A stretch of 64,000 bases of DNA. Origin: Paecilomyces variotii. Its lineage: Eukaryota. Shown here piece after piece: positions 1 through 64,000 of the stretch. The stretch is taken from NCBI GenBank assembly GCA_004022145.1, contig RCNU01000007.1, one strand, 5' to 3'. Both the position numbers and the translations under genes were made by a program. Positions within the stretch are counted from its first letter, which is position 1; each line of letters opens with the position of its first letter. The notes below the pieces were generated by a model, which saw only the letters and a program-made list of their open reading frames with translations, made no database searches and was not told where the DNA came from.

Positions 1-1714
1 TGATTTGCAAAAGGTGAAGTGTTGCTGTGAAAAAAGACCATGAAAGCGCGCCAGAGCGCGTTTCAACAACCTGTCAGCGACGATGACACCAAAGAATAAC
101 GGACCAGCCAACAACTCCACCGCAATGTGGTCTCACCACATTAAACAAAAGTAGGATTGCATCGCAGATAATCACATCAAAAGCCTCATATCACATCGCA
201 CCAGGAATGTGTATGTCAGACGGAGTAACTAACCATGTTGGGCCCGAGGAGCATATCCCGACTGTATCCTTTATCTCCATTAGGAGGCAGCAAATTGTCA
301 ACGGAATGCTCGACAGTGACTTGAAAAGCGACGCGTTTTTAAGAAATATTATTATTCCCTTGTAGTAGAAACACCAGTATCGGATATTATTCCCTATGAA
401 TCATTCATTAAAAAAGGGAGCGATAAGCCCGATGTCGTAATTTAAAGAAAGAAAGAAAGAAACAATAATTTAAAGCTGTCAACGTCCGTCGCGGAAGTTT
501 GTTGTAGGAGTCGGCCCAGGTTCGTCGTCTGGTTGGCAGTTTCACCTGTGAGTGGGTTCGTCGTTGCCCTGCCAACACCACGCTACGGCGCATACGGGAA
601 TTTAGTCTTGAATATGCGCAGAAAAGTGAGTTGATAATAATAAGAATTAGTTAGAGATATGGTCTAGTCATATGTATATATACCTCATGAAAGTAAAAGG
701 TAGTATGGCTGCCTAGAGGTATGAAAACACATGTACTAAACTACATCAGTAAAATATACCCATCACAGCTCCGTAACGGATCTCTGAATTATTCATTTAA
801 TTTTCACAGAGAGGTTAGGTACTAATCCTTACCTTGTTACTGTTACTGTTAACGTGACTATATCTTTCGTTTTCGAGGAAAGGTTCTTAAAAAAAAATGG
901 ATATATTCAAGTCAAGTTAACCTCGGCCTCGATATCTCATTCTACCACTCTACAAACAACTCAATATGAAAAACTACTTAATACAGACGTACTGAGAAAT
1001 TATTAGATCCTCACTAACTGCTCAGTTATACATTGCTATGCTAATCGATGTTTTTTATACATACTTTACATTAAAAATATGTATCCTGATCCGTGAGAGT
1101 CCGTTACGTGACGAGTCAACTAGCATACTCTAGAGGTTTCAATCCGAGTCTTTCACGCTTGTCTTCATTTCATGATTTTAAGACTTTCAGGAGCGAATGG
1201 ATTTCTCTATCTGGGCCGTTCAAGGTCCAAACTTACCATCGAAATCAAGGGCTGCTAGGACTTCTACGTTCCCTAGTTATGGTCGTTTCTGGACACACAA
1301 GAGCTAGATATGGCTTGCTGTATATACTAATAATGTCCTCTAAGAAATAGACTCCTGACCCCAAAGGGGAGAAGCATATCTCTTCATCATAAATTTATAG
1401 GAACTCTGTAGTCCTGAGTGTATTTTGCTGCGAGTCTCGATATGGAGCACTGCGCAGTGGATGACATATTCTGTCCTGGCTTCATCCATCATCTCATCAG
1501 CTACAATGATGGGTTGCAATGCCCTTCCAGCGTAAGCCATGAGCATATAACGACGATCGACCCCAGCTGTTGAGAAAGCGGATTCATGGTCAGGAGTTGG
1601 ACATGTCAGGAGATAAGATATGTCATGATCGGGGAAGCCATCCCTAGTGTGTATTCACCATTATCCATTATAGAATTCCGAGGAACATAGTTATTGCGAG
1701 ATCGTCTCATCTCA

Positions 1715-2142
1715 TCAGAATCCGTTCGTGTTCACATCTCTCTCGTCGAAAGGATCTCCAAACTCCCCTACAGTAAACAAAAACCGCATTAGCAAATCCC
1801 AAGACTTCACAACCAACAGCATGACTTGGCTAACATACTCAGACTGAAATCCCTATCCACCACATTCTCCAACGCCCGTTGATACTCCTCTTCCGCACGT
1901 TTATTCATCCATGACGCCCCGGGCTTCTCTGTCGTCTTCGAATCGCCCTTCCTATCCACTGCCTCGGACCCCGTTGTAAATGTCATGCCGCCTGGTCGTG
2001 CTGCGGGCTCTGAAGCTTTCTGCGATCCTGGAGGGGAGAGCTCGGAGTTGAAATGTGTGCCGCCGTTGGTGGGTGTGCGGGTACCGGTGGGCTGGGGAGA
2101 GCTAGGCTGGTGCAGGTCTTCGGATTCAGGAGAGGAGACCAT
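1715..2142 (-). CDS. Small hypothetical protein, 2 exons (~2142-1839, ~1768-1715)
   Basis: ORF MVSSPESEDL...ENVVDRDFSL is followed by a GTATGT donor, a GCTAAT branch and a TAG acceptor; exon 2 reads (R)EFGDPFDERDVNTNGF*. The true start could lie further upstream. Confidence 0.7.
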
Positions 2143-2877
2143 TTCGGAGTCGCCGTCCGGATCTGTAGCAGTTGAGAGTAGGGTTAGTATAGTTTTGATT
2201 TTCTTTGGGGAATAGAACAGATAAGTGGACGGACAACGAGGGAAGAGAAAGAAGCTTGGTCAATTCTGAGCGTGTAAGAGTGAAGAATAGGGACAGACAA
2301 CAGTTCCAGGAATGTATCTCAGATCGAAAAGAACAAAGCTAGTCGAACTCAATGTGATCCAAAGGAAACCTGCATGTACGTACCTGCAGACATGTTGGAA
2401 AGACTAGGTTGATAAGCAAGCAGATCGTATGCGAGACAAAGAAAGAGCCGTTCCGGATAATTCCCAACTCGAATCACAGAAAAGATGATGAGAAAAGATC
2501 CAGAAATTAGACAGATAAGAGAAGAAACATTAGTCTGCCTGGGTAGTTACAGTAGAATAGTTTCCGTATCGTCTAGACGTCAGCGCAAAGTCCCCGCAAG
2601 CTTCCCCCTCCAGCCCTAGGCTCGTGCCGCCTTCCCGCCGCACTAACAACTCTCTCCGTCTTCAGGTCAGACCATTGCTGAAATCTTCAGGACTTACTCG
2701 TCAGGAAGAGGAGGAGAACAGCGCGTGCCAGACGCCCAGAGGGAAAAAGTGATACCCAACTAGAATAGCAAGGATATATCCGCTACGACACTCCCTTTGC
2801 GACTACCATCACCAGTCTGTCGTATATATCCGACTTTTGCCTTTTTTCTCACCCTCCGAAGAACTGCCTAGCCTGAC

Positions 2878-3916
2878 ATGAGCGCCAACCCTTCGGGGAG
2901 AATCCCAGACGCTTGGGAGGACGACTTCGAGAGACAGGTTGATGTACGTATATGCTATCTGTACCCTCCGTACCATACTAGTCTTCTTGTTGAAAGACTT
3001 CATCGCCTTCACAAAGCACTAGACATTGATTGACTTGGACGTTTTCTGCCCCGCATACAGACATCAGCGACCGAAAATCCTTCCGCAGAGAAGAAAGTCT
3101 CTTCAAAAGTGTCAAAGGCCCAGCGGAGAGCGCAGCATGCGGAGTTCAACAGGCAATTATGGGCTGAAGCGTACGTCTTGCTCTTTGCTTACTTTTTCTC
3201 TTTCGCTCTGCGACTGGAAAGCATCTGGCGTCTAATCCAGTCCCAACAGAAATAGCGAATCCTCGCAGTCGTTCCATTTCCTCGAAGCGCGCACATCGAC
3301 AGTTCCATTGAAACAGGACTTCAAACCCACCGTGACCCTCTTGAGCCGAAAACCCCAGATTGCCTCGCGACAGTCATCGTCAGTTGATTCTGCTGCCGCC
3401 GGTATAAGCCGCCTAGGCCTCAATGGAGAGGGAGATGACGACTCGGATGATGAGTCTAAGAAAGCACCAACGATGACACCGGAAGAACGGCAGGCGAAGG
3501 CGCTGCGAGATCGCGAGGAGAAACAGCGCAGGTATGAAGAGGTGCGCGAGCGCTTGTTTGGAAGTCCCTCGGCCACGACATCTGGAGCGTCGTCGCCAGG
3601 GAGTACAACACCACCGAGGCAACATCACAGCGGAGAAGGAAGGGGGAAAGGGAAAGGCCGAGGTGGCGGAAGCCATAGCAGGGAGAAACGCGATACTTCT
3701 TCCGCATCAGGGAGATCAAGACAGCTTTATGATCCCGGATATACAGCCAAGCCGAATTCTACATATTTACAGAAGAGGGACAGACAGCAATCGGCAGAAC
3801 GTTACGACAATGAACAGCAGCAATCTCCGCAGCAGCCTACGCGTGCCCCCAGGGGCCCGGATGGAAGCGGACGTGGAGGATTTGGATTCAGCAACAGAGG
3901 CGCAAAAGCACCTTAA
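2878..3916 (+). CDS. SUZ-domain RNA-binding protein (SZRD1-like), 3 exons
   Basis: Starts MSANPSGRIPDAWEDD; GTACGT introns at ~2944-3060 and ~3171-3249; SUZ-like EERQAKA...YEEVRERLFG and C-terminal PTRAPRGPDGSGRGGF. Confidence 0.8.
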
Positions 3917-4049
3917 GGGTATCAAAGAGAAAATGTTGCAGAATGCTCTCAGCCAGCACAGGTCCCAGACCGCTTGGGCATTCGATATTCCACCAAAGAG
4001 GCAGGAGAATCGTTGCTTTTATTTTACAGATAGCAAAGCTTGAGATCCT

Positions 4050-5210
4050 CTACGGAAGGCCCCTGCCCGAGTTTATTGCATTCGCAAGCTGCGAAGTATT
4101 TGGCCGATTCTCTGCCAAGATGTCAGCTCGAATTTTTTTGATCAGCATCTACACGCTCTACTCACCCGCATATCGCTCATAGCTGTCAAGGTAGAGATCA
4201 TCGCTGCTGGTTGTTGCTTGGACATGCTCATTTGACTCGATAGCATTGACCCACGCGGCCCATCGGCTGCCCATCTCAGGATCGGGCCAGCCACGATATG
4301 GTTTCAGCACTCGACTCAGTCGAAGTATCCAGGGGGCAATATGGATATCGACCATCGAGATATTCGGTCCAAGGAAGAACGGGCCGTGGACGTGCGATGC
4401 ATTCACTAACTTGCTGATATCGTCCTTGAGCTCTTCTGCGTACGTGACCTGCTTCTGCGGGTCTTGCTCTTGGAGGACACGATAGAAGGCCGGTATAATG
4501 TGCCGGTTTATCTGCTGACTGTCAGTCAATGCACTCTGAGATTAGTTGGCGGGAAACGAACATGATCTGCCCAGAGTCGACAATGCGCACGAAGCTTCGC
4601 GTCCCCGGGTGGCAGTAAGGGCGTTCCAAAGTCCAGATCTTCCAGCTGGATATTTTGTCAACGTACATCCTTTGATCGAGCATGATGGGACATCAGTCAC
4701 GTACATATTCAAGCAGCACTGTACTCTCATGGCAACCCCAATTGCCGTGTCGCAACGCAGGGACAAGTCCTCGCGGATTGACCTCCAACAAGGCCTCTGG
4801 TTTCTTGTACGGGTCTACTTCAATATACTGATACGGGATCCCCTTGACCTCCAATGCTATCCAAACACGCTGAACAAAAGGACTGGGTGGAGAGTTTGGT
4901 TAGCCGAGATTGAGCCTCTTTTGCTGCGCTCCTATCCATGGATTGGGAACAGGGGCACCCACCAAAAGCAAGACGCGAACAACTTGAGATCGCTCTCTTT
5001 TGAACGTTTCTTGACTGTCAAGGCGGCCAAGCCTGTGGCTCTCTTGTGGTATGTTTTTTGCTGCGACTTGTTCTGGTCAGACATGGTTTTGTTGCCTCTT
5101 GTTTGTATGTTTAAACGCTTGGAATAGCAGGAGAGGAGGTGATTGCTTGTTGCCGGTCGACCAGGGATAAAATATCGTCTGCTGAGGGAGAAGAGGGGCT
5201 TGAGAGACAT
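4050..5210 (-). CDS. Glutathione S-transferase, omega-like (CPF active site), 5 exons; alternative ATGs at 5210 and 5084
   Basis: Spliced FASCFC-PFVQRVWIALEVKGIPYQYIEVDPYKKP...NPRGLVP (GST-N) and GPFFLGPNISMVDIHIAPW (GST-C); last exon ENRPNTSQLANAINSGRGLP* ends at 4050. Confidence 0.9.
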
Positions 5211-5556
5211 GATGCCTGCTGGAAGCGGGGAACGTGTGATGATGCGGGCAGGCGATGGTGCTTGGAGAGACGGAGCAAAAAAGATACCGGGAATGACGTA
5301 TGGATGCGTTTGGTCCCTTGCCCAACATCGTGCTCCGCAATAATACTCCACACGAACATCACAAGCTCTTTACTCCGTGCGAAGCTGTTTTCTGGTTCAT
5401 GCCATATTTTTGCTTTTCGAGCTATATAGACTTTTGGCTTTCATGAAGCTGAAAACCCTTGCAGGCGTCCAATTGCAAGCAGAGTATCGCTTTGATCGAT
5501 AGGGACAAGAACCACCGGTGCAGCCCAGAAACAATAAGAGGAAAAGATGGACTTAC

Positions 5557-6845
5557 CATAGCTTTCTTTTGCTCCTTTGCTTCCTTGAGCATCCATCGTT
5601 GCACGCTGTTCTTCTTCACGCGGTCGCTTTCCTCGAGTGTATGTCTGTGACCACCGCCCACACCGTCGGCTTTTCCATTGGCCCCGTTCCCATTTACTCG
5701 TTGGATTGTGAAATAGCGCGCTCCATGAGCAGCCGGATGGCCCTCGGGTAGGGTAGGATTCGGTGTCAGGACGCCGAACGGCTGATTCTCTCGTGGGTTA
5801 TCACCTGGATTGAAGAAGGGATTGACCGTCTGCAACTCCGGGGGCAGCTGCGCCATATGGGATACGACGTCTGCCGGTGTCATAGACGCCGGAAAGTGTT
5901 CTGTGATCTTTATCTTGACGTCGCAGAGGTCCCGCTGCCTGGCGGTCCGTCGACGCTTCTTCTTGTTCGGGTCGTCGGACTTGGGAGTGCCTGGCGGCCG
6001 GCCCTTCAATCGACAGTCCCAGTAGTGAGAGACAAAGGGCTTGCGCTTGTATCTTTGCGTAGAGCGATGCGAATAGACGTTATCCACATGCGGGAAGTAA
6101 GTCTGGAATCTACAGCAGATGTGTAAGCACAACGGTCTGCGCGTCTATACAATGGAGAGTTCTCCCGGGCATACTGTTCCTCAGTCAAAGTAATCGTCTC
6201 ATCTACGTTGAAGAGCCGTTCCCTCCACGCCTCCAGATCAGGCGGATACGGAATCAGCTTCATCCCCCCAAAGTGCCCGTCGGATTTCCCAGTCGCAACA
6301 GGCTCCCCACCAGAACCACCCAGCAGCTCCCCTTCCTTCTGCAGCTGCATGATCGCATTATGCTGCAGAGGCTGCTGCTCCAGCGAGTGCAGCATCTCAA
6401 ATTGATTATTACCCCGCGGCTGAAACACACTATTCATCGACGTCTGATTGCGCGCCATCAACTGCGTCTGACCGGGTCGTGGCGGAGGGGGAACAACAGC
6501 ATATTGTCCTCCTCCTCCTCCTCCGCCGCCGCCGCCATTACTATCATTATCACTGCTCCGTTGCTGCTCCTGCGACAGCACCGAGACATCATTCACCTGC
6601 TCTCCCGGTCGTGGAGGCCGCACGAAGGACTTGGACGTCACGGACTGAAGATGTTGTTGCTGCTGCTGGTGCTGTTGCTGTTGCTCCTGGAGCTCTGCGA
6701 TAGTAGACGGAAAGGTCTGGAACGTGGTATCGAACCCCGAAGCGAGTTGCGAGGCAAGGGTGTTTGGGGATAAGTTCTGGAGCGATGCTGCTGATTGCAG
6801 ATTGCGGAGGTTGACGGGGAGGTGTTGGAGATCGGGACTGTCCAT
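5557..6845 (-). CDS. Q/G-rich protein with putative WRKY/FAR1/GCM-like Zn-binding DNA-binding domain; may be the 5' part of a fusion with the downstream GST
   Basis: ATG at 6845 (MDSPDLQHLP); intron 6174-6110 joins EEQ-FQTYFPHVDNVY; motif YWDCRLKG...RDLCDVKIKITE...HRHTL; GTAAGT donor at 5556. If unspliced, the ORF stops at 5422. Confidence 0.75.
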
Positions 6846-7523
6846 GATGAAGCAAAGTAAATAAATAAATAACAAAATAAAAGAAAAGAAACAAATAAAG
6901 AAACTAAATCCAAGATCCAAGATCTTCCACAGAAGATTAGATTGGATGGATAGACACCAGGAGAACCCAGCGCGCGCGCGTGCAGACTGCGACACTCCGT
7001 ACAATATCTAAAAATGATATTAGATAGTTGGTTAGTTAGTAGTATAGTCGTATCAGCAGCAGCGGCTAGATAGAGATCGGTCTGGATCTCTCTCCTGTGC
7101 TTCTCTTTTCGAGATCGCTGCTTTTGTCACAGGGCGGGTATGGCGACGGGGAAGGGTTGAAGCGGCGCTGGGTTTTGCGGTTCGGTTTTTGGTGGAGTTG
7201 TTTAGTTAGCTTGGGACGCGGGAAGAGAAGCCGGGCGGACTATCTACCATACTCTATCTGGTCTAGACTAGTTAGACCATCAGATCCGGGGCGACTACGT
7301 ACAAGGGCCATCTCGAAAGCAGAAAGCTCAAAGTCGATCTCCAGATTTCAAATAAAAAGATAGAGAAAGCTGCACTTAATTCTTTGAATTTCTCGTTCGG
7401 CCATCATATCCTGTGACTTGCCATAAAAAACGCAACCACATGAGACTAAGTACCTAGTAGCCAATTGTTGTCAAATCGCGACAGAATCAGCTATCTCCTT
7501 TAAAAGGTTTTAGCATCTCGACG

Positions 7524-8413
7524 ATGGCTTCACTTGAGTCCCAATACTCCCCTACACTGGAACAATTTCCCCTGAGAAGCCAAAAGATCCATGTACTGGA
7601 TTACGCAGGAGGAGGAAATGCAGCCTACGTGTTCAAAGTCCTCATCGACGGGAAGACATATGCGTTGAAAATGGTAGGTATGACATGACCAAGTGACCCT
7701 ATCGCTCTACATTGAAAAACTCATTTCAGAGGTAGTTCAAATTCGATAATCCACTATTATATCCTTCCAGACTTCGAGGAATATCACGAAGAGCCGTATA
7801 CGACAATTTCTTTATCGAATGCCGCACAAACACGTCTCTTATTAGGCAGGAACTTAACGGCAAAATCACTCCGTTCTGTCATGGTTGGATACTTGTCCCG
7901 ACCAAAACTGAGAGGGATGTCGCTAAACATTTTAATGTTCAATCGTTCCTATGGGATCGGCCACCAAATGCTACCGATGAAAAAGTCCGAGCACTCTTGT
8001 TCGATTGGGTTGATGGTAAAATGGTGTCCCAGATCCGAATCACTGCGCACATTGCAGACCAGATTCGGAATGCGTTAAAAGAGCTCCACCAGGCCTCGAT
8101 AGCTCATCGTGATATCAGGGCAGCAAACATAATGGTCACTAAGGATCGGGTTTATCTCATAGACCTCAACTCTGCGTGGATTCTTTCTTCTCCACCAGAG
8201 ATCTCCTCGCAAAAGCTTAAAGATGCCCAAGAAGAAGACCATCGGAGTCTTGAAGCAGGTTTTGTACTGCTCTCTCAGATTAATGATGGAGAATCTGTTG
8301 CGGATCTGTCCCTACTAGGTGGATTGTCTCTGGAGGAGATATTAACTATATATGATCCGATAAAATGCCACTGGCGACCTCAACCACGCTCATTTTGGCA
8401 TTCCAAACGGTGA
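7524..8413 (+). CDS. Fungal protein-kinase-like protein (FTA2-like kinase fold), 2 exons
   Basis: Exon 1 has the Gly loop YAGGGNAAYVFKV and YALKM; intron 7674-7735; exon 2 has FIECR, CHGW, catalytic HRDIRAANI and LIDLN (DFG-like). Confidence 0.8.
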
Positions 8414-9218
8414 AGGTTTTCAATCTGCGGAATATGAATCAGGTCGAGGACCAAATTCTTTAACAGATTTAATTTTATTAACAGCAAAACATTTATCTAT
8501 CAGAAGTCAAACCATACTCGCAGTAGTAGCGGTTGAAAACCACAACATGCACAACATCGGAAGATGGGACAAGGCCGAGATGCTCATACGCAAAGAGACG
8601 ACGAAAGGTATTGAGTCCCATCCTTGATCGGGGATTTTTTTTCCCTGATTTCGTCCACTTTCGAGGGAAATAGCCATGAAGAAGACACATTGGTCAATAT
8701 TGATATAGGGGATTATTCATCGCACGCGCTAACTAACTTAAGCCGCGCGTTCAGACGATAGTTATCAAAGAGTCTTATCGAGATATAAGTTATGCTGATG
8801 CAAGTGGGAAATGGTTTAGTTATTCAGGCTGAATTATTCGTCGAATAAGATAAAAGCATTAACCGAAGTCGAGATCTATCTTTCTTTCCTTTTTTTGTTC
8901 TTCCTGTCTTCTAGTAATTATTTCCTAGTTGCAGGATGGCATCGCATCGCATCGCATCGCATAGGTAAATGATCTCCAGATTTCCCCTACCTAATTAGTT
9001 AGTTATTGTACATGCCGCCGCCCACATCTCCAATGCGCCTTTAACTCAAATACGTTATACATTCGATCGTAGCTAGATAATCCTACCCTTTAACTACCCC
9101 ATACGGAGTGATAGATCGAGAGTAGGATCGGATCGAGACCTTCCTTTCAACCGTAATTCCATCTCCACATGCCATTTCCACGACATCACGTCAGAAGACC
9201 TCAACTCCAAATCCAACC

Positions 9219-10177
9219 TCACAGTCCCTTCTTCGACTCAAACCGCTTATCAGCCTCCTTATTCTCAAACGGGAACCCCGACGTCCTCTTATCGACTCCC
9301 GTCTTCCGACTAATCTTCCCATGCTCGCTTGCGAAAAGCAAACACCAAAGTCCCACGGCCCCCACGAGCGCATATCCAGCCATTCCCAGCGCAAAGGCCG
9401 CTTGTCCACTAGTCGTGAACCACGTGTAGGCGTAGAACCCGCTGATTCCATGGAAGATAGTGGTGATGAGCATCGTAGGCACGGCATAGGGCGCCTTGGG
9501 GTCATTATCGTTTGTGGTAACGGGTCGATTGGCTGTCGATGTTAGGGGGACGGATCCAGTGAGAAGGATCGTCAGGATGGCTAGTGTGAGGAGGCTCAAT
9601 CCGGAGCATCGGGAAAGGTAGATTTCAATCGCTAAGATTGCAGAATATAGATTAGTTAGTCCTTTCTTTTCTGGGGGACTTTTTTTTTTTGCTTTTTGCT
9701 GGTGCTGGTGCTTGTTCTTTTCTCTCCGGCTCCGGGGAAAAGAAGGCTGTCTCCCCCTTCTCCACTAAGTATATGACCACGAATAACATGCCGGGGCAAT
9801 GGAAGATGACACAAGTCCCCCTTAACTAGTTGCAGGAAGAAGAAGAAAAAAAAAAATGGCGACCCCTCCAATCCAGAACTGGCTAGGTATTTACTTACAT
9901 GACGGAGGTCTAGTCTCATCTAACAGCATCGTCACCGTCATCTTGGGCGATGCCAGCAATAGGAATCCTTGGACGGATAGCCATGCGGCTGTTCCGTAGG
10001 TGTAGGTGTAAAAGACCTGGTGACCAGTGACAGAATCCGTTAGTTCCTATAAGTAGACTATAGATATGGAGAAAACCTAGAATTGGCGACAGGCATTATT
10101 GCAGGAGCAGAGAGATTGCGCCCTGGGATGCATGCAGGGGGTCAAGGTCAAGAGGGACAGAACGCACGTACATCCAT
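9219..10177 (-). CDS. Small multi-pass membrane protein of unknown function, 3 exons
   Basis: ATGGAT|GTACGT micro-exon at 10177-10172; exon VFYTYTYGTAAWLS...ETRPPS (~10016-9899); exon IEIYLSRCSGLSLLTLAIL... with about 4 hydrophobic helices in total, ending KRTSGFPFENKEADKRFESKKGL*. Confidence 0.8.
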
Positions 10178-11314
10178 GATGGGGGGCCGAATGAATCCCA
10201 AGGGTATGGTTATTATTCTCTCTTTTCTTTCCAGAAAATGTGGAACACTCGAGATGATGAAATCCGGGGTATATTAGATAGATAGATAGCAAGCCGGTAT
10301 TGTTTTTGGAAGCTTCGATATCTCACTGAATAAGAAAGATTTCTTGCTTTTGCTTTCTTTCTTCTTTTCAATGAAATCAACGATATCAAGACAGTAACAC
10401 AGTACCGTGAGTCGAGTCGAGTCAATGCAAGATGAGCTGAGGAAAGGTCAAAAGTACCACCAAGACGGAGCGGTCTGGGGAACAAGGATAAGTAGCTAGC
10501 TGTGAGGGGAGAAGGGGGGGAGCAACGATTCTTAAATTGCCGGGATGGAGGGGCCCTCTCTGCAACGAGGCGTTCTCACAAACCTGGCATATGCGTTCAC
10601 CAAGATGACTTACTTAGTAGAGAGATGGGGTACTTTTGCTTCGGAACTTGATTCAATTGAACGAATTCATTCTTTTTCATTCTTGATTGGCGTCAAAGAG
10701 TTAGTGTAGTTATGACATCATGCGATATCCAGCTGGAACTTTGGGGAGATCCGGTGTGTTTGTGGGGTTTGCATCTAGATTTATGCTAACTATTGCATTA
10801 ATTGATTAATTAATCAAGTCGAGAGTGTCTTGACTCTTGAGTATGAAGGATCTAGTCTAATAATAATAGATAGTCATTGGCGGAGTGGTTAGGCTGTCGA
10901 GTTGATTTGCTGGTTTGGTATCGCTCGATTGGTTGACAGCTTATGGTATACAGTTCCTTGACTACTCTAGAGTCTAGATTACAAATTCAGATAAACCATC
11001 CAAGTAGCATCTTGAATCCACGATACCTAAATTACCTGTTCTAATAATAATCATAAGAAAAGAAGAGAGACAAGAATAAAAACGAAATGAAATAAAATGA
11101 GGGTTATGCATATCCGAATTTCACCGCTTGTTCGCTCCTGTGATGTGATGTCCTTTCCCTAGCAATCTCGAACCGAAAACTTTTGTCCTTCCGGGTACCG
11201 ACTTCAGAACGCCCTGTAAGAGATGTAGAATAATAATAATAATAATAAAATAAGGATGAAGAAAGGAAAGGAAAGTGATTCTTGGGTCTCAGTCCCCCCC
11301 CGAACAAAAAAACA

Positions 11315-12287
11315 TCACAGATGCTGGGGGGCTTTGTACTGTGAGCCATCAGCAGCATCCGGATCGTCAACCCCGTGGATGACCCGAGCAGGAACGCCCC
11401 AAGCGACACTGAACGGTGGGATATCCTTCGTCACAAGAGATCCGGCACCGATCGTGGTGCCTTTCCCTATCGTCACGCCCGGGAGGATGGTGGCTCCGGA
11501 TCCGATCCAGCAATCGTCGCCTATAGTGACCGATCGCGCATACACGACGCCGTCACGACGACTCTGGACATCTTTATCATGACTTTCAGTCAGAATGGTC
11601 ACATTGGGGGCGATGAGAACGCGGTTGCCAATCGTAACGAAGCCGCTGTCATGGATGCGAAGACTGGTTGGGAGCGACCGTAAGTATTCGTCCTGAGACT
11701 TTTTTCCTTCCTCTCTCTTTCTCTCTCTCTCCCCTACACACGAGCAGTAGACTCACTTGACGTTGGCGTAGAACTTATCTCCTAGAGCGATATTGCTACC
11801 ATACTGAAAGTTAAATGGAGGTTCGATGACCGGCTGCTCACCGACCTCTCCGATGATCGTACGCAGCATCTTCTCCCGTCGGTTCCGGAGGCCTTGGAAC
11901 ACCTTCTCTGGAGGCACTTTAGGATCGTTGGGGATATCGTCTTGATTATAACTGATACAGAACTGTCGCGCCCGCAGTTTCCTTCCCTGCAGACTGGGCG
12001 ATGATAGTAGTCTAAATCTGTTCGCGAACCACACTTCGATATCAGCGTCGAACCGCGGCCAACTTATCATATACACAAGATACCCATGGAGAGACGACAT
12101 ACGGCTGCCCCGAGATCATCTTCTCATACTCCCGACAGAGAGGACCGGCTTTCTGAAGCCGAGCAGCGTGAGGGCAATGCAATGCATGCTGGCTGTGATT
12201 ATTAGGATCTTTGAGGTCCATCTCGGAGGATGTTTGCGTCCACTTGTCCCTGGGGTCTGTCCCGTCGTCCGAGAGACCTCTTGTCAT
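11315..12287 (-). CDS. Maltose/galactoside O-acetyltransferase family (Mac domain plus hexapeptide repeats), 3 exons
   Basis: EYEKMISG, IEPPFNFQYGSNI.LGDKFYAN, VTIGDDCWIGSGATILPGVTIG...GAGSLVTKDIPP...GVPARV. Confidence 0.9.
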
Positions 12288-13558
12288 GGTAGTATTATTA
12301 TTATGATTCAACGTCAGATTGGGACAGGATTTAAGCGACAGTATAAGCTCTCGGTCATGTTGTGTCGCTCTTGACGGGGAGGATAACCCCATCTCTCGAT
12401 CCGCATAGATGACTGGGCCCGGGGAATTGAGCCCAATCACTGAGTCTGCCAGCATGCAAATGACAAGAGAGTGAAGTAGACAGTGACGATAAACAGTGAT
12501 AGGGCGCAGAGCTACCCCGGTTTGAAATCAGGTGAAGCTAAGAATGAACGTGGATGTGAAAGGGCTCTAAGGGTCAAAAAAAGGTAGGGTCGACAGCTGG
12601 ACTGTTTCAGCCACTCCACGGCAGCAGAAAACAATTGCCGAGCTTTTTCAGAGACATTCATACATTATATGCGGTGTAGTACTACTTCCCTCTTCCCTAC
12701 GGACGCGCATGACCATAGCCAACAAAAGCACGTCGCGTGAATTGAAACAACGAGAGCTGACTGGCTCAGGCAGCCCCAGAAAAGACCTAAAGTCGATAGA
12801 GCTGAACCAGACCCTATGGGGCACCTGTGGAAACAAGTCCAGCAGAAAAAAAGAAAAAGACCGCCACAAATCAGATCGTCACTGAATATTATCATCGCGC
12901 CAGCCGACGGTGACACACTGGCCTCAGGGGTCCTAGGGCTGCTGGGAGGGGAGAGGGGGGGGGGTATCGTTTTAAGGATGTTGCAGAAGATCAACATCCC
13001 CCGACAATCCTTCAAAAGGAAACCGTATTATTAAGATACAAACAAACAAACAACAGCAAGACAGTAGTACTCAAGACGGAGCGGGCGGAGAGCATCACTA
13101 TCAGTGCGTTCCTGGCCTTCTTTTCTTCTGCTGGGGGTTGCATGGATCGACGTGCTTCTCGGTAGTGGAGCCGACTTACGGAGTATGTACAAGTAGATCG
13201 CGAAATGGGCTTGTATGTGGCTTTGGATGGTAACACCTTTTTTGACTCCCCTGCTTGTGACGACATTCCCGGTTCCCGTCGATTATCCCGGAGCTAAAAT
13301 GAAATGATCTCTCGCTAAGCACCTCGTCTCCCCCGTCTCGATACTGGTGAGTTGGTACTTGTCGCAAAAAGATCGCGGATGCCGGGACAGCTTCCGATGC
13401 AGGGCGCCGGAGATCGATTGGGCTGCAGCAGCGGTGTGCAGTGGCGACAAAGTACGCGAAGACTCCGGGGTCTGACCAGGGATGAGCAAGCCGTAAGTAT
13501 GGAAGCCGGTCATACAAGGAATAAAAGTGACAAAGGACCAGGGGTAAAAGAAGAAGAG

Positions 13559-13581
13559 AAAAAAAAAAAAAAAAAAAAAAA
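13559..13581. repeat. Poly(A)/poly(T) tract of about 23 nt
   Basis: Uninterrupted A run just 3' of GPN1. Confidence 0.9.
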
Positions 13582-13659
13582 CAACGGAACATAGCGCTAA
13601 GCTAAACGGCGGCACAACAGCTTCAGCCATCGAACTCTCTGATTATCGATACTATGGCA

Positions 13660-14940
13660 TCATCGATTGATATTACTAGCACGCAGATATCGGGTAAAAC
13701 TGTGGTCTTTCTCATCCTGCGACGACGACCCGGCCAGAGCTTGCTGGTAGCGCTGTGACAGGCCCTCGTCTCCCCCTGTTCCGGATGTATTATAGTCGTC
13801 CTCGGAATCCTCGTCCGCAGAGTCCGTAGCACCAATCGTGTCACGCGAGTCGATGGCATCGTCTTCAGCCTCACTGACAGTTTCCGCCTCATCCCGCGCT
13901 GTTTGCGATGGACGACTAACCCCGGAGACGCTCATGTCTCTCATAAGTTTGCCCAGCTCTTGCTCGCGTCGGGCCGCCTTGGCGTCTTCGCGCTCTTTTC
14001 TTTTGCGTTCTAGCTCGGGCTTGTAGTCACGTTCGAATTCCTGGCGCTTTTCCTCCACTGCCTCGAAGAACTCATCGATACCGTCTCCGGTCATGGAGCT
14101 TACCCCGACGACATTGAGATGGCGGTAAAATTCCTCCAGCATCAAGCTCATACTGTTCAGCAGCGATCCCATGTATCCGCTGCCGCTGCCAAATCCTCCC
14201 GTACCTCCCTCCGCCCCAAAGACACCCGCCTCTTCCTCTTGTCGCAGCGCTGTCTGGAATGCATCAAAGTCGGTCATCCACTCCTTGGCAAACTCGGCAT
14301 CCTTGACGTCGGTCTTGTTGAAGACAAGGATCATCGGAAGTTTGGTCTTGTAAAGAATACTGCATGCGTAGAGCATGTTGCTCATGAAAGTGCTGGTCGA
14401 ACTCGTCCGCGGGGTATCAATCACGTAGGCGATCACGGTCGGGAAGGATGAGGCCAGCGTCTCAAGCAAGATGCTTCCCGATGCACTCCATACAAACACC
14501 TCGATCTGTCCTGGCGTATCGACGAGGATGTGCTCGATCGGTCGTCCGGCCGGTGTAGTCGAATCGGGTGACGTTCGCTTCTCCAGCAGCGCTATGATCT
14601 GATCCACTTTTGTAGCGAAAAGGTTCAGGGACGTAAGGATGCCACCGTTGGGCCCTAAGTTGTACTGTTTCATGACTTCTTTGTAGTTGATCGAATCACG
14701 GATATCGATGTTGCTCTCGAATGGGACCGTGTGCACTGCGGGGTCCAAATTCAGCACGTATGGTATCTTCTTCTCTGAATGTAGGTAGGAATTGATTCTC
14801 TGCATGAAGGTCGTCTTTCCGGAGCCTAAATCAAACACATCATCCATTATTATCAGTCTGCGCTCTGTCAGTAAGGTCAGAACGAGGGGATACGCACCGG
14901 CCATGCCGACGCAGACGACCGCCACCGGCGACTTCGCCAT
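13660..14940 (-). CDS. GPN1: GPN-loop GTPase 1 (Npa3/XAB1), RNA polymerase II biogenesis
   Basis: After removing intron 14826-14897 the P-loop reads GMAGSGKTT; also NLDPAV, LGPNGGI, DTPGQIE and NKTD motifs. Confidence 0.95.
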
Positions 14941-15238
14941 GGTTGCAGTGGCGCGTTCGCAAGATTCGTCGAGTGACAAGTTCTGTGATGAATTTTATGA
15001 ACAAGAGCGAAGAGAGACGAGATATGCTGCAAATAAAAGAGCGGGTGGGGGAGTTGTCGATTATTAGCTCTCGACAGAAATTCTTCGCGGGGAGTTTGGC
15101 TTACCATAGAAGAACGAGGTGGAGTCTAGCCCGGCCAGACGTCATCCCGGAGTTTGCCCTTCTGAAAGCGCGTTCTGCTCCCAACAGACAACGTTCAGCT
15201 CAACGAGCCATCAAGCACTGCTTGTCGGCACCAAAACA

Positions 15239-17394
15239 ATGACGCTCGAAGATTTCGAGAAGTCGCTCGCAGAGAGTAAAGAGCGGCGGGAACACAGGAG
15301 CAGCAAGGACAAGGACCGCGAAAGAGACCGCTCGAGGGAACGGCATCACCGTCATAATCACCATCATCACCGCCGTCACTCGTCACGGTCGAGAGAAAGG
15401 GAGCGCGATCGCGATCATGACCGACACAGACATCGAGATGATGAGGAACGTCATCGGCACAAACGTTCACGGCATTCTTCCAGCAACGGCGACAGCCACG
15501 AACACAGCCATAAGCGGAGACATCGAGGCAGCAGAGAAGAGCTCGAGGAACCTGTTCCGAAACGGGTAGTGCAAGAGGAGCCGACGCGGCTGAAACGAGA
15601 TGCTTGGATGGAAGCTCCGTCGGCTTTGGATATCGACTACGTACAACGACATGACAAGGATCGCTTACAGGAAGCACCAAAGCCGAAGATGTTGCAGGCC
15701 GATTTCGAACTCAAAATCCACGACAGAGAGCTCAATGAGCACCTCCAAGATATCAATAATGGAAAAGCGACTGAGGATATCGAACAAGAGCCAGCGCCGC
15801 ATGAGGTCGATTACGAGTTTGGCGATGCTGGCTCCCAATGGAGAATGACGAAACTCAAAGCCGTCTACAGAGAAGCGGAAGAAACTGGGAAGCCTGTGGA
15901 AGATATCGCCGTCGAGCGTTTCGGAGATCTGCGTTCATTCGATGATGCACGGGAGGAGGAGATAGAACTGGACCGCCGAGAAAGATACGGCGAGTCTTAC
16001 GTCGGAAAGGTGAAGCCCACTGGTGAGCTTTTCCAGGAGAGAAAGCTCGCTCGTGGTATCCATAGGGACGAGCATCAGCATACCAGAGACCCCGAAAAAG
16101 AGCACGAAGCACAAGGTCAGGGCAAACAGATGGAGACCGAGCCGCCTCTGAGGACTACGCAGCATCTGGACCTGACTGCCCTGAACAGGCTCAAGGCGCA
16201 GATGATGAAAGCCAAGCTACGGGGCTCATCCGACGCAGAAGAACTCGAAAAACGGTATAACATAGCGGCCGCCGATATGGCCAACCGTAAAGAGGCCGAT
16301 GTCGTCGTGCTCGGGGTTGCTGAGAACCCAATGCTGGCCGGCCAAAGGAATGAAGTCAAAGCTGTCGAGAACAAAAGAGGTCGTGAGAGGGGCCTAGTGG
16401 TGGAGAATGAAGATATGACTATTGACGATATGGTGCGGGAGGAGCGACGAACGCGTGGACAGGCTGGTGGTGAGGGCATGCGACTCGCAGAGCGAATCGC
16501 CAAAGACGCCAAATTTGATGTAAGATTTCTTCCTACTGCTTTGTATGTGCATGTGCTGACAAGATATCTCAGAATGACCTGGAATATATGGATGAAAATG
16601 CGGCAAAACTGGCAAGGAGGGTGCAGAAGTCCGAAATCAACCTGAAGAACATGGCCATCAACGAATTCCAGAAGATGAACCGCATCCTTGACAGCTGCGC
16701 TCTGTGCCACCATGAAGACACCAACACACCTCCTATCGCTCCTGTAGTATCTCTAGCAACACGCACTTATCTTACGCTCCCCACGGAGCCTGAGCTCAGC
16801 GAGGGAAGTGCCACCATAGTGCCCATTCAGCATCGCACAAATCTGCTGGAATGCGACGACGATGAGTGGGAAGAGATCCGAAATTTCATGAAGAGCCTGA
16901 CTCGGATGTATCACGACCAAGGGCGCGACGTTATCTTTTACGAGAATGCCGCACAACCTCAACGTAAGCGACATGCAGCGATGGAAGCGGTCCCGCTCCC
17001 ATATAGTCTTGGAGAAACATCCCCAGCCTTCTTCAAGGAGGCAATTCTACAAGCCGACTCGGAATGGACGCAACACCGCAAGCTGATCGACACTCGCGCG
17101 AAAGCGAGAGAGGGACTAGGGAAACTGGCCTTCCGACGCTCGATCGCAAAGGAGATGCCCTACTTCCACGTCTGGTTCGATTTGGACGGCGGACTCGGCC
17201 ATATCGTCGAGCACGAGCATCGCTGGCCACGCGGAGATCTCTTCGCTCGGGAAACAATCGGAGGCATGCTCGACTTGGAACCAGACGTTATAAAGCGGCA
17301 AGGACGGTGGTCCAGGGGCGGTGACAGACGTGTGGACGGCTTCCGGAAACGCTGGAGGAAGTTCGACTGGACACGGGTGTTGGTAGAAGGATGA
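15239..17394 (+). CDS. cwf19: Cwf19/CWF19L2 spliceosome-associated protein (CwfJ domains), 2 exons
   Basis: Arg/His-rich N-terminus, GSQWRMTKLK, intron ~16520-16572, C-x2-C (SCALCHH), IVPIQH, WEEIRNF, PYFHVWF...GGLGHIVE, FDWT. Divergent from GPN1 across about 300 bp. Confidence 0.92.
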
Positions 17395-17716
17395 AGTTTC
17401 TCCAACCACTGAGCGTGCATGGAAAAGTAGGACAAGTCAAAAAAATGTATTATATACGATTTTTGAGGGCGAAGGATGACTGCGTCTTTCTATCTGTTCT
17501 ATATGTAATCAGCATATTGTTTTAAGGGTCAGCTTAAATAAGCTCGCCTGTATTTCGCGACGGTTTACCAAACGCAGAGTCATATGTACCACTCAGTTCT
17601 CAAGCGGCGAAGTGGATGGTTTCGATACCTTGCAACAGTTATTGCGGTGTCTTACATACACTCTCCGGACTCCGGGCTCTTGATATTGGCACCTTTCACT
17701 CCCTCTCAATGTAAAA

Positions 17717-19563
17717 TCAAAGACTCCTCGCCTCATCTTCTGACATCTCTTCACTCTCCCTCAGCATGTAAAGTTCGAACAGCTCATCATGTCTCTCCTT
17801 AACCTTATCAAAGTCCAACCGAGGAGACACCCAACCATCCTTATCTATGCACAGTATCTGCCGCGTATACCCCCACAACGTACACCAGTCCGTATACCGT
17901 TCGAGTTCCCATGCATGCTTCTCTAACCCCTCAATGCTAACTTCAAAAGGACATAACCCCGGAAGTCCAATCTGTTCCCAAGTTTGAGAAATCCTCAAGA
18001 GAGAATCACGATGCGGTACAATACCATCCTTATACGTCCTCTCGCACGAGGAGAATAAATGCTGCACACTACGATTGATACCGATCAAAGCCAGGAATGA
18101 TTCGTAATGATACTTGGCTACCGCCGCTTCGTACCGCTTGCTAAGCATCGCTTTGTCTCTCTGTGATAGAGCGTATTCCTTCTCGTCTTCGTCCATGTGG
18201 TTGAAGGTCGCGGGTAGATCCGGTTTGATCATTCCAACCTGATAGTTTTCTGGTGGATTGAGAAATTCCGGCCATTGAACTTGTGTGAAAGAAGGTAGGA
18301 TAGAGGTGTATTGCCAGTCTATTATATTGACGATGACTGTGGGGTCGGTATTAGAGACAAATATATTCCCTAGGTGAAGATCAGAATGCCAAAGTGTTGG
18401 TGTGGAAAATCGTTGTAAAGTAGGATGTTCTGCCAATATTGGTATGATTTTCTGGGTGTTTTTTAGTGTCTGGATATGTTCATCTTTAGAGCCGTAGTGT
18501 GGACCACGAGCCGTGAGGTGGTTGGAGTTTGATACGTGCCAAATTCCTCTGTTAGCCATGGAGAGACTGAAGTCGGTAAGATTGGTCCCTGGGAGAAGTT
18601 GAAGTTGGTGTTAGGAAAAACAGAAGGGGCTAAATTGTATGTATGAGGGGACTTACACGGTCCAGCATCATCTCGATGATTTCCGAACTGAGGAAACCAT
18701 CCCTCGTGATAATATGGTCCGATACAATACGTATCATCATCATCCATGGCTATAGATGATCTGCTAGAATCACGCTCGAACGTATCCCGAAAATACAAAC
18801 TCCCATAACCAGGAAACTTTCTAGATGCGACACTACTCTCCATCTGAGCTAGATTGTGAATCAATTTGAACCGACTGGATAAATCCATATCTCCCCATAA
18901 TTCGATTAGCTGTCTCCCTGGGGCTTTCTCCATTATGATATATTCCGATCCCACGGGATTCGATATCTCAGAACTCCACGCTAGAACTTTGCATACTGGT
19001 ACAGACGTGTAACGATCGACTGGCAATTGTGATGATTAGAAAAATACACTACAGATTCTTAGATGTCAGATAGATAACATTACCGAAATCCAGAGTAGCA
19101 GCTTCGGATTCCGTGACATACTTCGGAGGTACGATTTGTGCAAGGGGGATCTTAGCAATGACCTCCTTTCCGTTCTCTGCAGTCATCAACAATGCTTTAT
19201 TGAAGCCGCCCTCTATTTTATCGATTTTCGAAATGGGAGACGAAATGGAAGGTAAGGAAGAAACCAAAGAGCAGAGAGCATCGACGTCGAATTTGGCATA
19301 GCGTCTAGCTCGTTCGCGGGCTTCGTTGACAAGGAATCGCCCATTGGTATATTCAAACAGCTGCTCGCGCCGAATAGGCTCGCCTAGAAACGTAAGAAAC
19401 CTGTTCCGGAAGGAATGCTACTACATCATTGAAGGATACTGGACATACCCTGGCAAGTTATCGAGATGTACCTAGAGAGAGGTCTTCTTGGGAATAGGAC
19501 CGTTGCGGTAGATCTGAGGTGGAATGCATTGGTAGTAAACGAAGAGGTAAGCGCGTATTGCAT
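17717..19563 (-). CDS. Aminoglycoside-phosphotransferase (APH)/AIM9-like kinase-fold protein, 4 exons
   Basis: FEYTNGRFL, KIEGGFNKA, VIAKIP, ESEAATLDF, NPVGSEYIIMEKAPG, LWHSDLHLGNIFV, IIDWQ; GT-AG introns at ~19448-19385, ~19083-19022 and ~18657-18590. Confidence 0.85.
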
Positions 19564-20439
19564 AGTAGCAATCAATGACATAACTGGCCTGGAATCAATT
19601 CCACGCCTTTTATCAATATGCACGTCTCATGCTCGAGAGAAATCTGACAATCAGCTGTTGTGTTATCATCCGTTAGTTGTTCTGTCCATCAGATCTCCCT
19701 TGAAGCTCGACGTTCGTTGATGCCCATAAGTAATAAGGGCGGGCGAATCACAGGCTGCGTGCTGTTGCCCCAGGCACTATCTACACCGCATCGCTTTGTT
19801 TCACGAAGCGCCCAAGTTCAGCTTCAGCATCCAAATGAGCTGCTTTCTTGGAGAGAGACATGCAAGAGGCGTTGTGATTATCGGATATGCTTTTTTAGGA
19901 TTAAACTTTCGAATAAGATTTGCTTTTACTTTTCCTTTTACTTCAAACTCCGAGACTATAGAACTATATAATAACTCGACTATATACTTAGAAATCCCAC
20001 GACTGATGATGATTAGTTGCATAGTTCCTAAATATTATCCTAAGTCGTCAAGTGGCGGTTCTTAATATCCTTCTCGATAGGTTGTTGTTTGATAGAGGAC
20101 TTTTCAATAGTTGATGTGATGCTGCCATGGATTATGCTATGGATTTATAAACTAGGTTTACTGCTACTGTTTTTAGCGCATATAGGGCAGGTGTATGAAT
20201 CATCGAGTGAAATATAAAAGATGCAAGTGGAATTGATATCAAGAGGATTTCACATGATCTATGTGTGCTGCTGATGCAGCCAATTTAGCAACACGAGAAC
20301 ACTGTAAACACAAGAGGCCGCAAATGCTCCAGAAACTCCCATATCACAATCCCAGTCACCGGATATTACCTGCCCGCCAATCCAGTATTAACAATCATTA
20401 AGGTATCATACGAGAATAGCAAAGTAGCGACCAGCCCTT

Positions 20440-22603
20440 TTATTTCCCGCTGGAGCGCCCCCGTCTCATGTTCTCCTTGCACTCGTTGCAATACCATTTC
20501 ACTGTACATACCGAGTTAGCGCTTCGAATGACAGACGACAGGAAGACAAACTTACCATTCTTCCCCGGTGGCTTCGTCAGCCCAACACAAGACAGATGGA
20601 ACCACTCTCGAGGGCAAGCATCATTATCGCACGCCACCATCTCTCCGAAACTGATCTCGTTGCAGTAGCAGTACCGTGGCTCTCCATCGTCGTCCTCATC
20701 GTCACCCTCGCGCGACGATTCTTCGTCTTCGGTGGCAGCAGCAGCCTGCTGGACCAGCGCCAGGCCCTTCTTAGCCCTTTTAACGCCTGCGGTATCGGTG
20801 TTCCGAGACGGCCGGGATCGCTGCTGAGTGGCTTCAGAGAAGGTGGTGGCCACAGGAGTGGAATTCTTCGAGGCTCGACCTTTTGCAGCTGGAGCTGAAG
20901 GCGGTGCAGGGTCCGCCCTTTCAATCCCTGCTGGACTGGGCTCTACACTTGCCTGCTCTGTCCCTTCTTGCTTCGTCGCTACAGAAGCCGGGGCTGTGGC
21001 AGCATCATCTGCTGTATCCATGACATCAGGAGTAGCCTCCGCGCCCGCGTGTGGAGTAGCTTCCTTGGTCCCTTCTTTGACTGGAGGCTTTGTTTCTGCG
21101 GATTTGTCTATGGTTGGGCCCGTGTTAGAAGGGGTAGTGTCCAGGGTAGGTCCAGGTCCGGGGAACGTACTGCCATTGTTCGCACGGTTCGATGCGGAAG
21201 AAGGCGGTCTCTGGCGAGCATTTGAAGCCTGGTTATTGTTTGGCTGGGCTCTGGAAGACTGCGGCCGGGCAGTCGTATTCGGACCAGGGCTAGGTGCGTT
21301 TCTCGGGGCATTGAACGTCCCAATAACAGGGGAGGAGACCAGAGAGGGTGAGCCAGGTCCGGCAGTGGTGGTATTATTCCTACGATGGAGTTAGCAACCG
21401 TCTCCATTTCTCCATTGACACATACGACTGATACAACGTACCGTTTGCGACCATTAGCAGCAGGAGCATTAGATGCCCGGGCTCTCTTCTTGGTTTCCGC
21501 AGCGGGAGCATCCTTCGAATGGGCACGTCCGCCGGCAGTGACGCCGCTCAGAGACCGCTCCATGGCAGCTCCTGTCTGCACCGGTTGTGGCCGCTCGACC
21601 TTCCGGCGCTTGGTCGGGGCAGTAGCCGTACCAGCGATTCCCAGTCCAGTTTGTTCAGCAGCGTTGTCCGCCCCAGCACCACCTCGAGCCTTGGCTCCAG
21701 CACCCTTGCGACCAACGCGCGCTTCATCAAAGTCGGAGTCTTGGTGTGCGCGGCGCTGCTTTCGAGCCAGGACGGCTTCACGTCGTGCTTCGCTACGAGA
21801 GGCCGCTTCAGCTTCGTGGAGAGCAGCAAGATCCTGCTTCGCTGCCTCGCGACGGGGACGCTCGTTTGTGCTGCGAGCATCCTTGGCCGCCGATTTATTC
21901 GAATAGGCCCAGTGGGTGAGGCTACCCAGTCGAGACTCCTCGCTAATCTCACCTGATATATACGGGAATACGGTATCGAGACGGAAGAGCTGTCTGTCGA
22001 GCTCCTCGTTGGCATTGGTCAGCACATGGTTCTTCTCATCCGCCGTCATCATCAGGTCCGTCAGGGTGTGCCGAACACGGTCGAAGAGCAGTCTGCGATT
22101 CTTGCTCTCATGCGATTCTGGGATTTGCGAAGCATCCTACGGCGAGATCCTCACGTCAGTAACTATATAAAATCCCTCTGCCCGCTATGGGAGCGACGCA
22201 CCTTCGGTTGCGCATCCTCGCGAATGAAGCCGTCCACTATCGGCGCCGGATTAGGCGGGTATGGAACAGGCTCTGAGTCAGAGGCAGTCTTCAAAAGCTG
22301 CAATAGATTCTCCTCCAGTGCCCATGCCTTCGCATCCACCTCCTTCAGCAGGGAGTTGTGACGACGAAACTCTCGGGGCAGCGCAGCGACGGCATCGGTG
22401 AAATGGGACAGCGCTGGATAGAATCCGTGCGGGATGGTAGGAGTTGGCGGTGCATCTGTCACAGAGGAGTGACCATAGGCGAAAGAAGATCGACTCAGCG
22501 TCTTAGATGTCCGTGATGGGTTCGTTCGCGTCTGCCGCACAGGCTGGCGGACACCCTGGGCTTGCGAGTTTACTGTCGACGACGACGCTACGGCGGCAGA
22601 CAT
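20440..22603 (-). CDS. ING-family PHD finger chromatin protein (Pho23-like), 4 exons
   Basis: N-terminal ING domain ([26 protein letters not shown]) and C-terminal [38 protein letters not shown]...WYCNEC. Confidence 0.9.
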
Positions 22604-23210
22604 GGTTGCTCCAGCCGGACCGGGATCGATCCTGGAGAGTCTGCTCTGTAGCGTAGGTAAAGAGAGAGCTGCGATATGATTCGAAAATGAGGCTCAAGAG
22701 ATCATAGCATGAACAGGCCAGGAAAAGCGAGGGACGCAGGAAAAGATGAAGCCGAGAGGATGAGGAGAAGGCGGCGAAGAGAGCTGGAGAGCTTGCACTT
22801 GCCTGTTTGGGAATTTTATGCACTAACCGTTTGTGGAATTTTATGTACGATGACTAATTACACGTGTTTTATGCAGCTCGTCCGATAGTACCATAGTCTA
22901 GTCATAGGGTAGATAGAACCAGTGTCAAATACTATGAATCAACCATCCTTTATTTTACAGAACTCTAGACGGCCGGCCAGCATCCCTCCAGGCGATAGAC
23001 CCTGGGAAACTGACAGATCGAACGATGACGGCATCAACACCGCTGGATACCATGCTTCCAACAAGACAACAAAGGGAGATGATACAAAAAGGGAGATGGA
23101 ATGATCCAACAATACACGGTCCAAGGCCAAGTTTCCGAGAACGTTCAAATAATTTTGCAACTATTATCTCCCCCTCTTCTACACTGCAGCGAGCGACCCA
23201 CTGAGGTCGT

Positions 23211-26200
23211 TTACTCGCCCTTCAGGTGCTCCTGGTGGACGCTGAAGGCATCCTCCAGCAGCTCAGCCTCCTCCTTCAGGTGGCTGGCCTTGTTACCGGT
23301 GGCAACAGAGGCGCTGGGGGCACGACCGGCGTACAACACGTGGCGGCGGTTGTGGTGCTCAGTCGCGTTCAGGAGCGTCTCAAGACGCGGCTGGGTGTAA
23401 CTCCAGGCACCGGCGTTCAGCGGCTCTTCCTGGCACCAGACAATGTTCTTGGCGTTGGGGTAGCTGTCCAGGTTCTCCTTGAGCTGCGCCCACGGGAAGG
23501 GGTGGAGCTGCTCAATACGGGTGATGGCGGTGTTGCGGATGCCCTGGCTCTCACGGTGCTTGGTCAGCGCGGCGTACACCTGACCAGAGCAAAGGATGAC
23601 ACGCTCGATCTTCTCGGGCTCGTCAATGGCGGTGCCGTGGGCAGGGTCGGGGATGATCCACTGGAAGTGGGAGTCGCCGGTGAACTCCTCAAGAGGAGAG
23701 CGGGCAATCGGGTGACGCAGGAGAGACTTCGAGAAGAAGATCACGAGAGCTATACGGAGTATTAGTCGACTTTCTAAAGAAGAAATGAAGAAAAAACGAA
23801 GGACTTACGCTTGCGGAACTGGCGGTTGATCTGGCGGCGCATGATGTGGAACAGGTTGGATGGGGAGGTCATGTAGGCAATCTGCATGTTGCAGTCCTGG
23901 TGCTGGCGCTGCAGCTTTTCCTCAGACGGGAACACGCGGGGCTCCTCGTTACAGAGCTGCAGCCAACGCTCCATTCTACCGGAAGAGTGCTCAGGACCCT
24001 GTCCATCATAACCGTGAGGCAGAGAGACGACCAGACCAGAGCGCTGCAGCCACTTAGCTTCACCGGAAGCAATGAACTGGTCAATGATACATTGGGCGTT
24101 GTTGGCGAAGTCACCGAACTGGGCCTCCCACATCACCAGGGCGTTGGGGGAGGTCAGAGAGTAACCGTACTCGAAACCGAGACTGCAAACGAAAAGACGG
24201 ATTAGTCCGACGCGCCCCGTAAAAGCATAGGGGTGAAAAAAAAAGGAAGGTACTTACGCGCCGAACTCGCTCAGAGAGGAGTTAGAGATGACAAAGGAGC
24301 CCTGGTCAGGAGTGATGTGTTGCAGAGGAGTGTAGGTGGCCTCGCTCTCCTGGTCGTGCAGGACAGCGTGACGCTGCGAGAAGGTACCACGCTCGACATC
24401 CTGTCCAGAGACACGGACATGGTGACCCTCAGCGACGAGGGAACCGAATGCCAGAGCCTCAGCGGTGGACCAGTCGATGTTTTCACCTTCGTCAACGGTC
24501 TTCTTACGGTTGCTCAAGATACGCTTGAGGTTGCGGTGGAGATTGAAGCCTTCGGGAGCACCACTGATCTTGTCGGCGATGGACTTCAGCAGGTCAGCAT
24601 CGACACCGGTAGGAAGGTGAGGCAGGATCTCGGTAGCCAGTTCCTTGGGGGTCTTGAAGCCGTTCCAGGCGGAGGTGAGCCATTCACGGCTGGTGGGCTG
24701 GTAGTCCTTGCTGCGGTCGAAGCTGTCGTTGAGCATGCCCCAGACCCACTTCTTGTGCTCCTCGATGTCCTCCTTGGTGAAGGTACCCTCAGCGATCAGC
24801 TTCTCGACGTACTTGTCGAGCTGGCTCTTCTGAGAGCTGATGCGCTTGTACATCAGGGGCTGGGTGAAGAAAGGCTGGTCGGTCTCGTTGTGGCCGTGCT
24901 TACGGTAGCAGACAATGTCCACGACGACATCACGCTTGAACTCGGCACGCCAGTCAGCAGCAACCTGGCAGACGTAGTTGACAGCCTCGACATCGTCACC
25001 GTTGACGTGGAAGACGGGAGCGTCGATGGCCTTGGCAATGTCGGAACAGTAGGGGGTGGAACGAGCAAAGCGAGGATCAGTGGTGAAACCGATCTGGTTG
25101 TTCACGACGATGTGAACGGTACCACCGGTGGAGTAGGCGGGCAGAGAGTGGAATCCCAGAGTCTCATAGACGACTCCCTGGGCGGCGAAGGCGGCATCAC
25201 CGTGCAGCAAGACACCCATGGCGGTGTTGAACTCCTTCTCGTCGTTGTTGTAGTGCTGGATGGCACGGGCCTTTCCGAGGACAACGGGGTCCTCAGCCTC
25301 CAGATGGGAGGGGTTGGCGACCAGAGACAGCTGCACGCGCTTGCCAGAGGGAGTGGGACGCTCGAAGTTCATACCCAAGTGGTACTTGACATCACCCGAA
25401 CCCTCGTCGGAGGGGTCACCGGAGCCGGTGAACTCGCTGAAGATGGACTCGTTCGGCTTGCGGACGACGTTGGACAGAACGTTCAGACGACCACGGTGAG
25501 GCATACCAATGACGACGTCCTTGATACCGTAGTCGACACTGCGGTCGATCAGGGCCTTCATACCAGGCACCAAGCTCTCGCATCCCTCCAGACCGAAACG
25601 CTTGTCGTTGGGGAACTTGGTAGCCAGGAAAGATTCGAAGCTGGAACTCCAGATGAGACGGTCGAGGATGCGGCGCTTCTCATCGACGGAGTACTTGTAG
25701 GGCTGAGGGACCTCGAAGCGGTCACGGATCCAGTCGCAGGGCTTGCGGTCCGGGATGTGGATGTACTCGACACCGTAGGAGCCGCAGTAGATCTTCTCGC
25801 ACGCGTCGATGATCTCGCGCAGGGTCATCTTCTTGCGCGACTCGGTGGCGAAGCGAGGCAGAATACCAGGTCCCAGAGTGAACTCCTTGTCGAGATCCGC
25901 CTCGGTGAATCCATAGTGGTCCAGGTGCAGCTCCTTGGGGTCGTTGTAACCGAACGCTTCCGAGTCGCCGCGGATACCCAGAGGATCAATCTTGGCCTTG
26001 TGGTGGCCACGAGCCTGGTAGGCGCGAACCAGCAGCTGGACCTTCAGGTGCTCCGTGAGATCGTTGTCGGCGCCAAGTCCAGCACCGGGCATGACCGAGG
26101 GCACACCACCGGCGGGAGGAGGAATGAGGGTGGGCGGCGGTTGGAAAGCCTGGGAGATGGGCATCTTGCCCGACTCCATGTTCTTGAAGTACGTCCGCCA

Positions 26201-26637
26201 GGAGACGTGCACGCTCTCAGGGTCTTTTTTCCAGGCGAGGTACATCTCGTCAATGTAGTTGGCGGTGTTACCCTGCAGGAACGAGTCGTTGGGGTCCTAT
26301 CACGACGCGAGACACGCATCCCAGTCAGCCAAGCTCTTGGTTTTCTCCCTTTTTCTGTTCCCCATCTGTCTCCGGATCGCGATATCCGCAGTCATGGATC
26401 GTAGTAGCTTACCACGCCCTTATCCGTATCCTCCGCAGATACCGCATACTGTCTCCGGCCGCTGTTCATCCGATCAATGACCGCGAGAGGTCTCCGAGCG
26501 GTCAGGTGCAGATTCGACCTGGCACCAGCAGGAGCATTAATCTTGGGGCTGGCCGCAATGGACAGGGCCCGACGACAGGCAAAGCAAGCGCCACCGCGCA
26601 GGCTGCCAGTGGCCTTGACCGCCGTAGTTCTCAACAT
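23211..26637 (-). CDS. KGD1: 2-oxoglutarate dehydrogenase E1 component, mitochondrial, 4 exons
   Basis: Mitochondrial presequence [72 protein letters not shown]; strong C/G third-position bias. Confidence 0.98.
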
Positions 26638-27124
26638 GGCGGGCGTTGAAATGGGGGTTTTTTCAGCTCTGTCCGGAACGAGGCCGATAAGAAGCAGAAA
26701 AGGTCGCAGAAAAACACGTCCGATGCAACACTGGCGCTCGGAACGGGAAGAGAATTAGCTTCAATCAATTCACCCCACAGAAGAGTGCTGTGGTGGTGGT
26801 CGAAGGGCTAGTTATGGTGGACAACGCCGGGGTGGATTAAACCGACGGAGCAAAGGAAGAGAATGATGTATGATCCGGGTCGAAAAACCAGGTGTTCGAC
26901 TTAGAGCTGCCGTGCCACCTGCAAGAACGCGGAAGTCATCAGAGAGAGTACACAACTCTCTTTACAGCAACGACAACAAGAAAGAAGGGAGAAATAGAAA
27001 GGGAAGAGGAGGAGAGGAGAGAGACAGGTAGATGATTAATCTTGAGAGAGTAACTAGGAAGGGAGAGAGAGAGAGAGAGAGAGAGCAAGAAGAAAGAGGA
27101 GAGATGTTCCGGGTCCGGGAGCAG

Positions 27125-27144
27125 CCAATGAGACCGGCACGGAT
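27125..27144 (+). promoter_or_regulatory. CCAAT-N12-GAT, candidate CBC:HapX site upstream of KGD1
   Basis: CCAAT GAGACCGGCACG GAT matches CSAAT-N12-RWT; further CCAAT boxes at 27235 and 27446. Confidence 0.4.
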
Positions 27145-27390
27145 ATGACGGGTTTTTGCTCCAAGTCCAAGTTACGCTGTGACGAAAAAAGTTCCCGAGC
27201 AGCGAAGCTGAGATGCCGAGAGAACAGCGAGACGCCAATCCGGTTATGCGCATATCCACGCACCGCGTCCTGACTGGATCAGAGATGGATATAGTAGTGC
27301 TTAATAGCTTATACCCTCTGCTAGTTATAATAACCAACTGAACTAGATACCAGAATTAGCCATGTATGTCCGGACAACAGCTGTACGCAA

Positions 27391-27391
<1 letters not shown>

Positions 27392-27422
<31 letters not shown>
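27392..27422. repeat. (AAT)~10 microsatellite
   Basis: TAATAATAA... run. A (GA)n tract lies at ~27062-27085 and a (TAA)n tract at ~11229-11246. Confidence 0.9.
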
Positions 27423-27424
<2 letters not shown>

Positions 27425-27878
27425 GACAATAATGAGAATGCCACGCCAATAATCAGGCTGTTCCAAAATCAATTGATCCTAAGAGGTAGACATCTGGCGG
27501 TAGCACTAGTTAAAACGAGTAATTAGTAATTACTGTTTATCCGCCCTCTAGTTAACTATACCAATCCCAACGTTCCCATCCGTAGTTATATACAGACCCC
27601 CAAGATCAGGGTCCCCCAAGCACAAAACACGTCCCAAAAATATTTCCAAAAAGTCTATCAGCCAAAATTAAACTCCTTCTCGGTCACAATAAGACCACCG
27701 TTTGCTTACTCGTAAGCTTCACCAACAGAGACTCGTACAAGGATTCATTATTCGTAGGTCATCGCAGCCACTCGATCATCCCAAAAAAATAGTATCAAAG
27801 AGGATGAAAGCCGGTAGGACGGATCCAAGAAGTTGAGTGGAAGGCGGCCAGTTTGGCAGACACATCAGAAAATCCATC

Positions 27879-30800
27879 TCAGATGCGACCTTCCTCGAGC
27901 ACCTCCCGTTGATAGACCTCCATCTCGCCACTGTCACTCGGCCGCCGTCGCTCCAGCACCCACTTGCTTGAGCCATCCTCGTCGGTCTCCTTGATGTAGC
28001 TGACGCTGGCCGAGCTGCTGTTGCGACTGTGCGACGGGCGCGGTCGGTTGTTCGTCGTCGGCGACCGCACTTCCCCCTCTGCCACCACCGGCTTGGGGAG
28101 CTTCTGATAGAAGCTGCTCGTCAACGTGGGGCTCGTTGGGGACCCTTCTTCGTCCGAGAAGGGCAGCGGAGAGATGGGGTTCATGGCACCGGGAGAATCG
28201 ACCAGAGTGTTGGCGGGATCCATGAACGCAACGCAGGCACTATGGAAGCTGGCGCGGTTCGACGGAGGCTGTTGCGGCTGCGGGGAGGGACTGGCACTGC
28301 TGCGAAGACTGCCATTGCTGCCTCCAAATGCTCCGCGGCGAAGTTTCATCAAGGCATTCAGTGACATCTCGTCATCCATGCCGCCCATGTCCACCAGTTG
28401 GGCCAACCCGGGACTCGACAGGGACGGGTTCGAATGCGCCGCCCCGTGAGCGGTCAGCGAGATGATCGAGTTCCTCGTGCTCCATTCACTGCGCTCCGTG
28501 ATGGGAGTCAGACTGGGTTCCCGGAAGTTCACCCGTCCACTGTGGCTGCGGTGGACGCCCTCAATGCCTCGCGGTAGGAAATAGCCGCCGTTGACCATTT
28601 CTGAAGCTCCATTCCCGTATGCCTGCGGGTAAAAGCCGAATTCTCGGCCATAGAAGCCCTCGTCATCATTCTGAAGAGCCTCCGCATTGGCTTCTGCAAT
28701 AATAGGGTCATCGTCGAATCCGTCATCATCGTAGTTGAATCCATCGTCGTCGAAGATGTCGTCAAAGGCCATCGTATCCACGGTTTGGGTCTGGCTCAAG
28801 CGACTGTCGTCCGACACCAGCCCCGGATGAGACTCGACCGACCGAGTCGTGCTCTCTCGACCCAGGGACACTTCACTGACGCTGCTGGTTCGCTGAAGAG
28901 CTGCGTCGCTGGCCGCCTTGGCTAGAGCATTATGGAATACCTCCAGGTTGTGCTCGGAGAGCACTCCTACATGTGAGGTTGGGGACGTCATGCTGGGAAT
29001 ACGTTGCGGCAGGCTACTCTGCATGGGCCGAGACCCAAAATCACTAGCCAAGCTGGGAACATGCCGCAGGTTGCCGTTCATGATGGGCTCTTCATCCGTC
29101 GTTTGGGAGGTGTCTTGTAACGGTTCACTAGGTGCGATCTGCGCTTCAGGCACGGCGCCCAACGCCGGAGCGGATACTTTCCGGTCGTATAGATGACTGG
29201 TTTCATCGTCGAAGATGGACTCGTCAAACCGCTCTTCTCCAGTGTCCGCAGTGAGATCGTCAAACTCTTCGTCGTGGAAATAGAAGTCATCCGCGGACTG
29301 TTGATTCTCAATCTTACTCGCTCCGGGAACCTCTACTATCTCCCCTGGATTGCTCATGTCCACAGTTTCATGATTTTGGGGATCTTGCTTCCTTTCATCG
29401 CCTGCAGCATCTCCATAATCGGATACGGAGTTTGCCCGCTCTGCCTGTTCACCGTGAGGTTGGGAAACAGCATCCGGCCCGGTGCCGTCAGGATTCACGG
29501 GGCTCGCGATCACTGGAGGCAAGGAAGGCACAAAGAAGGTGTTCTTCACTATCTTCCCCGGACCAGAGAAGCCACGGAATTCCTCATCTTCCTCCTCATC
29601 AGGATCAGAATCAGCGTTAACACCAGGAATACGCTCTTCCAGTCCATCAATGTCGTCATCAAGGTCATAATCAAACTCGTCTTCATCGTCACTGTACTCG
29701 GACCGTTCCAGGTCTGCTTTGGCCCTTCGTGCTGCCTCCTTTTCTTTGTGCTTTTCTTCCAGTAGCTTTTCCTGAACAGATGAACCGACTCCAACCATGT
29801 CAAAGCTAAATCGCGATGCATTACTTCTGAGGTGCCTTGGAAGGCCAGTGGCTCGAGACTCCGTATTTCCTCCTTGCTGCTGATTTGGTGATGCACGCTT
29901 CGTAGGGCTGTGAGAACCACTTGACGATTCTGAGTCTTCGACTGGGCGCTCAGCTGCTTCTTCCGTATGTTCCGGTAACTGCGACGGCAGATTCTTTGCA
30001 AACGCAGGGACTGCGCCCGGGTCATGGCTGCTGGGCGGAGGTCCCGTTAAGAGTGATGACTGGAGATAACCTTTATTTTCAATCTGAAGTGCCTTTTGGT
30101 CGTCTTCAAAGTGCTCCTTGAAGACTGGAGAATGCTGACTGTGCCTCCTGTTAGAGTCAGTGGTCTGATACGGAGAAAGACCACTGCTTTGCTGACTGGT
30201 ATCCTGGGAACTAGCAGCAACCATGGAAACATTTCGCCGCTGTCTGGGCGCTGAGAAATCATGCACGATTTTGCCGCGGATTCGGGGATCGTAATCATCT
30301 GGGATGGCGGGAACTATCTTGAGCTCGTCCGGTTTTGCGTGGGCTAGCTGGGAGGATCGCCTCCGCGCCAGCAGGGACATAGGGTTCAGAAGATGCAGCT
30401 TCGTCTTCCCATGTTTCTGGGGAGCATGCTCTACAGGTAGCTCATTGTCACTATATCGCCGGGACCCGAAGTTGTCGGCCTTGAAATCCCTCGATTGCGC
30501 CCCCGCTTCCCCCGGTGAGTCTTCCGGAGACGATTTTAAGCGCAGTTTCTCCCCAACAATCCCACCATGCATAGAAGATCTTTTATGGCCGTCTGACGAT
30601 TGCGACTGGGGGTTTAGAAATCCTTTCCCAAAGGTGAGCCGCCACGGTGAGTTCGGTTTCGAGGATTCCGATTCGGAGTGCTCCTGACGGGAGGGAATCA
30701 CCGATTGCTGGGACAAATTCGATTGAGTTGTGATTGTAGGCTTCTTCTTCGTCTCATCTGGGCTCGAGTTTGGCCGCGAGAGACGTTCCAGTGTAGGAGA

Positions 30801-31097
30801 TGGCACTCGAAGGTTGACCGGAGATTGCTGTGTATCAGGGCTAGCAACGCCTGCCATCGGTTTGTTGGCGGTCCATCCCGGTGGATCCTCGCTCAATGGA
30901 ACGGGGGAATAGGTGTCAGATACGGCAGACGAGTCGATGATGGCATCAGCGAGTATAGGGGTTTGTGGGATCCCCGGGAGCTGCGGCGGGTTGTCCGATA
31001 AGTTCGCACTCGGTACGGGGAGCGGCGAGGTGGGAAGAGAGGAACTCGGTCGACGATGTTCCCTTCGCCAGTACGAGAAGACCGTGGATGGCGGCAT
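27879..31097 (-). CDS. Large intronless, mostly disordered hypothetical protein (1072 aa)
   Basis: Uninterrupted ORF with islands that look conserved (LLNPMSLLARRR, DDYDPRIRGKIVHDFSAPR, SRFSF, EPSLTPITERSE, WVLERRR) among acidic and Ser/Pro-rich tracts. Confidence 0.85.
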   Translation of the reverse strand: MPPSTVFSYWRREHRRPSSSLPTSPLPVPSANLSDNPPQLPGIPQTPILADAIIDSSAVSDTYSPVPLSEDPPGWTANKPMAGVASPDTQQSPVNLRVPSPTLERLSRPNSSPDETKKKPTITTQSNLSQQSVIPSRQEHSESESSKPNSPWRLTFGKGFLNPQSQSSDGHKRSSMHGGIVGEKLRLKSSPEDSPGEAGAQSRDFKADNFGSRRYSDNELPVEHAPQKHGKTKLHLLNPMSLLARRRSSQLAHAKPDELKIVPAIPDDYDPRIRGKIVHDFSAPRQRRNVSMVAASSQDTSQQSSGLSPYQTTDSNRRHSQHSPVFKEHFEDDQKALQIENKGYLQSSLLTGPPPSSHDPGAVPAFAKNLPSQLPEHTEEAAERPVEDSESSSGSHSPTKRASPNQQQGGNTESRATGLPRHLRSNASRFSFDMVGVGSSVQEKLLEEKHKEKEAARRAKADLERSEYSDDEDEFDYDLDDDIDGLEERIPGVNADSDPDEEEDEEFRGFSGPGKIVKNTFFVPSLPPVIASPVNPDGTGPDAVSQPHGEQAERANSVSDYGDAAGDERKQDPQNHETVDMSNPGEIVEVPGASKIENQQSADDFYFHDEEFDDLTADTGEERFDESIFDDETSHLYDRKVSAPALGAVPEAQIAPSEPLQDTSQTTDEEPIMNGNLRHVPSLASDFGSRPMQSSLPQRIPSMTSPTSHVGVLSEHNLEVFHNALAKAASDAALQRTSSVSEVSLGRESTTRSVESHPGLVSDDSRLSQTQTVDTMAFDDIFDDDGFNYDDDGFDDDPIIAEANAEALQNDDEGFYGREFGFYPQAYGNGASEMVNGGYFLPRGIEGVHRSHSGRVNFREPSLTPITERSEWSTRNSIISLTAHGAAHSNPSLSSPGLAQLVDMGGMDDEMSLNALMKLRRGAFGGSNGSLRSSASPSPQPQQPPSNRASFHSACVAFMDPANTLVDSPGAMNPISPLPFSDEEGSPTSPTLTSSFYQKLPKPVVAEGEVRSPTTNNRPRPSHSRNSSSASVSYIKETDEDGSSKWVLERRRPSDSGEMEVYQREVLEEGRI

Positions 31098-32578
31098 GAT
31101 AGCTTCCGTGATGGCTCTCTCCTACTCCTAGGCCCTTTGTTGTGCCCCCCCCTGAAGATGGTCAGTGTGTTTGTGGTGCGCTGCAGATTTTCATGGCTGT
31201 TGTGGTGGCCATGCGATTGCGCTGATTCTAGATGAATCGCAAGATAAAGCCGGCCGAGTCTTTCCACCCCCCGTAAGCCTGGAGAGTGTTTCAACACCAG
31301 AAATGACCGATGGGACAGACTGGTCCTGTCTTCAAGGACATTCGATCTCGACGAGTCGGATGTTTCTAGTGTCAGAGGGCGGACTCGAGAGGGCGGATTG
31401 TCTACCAGTCTATAAGCCCGTTCTGAATCTAGAGCTCCGCAAGCGGGATGCCGGCCCCCGATGGGCGACGTAATCTCTCGAGCTGCAAAGTGCGTCTTTG
31501 TTTGGGAACAGAGCAAGAGTCTCAATGATACATCGACCACATCATGACGGGTAATAATAATTATAATAATTATGAGATTTTCATTCTTTTTAAGTTATGG
31601 TTTGCCGAACAGACGCTGACAGTGCCGCAAAGACTCCTCTAATCTTAAGTAGTACTCCAAGGCCGACTACGCGTTAACATAACTCCACGTGCCGCTAGAC
31701 ATGCCAGAGAAAAGCGCTCGTGCTGGTTAGGACTTGAGAGAGCCTAGTCCCCAGTCTAATGCTAAACCCCTCTTGCGCTAGTTATCGTCGATGATCGTTG
31801 ACACAGCAGAATTAAATACATCAGAGTCGTGATTCACATCCCCTCCTTGGCAGTTAAAACATCAGATTCCCTTCTGCGAGCTGTTTGCCAATTACCCCTT
31901 TGCTCCTAGATAGTCCCAGAATGGAAAGCCGCATAATTCCGCAAACGACCTGATCGGCCCTAACGGCGTGATAGTTGAGATGTATGATCCCAGCGAGAGA
32001 AAACGAAATATGCGGGAAATTGGAAGGGATAACATCTGATCTGTGACTGGAATCGGAAAATGCTTCCCTTATTAGGTGTTTGGAAACAATGAGATTGTTC
32101 ACATGTACAGGCCTTCATTCTGAGATAACATTAGGCGTCCATCAACTTGATTAACACGCTATATGTATTATGACATGCTACTTAGGCAGAGTAACTCTAG
32201 AAAACGAACATGGCTACCTAGTTAGTGGTCTCTGTAAAGAACCGAGAAAAGAACATAATCAAACATAATCCAGAAACGACAGTAATGATGTCAAGACCGC
32301 ATGCACTCAATTCCCTTTCGCGCCAGCTGCTTATGCTACTCATACAGTATCGATAATGATAATAAAAATAAATGACAACGCGACAGACGAAAAAAGAAAA
32401 GAAAATAAAAAGAGGAAGGAACTAGATCGGCAACGGATATCACAAACAAATCAGCAACAACACCGGTTTCTCCCCGCTCCCAACCAATTCTCCATGCTTC
32501 GTGCCAGCGAGTATGTACAGAGGATATTAGGGTTTTCGTTGCGCTTCAAGAAAAAAACAAATAATCTAACCGCATGCC

Positions 32579-35446
32579 CTATCTTACGCTCTGGCGCCAG
32601 CGGTCAATTACATCGCGCTGGCGAGGATCGATAGGCTGCTGCGCGACCATCATTGGCTGGTTCGCGTAATAGGGCATACTGTAGGTTAAATTGTTCATTC
32701 CTGGTGCGACTGCGGTGTTGTATACGAACGGGGTACTGTAACCGGTCATGGTTGGATATTGAGGTCCCGTTGCATAGGCATACGGAGGAGGATAGCCAGC
32801 TGCGGCGTGGTTGAGGCTCGTGGGTAAGGTGAACATGGACATGCGGTTAGTCTGGGTTTGCTGCGGCGCGGGTGCTCCGCGGCGGGAGTTGTCCTGCGAT
32901 GGCTTTCGAGCGCCAGGAGCAGGGTGAGCTTGCAGGATATCTGCCATGCTTCTGCGGTATCTCGGTGTACCGAGATCTGCGGATACAGACTGTCGTGCCT
33001 TGGCCTCCTGTTGCAGGCGTCTTCGGCGCTGGCCCAGAGTCTCCTCTTGCGGTTGTTCGGCGTCGGCTTTCTTCTCCGTTCCTTCGTCGGTTTTGTTCTC
33101 AAAGTGAGCCAAGACTTCACTGGCGAAGTCACTGCTGATGACAGTGCTGGCCCGGTTCTTCTCCTTGAGACGTTGAAGGCGCTGTGCCAATGTCTCGTTC
33201 TCATCGCCGCTTTCTGCTTCCTCAGGCTTCGGTATGTCTCCAGTGTGCATGGTGCTCGCCCGTCTCATAGCACTGGGGCCGCGGGGAACGACAGGCTCAC
33301 CACGGAGCCTTGCACGGCGTTTGCTCAACGGCTCATTTTCTTCCAGCTCTCGCTTTTCCATGAGACCCAGCGGCCGGTTCTCATCGGCCGCGGAGCTCTT
33401 GCCGGGAAACAACACACCAAGAGGTACATCTTCGTCCTCCTCACCGTCCTGCTTATGGACATCCGGGTGTTCCCACGCAAGAGTGACCGGCCGCCGCTGT
33501 CTTGATTTGCTCTGGACTTGTGCGACGGTATCCAGCTCCAAGAGAGTCGAGTGCAGGCCATTGGGGAACGCAGTAGCGGCCGTTCGTCGCCGCTGTTTTT
33601 GCTCCTGTTTCCTCATCTCAAGCTCAGCCAGAAGGGTGGTCGGAGGTCCAACATAGGCGAGCTCATCTTCGCCTCCGTCCCCTTCCTCGCCCTCCTCAGA
33701 GCCGTCAGACTCTTCCTGGCCGCTATGAGCACCGGCGTGACGATCACCGTTTACATCATGTAGATCGTAAGTTGAAGAGCGGAGCGGTGTGTCTTCGAGA
33801 TTGTTTTCAGCCAGCTCAGCTTCTGTCTCAGATGCCTCACCGCCTTCCTTTCTTCCGGGCGAAAGAGCGCTGCTGCGCAGACCAAGGATGCTCTTCCGCT
33901 TCTTTTTCTTTTCCGCCAGATTCCTGGAAGATGCATTAGCCTGGCTACGTCCGTAGACCTCTGACCCCACGTGGCCAGCGAACGGGTGGTCCGTAAACGC
34001 AGTGACAGGTGCATCTGCAGACGCATCGAGTATACTCTCGAGCGTTGCAACTGCAGATCCGTTCTGCATTTTGATATCCAAATGCGACGCGGGCTGTGAG
34101 AAGAAGACACTTGCCCGTAGCTGCGACGGAAGCTTCGACAGCTTGTTACCGGCTTTGTTGTCCTGTTCTTGATGCTCGCTTCCTGGGAGCCCCACGACCG
34201 ATTTCCTGTTATCGGAAGCCAGGGCACCCAGAAGTTGCGTGCGCCTTTTCTCCAGCTCAGAAACAGGAGGTCTTTGTGATAGTCGTGGCGGCAGGTTCAA
34301 CATCATGGGAACTGGAGCGGGATAGTAGACCATGTTCTGTCCCGTAGGGGGCTCGTCGTAGCGTTCTGCTCCGCTCGCCAAGGGCGGCCTGTCGAGTGAG
34401 ACACTTCGTGCGGAGGGAACACAATGAACGCCATCGAAGTCCCTGAACAACGTGAGCGCCTGTCGGTATGTGTCGCCGGACGCTGCTGTGGGCGGACGGT
34501 CCGGATAATCTTCGGGCTGGTATTCGTTCTGTACATATTCATGCTCGGCGTAAGACTGCTGGAATGAATGATTATCCTCTTGGGGGTGAGACCGTGGTTG
34601 TGGAGGGGATAGTATAGGAACGGCTGTTGGTGTCGGAGCCGCTGGTGCATATTCATCCTCCTGTTCTGGTTCGTGTACCTGCGCCAACTGGGAGCTGACG
34701 GATGTCGAACGTAGACGCAATGCCCCCTGAGAGAAACTGCCGGACATGATGGAGCCTCGTGGAGATGAGACAAACCCTCCCGGGGAGTAGCCACCGCTCC
34801 TGGCTGCATTGTTCAGACTGATGATAGAGTTGGAGACGGATGCCGACGAGAATTTCCTTGTCAGGGCTTCCGTGCCCGGGGGCACCGCAGAAGAAGCCGA
34901 CGAGCGTCTCTTTAGCTCCTGATCCATCTTGCGAAGCTCGTGTCCAATGTCTGAGGTCATGCTCAGACGCTCCGCGCTCTTCTCCAGTCTTTCCACATTG
35001 CTCACATATGCCCCTTGTAACGACTGTAGATCCGGGGTCGGATGACGAAGAGAAATCGAGTGATTGCTGGGAGAGCGTATCAGCGGTTCTGGTGACGGCG
35101 AACGAGGCCGTGAACGGGGGTTCGTGTCGACTCCAGCGACGGGCCCGCTTTGGTGCGAGTTAGACCTTTGGTCTGGGAGATCGGCGGCTTCATAGTCATC
35201 ATCGTCCAACATGTCATAGTTGTTCGACGTGATAGATCGGATCATCGACCCCAAGCGACCGCTGCTTGATCCTTGCTCTGTTTGAGATGCTTCCAGGAAC
35301 CTCCCTCCGCCCAGATTGTCGACGTCGAGGGAGACCGGCTGGAAGGCATCGTTCTTGGATGGCGACGGGGGTGGACTGCCTGCATTAGAACTCGTCGCGT
35401 TGGAAGCCACCTCGTGGTCGACCTGAGCAATGGCGTTGTAAGCCAT
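32579..35446 (-). CDS. Large intronless, mostly disordered hypothetical protein (955 aa)
   Basis: Uninterrupted ORF; motif islands LRHPTPDLQSLQGAY, FRDFDGVH, YYPAPVPMMLNLPPRLS, LRASVFF, TLLAELEMRK, IDRWRQSV. Confidence 0.85.
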   Translation of the reverse strand: MAYNAIAQVDHEVASNATSSNAGSPPPSPSKNDAFQPVSLDVDNLGGGRFLEASQTEQGSSSGRLGSMIRSITSNNYDMLDDDDYEAADLPDQRSNSHQSGPVAGVDTNPRSRPRSPSPEPLIRSPSNHSISLRHPTPDLQSLQGAYVSNVERLEKSAERLSMTSDIGHELRKMDQELKRRSSASSAVPPGTEALTRKFSSASVSNSIISLNNAARSGGYSPGGFVSSPRGSIMSGSFSQGALRLRSTSVSSQLAQVHEPEQEDEYAPAAPTPTAVPILSPPQPRSHPQEDNHSFQQSYAEHEYVQNEYQPEDYPDRPPTAASGDTYRQALTLFRDFDGVHCVPSARSVSLDRPPLASGAERYDEPPTGQNMVYYPAPVPMMLNLPPRLSQRPPVSELEKRRTQLLGALASDNRKSVVGLPGSEHQEQDNKAGNKLSKLPSQLRASVFFSQPASHLDIKMQNGSAVATLESILDASADAPVTAFTDHPFAGHVGSEVYGRSQANASSRNLAEKKKKRKSILGLRSSALSPGRKEGGEASETEAELAENNLEDTPLRSSTYDLHDVNGDRHAGAHSGQEESDGSEEGEEGDGGEDELAYVGPPTTLLAELEMRKQEQKQRRRTAATAFPNGLHSTLLELDTVAQVQSKSRQRRPVTLAWEHPDVHKQDGEEDEDVPLGVLFPGKSSAADENRPLGLMEKRELEENEPLSKRRARLRGEPVVPRGPSAMRRASTMHTGDIPKPEEAESGDENETLAQRLQRLKEKNRASTVISSDFASEVLAHFENKTDEGTEKKADAEQPQEETLGQRRRRLQQEAKARQSVSADLGTPRYRRSMADILQAHPAPGARKPSQDNSRRGAPAPQQTQTNRMSMFTLPTSLNHAAAGYPPPYAYATGPQYPTMTGYSTPFVYNTAVAPGMNNLTYSMPYYANQPMMVAQQPIDPRQRDVIDRWRQSVR

Positions 35447-37605
35447 TGAGGTAGATGGAGACGCAGGAGCCGCAGTCGTGTTCCATCAAGAAACACATCC
35501 GCACGAGCCAGAGAGAGTCGTGTGAGGGCCAGAGGAGGGAGCGGCAGTCGGGATGAGCCAGATTTAAAAGAGAGAAGACAAGAGGGAGCGTAACACCAGA
35601 TCAGCAAGGATTGATTCACTGGACGAATCTGGGCCTTGAGGAATAAGACAAGCGCTTGTCTCTCCCGACGACAGGCTAAATTTGGATGGAGAGGTGGGCA
35701 CGAGCGAAGTTGACTAGAGTACTAGTATTATTATTATCGGGAGCTTTTCTTGGTTGAGCTCTTTGAACTTTCCAAGGAACCCCAGAGGAACCGATCGTTG
35801 GCTTTTTTGGTTGCCGGCCACATCCAACCAAAGCGCCATCCGTGTGGAGCGCATGCTGTGGCCATTTGCACATCTGGCGTTCTAGAATGACCGCGGCCCG
35901 TGTGAGCTTGTCGATGTTTACCGTGCTAGGCCTGTACACAGTGGGCACTGACCGGTTCTACAGAAGATATCGTTTTAACTAACTATACAATCGTCTATGC
36001 TTAGAGTCCCCAACAGTTCAGCAGATCATTTGGCCGACCAGCACACACCTCTGGAGCAGAGCAGCTGGAGCAAGTAAAAATAACAACCATTAGACTACAC
36101 CGCGAGAGCGACTCCAGTCTCATACTCGATGCGCCAAGCGTCGACTCTACATTCCAGTGCCTTCCAAACGCTGCCAAACGGTATCTGACAGCCTGTGAAA
36201 AAGGAGCCGGAAAACACAGCCAGGTTCTCGAATTTGCTGCAAAATCCCCGGTCTCTCGTCACGCTGTCATGCTCTCGAACAGAACATCATCTTATCTCGC
36301 ATGTATTAGCATAGCTGCGGGTGGTCGAGGGCCAGGGATCCGCTCAGGGCGAAGATCTTCGACGGGTCTCCTGCCACAGGCAATCATCCCCAGGCGGAAC
36401 CAAACTCCCGCCATATCAGAAATTTCGTATTCTCGTGGGCCCTGACTCTCTTTTTCTGTGCCTCTGCTTGGTTTCCAGTCTATATTACGTTTTTGGTTGA
36501 AATCTGACTGCCACTGCTTTTACGCGTTGTTGCTGGGACGCTGGGAGCATGCCACTGTCGACGCAGAGCCTGTCAATCTCACGCTGAGCTCACAGTAGTT
36601 AACTAATGCTAAGTTGTTAACACACCATCCTCGAGTCAGTGCACATCTGCGCTAGGTTATCTCTCTAGTATCTTGCCAGATGGTCAAGAGATATCGGCGC
36701 CTAAGCTCATACGGGTCGATAACGTTGTTCAAACGCTGTCGATAGCAGACCCTGGGCATAGATCGTCGTTGGAAAGATAAGCTAGGTCCCTGAAAAGAGA
36801 GGTCACCCCTCGCGCGCTGGTGGGAGGAAACAGCTATATTACTGCTGTTATCAGCCAGGACAGACGTGATTTGAACTCCCCGCCTACTGAGCATGAAGCT
36901 ACAATGCAGGCAGGCCGAAGCCAGGGGCTAACAAAGTATCAGATAACACCCAAACCAGCTTTCAAGTGGCAGATTCGGTGAGTCGATAAGAATGCCATCC
37001 ATGAGCAATCGAGAAAAAAGAGGGCAATGTTGACCAGCTTTAGCGCCGTGCCAAGACCCGAACAACTGCGCGCTGCTATCAGAATCCCGTCGTGAACAAG
37101 GAGTAGCAGCTGCTATTGCGATGATAATAGGATCGGATGCGTCGAGGACTGCGCGATATCACTAAGTTATCGTCATTTGATCGCCCCGCCAAAGAACCTT
37201 TCATTCTGCCAAGGAAAGGGGCCAATTGAAGTTCGTAGAGCAGAGGTTAATGGCGCAAGCCAGCTGAATTGGCGATATGGCTTCCTTAGGCTCGCCTCCT
37301 TGGCCGTTTTCCCAATTACGAGCCAGCAAATATCGCATCTCCTCTACACCGCACACGCAATCACCACAATTTTGATACCAAATGCATCGAGAGCACAGTA
37401 CTAGTAGATCCTGATCGGTACTTCTTACCTTAGAGCATCCTAAGACCCGAAGCATAAAACGTCACCAATGTAACATGTTGCTTCTGAAACTATTCTCGGA
37501 CTATTTAAACGATACTCTAGAGTCGGAACGATAATAGAGGTTAGAGTGGACTCAGTGGAGACGGGAGAATCTCGGCAAAAGTTAAGCTTCTGAAAAGGTC
37601 CTGAT

Positions 37606-37634
37606 GTCACGTGTCGCCGCGCGTCGGGACGCGT
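37606..37634 (+). promoter_or_regulatory. E-box (GTCACGTG) plus MCB-type ACGCGT/CGCG elements upstream of Psf3
   Basis: GTCACGTG at 37606, CGCGCGT at 37618 and ACGCGT at 37629, about 110 bp before the ATG of a DNA replication gene. Confidence 0.55.
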
Positions 37635-37739
37635 TCGATTGACGAACTTGAAAAGATATAGTAATGCGTACAGTTGAGGGCACTTACTAGACAAAGTCTA
37701 TGACTTTACCTAGATACCTCTGAAATTGTTCTATTGAAT

Positions 37740-38607
37740 ATGACGTACTACGACGTGGACGCCATCTTGACCGATGCGCAGGTGAGTCCTCAGGCGTGAT
37801 ATCGGAGGTCATCAATGGCACATGGGCTAAGTCATCATCCAGAAACTTCCCTGTACTTTTGAGCTGGAAGTACCTGGTCTAGGCATTCTAGACGGTAACG
37901 CAGGTGAAAATGTATGTACATATCAGAGCTAGCTCTATCTGAATGATTATCGATCATTGAGCTAAAGATGAAGTAGATCAAAGCCGGCACCCGAGTAGAT
38001 CTGCCACTATGGCTCGGAGAGATGCTTTCTATAGGGTACGTCGTTTGGTCCTCTTCTTCTATATGGGGACACGTTTTCTAAATATCATTCAAAAGCGCCC
38101 ACCTAGGAACTTCGCGTCTCGTCACTCTTGACTTGCCCTCCGCGTTGTCAGAACGAGTGATGAACGCGCTGAAAGCCGATCCACGTACGGTTGATTTGCG
38201 GACTCTAGCACCGCACTTTTACAGCCTGGGTGTACGGATCCTGGAGCTCTTTGAAGAAGAGGAGATGGTCGACATCCTTACAGATGTAAGTCTCCTTGCA
38301 GGCTTTGCCTCGATCGAACTAACTATGGTTTGCTGGTAGACATTCAAGAAACGCGCCGCAGAAATCGCAGACCACGCGCATAACCCGCGGGGAGCGCTTG
38401 GTGAAGGAGCTGAATTTCTTAGGGGTTTGGATGAGACTGAACGACAATGTAGGTTTTCCATTCGATCTGGTTCCTCAACCAGACTATCTACCAGTCGATT
38501 TCGATATCGTCTGTCTAACTAACCACTTACTATGGACAGTATTCCGCATTGCTCACGACAGTGCAAAGGAGATGCGAGTATGGTCTGGAGAAGCCAAGAA
38601 GAGATGA
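37740..38607 (+). CDS. PSF3: GINS complex subunit Psf3, about 6 exons
   Basis: MTYYDVDAILTDAQ|KLPCTFELEVPGLG, DLPLWL, NALKADPRTVDLR...APHFY, FLRGLDETER; several short GT-AG introns. Confidence 0.92.
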
Positions 38608-39329
38608 CGATGAAATGGACTGAATTGGCTACTTATTGGTATATCGGTAGGTTTGAGCCGGACTCGCACCGAATACGCTACGCAGATAAGATACGGACGG
38701 ACACCAGATTAGCAAGGTTACTTATGATACATGCAAAGGCGGAAAGCGTCACTATCAAAGGAGTTTTTCGGACAGAGAATCCAGTTGGGGAAATATTTTT
38801 TACATGAAACCATCGCGAAGATACAATTCGATCGTCTTTCTTCTGTACAACCGTAAATATTTAAAGTGGTTAGCGAAAAGTGAATATTCTGGACTTTCTA
38901 ATACTATTCAGAATACTATCATCACACAGATAACGAACACAAAAGGCTCACATCCCATCCTCCCCTTCATCTGGGAGAGCCGTGAAGGTGCCAGGAAAAC
39001 CACCCTTCTCACTTTCGCATTTAGTCAGGAAGAGCTTATCTATCTATCTCTTTCGCCTTTGAAGATCCAAATCCACCAGGGCTCCAGGAAGAGTTCGACC
39101 AGGGAGCTTTGGGTGATCGAGTAGCTAGACCTGGATATCTAACTAATCTGCCACTTTTGCTCCCTGTTGAAGGAGTGAACTTCCATTGTGATACAAATCG
39201 CCGGGAGGAGGGGGCGTCCTGTGTATTTTTGTTGATATAACAGGATATACCGATCTTGACCCGGCTTATTTAATGCTCAGCTATCCGGTATTGGCGGGGA
39301 TAGATACAATCGCGTCTGTAATGCCTCGA

Positions 39330-40060
39330 TGATATCCTTAGATGGCTACTTAGTAGTTCGTTATATTCTCTATTCTACGCTAACTGCATGTAGGGGACTT
39401 CTTCATTTCTTTTTATACACAATACAACTACTTAGTAGCAGTAAGATAGATTAAAGCTAGTCTGAAAAGTTCCGTTTTCTGTAGTCCTTAAACAGAGATC
39501 TTTATCTTGAAGTCCATATATGATCCGATAAACTATGAGCTCGGAGGTCTATTATAGAGATCGATATCTCACTGAGGATCCTCAGGAGCATATAGGACTA
39601 AAGTTATAGACTCATTGCAGAATATAGACTTCTTACCTAAGCTAGAGTGTAATCCAAGACCACATAGAAGAGGAATCCCCTTTAGAAGAAAAACATTCTA
39701 TCAGGACTTAAAAGAAGCGTAGAATACGCTGTTTTCTTTCTTTTAGTGTGTCTAAGAAATTTAAATTTACTCGAGAGTAACCTTATATATAGGCACAGTA
39801 CCTAAATAGGGTTCTAGTAGACTCTAAGCGGCATAGTTGATTCTATTAAGATGAATAGAAAAATCGGAACTATTTAATCTTAAGAGAAGCCGATAGGATT
39901 TATAAGAGCCTAGGTATCTAAAGGCTAAACAGGAGAAGGAAAAGGCCCTTAAGGGGCTTTATAACTTAGTATCAAAGTTAAGTTTAGTACCTAGGTAGAA
40001 AATTTCGAGCTAGTAATAGGATTTAAACCCGTGGCCTTTAGTATTTCAAAAGCAGCTCCC
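39330..40060. mobile_element. AT/TpA-rich degenerate relic, possibly a RIP-mutated repeat or transposon fragment
   Basis: Visibly rich in TA/CTA/TAG and poor in CA/TG; stop-riddled coding-like stretch (EPRYLKAKQEKEKALKGLYNLVSKL); no terminal repeats identified. Confidence 0.35.
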
Positions 40061-40132
40061 CAATTGCTTTTATCCTATCTATCAGAGGAGTGCCTGGTAG
40101 TGCCTCTTACTACCATTGCGCCGCCCATCGGC

Positions 40133-40141
40133 AAAAAAAAA
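40133..40141 (-). terminator. Pol III oligo-T terminator of tRNA-Leu
   Basis: T9 on the minus strand about 5 nt after the tRNA 3' end. Confidence 0.8.
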
Positions 40142-40146
40142 TTATT

Positions 40147-40249
40147 TGACAAGGGTGGGATTCGAACCCACGCCATTTTCATGACACGGAATGTGATGGA
40201 TCAGGTGAAAACCTGAACCGTGCGCCTTAGACCACTCGGCCACCTTGCC
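40147..40249 (-). tRNA. tRNA-Leu(CAG) with a ~21-nt intron
   Basis: GGCAAGG acceptor stem pairs with CCTTGTC; D-arm GCCGAGTGGTCTAAGGC; anticodon stem CACGG/CCGTG with TT-CAG-G loop then intron; long variable arm; T-arm GTGGGTTCGAATCCCAC. Confidence 0.96.
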
Positions 40250-42968
40250 TGTTTGATGGGAGATGGAAAAGAAAAGGCGGGGGCTCGCATTATGAACTTG
40301 CATCGTCTATTATTGTAGGTCAATAATCACTTACAGACGAATGAGATAATTCCTGTTTACAGTCGGATATATTTTTGATTGTATCGAGCTGGATATAGTC
40401 TTTACTTCCTGATAAGGTAATAGAAAGGGTACGTTAAACTATCTACGGGATTGCTAGTTGTTTGTTTTAAATCTACTAGGATTTAAGTAAGGGGCGTCGA
40501 AATCCGGATTGACATCAAAACTGAACAAAGAAGGTAGTTAATAAATGCTGGTAAGCTGATCGATCCTCTCGGATTCGGGGATCTGCCATGAGAAAAAAAA
40601 AAAAGCGTTCTGATATATCATCTGTGCAGATGAGCGCTAAGCGCAAACAAAGCTGAATTCTGTCATAGAAGAAGGATCACAATGTTCGTTTGAGTATAGC
40701 AATGAATGCAATGCAATATACTGATGTAGCATATGGATTTTACACCTCCAGATACCGCTTCTATCCCCAATATCTATCTAATAAAAAACCTCAGTTCTAC
40801 CGTGAGCGACAGAGGGATATTCCGTCTTCGAAAACCCTCTGTGGACAGGACATCTATTTCAGGATGGATGCATATTTCTCCGCACCGCACACAAATACAA
40901 AAGTAATTATCAATTAGCCGACAAGTGTTAGAGATATCTGCTCTTTGAGACTAATACTAGAATATGTCAAGCGTATTTCTACGCGCTAAATCATTGAAAT
41001 AGAAATCGGGCATTTTTGTAGCGAATTATCGAACACACCGCTTAGACTATGCGGACAAGCCGTGGCCAATGACCAGTGCACACTTCTGCCGCCGACAACA
41101 GTGAGAAAAGTGCTAGCAACATCATCAATTCTCTTGAAGTCGGGTGGGCCGGATAGCTAGTACTAGTATCCGCGGTTACAAGCAATTATTGTAGCAGGAT
41201 GGAGCAAAGTGGGACAGGACTAAGTACCATAAATAATAATAATAGGGATTTGTGTGTTTTTGTTGTTTCTTCAACACCACTGCCAGAAACCTGAAACATG
41301 GCCTGACATGGATAGTCTTTTGTCCGTATTTCCTGAGGGAGCTGGTCCACAGTAACTGCCATACTCTTCCCTTCCGACAGATGCCGCTCTTCGGATGACC
41401 TTCATCGCACAGACAATGTATGTGGAAGCGTCAGTTGACGGAGGAGCAGCGTGGCGCTGACCAGAGAGGATTTGGACAGAGACAGAAGCGGCACTACGGT
41501 TGAGATAGCGGTAGGAACTCCACTGGCGTCAACCCCGCTGCGGCAAAGTACATCGCTAGATCGGCACAGCTACTGCTGTCGACCATGGCCAAAGATAGAC
41601 AGCACCAGCTCCGTCGAGGATATCATTGCCGGTTCGAATTCCTCAAGCCAGCCCGTCCAATGGCCAGTTAATAACATTGAGCACCGTTACGGCCCCGGAG
41701 GCTGGCTGTTTGTCGTGAACAGACCAGGTTGCGCCACCGAGGCCATCACCGCCTTTGTTCGCATGAATTTCATGACGACTAGCGCGCACCGGATCGACGA
41801 GCATCTTATCGATTGCGGGCAGGCAGAGGTCCTGGCTCCCCGCGATGTATCGGCTGGACTGAGTAGTGTGGCGCACTTACACTGCAGCTAGAAGGGGGGA
41901 AAACAACAACAGAGAAAACACTGCCTGTGTGTTTCTGACAGGTTCAATTGAGTGAAAGAATAAGCGCATGATCTGGGGATGATTGTCAGATCCTGCAGCC
42001 GGAGTGAGTTGAGATAATAGAGGAATAATAAATATAGGAATAGATACCCGTAGGTGGCCGTGAACGGGAAGAAGCAGCGGACTAAAGCACCCCTGAAAAT
42101 CCAGCAGCCGCAAGGGGCAGCGCCGTGGGCATCTCTCCGATTGGTTTGTCGCTAGGAGTTGGCTTTCAGTTGAGACAGTAGTCACTTAGTCTACAATTCA
42201 ATCGTCAAGGATGGTCGAGAACACCAGATCGCTACTCTAGAGTAGAGTATCTAACTGATCGCTTTGACCTTATCGCTGCCGCAGATGATTATTGTCCGAA
42301 AGCTCCAGTCGCCCTATCCGGTCGTAAGTTAACTTAGCTGCTGCGCGTGTTGGGGAAAAAAAAAAAGGACGTGTAAGTTAGTTGGAGGAATCCTTTTCCT
42401 GTCGTTCTCGCTCTCTCTCTCCCTCTCTCTTCACCCCTTGGAACGTTTCCGTCCGCAGCCATTAACTTACTTATTATTCTTATCCAGAACATTGACTCGT
42501 CACAGCCCCGTTCCATGGACCTCACTTGCTTCCCATCCCTCATAATCGTTCCCGTCCAACCTCTCGGGCTTCTTCCAAGTTCTGCTTGGCCCGTTCGCCC
42601 TGATCCGGCATCCACACACAAAAGATTGCCCCCTGCGCACTGCAACCCGGTTACTTAGCTAGCTGCAGGCGTGCAAAAAAGTCCCTATCACCGTTCTTAC
42701 CTCCATTCTAGTTATCCCTTTCCAATTCCCCCCTCGCATCTTGCATCTTGCATCTTGCACGCGATCTTCGGCCACAACGGTCTACTCGCCAATCCACGTT
42801 GCAAGAATACCGGTCGTTGACCCCGATGAGGTGGTAGCGTCCTTCTCGAATCGCAGTGTAGGCGTGGTCTGTTCCACTTGGTTGCTCCGGCTGTTCTTCC
42901 GCATCGTCTAACGAGCCACAACAGACTTCAGTAGAACCAGCCCTGGAGTCCAAGAGGGATGGATCGAG

Positions 42969-45900
42969 ATGACCGTAGGCGTGGTTCGGCCACGCTGCAG
43001 ATGGCCGCGCAGTCACCGTTGCGGCATTCAATATATTCCAATGCCTCCTCTCCGGCCACCAGGATCTCTTCGTCCAAGTATCGTTCTCAATGTCAGTCTC
43101 CGGCCCAGAAGAGCGGCTCACCATGGAGAGCATGACATGGCTCACCATAGATGATTCAGATACAGATGACAGCTCCTACGACACCACCCAGTCGCCCTCC
43201 CGCTCTCGCTTCCACCGCAGGGCGGGCACGCATACGCCGCCACCGAATCTGAATACCGGTATGTTCCTGCACTCCGTGTCTCTCACGATGTGATTCTACG
43301 GATCGACAATTGACCTGTTGTACAGAGCCGGGGAGATTCTCGCGCGAGCAGTCCCCATTGACAACGACCCGGCCAGGCACACCGTCGCGCTTCGATTCCA
43401 GTACGTTTTCCATCTCTTCCTCTATATCTATCTATCTACCCACCATCGGAAACTGATGCCCCTTCCTCCTACAGAGTCCTCCGATGTCCCAGCGTCCCCT
43501 CTGGTCAATCCGACCTCTGCACTGCTACAGGGTCTGATCAAGGAGCAACGAGCCTCGCGCGGATCCTCTCGACGTGCAGTCTCCGAAATTGCTGATGATA
43601 TCCCAACCGTCACACCGCCGTCCACCCGGTCCCATGAAGATTCACAGTCAGAGAAACAAAGGAAGGTGAACAGTGCCCTGTCCGCAGGGCTGAGACAGCC
43701 ACGGGAGATGGGTTTCAGAGAAATGGACCAGGTTAGTACCGACTATCAATGCGCCGTGTTCCCAACCATCTAACGACTTTCTCCTATAGTATATCTCAAA
43801 AATAAACAAGCTTAACTTCGATCTCAAACTCGAGGTCTTCCATCGTACACAGCAAGTTGCTGCTCTGGACAAGAAGCTAGAACGCATGCAGGAACTGGAA
43901 GAGGAACTCGAGCGCATGCATGGCCTGGAGGATGAGCTGCAGGAGCTCCGTGGCGTAGAGGAACACAACCAACGACTACGAGACTCCAACGAGCAGCTTC
44001 GACTGGAGCTGGACAAACGCGACCATGCTGTCACGGAGGCGGTCGAACTCATCTGCCAACTTGAAGCGAGAATTGAAGAACTGGAGGGCGGACGACACGA
44101 GTCGCGGCCGTCGACTGCTCGACCCTCCAGCGACGAGGACTGCAAAGACCGCGAGCCCGCAACCCCGCAAATCTCTACGCCCAAAGCGCAGATGATCGTG
44201 GATATACCGGAGAGAAGTTCGTCCAAACGAGGCACGCGGGTCCGTCAGCTACAGAAAGACAGTTTTGAGAGCATATACCCAAGGAGAGCACCCTCCTTCC
44301 TCCGCGATGAGACCAAGAGTGCTAGTGCATTGCGAAGCCTGTACGCCGGCAATGAGACCAAGTCTCACCGTGCGCCTAGCATTATGACGAGATCCGAGAG
44401 CTGGCAGTCCAGTTATCAACCCAGCGAACCTGACTCGCCTCGCTTGAGTGCTCTCAGTGAGTGCAGCGATCTCAAGCCGGAAGACGACAGTGCCATCAAG
44501 AATGACGGATTTGATGAATTGGACCTCGCTCCTGAGCCGACGGCTGGTAAGGCCAAGCTTCCAGATAGTTTCCGCTCGACTGGCGAGGATGAGGAAAGCA
44601 AGATTGCCCGCATCAACCGCTGGATCCCGCCACGTCCAGATGTTTTCCAAGCCCCGGCATCTAGAACCAGAAACCGGGCAGTGTCCGATGTTTCCTGGAT
44701 GCGGTCGGGCTTGGAGAACCAGACCGGAGCCAAAGGCGAGCCTCAATCATCGGATTCTAACCATTTGGACGTTGCCGTCTTCGGCAGTGGAAGGCTTCCG
44801 CCCACACCAGATACCATGAGCACCTCATACGCGGGCATGAGAAACAGCTCCAACGGCAGCATTGTTGCTGAGAAGAGTCGCGTTGACCAGGCTCCGCTGT
44901 ACCTGCGGCGGAAGCTACACCGTCCATCGTCCGCGGGCGACATAGCGCTGCGGCCGAGTACTGCCACCACTGGCATATCAGACAGTATGGAGACTTCATT
45001 GAGCGAGATATCCCAACGTGGATTAACCGTCCGTACGCGAGATGACTATCCCACCATGCTGCCGTTCTTTGGTCAAGGCACTTCCAAGGTCCACCGCCTA
45101 CTTGGTCCGGGCAGTCCTACGAACCCGCGACTCGCCCGTTACGGTGGTGATCTCATGTTCAACGGAGAAGGCATCGAGGAGGTAACCAGAGAGTCTGAGG
45201 ACTACACGCCGTCGCTGCAGTCCGCTGCGTCTGAGCTTACCTCAACGCAATACGGACCTCCCTCGTCGCCTCCGCTAACGCCTGACGATTGGATGGAGGC
45301 CGCTAAACATGGCCCGCGCTCTCGAAAGGAGGACTCTCGGAGAAGTAGCCAAGAGACGACAGAAGTGATGGAGCCTACTCTGGATCCTGACTTTCTCCCT
45401 CCTACCCCGGAACACCGTGCAGGTTTCTTGACTAGCAAGCCCGCAGCTGAGGAGCCCCAGCTCCCCCGTAACTCGCTCCGCCTGCGCGGATGGGGAAGCA
45501 GCCCTGTTCAGTCCGAATCTCAGACGCGGCGACGGATCAGCTTGCGTCCGCCATTCTTCAACCGCCTTAGGTCGAACTCGAAGAGCCTTCAGCAGTCGCC
45601 AATGTCTGATCCCGTCGAGCAGGAAGATCTGGATGACGGGGCTCCGTCTCCTATAGTGCCCAAAGCACGAGGCCCAAACGGCGCAAAGCGCTCGCACACC
45701 GTCCAGGATACCGCCGGCGGCCCGACAGCTCGCGTTGAAGAAGCCAGCAGGGAACTTACCAACAAGATTCTGGCGCGGCATTTTACCGAAGCGGACCGTC
45801 CCTCGACCTCGCACGGTGCGGAGTATAACAACAAGCGCCGGAGCTCGATAGGGCTCTTTGGGTGGATGAAAGGAAAGGACTCTCAGCCCAGCTCGCCCGT

Positions 45901-46132
45901 GACTCCTGGGCGGACCTCGAGAGCCAGAGATCGATCTTCCTCGGTGTTTTCTTCACGTCCGCCCTCGGTCCTTACGACCTCGGGCATGGAGCCCGCCAGC
46001 ATAGCGAATAACGAGACAATATCATCCGCCAAAGCCAAGCGTATCTCTTCTGGTGAAGTAGACCTGCCAGGGCGAGCCAGATACGTTGAGCGTCGAGCTC
46101 GAAAGATGGCAGAACAGATCAACAGGACTTGA
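42969..46132 (+). CDS. Centrosomin N-terminal motif 1 (CM1/Cnn_1N) protein with short coiled coil and long disordered tail, about 5 exons; start at 42969 or 43041 uncertain
   Basis: Spliced MGFREMDQ|YISKINKLNFDLKLEVFHR is a CM1 signature; phase-consistent introns at ~43078-43150, ~43259-43325, ~43401-43473 and ~43732-43789. Confidence 0.8.
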
Positions 46133-47656
46133 ACTGCATACATAACCTTGTTGACACTCAAACATTGCCCACGATCTGCGGCAATTTCGATTCTTCTTTT
46201 CTATTCATGTACATGAATTTCCTTTTTGATGACGAACATATTTATGGGCCAGGATAGATCATGGCAAGATGACTGCAACGGCCATGTGATTTCTTTGCAT
46301 CGGTAGTCTCGCCTTCTGGAGACATCACATCACGACTTCTTTTCTCACGAGGACCGGATCCGACACTCGACGCAGTCCTCCGGGGAATTTCGACCTACGC
46401 GACTGATTATCTTCTATACGATCTATCTTATACGACTTGCGTGATGCGTTTCTTTTTGACAGTCCCTTGTTCTGCGAATTATGTCTGAGTACACTTGCTT
46501 TTTCATGACGAATGTTGCGGAAACGGAATCCTTGACGGCTATGATGCTTCCCCCAAAAGACACGGTGGCAATCTCTTGCTTTTTTTTCTTATTGTTTCAT
46601 CATGACCTGTATCTGTCACTCACTCACCATTTCCTATCTTGGTTATTTTTTTTCTTTCTCGTGTATGTTCTGGACGGAGACGGCAGAAGGCTTGCTTCCT
46701 CCGGTGCTGGGTTGAGAGAAAAAGGGGGGTGTCGAATCGAATGACTTGATGACCTTGAACTTTGTCACTCTCTATCCTTGTTTTCCTTTTACTTATTTTT
46801 CCTATGTACTTTCTATGTACCTATAACCAACCAAAGCTGACTCTGGATATGTCCGACATGAGGTCGTATGACTGACAGGCTCTTGTGATGAATACTATCA
46901 ACGTTCTAAATATTTAGTTATCCTCCCCTATATAAAGCAGAGTATCTATCGTATTATATATACGACGTAAGTAATGTAGATGAAGTAAAATGGAGTATAG
47001 TCTCTCTACAGCCCTTTCTTCTAAAGTACACTTAAAAAATAGATTTATCAGCTCAAGAAAAACACAATATGATACAATAATAATAATATGATATGACGTC
47101 CTAGTAGTACCTATATCTTGACCAACTATATACCATACCATTCTAGGAAATTCGCACCATACATCCGAATGTCCGAGGTCGCAACTCTCTCCCCCTACTT
47201 ACCCCACCCTACCTGCTTCGCGGATACAGAAGACGGACGAGTCGGATGGAATGGATGTGGTGGAGAATGCATCTGCGTGTTATTGGGAGGGGCTGGGGGG
47301 TGTATGTATGTACAATAGTGGGGAACGCACGTTGCTTTGTTGGTTGCGTTGCTCGAGAATGTTCTTGGGGGTTCGTCCACGGCTGTTGCGTTTCGTCTGC
47401 ATGAGGTGGGTGTTGGATGGATCTTCAAAGTGTACTATCGAATTATATTATTATGTACCATGATATACTATTATTTTTATACTTCCTGGAACAGATTTGA
47501 AAGATAGTTATCATATCTATAAAGAAATAGCTTGACTAAATCGATCGACAGAACTACTAGTAGATTACACTGCTCAAAATCAAAGACGTCAAGCCGATGA
47601 ATATACCGACGCTATTAATGAAAGCTGATGGGCGGCCAATGTTGGGATCGACCCGT

Positions 47657-48673
47657 TTAAGCGCCGAAGCGCTTCTCAGCCGCCTTCCAGTTGATGACCT
47701 CCCAGATGGCCTTGAAGTACTCGGCCTTGCGGTTCTGGTACTGAAGGCTGTAGGAGAACCATTGTTAGCAATTGCTTGCTTCATGCGATGCAAATCGGGG
47801 TAAACTTACTAGTAGGCGTGCTCCCAGGCGTCAACACCGAGCAGAGGAGCGAACTGGCCGACAACAGGGTCCTGGTTCTGTAGGGAACAGTTAGCATCCA
47901 AGTTCCACCGCAGCGAAAAAAAAAAGGTGGGTGCACATACAGCGTAGGTCTTGATGCCAATCTGGCCAGTGGTCTTGTCCTTGACAAGCCAGGCCCAGCC
48001 GCTTCCCTGGATACCAGCCAGAGCGGCGTTGAACTTCTCCTTGAAGGAGTCGAGGCTGCCGTAGGTCTCGTTGATGGCCTTGCTCAGGTTGCCCGAAGGA
48101 GGCTCACCACCGCCGGCGCTCTTGGGGGCCAGGTTCTCCCAGAAGAGGCTGTGGTTGAGGTGGCCACCACCGTTGAAGTTGATCAGGGGCTTCAGGGCGA
48201 TCTGAGCAGCAACGTCACCCTGGTGCTGGGCCTCCTGGAGCTTCTCGACGGCGGTGTTGTAGCCGTTGACATAGTTGTTGTGGTGCGCCTTGTGGTGCAG
48301 CTCCATGATCTTACCGGAGATGGCAGGCTCCAGAGCACCGTAGTCATCTGAATCCTGGTCAGCATGTCCTTGTGTACAGCAGTACAGGGCGATCGAGGCT
48401 CAATGGGGACCGGGTCCAGATTCGAGGATCCCGCATTAATAAACTGCCGTCCCGGATTGGAGAGTACCGGATTGCAACGGCAGGACAGCCCAAGCTGATA
48501 TACGGGATGGATGGACGTAAATAACGGACACAGGGCAACATACAGCTCAGATCAGGGAGGGTAGCCTTGGTGCGGACGAAGCTGGTGCCCGCGAGACCAG
48601 CAGTGCGAGCAGCCGAAGCTCCGGCGCGCAGAGCAGTGCGGGCAGTAGAGGGACGGAAGAGAGAGGCAGCCAT
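47657..48673 (-). CDS. SOD2: Mitochondrial manganese superoxide dismutase, 4 exons
   Basis: Presequence MAASLFRPSTAR; LPDL.YDYGALEP, HHKAHHNNYV, FNGGGHLNHSLFW, QGSGWAW, DAWEHAYYLQY.N. Confidence 0.97.
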
Positions 48674-49066
48674 GGTGGATGGAATGATGGGAGTCTGTTC
48701 GGGAGAGTTGTATCGCTGTTGTAGATAGATGGGCGAATGGATACAAGTCCAATTGAGAGAAAAGAAGAGGGAGAGGAGAATCGGACGGCGGATCGAAGGG
48801 AGCAGAAGAAGCAGAGAAGAAGAAGCAGTGAGATAACTCAACTTACATAACTAAACAAACGTCATCGGCCTCGGCCCCTCGGGAGTAGAGTTTTTCCGGG
48901 CGAAGCTCTAGTTTATCATTATTATTGTATCTCGAGCCAAAGCTCATCTCCATCCCCCCTACCACGCCACGATTATTGTCGGCGGCTTAACAACTGCTGC
49001 GCAGCACCAGATGGCTGTCGATCGCATCCGCTGAAAAGCACCCGGCAGTCTCTGCTTTCGCACATC

Positions 49067-51394
49067 ATGGACGCTGACATGGATTCACCACCCGGTTCGC
49101 CTTTCGCCGGCCAGAAGCGCAAGATCGCAGACATGAGCTCCTCCGATGAAGAGGATGCCAGGCCCACCATGGGCTTTCGCGGGTTTCAGCAGGCGTCCTC
49201 GCTCTCCGAATCCCCTCCAACATCGGGCCTGGGTGGTCTAGGTAGCGGTCGTCGCAGTCCTTGGACCTCGACCATGAACTCAGGCGCAGGGACCCCGCGG
49301 GGTGGAAATCCAAAAGGTGGTGCAAAGGGTGGCTCCATGATGGGGGCCAACTCTTTCGCCGCGCGAATGATGGCGAAGATGGGTTATGTGGAGGGACAAG
49401 GTCTTGGTGCAGGTGGCCAGGGTATCGTTAAGCCAGTCGAGGCTCAAGCACGACCGCAAGGTGTTGGTTTGGGTGCAGTTAAGGAAAAGTCGAAGCAGGC
49501 GCGGGAGGAGGAAAAGCGTGCAGCGGCATTGAGAGGAGAGACAGTCGAAGACAGCTCGGATGAAGAGCGCGCACGGCGTCGAAGACGAAAAGAGGAGCGC
49601 AAACAGGAAGCCCGTAGCGGTGCCGCCACGCCTGTCGGCCCAGCAAAACCCCGGTTCAGGACTGCGCGAGAAATCGAAGCTGATACAGCCGGTCTGGAGG
49701 TTCCGAACGTTCTCAAGTCGCTGATCGATGCAACGGGCAAGGAACAAAAGGTGTTGACGTCCACCGCCGGTCTGATGACCCCATTGGAGTTCGTCAATCC
49801 GGGTGAAGGAGAGGCAATCAAGATTGCGCGCCGCGCGCGACACGATCTGGAAGCCTTTGCTGATGAATGGAAAGGGTTGACCGAAAGGAAAAAGTACATC
49901 GAGATGGAGGAGACGCAAGTGGTGGAAGAAATGGACGCCCAGCAGGTTAAGATGGACCAGCTCACGGAACTGGTCTCGGCCGTTGCAGCGTTGGAGATTT
50001 TCAACATGGAAGATGACCTGGCTGCGCGAATAGAGGATCTGACTTCCAAGCTGGAGCGTCTACAGACAGAGTTCCGCGACGTTATTGATGACTACAGGCT
50101 TTCGGAAGCTGCCGTTGCGGCAATCCATCCTCTCTTTCGACAGGCTATGGACGGATGGGAACCCCTGAAAGATCCTACATACCTCGTATCGAGCCTACGC
50201 CGACTAAACCATATCTTATCCCGGCGGCCCGCCAATGGAGAGGTCAAACGATCATCTACGTCGCCTTATGAAACGATGATCTATACCCTTTGGCTGCCGC
50301 GAGTGCGGTCTGCCCTGCTGAACGATTGGGATGTACATGATCCCGCGCCTGCCACGACATTAGTTGTATCATGGAAAGAACTTCTCCCAGCTTTCGTCTA
50401 TGCCAACGTCATGGACCAGCTGGTTGTCCCCAAACTGAGCGCAGCCATCAAGGAATGGAAACCCAGGAGCAGCAAGCGGCATCCCTCATCATCGCAGAAC
50501 TCCCGTTTCCCCTGGTGGCTGTTCACATGGCTGCAATACCTGGATGAACGCCATACCGACCCCAAGCAAGCAACCGGTCTACTCTCAGACGCCAAGAGAA
50601 AGTTCCGCGTCGTCCTGGACAGCTGGGACCTGCGCAAGGGCCTAGTCAGCGGCATCGAACTCTGGCGCGATGCCCTGGGTTCCGAGTTCGACGTTGCGCT
50701 ACGCAACCATCTTCTCCCGCGTCTCGCCCGCCATCTGCGGGACGAATTCGAAGTCAACCCTCAAGACCAAGACCTCACTGCCCTCGAAGACGTCTTGAAG
50801 TGGAAAGACTACTTCAAACCAAACGTCTCGGCCCTCCTCCTCGCCGCGGAATTCTTCCCCAAGTGGCACAACATCCTTCATATCTGGCTCACCAACGAAC
50901 CAAACTACGAAGAAGTCGGCGAATGGTTCTCCTGGTGGCGCTCCCAGATCCCCGAAGAGATCAACGAGATGGCCGCCGTCGACGACGAATGGAAGAAGGG
51001 TCTCCAAACCATGGACCTGGCCTCTCGTCTCGGCGACCGCGCCGCAGCGGAACTCCCACCCCCCGAACCCGCCGAGAAAACCCTCCCACGCCCCCTCGAA
51101 GCGGAACCCCCCGCCAAGCCGAAACCAAAGCCCAAACCCGTCGAAGAAGTCGGCTTCAAAGACATTCTCGAAACCTGGTGCGCCGAACAGGGCCTCATCA
51201 TGCTCCCCCTACGCGAAGCACACCCACAGAACGGCCAACCGCTCTTCCGCATCACTGCCAGCGCCACCGGCAAAGGAGGCGTGGTCGTCTTCCTTCAAGG
51301 CGATGTTGTATGGGCACAGAATCGCAAGGCGAAAGATATCTGGGAACCGATGGGTTTGGAGGATCGATTGGTCGAGCGGGCAGAAGGGAAATAA
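49067..51394 (+). CDS. G-patch spliceosome disassembly factor TFIP11/Ntr1/Spp382
   Basis: G-patch FAARMMAKMGYVEGQGLG...GIVKPVE...GLG; GCFC-like region (FFPKWHNILHIWL, EWFSWW); intronless. Confidence 0.92.
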   Translation: MDADMDSPPGSPFAGQKRKIADMSSSDEEDARPTMGFRGFQQASSLSESPPTSGLGGLGSGRRSPWTSTMNSGAGTPRGGNPKGGAKGGSMMGANSFAARMMAKMGYVEGQGLGAGGQGIVKPVEAQARPQGVGLGAVKEKSKQAREEEKRAAALRGETVEDSSDEERARRRRRKEERKQEARSGAATPVGPAKPRFRTAREIEADTAGLEVPNVLKSLIDATGKEQKVLTSTAGLMTPLEFVNPGEGEAIKIARRARHDLEAFADEWKGLTERKKYIEMEETQVVEEMDAQQVKMDQLTELVSAVAALEIFNMEDDLAARIEDLTSKLERLQTEFRDVIDDYRLSEAAVAAIHPLFRQAMDGWEPLKDPTYLVSSLRRLNHILSRRPANGEVKRSSTSPYETMIYTLWLPRVRSALLNDWDVHDPAPATTLVVSWKELLPAFVYANVMDQLVVPKLSAAIKEWKPRSSKRHPSSSQNSRFPWWLFTWLQYLDERHTDPKQATGLLSDAKRKFRVVLDSWDLRKGLVSGIELWRDALGSEFDVALRNHLLPRLARHLRDEFEVNPQDQDLTALEDVLKWKDYFKPNVSALLLAAEFFPKWHNILHIWLTNEPNYEEVGEWFSWWRSQIPEEINEMAAVDDEWKKGLQTMDLASRLGDRAAAELPPPEPAEKTLPRPLEAEPPAKPKPKPKPVEEVGFKDILETWCAEQGLIMLPLREAHPQNGQPLFRITASATGKGGVVVFLQGDVVWAQNRKAKDIWEPMGLEDRLVERAEGK

Positions 51395-52122
51395 ATAAAC
51401 CTTTCTCTTCTCTCATTAGCAGACTTCTTTTTTCTTTGTTTCTTTTTCTTTCTTTGGCGTATTGGGAAAAATATCCCAAGGGAACACCAGATTTAGGTTA
51501 TACAGACTATATTCAAATCGTACTAGGGCTTTGTTAACGTACGTGTATATGTATGTAGGATGGGATAGGATATACCATTATGAAGTCTTTACTTACTTTC
51601 CTTATGCATAGATATATATTGGATGGAAGGACAAACCCAGATTCTCGGACAATTAGTAGTATACCCAACAGATATTTTCCACTATGTATGTATCACTCTA
51701 ACTTTTACGGTTCCGACAAGGAAAATGCTCAAGACAAGATTTAAGTCCACCACACCCAATGGATGAAGTTACTGACCTAGTGAAGTTTAACCTGACAAGT
51801 ATTAACGAGAAGAAAACGACATAAACTGGCTAAATACTACTCAGTCGGGAAAGAAAAGATATCAACAACAATAATAAACCGCGGGAAGAAGGACAAAAAG
51901 AAACATAACTGATCCAAAAACTATGACATGACGGATCTGTATCAATTATGCGATTCAAACTGATTTTCCTCCTCCCACTTCATGAAAAATTCGTCGCATC
52001 CCAAAGCCTGCGCTTTCTCTTATACGTTCACCAAATAGTGCATGCATCAGCAGGTGCTGAAATAATCATGTCATAACATCATCACAGAAGAAGGGGTTGA
52101 AGAGCCAACAGAGGTCCGTCCT

Positions 52123-55100
52123 TTAGCCCTTTGCATTATACTTCTCATTGAAAGCATTGACAGCTGGAAAGTCTCGTTAGCTTCGACGTTTCCGGTTAAT
52201 TAAGATTTAGCAGCGGCCACTTACCAATTGCAATTTGTCTATATAGCCAGTTCCGTGCACTCTCGTCTTGCACAGGAATGAAGGGCCCATTGGCGCCTCC
52301 TTTGAGTGTAATGTTCATACCAGTCCGCTCCTTCGAGATGGTTTGGATATCGGTGAGCTTGATCTCCCATTCGGTGCGGAGCTTTTTGGACCGCACGAGC
52401 ATGATCCGGTTGTATGTCAAAATGACTATCATGTCGCGTCCTGGAAGCTCAAGATGCGCGATGTACTCCTCATTGAAGTATTTGCCGTCATCGGTAGTCT
52501 TGAGCCAGAACTGACCAAGGGCCTCCCGCTGACTGTATGGTCGTGCGATGCCATCGGAAGCGATGAAACGCGTAAGCCGAACTCGGTCTAGACCTTCCTG
52601 ATCAAACACCGTAGTAGTGTTTCGGACACCTTCAGCAAGACTCGAAGCAAGATCGAATGCACCAATGGCCGGCTTGGTTGCCAACCCTAAGAAGCCTTTT
52701 CCGACACCCTTGACGAACCCTTGGAAGCCCTCTTTCTCTGCACCTTCGAGTGGGTGACGTGCTAAGCCTCCAATACCACTGGCCAAGCTTGTAGCGAATG
52801 CGTTTCCTCCGGCAGTGATTCCGTACAATGCATGCTTCGGCCGATTCCTCGACTTGGACATTCGTCTCTGGTCTTGGAATTCTTTGTCTAGTGTGGCTGC
52901 TGCAAGACCCTTCGACATGCTACCAGTGAACTTGGCCATACTGTCGGAAAACCCGAACACTGATTTCTTGACAAAGCTGGAAGCACCTTTAGCGATGCCG
53001 ATTCCCAATTCCTGAGGCCTGTCTGTCATAACCAGTCCTTGGTACGGCTCGTAGAAGATATCTGCGACACCAGAGCTGACAGTGTTGAATAGACCAACTG
53101 GATTCCCAAGGAAATCAGCGGATCCGAGGACAACGTGGATCTGGCGGAGGAACTCTTGGGTATAATGTCTCTGGATATTACTGACGAGCATTGAGATCGA
53201 GACTCTCGCGTTCTCCAGCATCAGGGCATTGAGTCGGATAGGGGCGTCATTCACATTGCCGATAGACATCGTCATGACGTTGACAAAAAACATCAATGGG
53301 TTCGAAGGTTGCATTGTATCCTCGACATTAACACGCTCTGTGCGCATGAAGGAGATATCCAGCTGCATGGGTTGCAGATGGAGAAGCTCAAAGTACACAT
53401 CTTGACCCATCTCCTCTTGCTTTGGCTCGGGAATGGAAAGATCCTCGTCACATAGCTTTCCATCCTGTTCTTCAGCCCAGGAGGCCCCGGGAACCTTGAG
53501 AAAGTCGAGCATAGCAAATACGAAGTCTTCGTCAAGTTCAAGAGTGATCTGCTGCAGAAGCACCGTCGCATATTTGATGTACAACACTCCGTACGAGTCG
53601 TCCTTCACTCGGGTGACCATGGCATGGAAGATCGGGTGAGCTTCCATCTCCTTTCCAGTCTTAGGAACCACACTAGGATACAGGAGGATAGGGAAGACAC
53701 CTCCATAGAGCTGGTTGTCGATCTGTATCCACTTGATCGCTGCGTTGAGCGTTTGGTAGAGTCGTGATTCTCGAAGCTTAAGCTCGATATCGCGGAACGT
53801 AAGGTACAGCAACTCCTTCATGTTCTTGTTGATGAGTGATATACCAATACCTCCAAGGCGAAGTTGAGCCTTGAAGTTGACATCGGAGCTCAGCTCTTTG
53901 ACTTCGAAACCAGTGGAAACACTTGCTTGAGACGCCTGTGCACTCTGCTGCCTATACATGCTCTTTGATGGCTTGAAGTTGGAAAGGACGAGCGTCTGAG
54001 TTGGACCGTCTGCCACAATATTGATATCGATGATCTTCTGCGGTCCATTTGGACCTGAAGGTATCCTCATTGGAATGAGATTTCCGATCTCAGCAAGTTT
54101 GACGTGCCTCTCTTTGCCGTTGCACGTCAGCACCAGAGATTTATTCTTAGCAGCCGGATAATCCCAGGCATAGGGCATGATGCTTCGAGGTGGCAGGCGG
54201 TAACGGATTGGCCGCCAGCCGCTGCCGTTGTCTTCCTCATCCTCGTCAACATTGGGGTTGGCCTGGTAGAAGATGAACTCTGTATCACTTTCGTTGCGCA
54301 TCGAATAGGGCCAGTGCTTGGTTTCGAAGCTGAAGTGGAGGAACAGTGTAGCCGCCTCCATGATGATCTCTGCTTTGATAAGCCGCTGGCGCTGGTTGGC
54401 TTTAGCAAGCTTCACATGTATCGTTCCCACATCGGCGATATTGAAAGGAGATGACCACTGATTGTTCACTCCCGGGAAGCACAAGCACAACTGCTTCTCG
54501 GGGACTTGACGCAAGAAATGAAGAGGAATAAGCTCGCCACTCTTGATCGCTAAGACGTTGGACGATCCAGGTTCGCGAACAAGCAGATCCTCACTGAGTT
54601 TGTTCTTAAGAATGAAACGAGGGGCGATGGTAACAACTTTCGTCAGTTTGTATTTGCCTTCGCCCTCAGTGACCGAAACTCCAGCATGGAACTCGGATCT
54701 GCCTGCTCCCGCTGGCAGGACAACTTCAAAGGTACTACCAATGGCATCGAAACTCTGCGGCTTGCTCCATGCAGAATCACCGATCTTCAGGATTGACCGG
54801 TTCTTAGGGTCATCCGTGGGATAGGAATACATGTAGGGAAGAGAACGACCGCCACTCCTGGCATCTGTTCTCAGACCCTGACCAGCCGCTGACCTTGCAG
54901 ACTGGAGGAAGCCTTTAGACTGAATATCCATGCTTAGTCCTGTCCTGTTTAGGATGAGGTAAGGACTATATATGGAAACCTTGAAGGCACCGCCGCTGTC
55001 TGGCACGTTGAAATAGTGCAATTTCAGTCTCAGCTGGATACCTCTCTCATCCTTTAGTGACAGTACATGCTCCCTCCTGAACTCTTGCGCGTTGCCGTTG

Positions 55101-58100
55101 ATTATGGCAAAGTCACTCTGTTTGAAGACTGTATCCTGTAGGTCGATGCTGAGCAGCAGCAGGTGTGATAGTTCGACGACATGAACAGGACTAACACCAC
55201 CCTTGCGAAGGAAGTTGGTCCAGTCTTTCCTCGTGTTTTTGTCATAGATCCTGTATTTGAAGTCGTAAGGCAACAGATTCTGAATCTCAACGGGAGCAGA
55301 GATTCGGATTCTCATGTGAGGATAGATGCTGGTAAGCGGCTCATTTTTGTCGTAAGAGGCATTCATCTGGAAGTAGAATGGTGGAGATTGCTGTCCATTG
55401 TCGCTCAGGCAGGTCAGAGTCCGTGTCGGACGCCGCAAAAGCTCTTTCCAGTACAACTGATCAGTTGACCAGTCATAGCCAAAACCTTGATCAGGGCGGA
55501 CAACGACTGAGTGCATATAAGCTGCTCCCACGGGCGCAGGTCGAGAATCACCCGGTAGGATCTTCTCAATCTTCAGAAGATGACCTTCTTCAGGGCTGTA
55601 CACTCCCATCTCAACCGGTATCTGTGTATTGTTCTCAACCAGGAGTGGCGAGCGGAAGGTGATGTATTTAACGTTATCAGTCCCTAGTTTGACCTCTACC
55701 AGCAATTTGTGCAAGACCCTATCTTTCTTTGGTTTGAGGTTATAGAGTGTTTCGCCTTCCCTGATGACCGGAATACGAGTGACACTGTCGAAGCCACTTC
55801 CTTCGAGCTTGATGGCGACCAGGCCAGCGTTTCCTTCAGGCGTGAGATTTTCACGCATTGCAGTCGCATCCTCGAATCTCCAAGGGTATTCTTCTCCATC
55901 AGTAAGTTTAGCAGCTGGTCCGCCTTCGTCGTTACCGACGTCAGCCCAGACTCGAAGGTCGAACCCGGTGTAGTTGCGGATTCTGTAAGGTGCGTCGGCA
56001 CCTCTGGGCTTCGAAAGGACATCCTCGTCGGTCGACAGGAATTGGAATGACTTCGATGCCAAAGCAATTGTGGCAGTGGTCACCGTAAGCTCCATAGTCT
56101 TGTGAGAGTATGCCTCTATGGACAAAACATCCGGGTGCAAATCTTTCGCCATGTGGAATCCAAGCTGCCAGGGTTCGATTAATGGCTCCCAAGCCGACTT
56201 CGAGAAATTGTACACATTGACAAACGTGTCGAAGCTGGTATCGGCATTCATAGCGGTGGACCAGTCTCGAACGTCTACATTGAATTTCTTGACACTCCAA
56301 TCAAGCAGCGGCAGCTCGTGTAAGTCGCCGATCAGGACAACTCTGATACCATCAAATTGAGCGGACAGTTCCTCTCTTTTTATGACACCTGTACGTTGAA
56401 GGGGCAATTTATGCTCGGCTGTATTGGCAGACTGGCTACCACTGCGTTTATTTTTCGTGGAAACGGCATCCGCAGACTGCTTACCCCCCTTGGTAGACTT
56501 TGCGCTACTCCCCTTGATCTCTTTCACCTTCTTCGGCTCACCATCATCAGTGGTTTGAGGAGCGCGGTTGGTCATCTCGGAAGCTTTATTGACGATTTGG
56601 ATCGCAATAAGAATATCCCGGAGTGAAAGACGCAGCACGAGCGGCTCGACATGCACATCGATACTCGTCAAGCTCGAAGATCTTTCCTGAGAGCGACTGT
56701 CGAGGGACAGTTCGACCGTGAAGTCGTCGAGTATGCGCAATCTGCTAGTTTCGAACCGGTCCATCCGGCACAGGAACATGCCAACCTTGTTTACCTGCAG
56801 AGTAGAGACATTCTGCTGAGAGAAGAGGACCTGTTTCGTGCCAAGAACAATGGCCTCAGTGTTCGATATAGCAGGGTTCGCGATGAGGATCAGCTGAGCA
56901 TCGACAATGTTCGCTCTGAAAGAAACAGTCATTTGACCGTTCTTAGTAGAACTATCGCCGTTTGAAGATGGAGGCGGCGATCGTTCTGTGCTTGTCCTAG
57001 CAACACTGGACGCAGCATCGGATTCCTCTGGCGACTCATCGATCTCTTCGACTTCTACTGCTTCCTCCCTTGCAAACGCTGCACTAGCGAACGACTGTAA
57101 AGCGAACAAGTAATCCAGCGCGAAGATGATCCGCGGGCTGTCAATAGTAAGCATAGCAACGAGATGCTTTTCGGGTCCGGGAGATATCGAGACGCTGGCC
57201 ATAAATTGCTGTTGCACGTCATTGTTGATCAGTGACATGATTTTTCTGAACTTGTTGTTATCCTTAGTGCGGCTGTCACGGATCGAGAATGAGTGTATCA
57301 GCAGCTCAGACTCCAAGGAGCCATCCGTCAGCATCCGTAGTTTGACTCTGGTGTCGTTCAACGAGAACTTCGATAAGCTGGAATCCTCCAAACGGCCGAT
57401 TGGCTGGTTTTCCTTCTCGACCAGAAGCTCCAAGCCAATACTATCCACGTTGAAAATCATATCTAGTCGTACCCATGTCTCTTGATCCTCACCGGTTTCT
57501 GGGCCCTGCTGCGACGGAGCGGCTTTCTCCATGGTCGCCTTAGACACAGCTGCCTTGACAGGCTCTGCGGTCGTGGAGGGAAGCGCTTCGATGGCTTCGA
57601 GCTCCTGCTGGTCGCTATCGGAAGAGAAAGCCCCGGGAATAGTCTTGGATAGCTCCAGCAGGAACTTGAACTGGGACGGTGAGATTCTCAGATTGATTGG
57701 CGACATAGTTCCTTCGACTTCGATATCTGGGCGTGGTTGGTTCGGCTGGTGTTCCAGATAGCAAATGCTGAAGTCGAGATTGACCTGCTGGATCATTTCC
57801 AGCTCTTCGCTTTCTCCTCCATCGTAATGGAAATCGGATGTAAGACGTATCTTGCGGATACCAGCAGATATCATATTGACTGCGGGACTATCTTTGGCCT
57901 CATCCAACGGCACAAACGAATTGCTCGCGTAGATTTCTCCTAAGTGAGCGGTAATGGTATCCCGAGGACGGTCATCCATCACGGCCCGCGGGAACACCAC
58001 GATAGGTGTATTGACCACGATATCGAAGCGCATACGCGAAGCATTCTCCTGCAGCTGGTTCGCTTGATTTGCTGCAGCCTGACGGGCTGCGTTGAAGATA

Positions 58101-61100
58101 GCCTGCATCTTGCCGAACTTGACCAGGAAGTTAATGATCTTCCGATAAGGCTCCTCCAAAAAGTTGATCTTAACAGAGCCAGATCGCAAAAATACTTCAG
58201 AGTTATAGCCGGGGTAGTCTTCAGCATCTGGATCGAACGTCTGGTACTTGAAATCCGCGAAATCTTCTCCCTCTATCGTTAACAGTCTCCGAATGGAAGA
58301 TTGCTCTGAAGCGCCCATGTTCACATCGTCAACCAAAGTCAGACTGCCGATCCGTGATTGGATTCTCATTGCAGGACCGGCTATGAAGATGCCTACGTCA
58401 GCAGTATTCAGACTCAGCGTAGCCAATCTGACGCCGTCGTTGTTGAGTATCAGCGCAATACTCTTCAGGTTAGCCTTGATACGCATCTTTCCAACCTGCT
58501 GAGACTGTTCTTTCTCTTCACGTGTATCCGCTAGAGAAGTCTCGTCGGGGCTCTCTTCGACCTGTTTCGGTTGTCCGGGACTCGTGAAGGTCAGGAGAAC
58601 GAAATCCAGGAGAGTCAGTAACGTTTTCCTGGTGACAATGAGGTTGATTGTCGAGACCGATACGTCAAGATTCATAGCTATGCCATCAAACGTGGAGTCG
58701 AACTCGGGCGACTCAGGGTTGACTTTGAGGAACTTGAGATGGAACAGATCCTTGTCCGCGTCCGCATTGAATCCCTTGGAGGAGATGATCTGCTTGAACT
58801 CAGGGGGCTGGTTCTCTTCAATATAGTCATCCACGCTCAAAGACTTGAGTAATACTTCAGCCACCATATCATAAGATCGCATATAATAGTCCAATTGAAA
58901 ACCTTCTGCGACCAGCTCAACCAGCAATTGATCAGCCTGTTCTTCTCTGGGATCAGCACGGAACAAGGAACCGCGGAGCTTCCCGACAGTGAATTTGAGT
59001 TCGAAGTTCCTTCGGTGCAGGTTGATAGGTTTATTGATCTGCTTATTATCCTGCTCATTCGTCGGCTCCTCGGCATCAGAGTCTTCATCTACAACAGGCA
59101 GCTCCCTTTCGTTGGAAGGTTGCAGAGAAGCTGATCGTGCTCGATCCGTCGAGACAACTGCCTCTTGCGCCTTCTTGCGGGGTGTTTGCACGGTCTCGCG
59201 CCTTGTTGTCTCGCCTTCTTCCTCGAATCGTGGAATGGCAATATCGATCAGTCTCATTAGATTCTTATACTTCTTATCAGATATCGAAGCATGTAACTCG
59301 GGAAGATGGCCAGAAACCCGCGTCCTTGTCAGCTCAGTTGCTTTTGGTATAATACAGAGCTCCAAGACAAAATCCATGTTTATACGATCCATGATGTGCA
59401 GATTCTTCGAGTCATCCTCCGTAGTCAGCTGGGCCTTGGTGGCCTCAATACCGGGACCGATGAGAACCTGAGTGGAGTCCAGTTTAAGCAAGAACTTGTC
59501 GTACATAAGTCCTTCGAGCTGCTTATAGTCCTCTTCATTGTACTGTTTCCTTTGCTTAGCCTGGATGTCTTTGATGGCTTGCCTGTCGACCAGTTCGCTA
59601 GTGACGCTCATGTGACCAGCATCAAGAATCAAGCAGAGCGAACTTTCCTTGGTTATACTCTCTGGAACGATGACTAACGGAGCTTGAATATCGAAATGAG
59701 CGTCGATTGTCTTGTGTTCTTCCAGAGCAAACTCTAAACTGGCGCGGGTTTGTTGTCGAATTTCCTCTACAGTAGCTCCCGCTGAGTCCAGCAGTGCTCC
59801 GATGGACTCCATATGTCTTTCCGGGGGTTTGAAGAACTTGACCACCTCGACCAGGAACCTCGGGTTATAGATTACTTCGATACTCTTCAGTTTGACCTGA
59901 ACAGCCGAATCGGCATCGCTTTCCAGAGGGTTCTTTTCCAACCGAAGGTGGAACAAGCTGTTGTCTTCTTCGGTTTCTGAGTCGCTCTCTTCGGACGGTA
60001 GGCGCGGATCGTCAGGTTCGGATGATGGTTGCTCTTCCTGCTGCGGAAGAGAATCTTTGACCTTCACGATCTGCGGGAAGAGACTGCCTTCCGTAGTTCC
60101 ATCGTAGACCCTCAACCCTCCTAGGTCCACGTCTAATAGATAGGAATCAGGACGCTGCAAGGCCCTCGCCTTCAATTTGTCGAACACGAGTTTCATGATC
60201 TCCTCAGCTCGGCCATGGGGATCTCGTTTTAGAGTGAAGCTACCGGCTCTGAGACTCCAGTTCAACTGTACCTTGACCCAGTCCTTGGGGACATCCACAC
60301 TCTCTGCGAGTGCCTTTTTCTCGTCCCAGTCAATGGCGTTGTAGAGTTCCTGGCGCTGCTCCTCGGTCATGGTGGTAGTCTCGTCTTCCTCTTTCTTAGA
60401 ACCCCATATCCACTCCGACCAGGACTGCTGCCTGGCAGGTTTCTTCACACCGACGTTTTCTTTTCGTAGCTGGTTTCTAGCCAAAGAGCGCCAGAATCGG
60501 AGATCTTCGTAGCTAAGCTTCCATTCCAACCTCTCTAACTCTTTAGCTTCATCGGGAGTCAATTGCTCTTCCCTTTTCCGTTTCTTGAAGAGGTTGATGT
60601 AGGCTATACGATCATCCCTGCGCTCTTTTATGTAGTCCCAGGTCCAACGTCTGTTTCGGTCGTGGATTTTGCTGAGTATAGCGTTTCCCGCGAATTTCAG
60701 CCAGGCGCGCGGATCTTCCTTGGGTCTAGCCTTCGGTTGGAGCTTCTTATATTCCTGGTGGCGGATGAAGTAATGGAACAAATCGACAAGCATGAGTGCG
60801 TCTCGATATTGATCGTCGTCGAGGACGAAGCCCAGCTCATCGAACAGCAGGCGCGCTTTGATCTTCGGTCGATCCATCTTTCCAGTCTTGTCTAGCTCTA
60901 GACCGGCGCGACCGCTGACCGGACGGAGCATATATTGGCCTTTGTCGCCACCGTCCACGGTAGCCTTAAGCTTCTCTATAAGTTCTTCATGGGTGAGACC
61001 TTGCGCTTCCGCACCGATGTCCGAGCCACGTCCCGTCCCAAAGAGCTCTGCATCTGTGTTCCAGTAGACCGCAAGAGCGCCGAGAACGGCCAGCTTATGC

Positions 61101-61708
61101 GTCGTACCCGATGTTGACTGGATAAAAGTCGGGACCCAATTGCCATCGGTGCTGACGGCGCTGAGCTCCTTCAGGGTGACACCGGCCGCAAAGGGGTGAC
61201 CGGGCGAGGCAATCGAGTCTTCATATCGGAAGTGTACGTTCTTAATCGAGACTTGCAGGTTGTCAACGACAGCGGTGATGAGACTCTGTGTGAAGCTTTG
61301 GTTTCTTTGTTGCTCCTCCTGACTCATGCCGTCCGTATTCCGTTCCTTCAGCAACTCTGCGCTCTCGAGCTTTTCTATCTTGATCGCATGTGCTCTGCGT
61401 TCTTCCTCCTCAGGATCGTAGTCCGCATCCTCCTTCGGCGCGGCCAGGAGGAAAACATCCTCGATGTGGACTTTGACCGGCTTCCCCCGTAGATTCGACC
61501 ATGGTATGGACAACGTCAGCTGGCCCAGGTGACCCTCCACGACGTTCAGAGGCAGATGTAGCTGATCCAGTGCCTCTCGTCGCAGCTCCAAGTTGCTCAG
61601 CTTCACGTCACCAGACCAAATGCCGATATTGAGTTGCTTGGCATCGAAGTTCTTCACATACATGCCCAGGAAGCGGTTCAGCAGGTTGGCAACCACTCCT
61701 TCCAACAT
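52123..61708 (-). CDS. VPS13: Vacuolar protein sorting 13 (chorein-type lipid transfer protein); one ~9.5 kb exon plus a tiny last exon
   Basis: Chorein-N MLEGVVANLLNRFLGMYV...IWSGDV; SHR-BD region; C-terminal GSADFLGNPVGL; intron ~52223-52165, last exon (A)VNAFNEKYNAKG*. Confidence 0.97.
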
Positions 61709-62797
61709 GGTTGCGGTTGGAGGCCGTGACCCGGGCCGGGGAGGAACGTCTTTGAGAAATCAACTCTCGTGATTAATTCTTTTTGCCTATATGACCAGGT
61801 ATGGGCGATAACGTCTGTCTATCTAGCCTACATCGACCCATTCGGTCAGTCCACACTGCAGAGACTCAACGGGATAACGAACGTCTCATCAGACCTGAGT
61901 TGAATATGCTATTGAGCACTGAGGTACTCCGTTAACCTGTGCTCTTGACCAGCCATCCAGCGGGTTGAGGGGATGACCTCCGCACGGTCGAAGATCTGGG
62001 AGCAGCAGCTGATGATCGCAGGTCCGGGCGATTCTGCCCAGATCCCTCCCCTCCCGCTTTGGGACGCTAAGTATGACACGCGATAGCCGTGGCGTAGGGA
62101 TTGACACCTGTCCAAGGCACGGTTGGGTATGACGGACAGGGAAGGCATCCAATTGCTGATATGAAAGGAGCCAGCGTAAACGTCAGGGCATCCGGGGCAA
62201 TGTTGTGGTTTTTCCCTACCGTCACTGACCCAGATTAATTATTGGGGGGTTTCGCTGGCTCGATTGAATGGATGAATCAGGGCAAGTGACGTCGTGTCTT
62301 GGCACGGGCGGGAAGGCAGCAGAGATGAAGAGGTGGAAGCCTGAGGCGCCTGCTGTTGCTGCTGCGGTTGCTGGTTGTGGTTTAGCGGCTAGGGTTGCAG
62401 CCCTTTCCGCGCGTTCAACGAGAGCAGAGCTGATTCGAGCTCGCCCGGCGTAAGCAGCAGCACGTGAGCCTGTTGCGGCCTCAGCCTTCAGGCTGTAACG
62501 CTGCGGGCTTGGTGTCTCCGGGTCTCCGGAGCTAGCAACTCCCGTAACCTCACCATCTCATCATTTTGCCCTACGATCCTCAGATCCGAACGTCCTTCGC
62601 CGGCAGACCTCCATCTACGAGTCGAACCATTGTGTTCACCTGGGTTAATCCCATCATCTCCACTCCTACGCTTTTCCCTCTACCTTTTTCATTCCAATTG
62701 AGGCCGTCCGTAAGCTCTCCCGTCATTTCCTACTCTATCCGAGCTTCCTGGCTCACACTGTTTTTTGCAGAGGCTTCAAGCCATTCCACCGGCAATC

Positions 62798-63974
62798 ATG
62801 TATAGAAGCGCTGCTGCTCGTTCGCTCTTCCGGGCGGCCGCCAGCTCCAATGCCTCCGTGGCTCGTTCGACTCTCCCCAGAAGCGTCTTCAAGGCTCAAT
62901 TGACCTCGTCGGCCCGCCAGTCCGTCCGTCTGACGTCGCCAAGCCTTGCGCTCGCTGCCCGCAAGCCCGTCACCACTGCTCTCGTCCGATATGCGACGAC
63001 CAGCACCAATGCTGAGCGGGTGAGACCTAACCGATGCTTCTATACTTCTCCTGATCGGGAGCGAGTTGAACGATGGCCACATCTAGAATGGGCCGCTGAC
63101 GGGTTTTATATCTACAGGACGAGCCGGTTGCCGAAGAAGACACTGATGTGATGGCCGGTATGAAGGCTGAGGCGGTATGTGAAGCCCTGGACTAGTTATA
63201 CGATCTACTATGGCATCATACAGATGCTGACCTGCTGTCTGTACAGAAAGTTATCAAGGACACCTTCAGCCTGCACGACGTCCCCAAGGAGGCTCTGTAC
63301 CTCGGAATGGCCGGTGTCGTTCCCTACCTGGTCACCTCCATTGACACTGCCTACCTCGCCTGGGAGATCAACAACGCCGCTGAGACTGGCGATGGTGTGT
63401 TCATCTCCGGTCAGACTGCTGAGCTCATGCTGCACATGCTCGAGCCCATCCAGGTTGGCTACGGTGCAGTGGTAAGTACTCGTGTTGGATATAGTATCCG
63501 CAACGGTGATGTAAGATGGCTACTGACACCGATGACGTTCAGATCCTTTCCTTCCTCGGCGCTATCCACTGGGGTCTCGAATGGGCCGGGTACGGCGGTA
63601 AGCAGGGCTACAGGCGCTATGCGGCTGGAGTTGTCGCTCCCGCTGTCGCGTGGCCGACCCTCCTCCTCCCCGTCGACTATGCCCTGATCACCCAGTTCCT
63701 GGCGTTCAACTTCCTGTACTACAACGATGCCCGCGCTGCTGCTCGCGGAGCGGCCCCTCACTGGTATGGCATGTACCGCTTCGTGCTGACCTTCGTCGTC
63801 GGAGCCAGCATTGTCCTCAGTCTGATTGGCCGTGAGCGCATCTCCCAGACCCTCACCTCTGAGCACTCGATCAAGGACAAGATCAATGCTCTGCTGTACC
63901 TGCAGCAGAAGGAGAAGGAGGAGAAGGAGGCCCGTCTGCGGGAGGAGGCCGGAGCTGAGAAGGACGAGGAGTAA
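62798..63974 (+). CDS. DUF3429/TMEM69-like mitochondrial membrane protein, 4 exons
   Basis: Arg/Ser/Ala-rich presequence MYRSAAARSLFRAA; YGAV|ILSFLGAIHWG signature; WYGMYRFVLT. Confidence 0.85.
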
Positions 63975-64000
63975 GTTAAAGAGCTCGGCGGGAGCAGCGG

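Follow-up and report, generated by a model that had tools for sequence, protein, structure and literature searches.

A zinc-domain and glutathione transferase fusion gene of filamentous ascomycetes with a putative second start inside its fusion intron, as seen at a locus of Paecilomyces variotii

Gene structure and transcripts of the locus

The gene lies on the minus strand of the analysed Paecilomyces variotii DNA (a 64,000-nt stretch of contig RCNU01000007.1, assembly GCA_004022145.1, hereafter the window), flanked by two plus-strand frames, a SUZ-like one at 3236-3916, for which the Pfam match is weak, and a kinase-like one at 7736-8413. The latter is divergent and matches Pfam FTA2 (E 8.9e-12), and since a contig of RNA run X1 begins at 7346, this FTA2/kinase-like gene and the fusion gene may share a short promoter region. 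At the other end, the stop of the glutathione transferase (GST) part at 4050 is 134 nt from the stop of the convergent SUZ-like frame (window 3236-4050), and the two 3′ ends may overlap, as the RNA contigs of the GST extend beyond 3900.

Evidence from RNA was taken from four (X1, X2, X3 and X6) of 24 listed sequencing runs. Runs X1, X2 and X3 represent RNA, since each has the same five introns (6174-6110, 4962-4883, 4704-4646, 4561-4512 and 4165-4112) removed. X6, from a different strain, is unspliced and resembles DNA, and was used for variants only. The 5′ UTR of the upstream transcript spans at least 6846-7171 (to 7171 in X1 and to 7111 in X2), the contigs being unable to show the transcription start site or levels. 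Exon 1 (6175-6845) starts with ATG 6845 and encodes a Gln/Gly/Pro-rich low-complexity region (approximately residues 1-190; pLDDT below 50 over most of residues 7-182 in the structure model) followed by the first conserved helix of the zinc domain. After the 65-nt intron 1, exon 2 (5557-6109) encodes a WRKY-GCM1-like domain and then a long basic helix. The C..C..HxH residues of the initial annotation are all found here, namely C256 (codon 6015-6013), C286 (5925-5923), H378 (5649-5647) and H380 (5643-5641), with a basic insert between the two cysteines. The exon 2 product is 100% identical to two P. variotii database proteins, a stand-alone protein of 428 aa and a fused 'glutathione transferase' of 626 aa.

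Exon 2 is followed by the fusion intron (5067-5556, phase 0, GTAAGT ... AAG). Within it lie, on the same strand, a TATA-like word TATATAG (5422-5428), which on sequence grounds alone is a candidate internal promoter element and whose TAG is the stop codon of an intron-retaining 452-aa product, and two ATGs in frame with the GST, at 5210 and 5084, both present as first described. The GST is encoded by five exons: 4963-5066 as entered by the fusion splice in X2, 4705-4882 with the thioredoxin-fold part (Pfam GST_N_3, E 1.8e-20), 4562-4645, 4166-4511 with the helical domain (Pfam GST_C_2, E 9e-6), and 4050-4111 including the stop, the last four being delimited by RNA joints. The CPF cysteine, C443 of the fusion, has its codon divided by a splice site (4964, 4963, 4882).

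The initial annotation had proposed splicing of the upstream frame onto the GST from a phase-0 donor at 5556, and this donor (ATG|GTAAGT) exists in the sequence as claimed. Specifically, a joint 5557-5066 was found in X2, one of the three spliced runs, in a single contig with a short side of 29 letters. It removes a 490-nt GT-AG intron with the acceptor AAG before 5066 and yields a product of 665 aa (...KKAM|SQQKTYH...); annotated relatives, P. lecythidis P0003 among them, share this register. The proposed splicing is upheld by this joint, by a spliced cDNA and an intronless fusion in relatives and by conserved linkage of the two parts, with an acceptor that differs from those suggested. The three suggested acceptors (before 5117, 5072 and 5060) are indeed present with an open reading frame, but belong to a set of ten open phase-0 AGs between 5556 and 4963 and by themselves are therefore no more than expected by chance. 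No joint to them or to the annotated 5421 was listed in the four runs, which is no proof of absence since contigs drop rare variants.

The contigs of X1 and X3 continue unspliced through the donor at 5556. As the joint was seen in one contig of one run, the fusion may be a minor form in P. variotii and may be condition-dependent. Retention of the intron would give the 452-aa product, whose read-through tail is shifted by indels at 5483 and 5523 in X6, so that this product has no conserved end. X2 also holds a separate intron contig (5038-5558) that begins 2 nt inside exon 2 and is unlinked to the exon 2 contig; its origin might lie in pruning by the assembler, in reads derived from lariats or in a variant at 5559. 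In X2 the depths were 11.2 for exon 2, 23.3 for the intron and 33-34 for the GST exons, and in X1 and X3 the GST exons were 2.4-2.8 times deeper than the upstream contig, contig depth being unsuited to ranking parts of a locus. The fact that these depths add up as an internal start predicts was set aside as evidence for the same reason, their unreliability between parts. Nothing that would point to polyadenylation was listed in 5420-5250, contigs being a poor guide to it.

Conservation of the fusion and of the putative nested starts

A GST was recognized by motif in 100 of the 120 best long homologues and in 113 of 120 homologues retrieved with a Trichoderma query, and the names of fused homologues cover Eurotio-, Leotio-, Dothideo- and Sordariomycetes. 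Since annotation is able to copy errors, the loci were also checked on DNA. A GST follows the zinc domain on the same strand in 74 of 80 metagenome loci, the remaining six having at most 296 nt of downstream sequence; the orthologues are linked and not consistently unlinked. With the window included, 67 of 81 loci could be parsed, nine being left out for short flanks and five for a diverged anchor motif. They form 38 sequence groups. The position of the phase-0 donor is shared by 36 of them, and in 33 of these 36 an AG stands exactly two codons before the YH motif of the GST. Locus L012 is an intronless genomic fusion in a single frame, and L044 is a spliced cDNA that is complete, running from start codon to stop. 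In eight of the 36 groups the GST is not preceded by any in-frame Met (in four of them the intron leaves at most 143 nt to the YH motif), which means that there it can be made only as a fusion, barring non-AUG starts. Where databases split the locus the two halves carry adjacent tags, and in A. nidulans an early fused annotation (AN5560.2) gave way to a split one with ANIA_10693 and a separate GST. In the trees built for both domains (32 rows), Eurotiales, Onygenales, Leotiomycetes and Sordariomycetes cluster roughly according to kinship. We conclude that the fusion is real and old in filamentous ascomycetes. Five proteins (P0258, P0272, P0299, P0309 and P0383; 616-807 aa, one named Exophiala) are diverged fusions with altered linkers, and P0258 has lost the CP motif.

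A bare cytosolic GST starting from ATG 5084 had also been suggested, and the comparison bears this out well. An in-frame Met 5-30 codons before the YH motif is found in 28 of the 36 groups, against three and five in the shifted frames, and 27 of the 28 have a purine at position -3, as compared to 53 of 126 other ATGs of the same introns. In 19 of the 28 groups the A of this ATG is followed 4 nt later by the start of a branch motif (ATG NCT RAY), as in the window, where ATG TCT GAC (5084-5076) would serve both as the start of a free 263-aa GST and, through CTGAC at 5080-5076, as predicted branch site of the fusion intron. Counting the test sites as well, these loci contain 257 branch-like motifs, and 25 of them have an ATG at that position. 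As the nested Met is intronic in most groups, it has been preserved despite its removal by fusion splicing. In Aspergillus and Penicillium proteins it belongs to the linker, downstream of the acceptor (77 of 96 in the long-homologue set), and in the Sordariomycete set a linker Met occurs in only 3 of 112 proteins. Furthermore, such a Met marks the start, or lies close to it, in 97 of 120 short GST relatives, and the predicted 263-aa product is identical to the database protein P0458. The free GST appears well supported from these comparisons, and a promoter inside the fusion intron is probable. Taken together, ATG and branch motif amount to a compact element with two uses, in which the codons next to a start codon form a predicted branch site, and it is kept over several fungal classes. 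In L028 and L066 the fusion intron does have the ATG-plus-branch element at its 3′ end, though in a frame other than that of the GST, which could reflect either ongoing loss of the free isoform or an assembly error.

The second nested ATG at 5210 had been read as the start of a mitochondrial GST. It opens a 42-codon leader (5085-5210) with five Arg, three Lys and no Asp or Glu, a candidate mitochondrial presequence in a product of 305 aa. The leader passes a crude presequence rule (eight basic and no acidic residues, hydrophobic moment 0.62), but a peptide read from this intron in a shifted frame passes it too. The rule is passed in frame by 5 of 28 groups (4 of 27 relatives plus the window) and by three and none in the shifted frames; the leader is present, and its recurrence does not clearly exceed the shifted-frame control. 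A shuffle null predicts 0.65 of 28 where five were seen, the rule having been set after some leaders had been viewed; we discounted this significance, the rule being post hoc and the shifted-frame control the weaker result. General selection for an N-terminal extension was likewise rejected, with the frame upstream of the nested Met being open over at least 30 codons in 8 of 27 relatives as compared to 15 and 9 in the shifted frames. In favour of the leader, about 12 of the 17 short relatives that carry an extension have one rich in Arg and almost without acidic residues, mostly of 43-48 aa, cases that gene callers favour, and the A. tubingensis protein P0109 has a 43-aa stretch of similar composition. 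In X6 two of four substitutions in the leader alter a residue (worked out by hand), and both are found in P0461. A lineage-specific third, mitochondrial isoform is a tentative reading, with the balance somewhat against it.

The two domains and their relatives

The GST carries the active-site motif SCFCPF with C443 and matches Pfam GST_N and GST_C. Its closest solved relative by sequence is Omega 3C of Trametes versicolor (PDB 6SRB, E 3.4e-59), which is also best by structure (44% identity, TM 0.91-0.93 of the target) and shares the CP[FY] cysteine and an N-terminal arm H..ATG. The solved 6SRB chain has 261 aa without a zinc domain, and the GST described here differs by a second cysteine (CFCPF). 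The earlier assignment to the omega-like cysteine GSTs agrees with these matches, and by sequence the domain is omega-like. The CP motif is kept in approximately 160 of 165 parsed fused proteins, and in 107 of 120 proteins of the Sordariomycete set retrieved with the Trichoderma query. Relative to P0003 the Sordariomycete GST is about 50% identical, as compared to 67-92% in Eurotiales, Onygenales and Leotiomycetes, and has a long stem branch (0.62), the Sordariomycete zinc domain being 54-72% identical. This divergence is suggestive of a role that changed once the free enzyme was no longer made.

The four ligands of the zinc domain are conserved nearly throughout 108 aligned rows (C256 in 108, C286 in 108, H378 in 105 and H380 in 106). 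Strands are predicted at residues 236-243, 249-257, 285-295 and 356-362, with pLDDT 78-97 in those blocks. In the model (108 sequences) the cysteines end strands 2 and 3, HxH follows strand 4 and a long helix comes next. The insert between the cysteines comprises 29 residues with KKKRRR at 273-278, and the basic stretch is near-invariant; between strands 3 and 4 the model contains a further, low-confidence insert of 60 residues. In the presumed equivalent column of strand 4 the aromatic residue is Phe here, and Tyr, Phe and Trp in 62, 25 and 16 of 108 rows, respectively.

Searches with this domain gave no family match in Pfam (31 members searched) and no match among solved structures in a PDB sequence search. 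The initial annotation had placed it with the WRKY/FAR1-like domains and proposed a fold comparison. WRKY domains do rank first in both Foldseek and VIA, but scores are weak, with a best Foldseek E of 0.73. In VIA, AtWRKY1 reached Z 4.8 (rmsd 2.5, 60 aligned), Aft2 (4LMG) 4.1, GCM 3.8 and FLYWCH 3.2, none attaining 5 and unrelated folds being tied. By language-model features the nearest named family is ALS2CR8/CaRF (PF15299; 0.87, 0.85), a lead only, as this animal family has no GST and does not match the zinc domain in Pfam. A profile search of 1.84 billion representatives gave 369 matches, and the 150 listed were all of the same family, with no bridge to transposases among them. No RNase H-like transposase domain lies behind the zinc domain; the Pfam matches in the fused P0003 are to GST families only.

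Paralogues in the same genome give an indication of the wider relationship. L083 (L083:1303-2274, G000:C5; BLASTP 3e-15) is a stand-alone protein of 323 aa without the long inserts, and its Atlas model matches clusters with RibD_C (TM 0.75), MULE (0.67), GST (0.61 and 0.57), FAR1 (0.60) and AFT (0.55). It forms a bridge that, together with the ligand pattern and the predicted four-strand core, speaks for the WRKY/FAR1-like assignment, the direct fold scores being weak. L082 (L082:997-2982, G000:C78; BLASTP 9e-14) is a 661-aa stop-free frame that joins the zinc domain to RibD_C, a Rib7-like reductase (Pfam E 3.8e-31), and 52 ascomycete proteins in one Atlas cluster are built alike; this is a second enzyme fusion of the zinc-domain family. 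A further copy, L087 (G000:C1:3640521-3641024, minus strand), is a stop-ridden L083-type domain in DNA of 15-22% GC without any Pfam match and looks like a RIP-mutated transposon relic. L089 was rejected as a chance match to an unrelated Nudix-type frame.

In the main text of Babu et al. 2006 (PMC1702500) an insert-containing WRKY-GCM1 family is described with a basic, DNA-contacting insert of 20-70 residues between the cysteines and typically a Trp in strand 4; members are the DNA-binding domains of MULE transposases, yeast Aft1/Rcs1 and Aft2, Candida Rbf1 and plant FAR1. The zinc domain described here resembles this family in its C..C..HxH ligands, its basic 29-residue insert, its predicted four-strand core and its single-copy conservation without a transposase, and differs by the Phe in place of the typical Trp, the extra insert between strands 3 and 4, and a predicted second product from an intronic start. 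Babu et al. also named a filamentous-fungal fusion to isochorismatase and suggested a sensor role, the cysteine GST that is the partner here being unmentioned in that main text. We consider that the zinc domain probably belongs to, and works like, this insert-containing WRKY-GCM1 family, and it is likely to bind zinc and DNA.

Possible functions of the two products

The best explanation for the locus as a whole, which we regard as reasonably probable, is one ancient gene of filamentous ascomycetes with two main products, a fusion regulator and a free GST. The upstream promoter and the splice from 5557 to 5066 would give the 665-aa protein, in which a Gln-rich disordered region, a WRKY-GCM1-type zinc domain of presumed Mutator-transposon descent, a long helix and the omega-like cysteine GST follow each other. 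This form would most likely be a nuclear DNA-binding regulator, to which the GST might contribute dimerisation and a glutathione- or thiol-reactive site. A promoter within the fusion intron together with ATG 5084 would yield the free 263-aa enzyme, whose codons 2-3 would double as the branch site for the fusion splice. The short form may be a thiol enzyme of the housekeeping type, and it could pair with the long form as well.

GST folds also occur in gene regulation in Ure2 and SspA, and SspA chains appear among the GST matches in both sequence and structure searches; neither protein is known to carry a zinc DNA-binding domain of its own. Another analogy is yeast Aft1, a WRKY-GCM1 factor that according to PMC4161868 is controlled by the thioredoxin-fold, glutathione-using Grx3/4. 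In both systems a domain of this type has a thioredoxin-fold, glutathione-using partner, but Grx3/4 are separate monothiol glutaredoxins with an Fe-S cluster and the partner here is a fused GST. By this analogy the reactive cysteine may couple the long form to glutathione or electrophiles, and it is conceivable, if still doubtful, that the thiol state of the GST controls the DNA-binding part.

GSTs are dimers, and the main rival reading takes up this general property: the fusion would bind DNA, with its GST serving only as a dimerisation or folding scaffold or as a chromatin-carried enzyme that passes no signal to the zinc domain. The relaxed constraint on the Sordariomycete GST, as seen from its lower identity and long stem, would fit such a role. 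However, the CP motif is still retained in most proteins of that set, and the paralogue joined to RibD_C and the isochorismatase fusion named in the main text of PMC1702500 suit a repeated recruitment of ligand-binding modules; we regard a mere scaffold as unlikely. It is more improbable still that the WRKY-like fold serves in RNA binding, protein docking or metal storage and not in a sequence-specific transcription factor. The weak fold scores, the low-confidence insert between strands 3 and 4 and the lack of a Pfam match would allow for this, but the near-invariant basic stretch between the cysteines, as in the DNA-contacting inserts of PMC1702500, the Gln-rich N-terminal region and the structural relatives, which are DNA-binding domains, argue against it. 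Two neighbouring genes with occasional read-through splicing, whose fused database entries would be gene-prediction artefacts, would explain the missing joint in X1 and X3 and the split annotations of A. nidulans and some P. variotii entries, yet this very improbable reading is largely refuted by the spliced cDNA L044, the intronless L012, the groups without a GST start, the conserved phase and acceptor, and the frameshifting indels that break the read-through tail of the upstream frame in another strain.

Returning to the preferred reading of a fusion regulator and a free GST, a more far-reaching version can be outlined, which we put forward as speculation that is rather unlikely to hold in all its parts. 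The long form would be a transcription factor that senses thiols, is shared by filamentous ascomycetes and has its output tuned by its own locus; the proportion of fusion splicing would depend on conditions, free GST from the intronic start would dilute the DNA-binding dimers by pairing with the fused GST, some lineages would add a mitochondrial form, and the gene would be one of several in which transposon-derived zinc domains have been wired to enzymes (GST, RibD_C reductase, isochorismatase) as sensors.

Public databases contain the fused sequences, under no other name than GST ('glutathione transferase') or hypothetical. No published description of the fusion was found by concept or locus tag among the main texts of largely open-access papers. 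The zinc-domain type and its fusion to isochorismatase are known from the main text of PMC1702500, and what differs here is the GST partner together with the intronic start. If our interpretation is true, a conserved fungal regulator has been missed, since Pfam has no model for its DNA-binding part and annotations of the locus show either a plain GST or, as in A. nidulans, two genes. The isoforms would be separable, a change of the intronic ATG leaving the fusion protein intact and a change of the donor leaving the free enzyme intact. If true, the fusion would provide a direct link of glutathione chemistry to transcription in moulds.
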